A DNA stretch of 12,624 bases from Candidatus Hydrogenedentota bacterium (GCA_046583315.1 JAYGCN010000220.1:1-12624); one strand, 5' to 3'. Positions 1 through 12,624 are shown, numbered from the stretch's first letter. The notes: generated by a model from the letters alone, not told the origin. A program made the numbers and translations.

Positions 1-1512
1 CCAGGCAATTTGGAGTTGGCGCATCACGCTGTTGTGTATATCGTTGATCGCCAGAGGGCCTTGGACATGCAAGCCGCGGATTACCTGACTCCCGGAGTTG
101 ACGACGGCTGGGATTCTTATGGCGGTAGCGGTGTTGGCGGCTTCGTTCTCCAAGGGTGGGCTCCCGGGGCGAATTCAGTCCAGCTGTTAAATGAAGGGCT
201 CGGCGTCGCACTTCGTGCCGATCAAGCGATCGTTCTTCAGATGCACTATAACAATGTAAACGGACCGTCCATGAGTGATCGTACGAAAATCGGACTCAAA
301 TTGTCGTCTGATCCGAATATTCTTCTCGTCAGAAACACCATCCCTACTGTCCTGCCGGGATGGAGCTCGCCAGCTATAGAGGGGCCGGCGCTTGATCGCA
401 ATGGACCGTGCACGGCCGATGTTATAGGTCCGGGTCCGTGTTTCGGACCGGGCTGTGGTGATCAACTTCCAGGCGAAACCAATGTCTATGAAATGACGAT
501 TAATGTTCCGTCCGACACCCATCTCGTTTCGGTTTTCCCTCATATGCACCAGTTAGGTGACAAGTTCGTTGTGAGCGCCACACTACCGGATTCTACAGTG
601 GTTCCCATCATTCGATTGGATGAATGGGACTTTGATTGGCAACTTAGCTATAACTTCAAGAAACCGATCGCTCTTCCCGCGGGAAGTGTAGTCACTGTTA
701 CTGGAACGTATTTTAACGCGACTTCCGAGCCGGTTTGTGGAGGCTTATTCAGTTACGAATCGATGCTCACCTTCGGCAACTCGATCACGATCGACTCGGA
801 GGGTATTCCCACACCACGTGATTCCACGCCACCAAGAGTATTGAGCGTGACCGCCGATGAAGTTGATTCAGGGTTAACGTTGGTGGTGACCTTCGACGAA
901 GAAATCGTATTACCACATTACCCGTCCGCCGTGGAGATTATCGGTTCCTCCGGTGGAATAGTAGCTCCTGATTCGATGACGGTTACGGGTGATTCGCTGA
1001 TTATCGAATATCTTGAAACGCCGCAAGGGTCTTCAAGCGACTATCAACTCCTTCTACGTGGCTTTTTCGGCATCAAGGATTCGAATGGTAACTTCCTGGA
1101 TGGAAATGCAAACGGTGTTGGGGGCGAGTTGATTGACGATTCTGTATACGCGTTCGAGTGGTCTACACGCTCCTCAGAAACATCGGAATCGGGTGATGGC
1201 GCGTGCTTCATCGCGACGGCAGCCTATGGTACACCGATGGCCGAAGAAATCAATACCTTGCGCGCAGTACGTGATACCTACATGCTTAACAATGTCGTCG
1301 GCACGGTGTTCGTAGACCTGTACTACCGCCTGAGTCCGCCGATAGCGAATAAGATATCCACGATCCCAGCCTTGGGAGCCGGGGTTCGGCTATTACTCAT
1401 CCCGATCTTACTTCTCGCCACAGTGCTTCTGACTTGGCCGATGCTTGTCCCGCTCTTCGTGACAGCAGCTCTGGGTGCTACGGTACTGTGCCGGCGGAGG
1501 CGCCATTCGTGA
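1..1512 (+). CDS. Copper type II (PHM/DBH-fold) monooxygenase-like protein with Ig-like domain and C-terminal CFI-box-CTERM sorting domain; 5'-partial
   Basis: The frame is open from base 1 (PGNLELAHH...), so the TTG at 10 is internal. CuH-type ligands HH (22-27) and QMHY (His 244-246); CuM-type ligands FPHMH (541-549) and Met 763-765; WDFDWQLSY motif. These are followed by a DSTPP...FDE...IKDSNGNFLDG Ig-like domain, then GACFIATAAYG...LR..RD...G..FV..YYRLSPPIA, a hydrophobic segment and a basic RRRRHS end. Colinear with the paralog at 9035-10948. Confidence 0.88.
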   Translation, partial: PGNLELAHHAVVYIVDRQRALDMQAADYLTPGVDDGWDSYGGSGVGGFVLQGWAPGANSVQLLNEGLGVALRADQAIVLQMHYNNVNGPSMSDRTKIGLKLSSDPNILLVRNTIPTVLPGWSSPAIEGPALDRNGPCTADVIGPGPCFGPGCGDQLPGETNVYEMTINVPSDTHLVSVFPHMHQLGDKFVVSATLPDSTVVPIIRLDEWDFDWQLSYNFKKPIALPAGSVVTVTGTYFNATSEPVCGGLFSYESMLTFGNSITIDSEGIPTPRDSTPPRVLSVTADEVDSGLTLVVTFDEEIVLPHYPSAVEIIGSSGGIVAPDSMTVTGDSLIIEYLETPQGSSSDYQLLLRGFFGIKDSNGNFLDGNANGVGGELIDDSVYAFEWSTRSSETSESGDGACFIATAAYGTPMAEEINTLRAVRDTYMLNNVVGTVFVDLYYRLSPPIANKISTIPALGAGVRLLLIPILLLATVLLTWPMLVPLFVTAALGATVLCRRRRHS

Positions 1513-1728
1513 GTATTTCGCCAGATATAACGTATCCTGGAGCTACAGGAGGTCTAGTCTTTCGTAGGTGTTAATCAGATCACGGTCTCGTGCTGGTCAG
1601 CGGGGTCCAATGTCAAACGGTGTCAGCTTCTGTGCGAATCTTTTGAATCGCTATTTAGCGCTGTGCATCGACATTCTCCGCCAACGCCATGCATAGATAA
1701 TCAATCGCGGGCTTGGTGTAAATGCTTG

Positions 1729-3363
1729 CTATTTTTCTTCTACGTGATTCAGACGGAGTTGCACGATGCCTCCGTGTCGTACACGGTAGCCGATAAAGCT
1801 AAGCCCTTCCCATCTGACTACTTCGGGTGCTGTAGATTCGAGGAATCCAGCGACGTTTTCTGCACTGTGCCATTCACCGTCTTGGGTGCCGTTAAGTTTA
1901 AAGTACATTAGTCTGATGGCGTCGCTGGGCGTGCCATCGGGAATTTCCAGCCAAACCGTTTTTGTGTTTTCGAAAACTTGCTGGGGATGAATGCGCAAGG
2001 GTTCACGGATGCCTTCTTGAAGCTGTTGGATGTCGCTCGTTTCGTAGGTCAACGTTTCCGTTTCGGAAACTCCGGCTCTTGATGGAGATACCATGAATTG
2101 ATACTCCGCCGTCCGAAAATTCTCGTTCCCCGCGGCTACGGTGATTATCTCTTCGCCATCGGGCCATAAATTTGGTGATGAGACGAATACCCAGCCATCG
2201 GTCTTCGCCGCGTTGAGTTCGAACCAGGTGACCACGACAGACGATACAAGCGCATCAGGAAGTTTCACCCAAATATCCTTCCAATCGATCGCGTCGGTAG
2301 CACGTAACCGAATCGCGATGGTCTGATCTGCCCTTAGCGGTCGTACTCCGTTCTCGATCATTTCATACGGCATAACCTCTTCAAAGATTGCGTCCATGGG
2401 CGCAGGCGCGTGGAATCCATGGAATCCACTTGTGGGTTTCGCGGTACCGCTGTCAACGGATGTGTAGTGGCTATCCAACGTGCTCGAATTTGAAGTATAG
2501 GTGTACGATGTCGATTTCCGTTCGTCGGCCATGCCGCCGACGCCGATCGATACGATGCCCGAATATGCTTTAAGGAACATAGCGGTCGTAATTGTTGGTT
2601 TATCCGAGGTCTGCCCGGTAAGCAACCAAATCGTACCCGAACCCGTTACAGCCGCGATTCCTTCACCCACTGTGTCAAAGGGGGATGCCAGACTCCCTTC
2701 TTCACCACTGTTTCCGTGTTCAAATTGAACATATATTTCGTTGAGTTTGGCAACATGGACTGCCCTGGTTACTTCGATAGCAGGGTTACCAGCAGTGTCG
2801 GAGACGTTGTACCTGACGGTGTAATCTCCTGCAGCCACAGGATTCGACGGCAGGCCGGTAACCGCGATGCTCGACGTCAAATTTCCATCCACGTCGTCCG
2901 TTGCGGTGGCACCGGCGTCTATGTACGTACCTCCCACGGCAAGGGTAATCGATGGACTTCCTGTCAATGTGATCACGGGAGGTACCGAGTCCACATTCCC
3001 TTGAACAGTTACCGTGCCTTTCATGCCAATAAACGCATGCGGTTCGCATACGAAATAGTATAAACCGGGCGAGGTAAAGGTAAACATGTAGGTGCTCACT
3101 GCGCCAACCGGACCCGAACGAAAGCCGACCCCGTTCCAGCTTTCGTCGGCTGGGCCATTCGTTTCAACGACATTGTGGGCCGGCTGTAGATTGGTCCACG
3201 TTACTGAGTCGCCGACATTGATGACGACATCCGACGGACTGAAAGACGCGGAGAATGATTGGATATTGATATTCGCAGCGTAGGCATTCATGGCCAACGT
3301 ACACAACGAAGCAAATAGACAGATTGTCAGAACATTTTTAGGGACGGGTATCATTTTTTTCAC
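1729..3363 (-). CDS. Exported multidomain plastocyanin/azurin-family (type-1 copper) protein with DUF5011-type Ig-like domain, shared V.IG module and an uncharacterised C-terminal domain
   Basis: 544 aa. Signal peptide ending AYA-A; FSPSDVVINVGDSVTWTN..AHNV; ligand loop CEPHAFIGM (His 3175-3177, Cys 3046-3048, His 3037-3039, Met 3022-3024). DSVPPVITLTG...YIDAGATATDDVDG...YTVRYNVSDTAGN...VTRAVHV is the typical DUF5011/HYR-like Ig pattern. The start could be GTG 3363 or ATG 3354. Confidence 0.88.
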   Translation of the reverse strand: MKKMIPVPKNVLTICLFASLCTLAMNAYAANINIQSFSASFSPSDVVINVGDSVTWTNLQPAHNVVETNGPADESWNGVGFRSGPVGAVSTYMFTFTSPGLYYFVCEPHAFIGMKGTVTVQGNVDSVPPVITLTGSPSITLAVGGTYIDAGATATDDVDGNLTSSIAVTGLPSNPVAAGDYTVRYNVSDTAGNPAIEVTRAVHVAKLNEIYVQFEHGNSGEEGSLASPFDTVGEGIAAVTGSGTIWLLTGQTSDKPTITTAMFLKAYSGIVSIGVGGMADERKSTSYTYTSNSSTLDSHYTSVDSGTAKPTSGFHGFHAPAPMDAIFEEVMPYEMIENGVRPLRADQTIAIRLRATDAIDWKDIWVKLPDALVSSVVVTWFELNAAKTDGWVFVSSPNLWPDGEEIITVAAGNENFRTAEYQFMVSPSRAGVSETETLTYETSDIQQLQEGIREPLRIHPQQVFENTKTVWLEIPDGTPSDAIRLMYFKLNGTQDGEWHSAENVAGFLESTAPEVVRWEGLSFIGYRVRHGGIVQLRLNHVEEK

Positions 3364-3449
3364 GAGATAATCCGATTCTGTTTAATTTTTCGCATGTTAG
3401 CCGTAAATTAGTTACGATTTTCGGGTAAGGCACTCCCTGCAACGCGTGT

Positions 3450-4103
3450 TCACTTTTTCGCTGTTGCCGAATCGGCCTCCTGAATCGCGGACGCGATGTG
3501 TGCGACACGATTGGGGTTCGGATGAGCGATCACCTTTACAGCCTGCGTGAAGTCAAAACCCGTTTTCTCCCCGGATTCCAAGGTATATTTCTTGGGGTTC
3601 CACGGGGGGGCTTCTTCATTGTGGCACGCGATACAGGTTGCGTTGTTCGGCATTAATATGTTTTTGCCTAGATCCAGCTTAGCATCTTTGTCCATGTGCA
3701 AAATTCTTGCATCTTTCAAATGCGCAGAAGCCGGTCCGTGGCACGATCCGCATTGTACGCCATCTTCCATTCGAAGCTCTTTTGGCATAGAACGGGTCAC
3801 ACTATCGTAGCCAGTGACATGACACTTCAGACATTCGGGTGATTCGTAAGGGGGGACGGTGATGCCCAGGTCGTCGGCAAATCGTTGCGCCTTCTTCCCG
3901 TACAACGTGTCTAACGCATTGGCATGGGCGTGGGATTTCCATGAGGTATACTGGCCCCCCTTTTCGGGAACATTGTGGCAGAGTTTGCACTTTCGACTGT
4001 CGACGTAACTCTTCGCCGGTTCCTGCGCAATCGCGTGACCAAGCGACAAGAAAATTACAAACGATAATGGGAATGCTAAATTGCTGGCTAATGTTCGTTT
4101 CAT
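3450..4103 (-). CDS. Periplasmic tetraheme cytochrome c, cytochrome c554 family
   Basis: 217 aa. Signal peptide ending AIA-QE; four CxxCH motifs (CKLCH, CLKCH, CGSCH, CIACH); family pattern YV..RKC..CH....QY..W...AHA.A...L...CL.CH.TG...GVQC.SCHGP.S.H. Confidence 0.9.
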   Translation of the reverse strand: MKRTLASNLAFPLSFVIFLSLGHAIAQEPAKSYVDSRKCKLCHNVPEKGGQYTSWKSHAHANALDTLYGKKAQRFADDLGITVPPYESPECLKCHVTGYDSVTRSMPKELRMEDGVQCGSCHGPASAHLKDARILHMDKDAKLDLGKNILMPNNATCIACHNEEAPPWNPKKYTLESGEKTGFDFTQAVKVIAHPNPNRVAHIASAIQEADSATAKK

Positions 4104-4134
4104 CGATTAACTACTGCCTCATACTTAAAAATAG

Positions 4135-4163
4135 AGTATATTGTCTCGCCGTAAAAAAGTCAA
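4135..4163 (-). promoter_or_regulatory. Sigma70-type promoter for the c554 (and possibly cupredoxin) transcript
   Basis: The minus strand reads TTGACT (4163-4158), a 17-bp spacer, then TATACT (4140-4135). Each hexamer matches consensus at 5/6, and the -10 lies about 30 bp upstream of ATG 4103. Confidence 0.72.
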
Positions 4164-4252
4164 CTAGGCTCCATGGCCTACGGTGCCAGGTTCGGCGAAT
4201 TCGCCTTTTATCGGCTCAGCGTGCTAGATTGACGTCTGCGAAAGGTGCGATT

Positions 4253-4290
4253 TTGATGCGTAACAACATTTATTCGAATGCTGATATAAA
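4253..4290 (+). promoter_or_regulatory. Putative FNR/CRP-family box plus extended -10 upstream of the decaheme-porin-cytochrome operon
   Basis: TTGAT-GCGT-AACAA (4253-4266) matches 9 of 10 positions of TTGAT-N4-ATCAA. TG-A-TATAAA at 4282-4290 resembles an extended -10 and has no good -35. Confidence 0.45.
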
Positions 4291-4315
4291 TTTTGCTGTA
4301 CGTTTGGAAATCTGT

Positions 4316-6439
4316 ATGGAGGTATGCAGCGTTTCGCGGGGCATACTAAGACAGCGTCCGACTGTGCACGCTTCGCTGATACTGATTGTGATGCTCGGGA
4401 CCGTTCTTTCAGGTTGTTCGAGTGGCGGCGGTGACAGCGACGACACTACTACGTCTTTTTCCTTCTTGTCGGAAAATTCCAATCTTAACGTTCTACTTCA
4501 ACAGGTGCGCATCGCTGATGACCTTAGACCGGCGATCAAATTTATGCTGTTTGACGATGCGGGCAATACTATTTCTCTGGACGAAATTACGCATATCGAG
4601 TTCATGATGGCCGCGCTGGAGCGGGTGTCAGTCGGCACCCCTTTTGAGTATAGGAGCTATTCCACCGTTCTGGAGGATCCTGACGGAGATCCTGCATCCG
4701 GTGACGAGGCCATTCAGGCGGCCTATGACCCCGCGGGGATAAGTGGTCTAACTCAAAACAGTGAAGGCGTTTTCACCTTTAAATTCGCAAAGGCGTTACC
4801 CGGCGACTATGACCGTAGCGCGACCCATCAGTTGGGTGCAGAAATTGTGCGTTTCTCCGTTTCCGATCAACGTACCTATATGGCAAATCTGGCAATGCCC
4901 TTTCGTCCCGATGGCCAACCCGTTGCGGCCGTGCGTGACATGGTATCTCAAGAGGCGTGTAACTCGTGCCACACGCAACTCACAGCGAATGAAGGTTTAC
5001 GCACGGAGATTCAACTCTGTATTCTCTGCCACAGTTCTCAAAGTACAGATGCGGAGACTGGGAATTCGCTTCACTTTGCGGAGCTTATCCACAAGATACA
5101 CCGAGGCTCAATGCTCCCGAGTCTTTTGATTGACAGCGAGCCCTATCAGATCCATGGTATTGCGAATGCGTTGGTCGACTATTCGACCGTCGACTACCCG
5201 CAAGACATCCGAAACTGTGTGAGTTGCCATACCGATGCGCCCCAGGCTCATTTTTACGAGACCGCCCCGACGATGGTGGGATGCCAGTCGTGCCATGATC
5301 GCGTATGGTACGGAACATTTTCGACGAAACCTGCCAGTTTCTCGATGCACCCCGGCGGCGTTCAGGAGAATAATAGTCAGTGCGCACTGTGCCATTCGCC
5401 TGAGGGAAATGGTCAAGCGCCTGTTGCCCTCTCTCACCTGTTTCCGGTAGACACTCCGGGCGCTCCAGGGCTCGCGCTCGCAATCACTGGTATCGTCACA
5501 TCCCCTGGAACGGAAGGGACGCGCGTTGAAATCGCCTTCACGGCTCGCGACAAAGATGATGCATCCATTCCCAATCTTTCAACGATCGAGCGGGTTTCGG
5601 CGACGATTGCATGGCCTGTCGCTGAATACCAATCGACGGTTCACGAAGTGATCGCGAGCAGCGATGGACCTTCTGAGGGAACACTAATCACACACGGTGA
5701 CGGTTCGTATAATTTTACGTTTGCCGCGGAACTTCCTGTTACGGAGGAGAATGCGTTTGTGGTTTCTCTGGAAGGCCGTCGATCATTCCAGCATCGCGGT
5801 GTAACTTACAAGCAGGGCGCTACCCAGAGTGAGCCAATCTCCTTCTCGCCCGAAGCTACGATCCCGTCGTTCCGTCGCAGCATTGTGCTCGATCAAAAAT
5901 GCAACGTGTGTCATTTGGAGCTTCGAGCGCACGACGAGCTCCGGGTCGGAGTCGACAATTGCGTCATGTGCCACAACCCGAATTCAAGTGATGAATCGAG
6001 CCGACCTTTCGAACTTCTCCCCCCGGAAACCATCAACTTCAAAGAAATGATTCATCGCATACACACGGGAACCGACTTGGCTCATTCGTATTCCATATTC
6101 GACGCACTCGGCGCGGAGCACGATTATACCTCGACTCGTTTTTCGGGCGATCGACGCGATTGTTTAATGTGTCATGTCGAGGAGTCGATGACCCTACCGC
6201 TTCCGCCCGAAGCGCTATCAACGGTGATCACCGAGAACGGGGGAACGACGGTCGTGAGCGAATCGTTTCCCATGGGAAGCGCGTGCACGTCGTGCCACAG
6301 CACTGACACGTCCATTCAACATGCATTGCTCTATACGGACAACGCTACGGGAGCGGAGAGTTGCGCGACGTGCCACGGAGAAAGTAGTGAACTCTCCGTT
6401 ACAGCTGTTCACCAATTCGATCTGTTCGATGGGAATTAG
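4316..6439 (+). CDS. mtrC: OmcA/MtrC-family decaheme outer-surface c-type cytochrome lipoprotein
   Basis: Ten CxxCH motifs in a 5+5 arrangement, each block preceded by a heme-free beta domain (R..V....C..CH..L....R.....C..CH; IH.IH.G; C..CH x3). Lipobox LSG-C (Cys 4415-4417). I moved the start from the ORF-track 3941 to ATG 4316 (707 aa); GTG 4364 is an alternative. The symbol is a family-level assignment, not demonstrated orthology. Confidence 0.92.
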   Translation: MEVCSVSRGILRQRPTVHASLILIVMLGTVLSGCSSGGGDSDDTTTSFSFLSENSNLNVLLQQVRIADDLRPAIKFMLFDDAGNTISLDEITHIEFMMAALERVSVGTPFEYRSYSTVLEDPDGDPASGDEAIQAAYDPAGISGLTQNSEGVFTFKFAKALPGDYDRSATHQLGAEIVRFSVSDQRTYMANLAMPFRPDGQPVAAVRDMVSQEACNSCHTQLTANEGLRTEIQLCILCHSSQSTDAETGNSLHFAELIHKIHRGSMLPSLLIDSEPYQIHGIANALVDYSTVDYPQDIRNCVSCHTDAPQAHFYETAPTMVGCQSCHDRVWYGTFSTKPASFSMHPGGVQENNSQCALCHSPEGNGQAPVALSHLFPVDTPGAPGLALAITGIVTSPGTEGTRVEIAFTARDKDDASIPNLSTIERVSATIAWPVAEYQSTVHEVIASSDGPSEGTLITHGDGSYNFTFAAELPVTEENAFVVSLEGRRSFQHRGVTYKQGATQSEPISFSPEATIPSFRRSIVLDQKCNVCHLELRAHDELRVGVDNCVMCHNPNSSDESSRPFELLPPETINFKEMIHRIHTGTDLAHSYSIFDALGAEHDYTSTRFSGDRRDCLMCHVEESMTLPLPPEALSTVITENGGTTVVSESFPMGSACTSCHSTDTSIQHALLYTDNATGAESCATCHGESSELSVTAVHQFDLFDGN

Positions 6440-6452
6440 GGATTTGCCCGGA

Positions 6453-7838
6453 ATGATTTTGCGACCATATGACGCGTTCACAAAATCAACATACACACGT
6501 ACGTTCGTCGCGTTACTTTTGCTGCTATCCGCCTCGCGATTTGTCGTCGCTCAGGAGTCCGAGCCTGTCCCACCAGAAACCCGGTGGCTTTCGGGAGAAT
6601 TGGAACTCGGCCTGGACGCGATCCGTTCGAAATCTGAGGGCGACCTGGAACTGGATCAGGTGTTGCGTCTCCGGGCGGACCCCGCGAAGCATGACAATCT
6701 TCATTTTCGTTCTACCATTTGGACCACCCAAGATCTGGACGGACGGGAATCGTCGACGAGTGCCTTCCGAGGTCTTAATGATACGTCCGACACTTTTGTG
6801 AACACCCGGGTTCTTTCCCTCTACATGGAGTATGAAGGGGAACACGACGATGTGCGCTTGCGCCTTGGGCGTCAACGCATATCCGGAGGCGTAGCGTATA
6901 ATCGGATCGACGGCGCCTATTTCAGGATGCGGCACAATAAGTGGGAGTACTATGCCTTCTTGGGAGCGCGCGCATCGGTCTATGAAAACAGTCATGAGGA
7001 TATATCGAGCGGTGCCGGCGCTGCGTGGAGACCGTTACCAAGGACGCGCGTGGCTCTTGATTTATTCTACGGAGACGACGATAGGCGCAACTATGACGCC
7101 GACGATGTCTCGGCGGCGTTGACGTCGGTATCGGTTCGTCATTCTCTGAATCCTTATCACAATGTTTTCGGACGCGCAATCTGGTACGAGGAAGACCTGG
7201 ACGAATTCAAGGTGATGGCGCAGGGCGTATTTCGGGAAGATGCGTTTCTGTACACCGTGGCCTATCGAAAACGGGTTAGCACACTGGCGGAACGTCCGAC
7301 GGATTTCCCTCAGTTCTATCATGTTGTAGGAGAACTGAACGGGTATGAAGATGTGCAGGCGATAGTTGGTTTCCCAATCGGTGAGCACGTCGAATTGGGC
7401 TTCGAGGCACAGGTGCACGACGCGAGTGACGATATGCTGAACACAGGGAATCGCGATTTTCAGCGCTACGGGATATCTCTGGATATCACCGATATTGCGA
7501 AACACTATGGCCTGCGCGTGATCGCCGAGTTATGGGACGCGTCCGACGCGGAAAGCGAAAAGACGATTTCAGGTGAAGTCTCGCGTCGATGGGAGCGCAC
7601 GAAAGCCTCAATGGGCGTCGATTATGATCGTTTTCAGGATCGGATCATCCAGTATGATCTCCAAGATCAGGATTCTTTTTTCATCCAATCCGCAAGTGAC
7701 ATATATACGTTTTATCTAAGGGTCAAGCACGATATCAATGAACAGCACAGCGTTCGAATTCGGGGATCGGTAGAAGACGACGATACGGATGAGGCCCCTT
7801 ATTGGCGGCTTCGTTCTGTGTATACCTATAGATTTTAA
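6453..7838 (+). CDS. Outer-membrane beta-barrel porin of a porin-cytochrome conduit
   Basis: 461 aa from ATG 6453, 13 bp after the decaheme stop. Signal peptide ending VVA-QE; alternating amphipathic strands (LRLGRQ....G....RIDGAYF, YYAFLG, YGISLDI, FYLRVKHDI); C-terminal YTYRF beta-signal; no Cys; located between two multiheme cytochrome genes. Confidence 0.85.
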   Translation: MILRPYDAFTKSTYTRTFVALLLLLSASRFVVAQESEPVPPETRWLSGELELGLDAIRSKSEGDLELDQVLRLRADPAKHDNLHFRSTIWTTQDLDGRESSTSAFRGLNDTSDTFVNTRVLSLYMEYEGEHDDVRLRLGRQRISGGVAYNRIDGAYFRMRHNKWEYYAFLGARASVYENSHEDISSGAGAAWRPLPRTRVALDLFYGDDDRRNYDADDVSAALTSVSVRHSLNPYHNVFGRAIWYEEDLDEFKVMAQGVFREDAFLYTVAYRKRVSTLAERPTDFPQFYHVVGELNGYEDVQAIVGFPIGEHVELGFEAQVHDASDDMLNTGNRDFQRYGISLDITDIAKHYGLRVIAELWDASDAESEKTISGEVSRRWERTKASMGVDYDRFQDRIIQYDLQDQDSFFIQSASDIYTFYLRVKHDINEQHSVRIRGSVEDDDTDEAPYWRLRSVYTYRF

Positions 7839-7859
7839 CCAACGTGAGGCTTTGTTTCC

Positions 7860-8981
7860 ATGAGTGACAAACGACGACGATTGAAGGTGTTTGCGACGGC
7901 GGGAGTGTTGTACTCTCTGCTGACAGCGTGCGCGACTTGGCAATCCTTCGTACGCGAAGTCAAGCGTGCTCCCGAGCCCAATCGGGGTGTAATCGCCAAC
8001 CACGACATTCACGCGGCTGACGGACTGGATTGTTCGGATTGCCACACCGTTTCCACTGGTGAACGGGTGTCAATTGTCGACCACGACATCTGTTCGGTGT
8101 GCCACGATATTCCTGACAACAGTCTGACGTCCCCGCTCACGTATGTTGACGACGTATCCTGCAAAATGTGTCACACACGCGATGATTATTCCATTACGCC
8201 TCGGCGAAATTTCATCACCGATGAGATACGATTCGATCATCAGGTACATGTTACGGCGAAGGTCTCGTGCACGGAATGTCATGAGAGTCCAGATCGACCA
8301 CGCACGTACGACGATATGCTCATGACACAGTGTATGAATTGTCATGAACAAACCAGTCATGCGTTCTCAAGTATTGCGAAGACGACTGCAAAAGCAGAAG
8401 ATTTCCACGGAAATGAGTGTACCGTATGCCATCGCGAGCTAACCAAAGAGACGATTCCTGAATATCGTCACGGCCAGCGTATCGCCCATGATTCAACTCT
8501 CGCGTGGAAAAAATTGCACGGACATGAATCATATGTGGATGCCACATATTGCGCTCAATGTCATGTCGAAGAAGAAGACTGTATGACCTGCCATCGCATT
8601 ATGAAACCAGATAATCACACCTTGGCGTGGAATCGAAGACTACATGGGGTTCACGCTGGCTGGGATAGCCAGAGCTGTAGCGTATGTCACGAAGAAGATT
8701 CATGCATGAAATGCCACAGTCACACAGAGCCCGTGTCACACACCGGTAATTTCGGCGCTCCCCGAAACAATCACTGTGTTCAATGCCATTTTCCGGCCGA
8801 AACCGAAATCGGCTGCGCTGTATGCCACGAAAGTATCGACCATCGCTCGGCTCCAACTACTCCCCACGATGACGATCTCAATTTTCCGGGCAACTGCGCC
8901 CTATGCCATCCTGGTGGGATACCGGGCGCGGTGCCACATCGTAACAACCTATCCACAGACTGCCGTACATGTCATCAATAG
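7860..8981 (+). CDS. 14-heme c-type cytochrome lipoprotein (two c7/c3-like triheme modules plus paired-CxxCH repeats)
   Basis: 373 aa with 14 CxxCH motifs counted (CSDCH, CSVCH, CKMCH, CTECH, CMNCH, CTVCH, CAQCH, CMTCH, CSVCH, CMKCH, CVQCH, CAVCH, CALCH, CRTCH). Basic N-region plus lipobox LTA-C (Cys24). GAGG at 7846-7849; start is 21 bp after the porin stop. Confidence 0.92.
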   Translation: MSDKRRRLKVFATAGVLYSLLTACATWQSFVREVKRAPEPNRGVIANHDIHAADGLDCSDCHTVSTGERVSIVDHDICSVCHDIPDNSLTSPLTYVDDVSCKMCHTRDDYSITPRRNFITDEIRFDHQVHVTAKVSCTECHESPDRPRTYDDMLMTQCMNCHEQTSHAFSSIAKTTAKAEDFHGNECTVCHRELTKETIPEYRHGQRIAHDSTLAWKKLHGHESYVDATYCAQCHVEEEDCMTCHRIMKPDNHTLAWNRRLHGVHAGWDSQSCSVCHEEDSCMKCHSHTEPVSHTGNFGAPRNNHCVQCHFPAETEIGCAVCHESIDHRSAPTTPHDDDLNFPGNCALCHPGGIPGAVPHRNNLSTDCRTCHQ

Positions 8982-9034
8982 CGGTGGCTATCTCGTAGCG
9001 GGCGGTACCCTGTCACGAATCGCCTAGGTGGACT

Positions 9035-10948
9035 CTAGGGTCCGGCGACGCCAATGCGAACAGTACCGCCTTCGGCAACAAGCGTGACATCCTGGTCTAT
9101 CGTAACAATAGCGCTGCTATCCTCGCTGAGAATTCGCAACGAGCCACCGGCTTGCACACCGGCCAGCCCGCCTTCAATCGTCGAGAAGGGTTCAGCAACT
9201 GTTCCGAACTCAGGACCGGACCACATAAAGTTATGAGTAACGTCATCGGCAATTTCACTGCCGGTACCGTCTCCGTCCCCGTCCAGGAAATTCCCTTCGA
9301 TATCTTTAATGCCGAAGAAGCCGTGAAGAAGAAGATCGTGACTCACCGCCGTAGGAGTCGTCAAGTCCACCCACGCGTTGGTGGGCTTCGGATCGAGATA
9401 CGCTGGATCATAATCGACGACAAGGGTATTCCCGGCTACGACAAGAGAGAACGGCGCTACGACACGCCCGCCTGGGCCAACGATCTGGAAGGCCGAAGGA
9501 TAATGCGGATCAGCCATATCCTCGTCGAATTCGACCAGTAGCGCCAACGACGAAGGTCCTGCAATTTCATCGGTTTGAACGTACTGAGGCGGCGTCGAGT
9601 CACGTGGCGTTGGAACGCCCTCCGAGTCCGTTGTTAAGGACAAGCCGAGAGTCAACATCTCATCGTTGCTCGCGAGGCCGCCGATAACATTACTTAGGGT
9701 CGTGTTTGTGTAAGTACCCTGGACGTGAAGAGTCGAACCGGCCGATAGTGCAATCGGTTGCTTAAAGTTGTAGCTCAATTGCCAGTCAAAGTCCCACTTG
9801 TCCAAATCAATAATAGGAATGTCGGGGCCACCACCCGGCAGTGTAGCAGTCACGTTAAATTGGTCGCCGATGAGGTGCATGTGGGGGAACACCGACACCA
9901 GATGAATGTCTTCACCGATGGGAACGGACATGTAATACGTATTGGTCTCACTAGGCCACATCGGACCATACCCACCGTCCCGGGTCGCTGCCGGACCCGC
10001 GATAGCTGGGACTGATATACCGGGGAAATCTGTCGGGAGCTGGTTGATGACCAGTAGAAGCTCTGGGTCATACGGATCGGGTGCCAAAACCAGGCCGACC
10101 GACGTTTGATCCGTCTCGGGGGTCGCGCCGAAGTTATGATAATGCATCTGGTTAATAATTACTTTGTCGGGTGGGAGGGGAATACCCAGTTTATCGTTGA
10201 GTAGGGCTACGGAATTGGAACCGGGCGCCCATCCCTGCAAGACTGTGGCGCCGGATATTCCGCTGCCTCCGAAACAGTCATAGCCATCGTTGGGGATCAT
10301 GGGTGTCACCGTGTCTGCGGCCTGGGCGGCCAGTGCGGCCGCCCCGTCGGCGATATACACGACGGCGTGATGCGCGATTTCGAGGTTACTCGGCTTCACT
10401 TCAAAGCCGATGATCACTTCGTAATTGTCCAGAGAACCCGCCACTTGCGGCTCCACGATAAAACATCGGTAGCGGTCAGCTCCGGGATCGTGGGTCCAGG
10501 CCACCGGCATCTCAAGGACAACATCGGGCGGACCTTGAAACCAGCCGTCATCAAATACAAGCGCGGGCGGCGCATCCGCCGGGTCGCCCTCCGGTGCGCC
10601 CGCGTCGACCCAAGTGGCAATCAGAACTATCTGTTCCTGCGTCAGCTCGCTATTTGGAAGAAATCCCTGGCCCGCGCCGTAGCCCTGCGTCTCTTCAGGC
10701 GACGCATTCCAGGGAGGCATGAGCCCCAGTTGAACGTAAGCCTTGATTGAGGCACCCGATGAGGCGACCGTGGCGTAATCCGCCCAATCTCCATTGCCGA
10801 TTCCACCGGAATGATGGCATTGAATACATTTCGATTGCATCAGGCGAATGATCTGGCCGTGATAGGTAGGCTCAGCTGCATAAGCGCCGCCTCCCAGAGT
10901 GACAAAACTAAGAACCAAAAATGAGGCGAAGCTGATACCGTGTTTCAT
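9035..10948 (-). CDS. Exported monoheme cytochrome c / copper type II (PHM/DBH-fold) monooxygenase fusion with Ig-like domain and C-terminal V.IG module
   Basis: 637 aa from ATG 10948 (AGGGAG upstream; signal peptide ending AYA-AE). PTY...I..L....CIQCH...GIG...MPPW...W...GAPEG cytochrome c domain; YRCF, AHHAVVY, QMHYHN, FPHMH, WDFDWQLSY and DEM copper-monooxygenase motifs; DSTPP...LDGDGDGTG Ig-like domain. Confidence 0.9.
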   Translation of the reverse strand: MKHGISFASFLVLSFVTLGGGAYAAEPTYHGQIIRLMQSKCIQCHHSGGIGNGDWADYATVASSGASIKAYVQLGLMPPWNASPEETQGYGAGQGFLPNSELTQEQIVLIATWVDAGAPEGDPADAPPALVFDDGWFQGPPDVVLEMPVAWTHDPGADRYRCFIVEPQVAGSLDNYEVIIGFEVKPSNLEIAHHAVVYIADGAAALAAQAADTVTPMIPNDGYDCFGGSGISGATVLQGWAPGSNSVALLNDKLGIPLPPDKVIINQMHYHNFGATPETDQTSVGLVLAPDPYDPELLLVINQLPTDFPGISVPAIAGPAATRDGGYGPMWPSETNTYYMSVPIGEDIHLVSVFPHMHLIGDQFNVTATLPGGGPDIPIIDLDKWDFDWQLSYNFKQPIALSAGSTLHVQGTYTNTTLSNVIGGLASNDEMLTLGLSLTTDSEGVPTPRDSTPPQYVQTDEIAGPSSLALLVEFDEDMADPHYPSAFQIVGPGGRVVAPFSLVVAGNTLVVDYDPAYLDPKPTNAWVDLTTPTAVSHDLLLHGFFGIKDIEGNFLDGDGDGTGSEIADDVTHNFMWSGPEFGTVAEPFSTIEGGLAGVQAGGSLRILSEDSSAIVTIDQDVTLVAEGGTVRIGVAGP

Positions 10949-11092
10949 TTCTATCATTTCTCCCTGTTCGTTTTCTGCTGGTGACGGCGATGAGAGCCCT
11001 GTTACTGAAACGTGACACAACTGTTTTGCAGCACGAACAATCCCGATTTCCAGTATATAGGAAAGCATTGCCGATACGGTTTTCTCCTATTG

Positions 11093-11121
11093 ACAGTACC
11101 TTCAGCGTCACATTTTGTCAA
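11093..11121 (-). promoter_or_regulatory. Possible sigma70 promoter for the cytochrome c-monooxygenase gene
   Basis: Minus strand TTGACA (11121-11116), a 17-bp spacer, then TACTGT (11098-11093), about 145 bp upstream of ATG 10948. The -35 is perfect and the -10 is weak (TAnnnT only). Confidence 0.35.
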
Positions 11122-11261
11122 GAGAATAACTAATTCACAGGGTACTCACATTCAGTTTTTCGTGAAACTGTGTATCAGAATTATACGTAAGTGGTGATAC
11201 GATTAGGGTTAAAAGCACCGACGGTGTAAACGAGGGTGTTTCTAGTATAGCCGGCGACTTT

Positions 11262-11280
11262 TGTCAATATTGAATTGACA
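11262..11280. repeat. Inverted repeat TGTCAAT-N5-ATTGACA with overlapping palindrome TCAATATTGA; candidate operator
   Basis: Perfect 7-5-7 dyad at 11262-11280 and a perfect 10-bp palindrome at 11264-11273, within the 692-bp AT-richer intergenic region. Confidence 0.45.
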
Positions 11281-11640
11281 CGCCGTTTTAGACTTTTGGC
11301 CAAACTTGAGTTTTGCTCACAACACAACCGAACTCGTCTCAAAAATCAATTTATACGCTTAGTTCCATGTGTTTTCGGCGTTAGGCTGAGTTTTTTGACC
11401 CTCCGCGCATTTCATGATGATATTGAACATAACTAGTTCTGAAAATGGCGTGCGAGAAACTGAAAAGCAAGGAAACGAGGTGAGAATTGGTTCGTAACGT
11501 TTCTTAACACCGCCATCACTTTTCCATTTCGGCCTGTGCGTTTGGTTCCGTGCATGATTCGGCCCGTTGGCCCTGGGCGTGTTGCCCACCGGCGGGAGTT
11601 CAGCGCATCAACATAGACAGCCAAAATCGATCACGCTGAG

Positions 11641-12624
11641 CTACTCGCTAACACCGATGGCGACCGTGCCAACTCCAGGGTTTGAGTTGCCAAGTGTAAG
11701 TGGCTTCGAAATGATGAGGGGGCTCTCAATCGTGTTGTAGGAACCGGGTGCGAGATTGATCGTGAAGCCATTGTCTGCTGCGGTGATAGCCTCGTCGATG
11801 CCTTTCAGCGGTGCTTCGGGCGTTCCGAGACCGGGCACCGTCGCTGCATCGTCAACGTGGATTGGCGAGACGAAAGGGAGCGGCACGGTATCAACAAACA
11901 CCGGCGTGTGATCGCTGAACGTGGCTTCAAATTCGGCGTCGGATTCGCCATAGTGGGAAGGACGGATGACAAAAGCCAGTGCGGTGGATATACTCAAATA
12001 GGCATCGTTTGTCGCGTATATGTGATCCAATTCAGCGCCGAAACCCACGGCAGTCGTCTTTGTCGTGTTCTCTTTGGCGATATAATTTAGTGGAGTATTT
12101 GCCAAAAGTTCGTCGTGGGGAGATCCTGAATTGGGGTGGGCATTGAAGTCTCCCACTAAATAAATGGAGGGCGTGAAGGTGAGATCGGCATAGCGTTCAT
12201 CGATGTACTGCTTTAACGCGGCACCCGCGTAGGCGCGTATGAATTCGTTACTGCTCCCGAAGTAGAAATGGGTGGATATCAGACAGAAGGGCTGAGACTT
12301 GCCGTCAACCGCCCGGAAAATCGCGAGTTCCGGAAGACTACTTTCGTGTCCAAAGGGCGCGCCATTGGGGCCGAATTCCGTTTGCCAATTTGGGAAATCG
12401 TCGTAGAAGGAACTGTACGGTGGATAACGAAGTTGTTCGAGCGTGACGTACTCCAGCAGCTCCACTTTGGTGGAGTCATAAATAAATCCGTTGTTCCAAT
12501 CTCCAATAGCAGTCTGCCAGCCCAGCGCGCTCACCACAGTGTCCAGAGCAGGGCGGGATCTTGGAAGGACTTGAGCACTCTCGTAGGTAATTTCCTGAAT
12601 GGCGACAACGGCCGGGTCAAAAGT
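11641..12624 (-). CDS. Endonuclease/exonuclease/phosphatase (EEP, DNase I-like) family protein with C-terminal V.IG module; 5'-partial
   Basis: The frame is open to the window edge (TFDPAVVAIQEITYE...LDTVVSALGW). EEP catalytic motifs AIQE, ISTH, VGDFNA, LDHIY and FSDHTPVF are all present. Confidence 0.9.
   Translation of the reverse strand, partial: TFDPAVVAIQEITYESAQVLPRSRPALDTVVSALGWQTAIGDWNNGFIYDSTKVELLEYVTLEQLRYPPYSSFYDDFPNWQTEFGPNGAPFGHESSLPELAIFRAVDGKSQPFCLISTHFYFGSSNEFIRAYAGAALKQYIDERYADLTFTPSIYLVGDFNAHPNSGSPHDELLANTPLNYIAKENTTKTTAVGFGAELDHIYATNDAYLSISTALAFVIRPSHYGESDAEFEATFSDHTPVFVDTVPLPFVSPIHVDDAATVPGLGTPEAPLKGIDEAITAADNGFTINLAPGSYNTIESPLIISKPLTLGNSNPGVGTVAIGVSE

Follow-up and report, generated by a model that had tools for sequence, protein, structure and literature searches.

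A porin-cytochrome gene cluster of a Candidatus Hydrogenedentota bacterium, likely for outward electron transfer, and its PHM-fold and cupredoxin neighbours

The window, a 12,624-nt stretch of DNA that makes up one entire contig (C347) of a Candidatus Hydrogenedentota genome (G000; completeness 96.7%, contamination 5.4%), carries at positions 3450-8981 a porin-cytochrome cluster whose likely role is to pass respiratory electrons outward, and the PHM and cupredoxin genes on its flanks are likely separate exported neighbours; we give this reading a probability of about 0.6. The genes lie in the order PHM1, cupredoxin, c554 tetraheme, decaheme, porin, 14-heme cytochrome and PHM2. The first-pass annotation had described a decaheme/porin/14-heme set, a divergent tetraheme gene and a type-1 copper protein, and heme counts and family matches confirm all of these; the export signals reported for the complete genes are visible by eye at the N-termini. 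The conduit reading is further supported by the conservation of porin, 14-heme, c554 and decaheme in relatives. The additional proposal, that the conduit feeds electrons to the copper oxygenases beside it, is not supported, the synteny test having come out against it.

An assembly chimera is ruled out, as the gene junctions are bridged by contigs from two runs: a single 7,910-base contig of the independent run X2 spans window positions 706-8624 and a single contig of run X1, which may be the source sample, spans positions 8295-11958. Base composition gives no support to a recent foreign insertion of the conduit, with GC of 0.51-0.54 and GC3 of 0.51-0.57 in the conduit genes and 0.52-0.56 and 0.55-0.60, respectively, in the flanking genes. 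A scan for promoters and terminators gave counts at chance level (10 versus 8.6 and 9 versus 9.8), and an Rfam search returned no credible match.

The cytochromes and the porin

The decaheme (4316-6439, plus strand), an MtrC/OmcA-family lipoprotein and predicted cell-surface terminal cytochrome, scores 378 bits on TIGR03507 (cut-off 209), has MtrF, OmcA and MtrC among its matches and carries an LSG-C lipobox and ten CxxCH motifs arranged as two blocks of five; no further ORF of the genome has ten such motifs. It lacks the CX8C redox disulfide, with no non-heme cysteine beyond the lipobox. Just one of 29 decahemes of the phylum has two or more cysteines in the CX8C domain, and because its absence is the rule in the phylum it is no mark of the short-loop porin variant described below. 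The tetraheme (3450-4103, minus strand), a predicted periplasmic shuttle of c554 fold with four CxxCH motifs, has a PF13435 score of 66 bits and PDB 1bvb as a match (E 1.2e-9); at 47 bits on NF043010 (cut-off 400) it is no equivalog of Nitrosomonas cytochrome c554 (CycA), with which it shares the Pfam family only. For the c7/c3-like 14-heme cytochrome (7860-8981, plus strand) the 14 CxxCH motifs first read from the sequence are borne out, and its lipobox (LTA-C24) makes it, like the decaheme, a predicted lipoprotein rather than a free periplasmic protein. No MtrA-family decaheme lies beside the porin, this 14-heme neighbour giving no TIGR03508 match. Look-alikes of the 14-heme in Planctomycetota, Myxococcota and Gemmatimonadota suggest kin outside the phylum and serve as leads only.

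The porin (6453-7838, plus strand) is modelled by AF2 as an outer-membrane beta-barrel of 22 strands in 428 residues (pLDDT 84), with no plug domain. Known barrels match the model with Z up to 18.6; MtrB does so at Z 16.0 (rmsd 6.5, 354 aligned) with several TonB-receptor barrels scoring higher, and a distant kinship with MtrB is possible from this model, which is not the 26-strand barrel of the MtrB/PioB family. Neither Pfam nor NCBIfam matches the window porin, and none of 29 members of its family exceeds a cut-off in either collection; no NCBIfam porin model matches any of the 29 at E <= 0.1, and PF11854, with no match to the window porin, matches two of them weakly (best E 0.0015). The matches listed in the fold search include no Geobacter-type conduit porin, which excludes nothing. 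Members of the family occur in 60 of 135 Hydrogenedentota genomes, and within it the window porin falls in a clade of 32 short-loop sequences (support 1.0, identity down to 47%). Look-alikes in Planctomycetota and Nitrospirota, again leads only, suggest kin elsewhere.

The predicted complex of porin and 14-heme scored 0.59, versus 0.00 for the best of three controls, with at least 73% of contacts agreeing between runs and a partner pLDDT of at least 58. The score mark is reached by 116 of 157 solved pairs and 2 of 215 mismatched pairs, and scores reaching it at 0.60 or under comprise 18 of the 157 solved pairs and both mismatches. Binding of the 14-heme by this plug-less 22-strand barrel is thus predicted with weak support.

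Compared with MtrCAB of Shewanella (PDB 6R2Q), the cluster is alike in that a decaheme lipoprotein of the MtrC/OmcA family is encoded together with an outer-membrane barrel and another multiheme cytochrome, and in the CymA-like NapC/NirT gene present at 30 of 61 loci of relatives. It is unlike it in having a c7/c3-like lipoprotein of 14 hemes, and no MtrA, as partner, in the gene order decaheme-porin-14-heme, in the 22 predicted strands versus the 26 given for MtrB in PMC12133095, and in the lack of the CX8C pair of Shewanella MtrC. Porin-cytochrome (Pcc) clusters of Geobacter (OmbB-OmaB-OmcB, ExtABCD, ExtEFG), which are likewise conserved, and divergent clusters of peat Acidobacteriota and Verrucomicrobiota (10.64898/2026.05.27.727921) also hold a non-MtrB porin between multiheme cytochromes, whereas the window joins such a Pcc-like core to an MtrC-type terminal cytochrome. 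By family profiles the window porin has no match above cut-off, and it may yet be a homolog of OmbB, ExtB, ExtE, ExtI or the peat porins. Under the working definition of at least 14 strands and an adjoining multiheme gene (PMC7399161), the predicted 22-strand barrel with its adjoining multiheme genes is a porin-cytochrome cluster.

The flanking copper proteins

PHM1 (1-1512, plus strand, its 5' part beyond the contig edge) and PHM2 (9035-10948, minus strand) are PHM/DBH-fold dicopper proteins 51-52% identical to each other (59% in the core), and in the tree they are sisters in a distinct subfamily (support 1.0). PHM2 comprises a signal peptide, a monoheme cytochrome c domain (CIQCH), the PHM/DBH-fold core, a beta-rich domain and a tail domain; PHM1 has a beta-rich middle domain and a C-terminal CFI-box-CTERM with hydrophobic helices, a box for which the literature search found no paper. 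The fused heme c claimed at first sight is present in PHM2, the N-terminus of PHM1 being beyond the contig edge. The two paralogs also hold, with one correction: the copper ligands number six in each and not five, namely five His and one Met (H193, H194, H269, H356, H358 and M431 in PHM2; H8, H9, H82, H181, H183 and M255 in PHM1). PHM itself has six copper ligands. The CuH (three His) and CuM (two His and Met) ligands are invariant in 58 aligned homologs.

A sequence search of PHM2 against the PDB gave no match and its placement came only from the fold search, in which the AF2 model of the core (pLDDT 87), itself of PHM/DBH fold, returned PHM or DBH in every match listed to rank 31 (E 6.7e-12 to 1.2e-9). 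PHM (PDB 1PHM, 1SDW) and DBH (4ZEL) share with it the fold (Foldseek E 6.7e-12 and 8.9e-12) and the HH...H / HxH...M ligand set, whereas PHM2 is bacterial, 14-17% identical to them and fused to an N-terminal cytochrome c domain. On PF03712 (cut-off 23) PHM2 scores 24.2 bits and PHM1 18.9, below the cut-off, and PHM1 scores 82.8 bits on NF041770 (cut-off 40). By fold and ligands both are monooxygenase-like, that is, putative copper monooxygenases; their tails suggest exported or anchored proteins, and the hydrophobic helices at the C-terminus of PHM1 make a periplasm-facing location possible.

These proteins belong to a numerous family. Heme-c/PHM loci number 39 in G000, and almost every one encodes a heme of its own; among the 40 PHM-family sequences of this genome CxxCH is found in 37 and the six-ligand pattern in 30. 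Of 8,000 candidates scored in a search of proteins of 231-737 aa, 1,171 were homologs at E <= 1e-10, and redoxin domains are fused to some of these. The PHM2 subfamily occurs in only two of 135 genomes, G000 and G007, both with decaheme and porin, and within their family the MtrC-type decaheme falls in these two genomes as well; in G007 the subfamily gene lies on a separate 3-kb contig, and none is found in the 7.4 kb upstream or the 10 kb downstream of the porin there. The literature search found no study of the bacterial heme-c/PHM family, and the available parts of PMC2938197 and PMC12307469 hold nothing on bacterial PHMs or on the window porin. This large, apparently unstudied family is a separate question, and the window does not show its electron source.

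The cupredoxin (1729-3363, minus strand) is an exported protein with a plastocyanin-like type-1 copper domain (H63, C106, H109, M114), an Ig-like domain and a tail domain; it scores 52.6 bits on PF00127 and 59.9 bits on PF16403, and its best PDB matches are plastocyanins. Its tail domain is common to PHM2, an EEP protein and the adjoining MauG-like protein, and 25 ORFs of the genome carry it, some by partial matches only. Therefore the flanking PHM and cupredoxin genes likely represent a run of exported proteins beside the conduit.

Co-occurrence of PHM genes and the conduit

We compared the window with 61 other porin loci (919 kb), all of the long-loop type and with porins only 26-41% identical to that of the window; 29 of these extend at least 6.5 kb upstream and at least 4.4 kb downstream, which is sufficient to show the window layout. 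The 14-heme is present at 56 of the 61, a 6-8-heme protein at 55, c554 at 31, the decaheme at 30 and a NapC-like 5-heme protein at 30, a distribution that on gene content marks the tetraheme as a genuine conduit accessory. Neither PHM nor cupredoxin occurs at any of these long-loop loci; a PHM candidate at one of them (L116) was rejected, since the match covers only the heme domain of a 1,058-aa protein. Conversely, at 80 metagenomic PHM loci there is no protein of three or more hemes, no such porin, no decaheme and no cupredoxin, and 75 of their 81 PHMs carry their own CxxCH. The members that the metagenome scan for the PHM2 subfamily brought up were all distant (26-36% identity), so that the scan tests the PHM family and not the subfamily. 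The conserved synteny of PHM or cupredoxin with the conduit that a neighbourhood search was to reveal is thus found in neither set. Across 60 relatives, the porin is present in 27, PHM in 27 and both in 14, with around 12 expected (hand count), and the two occur independently; among the nine relatives with at least 21 PHM matches, one has the porin and eight have none.

In 200,000 random 7.5-kb blocks PHM genes were found on both sides in none and on one side in 3.7%, and two PHMs fall together in 0.8% of random 12.6-kb windows. PHM copies lie within 4 kb of each other in four of seven other two-copy contigs. Because PHM1 and PHM2 are sister paralogs and PHM copies cluster locally, the two-sided flanking is one local event and not two. 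An 839-base contig of run X2, from a close relative (around 88% identity), has a PHM2-type gene starting 394 bases past the end of the 14-heme and, unlike in the window, co-oriented with it. This contig, the rarity of two-sided flanking expected if PHM genes lay independently and the decaheme and porin in both genomes of the PHM2 subfamily are counted against our preferred reading.

These same observations favour a trimmed conduit that, in a marine short-loop clade, would feed surface-anchored PHM-type monooxygenases through the cupredoxin or the fused heme c, as do the sister relationship of the flanking PHMs within their own subfamily and their tails, typical of exported proteins. The nearest precedent is the Cbp2D cytochrome CjX183, a c-type cytochrome that, in the available text of PMC8981238, reduces bacterial LPMOs, extracellular copper monooxygenases, in vitro; unlike the window, that case involves a mononuclear LPMO and a small soluble monoheme domain, with no porin-cytochrome conduit mentioned in that text. 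We nevertheless hold a conduit-fed oxygenase to be improbable. Besides the missing pairing at the porin and PHM loci, the PHM genes are on separate transcription units that face away from or towards the operon; two of the four genomes (of 135) with cupredoxin homologs have no porin match; PHM2, with its own heme, has no need of the cupredoxin; and the C-terminus of PHM1 is compatible with the periplasm. Indirectly, six short-clade porins match by size a contig that holds a decaheme (9855, 8953, 12120, 7467, 115213 and 13564 bases), and these sizes are absent among the 120 listed of the 1,171 PHM matches, PHM2-type first. In its evolutionary form, which we consider equally doubtful, a marine oxygen-respiring branch would have trimmed an ancestral anaerobic conduit, losing the NapC partner, the 6-8-heme lipoprotein and two porin loops and moving the decaheme into the operon, and would now wire respiratory electrons to the surface heme-c/PHM subfamily; if true, this would be an electron-wire-powered extracellular hydroxylase.

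Electron flow and significance

In the outward conduit that we prefer, electrons would pass from the quinol pool through an inner-membrane oxidoreductase to c554, from there to the 14-heme at or in the porin and on to the surface decaheme, which under oxygen shortage would reduce an extracellular acceptor, e.g., Fe/Mn oxide or organic matter in oxidised form. Roughly half of the relatives encode at the same locus a NapC/NirT-like inner-membrane partner (two 5-heme proteins scanned gave 34-35 bits on PF03264, cut-off 24), which by analogy points to outward flow, as CymA does in the available text of PMC8805035. Since neither this partner nor an ortholog of the 6-8-heme lipoprotein was found in G000, at its completeness of 96.7%, we infer that electrons enter there by an ActA/ActB-like complex on contig C334; the decaheme would have come to occupy the position upstream of the porin. 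As their paralogs in genomes lacking a conduit must be, the PHM-fold proteins would be reduced by ordinary periplasmic donors via the heme c fused to them.

The same conduit, with the PHMs equally unrelated, might run inward, the decaheme oxidising extracellular Fe(II), reduced minerals or organic matter and c554 passing the electrons to A-type cytochrome c oxidases. Five matches to A-type oxidase subunit I in G000 (contamination 5.4%) count against the outward direction, and the missing NapC/NirT partner and the occurrence of window DNA in marine metagenomes agree with inward flow. The data sets listed as containing this DNA include no RNA set, which argues neither way on expression. In Shewanella MtrC the CX8C pair keeps peroxide formation low when air is present (PMC9973256); the decaheme also lacks this pair, but its absence is the phylum-wide rule. 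From what can be read in PMC8805035, the direction of extracellular electron transfer varies with the organism and either is possible, yet acidobacterial mtrCAB clusters likewise have no nearby quinol oxidoreductase, and there and in the accessible part of PMC12133095 MtrC-type terminal cytochromes are known from reducing systems; we regard inward flow as unlikely. A decaying remnant, in which the loss of the 6-8-heme lipoprotein and the NapC partner would leave no working conduit, gains from the near-constant presence of the 6-8-heme protein elsewhere (55 of 61 loci; weakly similar to MtrA/DmsE, 62-76 bits on TIGR03508, cut-off 192) and from the lack of a porin match in 11 of 13 other genomes of the same family. 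We find it hard to credit: none of the four conduit frames is interrupted and all heme motifs are preserved, the divergence within the short-loop clade implies long retention, and the porin and 14-heme are predicted, if weakly, to bind without the 6-8-heme protein.

The outward conduit thus likely represents a porin-cytochrome family spread across Hydrogenedentota, of which the window is a trimmed variant among exported proteins. Our literature search, with most subscription journals outside its scope, found no paper describing this family, and genome-wide screens such as PMC11475568 may list such clusters in their supplementary tables; MtrB-based screens would miss the conduit because its porin belongs to no family of Pfam or NCBIfam. 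Should the cluster work as proposed, a large part of a phylum that has received little study would be able to trade electrons with the environment. The marine short-loop variant, which has no NapC, would serve as a natural experiment on the components that a conduit requires and on the way it is rewired when the cell respires oxygen.

The porin-cytochrome cluster in the window and in Hydrogenedentota

The window is one entire contig (C347) of a 4.65 Mb genome with a completeness of 96.7% and a contamination of 5.4%; its DNA occurs in runs from marine or seawater metagenomes, of which one is hydrothermal. Named close homologs assign it to Hydrogenedentota. On the forward strand a decaheme cytochrome (4316-6439), a porin (6453-7838) and a 14-heme cytochrome (7860-8981) follow each other, while a cupredoxin (1729-3363) and the tetraheme cytochrome c554 (3450-4103) are encoded on the reverse strand. 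Two copper proteins with the PHM/DBH fold lie at the flanks, PHM1 (1-1512, forward strand, cut by the contig end) and PHM2 (9035-10948, reverse strand). This layout is real, since contigs from two metagenome runs cover positions 706-8624 (X2; 7,910 bases, 54 letters changed) and 8295-11958 (X1). All genes listed in the first-pass annotation are present in their places, but its five copper ligands per PHM should read six.

The conduit porin is present in 60 of 135 Hydrogenedentota genomes, the window's own included. At 61 other distinct porin loci (919 kb in total) the porin is accompanied by a 14-heme cytochrome gene (56 loci), an upstream 6-8-heme protein (55), a c554 homolog (31), a decaheme (30) and a 5-heme protein of approximately 490 residues (30), several of the absences falling at contig ends. 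Both 5-heme proteins scanned match NapC/NirT above the cut-off. The commonest order is 6-8-heme, porin, 14-heme and c554, with the decaheme and NapC-like genes on the opposite strand. The porin-cytochrome conduit proposed at first reading is supported and is, as judged from sequence, a conserved unit of the phylum. Some conduit loci (L047, L084, L089, L103, L104 and L122) have an extra 11-heme or 19-heme protein, or a 21-heme protein replacing the 6-8-heme one; the 11-heme protein of L047 ends in a cytochrome b-like C-terminal part.

By its gene content, the window conduit is a trimmed, rearranged form of this usual cluster. Orthologs of the 6-8-heme and NapC-like proteins (profiles from 41 and 30 proteins, respectively) were not found in the 96.7% complete genome, and the decaheme occupies the slot usually held by the 6-8-heme gene. 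Two loop insertions are missing from the porin, which falls within a clade of 32 short-loop porins (tree of 136, support 1.0) that contains none from the 61 compared loci, all of the long-loop type.

The porin model, built from 29 sequences, has a pLDDT of 84, 22 strands and no plug, and matches outer-membrane barrels in a fold search. The predicted complex weakly suggests that the 14-heme cytochrome binds the porin, with a score of 0.59 against 0.00 for the best control; the mark is reached by 116 of 157 solved pairs and 2 of 215 mismatched pairs, and scores at the mark but not above 0.60 belong to 18 of the solved pairs and to both mismatches. At least 73% of contacts agree between runs, with a partner pLDDT of at least 58.

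The conduit would work like a porin-cytochrome complex and fits the working definition in an excerpt of PMC7399161. It is not a member of MtrCAB: there is no MtrA, the predicted 22 strands differ from the 26 of the MtrCAB barrel (PMC12133095), and the decaheme is without CX8C, unlike Shewanella MtrC (PMC9973256). Divergent porin-multiheme clusters are known from other uncultured phyla (10.64898/2026.05.27.727921), a report whose main text, in the portion available, does not mention Hydrogenedentota; nor is the phylum named in the available main text of PMC11475568. Cyc2, not the porin-cytochrome cluster, is reported in Hydrogenedentota by the accessible part of PMC9769843, and our literature search found no description of this cluster.

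The PHM-fold copper proteins

PHM1 and PHM2 each carry six copper ligands; animal PHM has a six-ligand copper set. The PHM2 core model (58 sequences, pLDDT 87) matches PHM and DBH structures with E-values of 6.7e-12 and 8.9e-12. The genome holds 39 PHM loci (44 matches, minus 4 weak heme-domain matches and with two pieces on C299 merged), and 9 of the 13 other genomes in family f1 show the expansion too, each with 21-33 matches. A CxxCH motif occurs in 37 of 40 PHM-family rows of the genome and in 75 of 81 PHMs at the 80 top-ranking loci among 198 confirmed in metagenomes; the electron port of these proteins is likely their own fused heme. No description of a bacterial heme-c/PHM family was found in the literature search, and PHM is treated as widespread in eukaryotes in an excerpt of PMC8812541.

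The adjoining contig C344 overlaps the right end of the window by 141 bases. There, five closely packed same-strand genes (L058:794-8348) encode an alpha/beta hydrolase, a heme-c/PHM protein, a Vgb-lyase/SGL-like beta-propeller, a PQQ dehydrogenase, matched at 629 bits and a plausible donor of electrons, and a second heme-c/PHM protein. The propeller lyase next to a PHM is reminiscent of animal PAM, a PHM and PAL pair. Window positions 11641-12624 together with L058:11109-12952 hold a MauG/CCP-type diheme gene and, immediately after it, an endonuclease/exonuclease/phosphatase (EEP) gene, both with a tail domain that PHM2 and the cupredoxin also have. Positions 11232-11405 of the window, between genes, form an AT-rich element of some 175 bases with no Rfam match; 15 near-full-length copies aligned from the genome are 67-81% identical to it and adjoin varied genes, 3 PHMs among them, and it also occurs on relatives' contigs. 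On several contigs of the genome, 11 of 26 AhpC/TSA matches hold one in-frame TGA and are possibly selenocysteine redoxins.

Possible coupling of the copper proteins to the conduit and probable direction of electron flow

Neither a cupredoxin nor a PHM was found at the 61 other porin loci, 29 of which have flanks sufficient for the window's layout, with profiles that do detect PHM1 and PHM2; one ORF flagged as PHM matched the heme domain only and was rejected. Conversely, no porin, decaheme, cupredoxin or protein with at least three heme motifs was found near the best 80 of the 198 metagenomic PHM loci (853 kb, 41 loci of at least 10 kb). Hand counts, subject to the shared ancestry of the relatives and to gaps in some of the genomes, give a porin in 27 of 60 relatives, a PHM match in 27 and both in 14, about what independence gives, and no porin in 8 of 9 genomes with at least 21 PHM matches. 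Cupredoxin homologs occur in three other genomes of the 135, two without a porin match and the third with porin and homologs on different contigs. The conduit sits in a run of exported proteins, as indicated by the tail domain common to PHM2, the cupredoxin, the EEP protein and a MauG-like protein encoded on C344 (25 ORFs, some partial matches). On this comparative gene-order evidence the conserved conduit unit does not include the copper proteins, and the conduit-monooxygenase coupling of the first-pass annotation is unsupported where testable, at long-loop porin loci and the best metagenomic PHM loci; the short-loop clade is the remaining case.

A conduit-fed oxygenase, for which CjX183 reducing LPMOs in vitro is the nearest precedent (PMC8981238), has to be weighed within that clade, and we consider it very improbable. 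In its favour, PHMs on both sides are rare, arising in 0 of 200,000 blocks under independent placement, but PHM1 and PHM2 are sister paralogs and local PHM pairs are common, lying within 4 kb on 4 of 7 other two-copy contigs. Their subfamily is confined to this genome and its family relative G007 among 135 genomes (leaving out a third match at 192 bits, versus >700), and within the family's 14 genomes an MtrC-type decaheme scores above the cut-off in these two alone; the G007 gene is on a separate 3-kb contig. An 839-base X2 contig, about 88% identical to the window, has a co-oriented PHM2-type start 394 bases past the 14-heme end, yet this is one contig only, and a close relative is expected to share gene order by descent. 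An indirect check, limited to proteins of 231-737 residues, counts against the coupling: six of the other short-loop porins equal a decaheme in longest-contig size, and those sizes are absent among the 120 PHM matches listed, of which PHM2-type proteins rank first. That the cluster is in decay seems equally remote.

Quinol electrons would pass through an inner-membrane oxidoreductase to c554, the 14-heme/porin pair and the decaheme, and from there to an extracellular acceptor. The relatives' NapC-like protein would be the inner-membrane counterpart of CymA, whose role in Shewanella is described in part of PMC8805035. In this genome entry could be through a pair on C334, a pentaheme gene adjoining that of a 1,120-residue Fe-S protein, which resembles the ActA/ActB part of alternative complex III. 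Five matches to A-type cytochrome c oxidase subunit I (C262, C97, C329, C342 and C351; some may be contamination, at 5.4%) show oxygen respiration and leave room for electrons flowing inward through the conduit, a direction that we regard as unlikely. Our preferred reading, at a probability of roughly 0.6, is that the conduit respires outward and that the PHMs are unrelated to it; for the chemistry of the PHM family, the L058 gene group is a better lead than the conduit.
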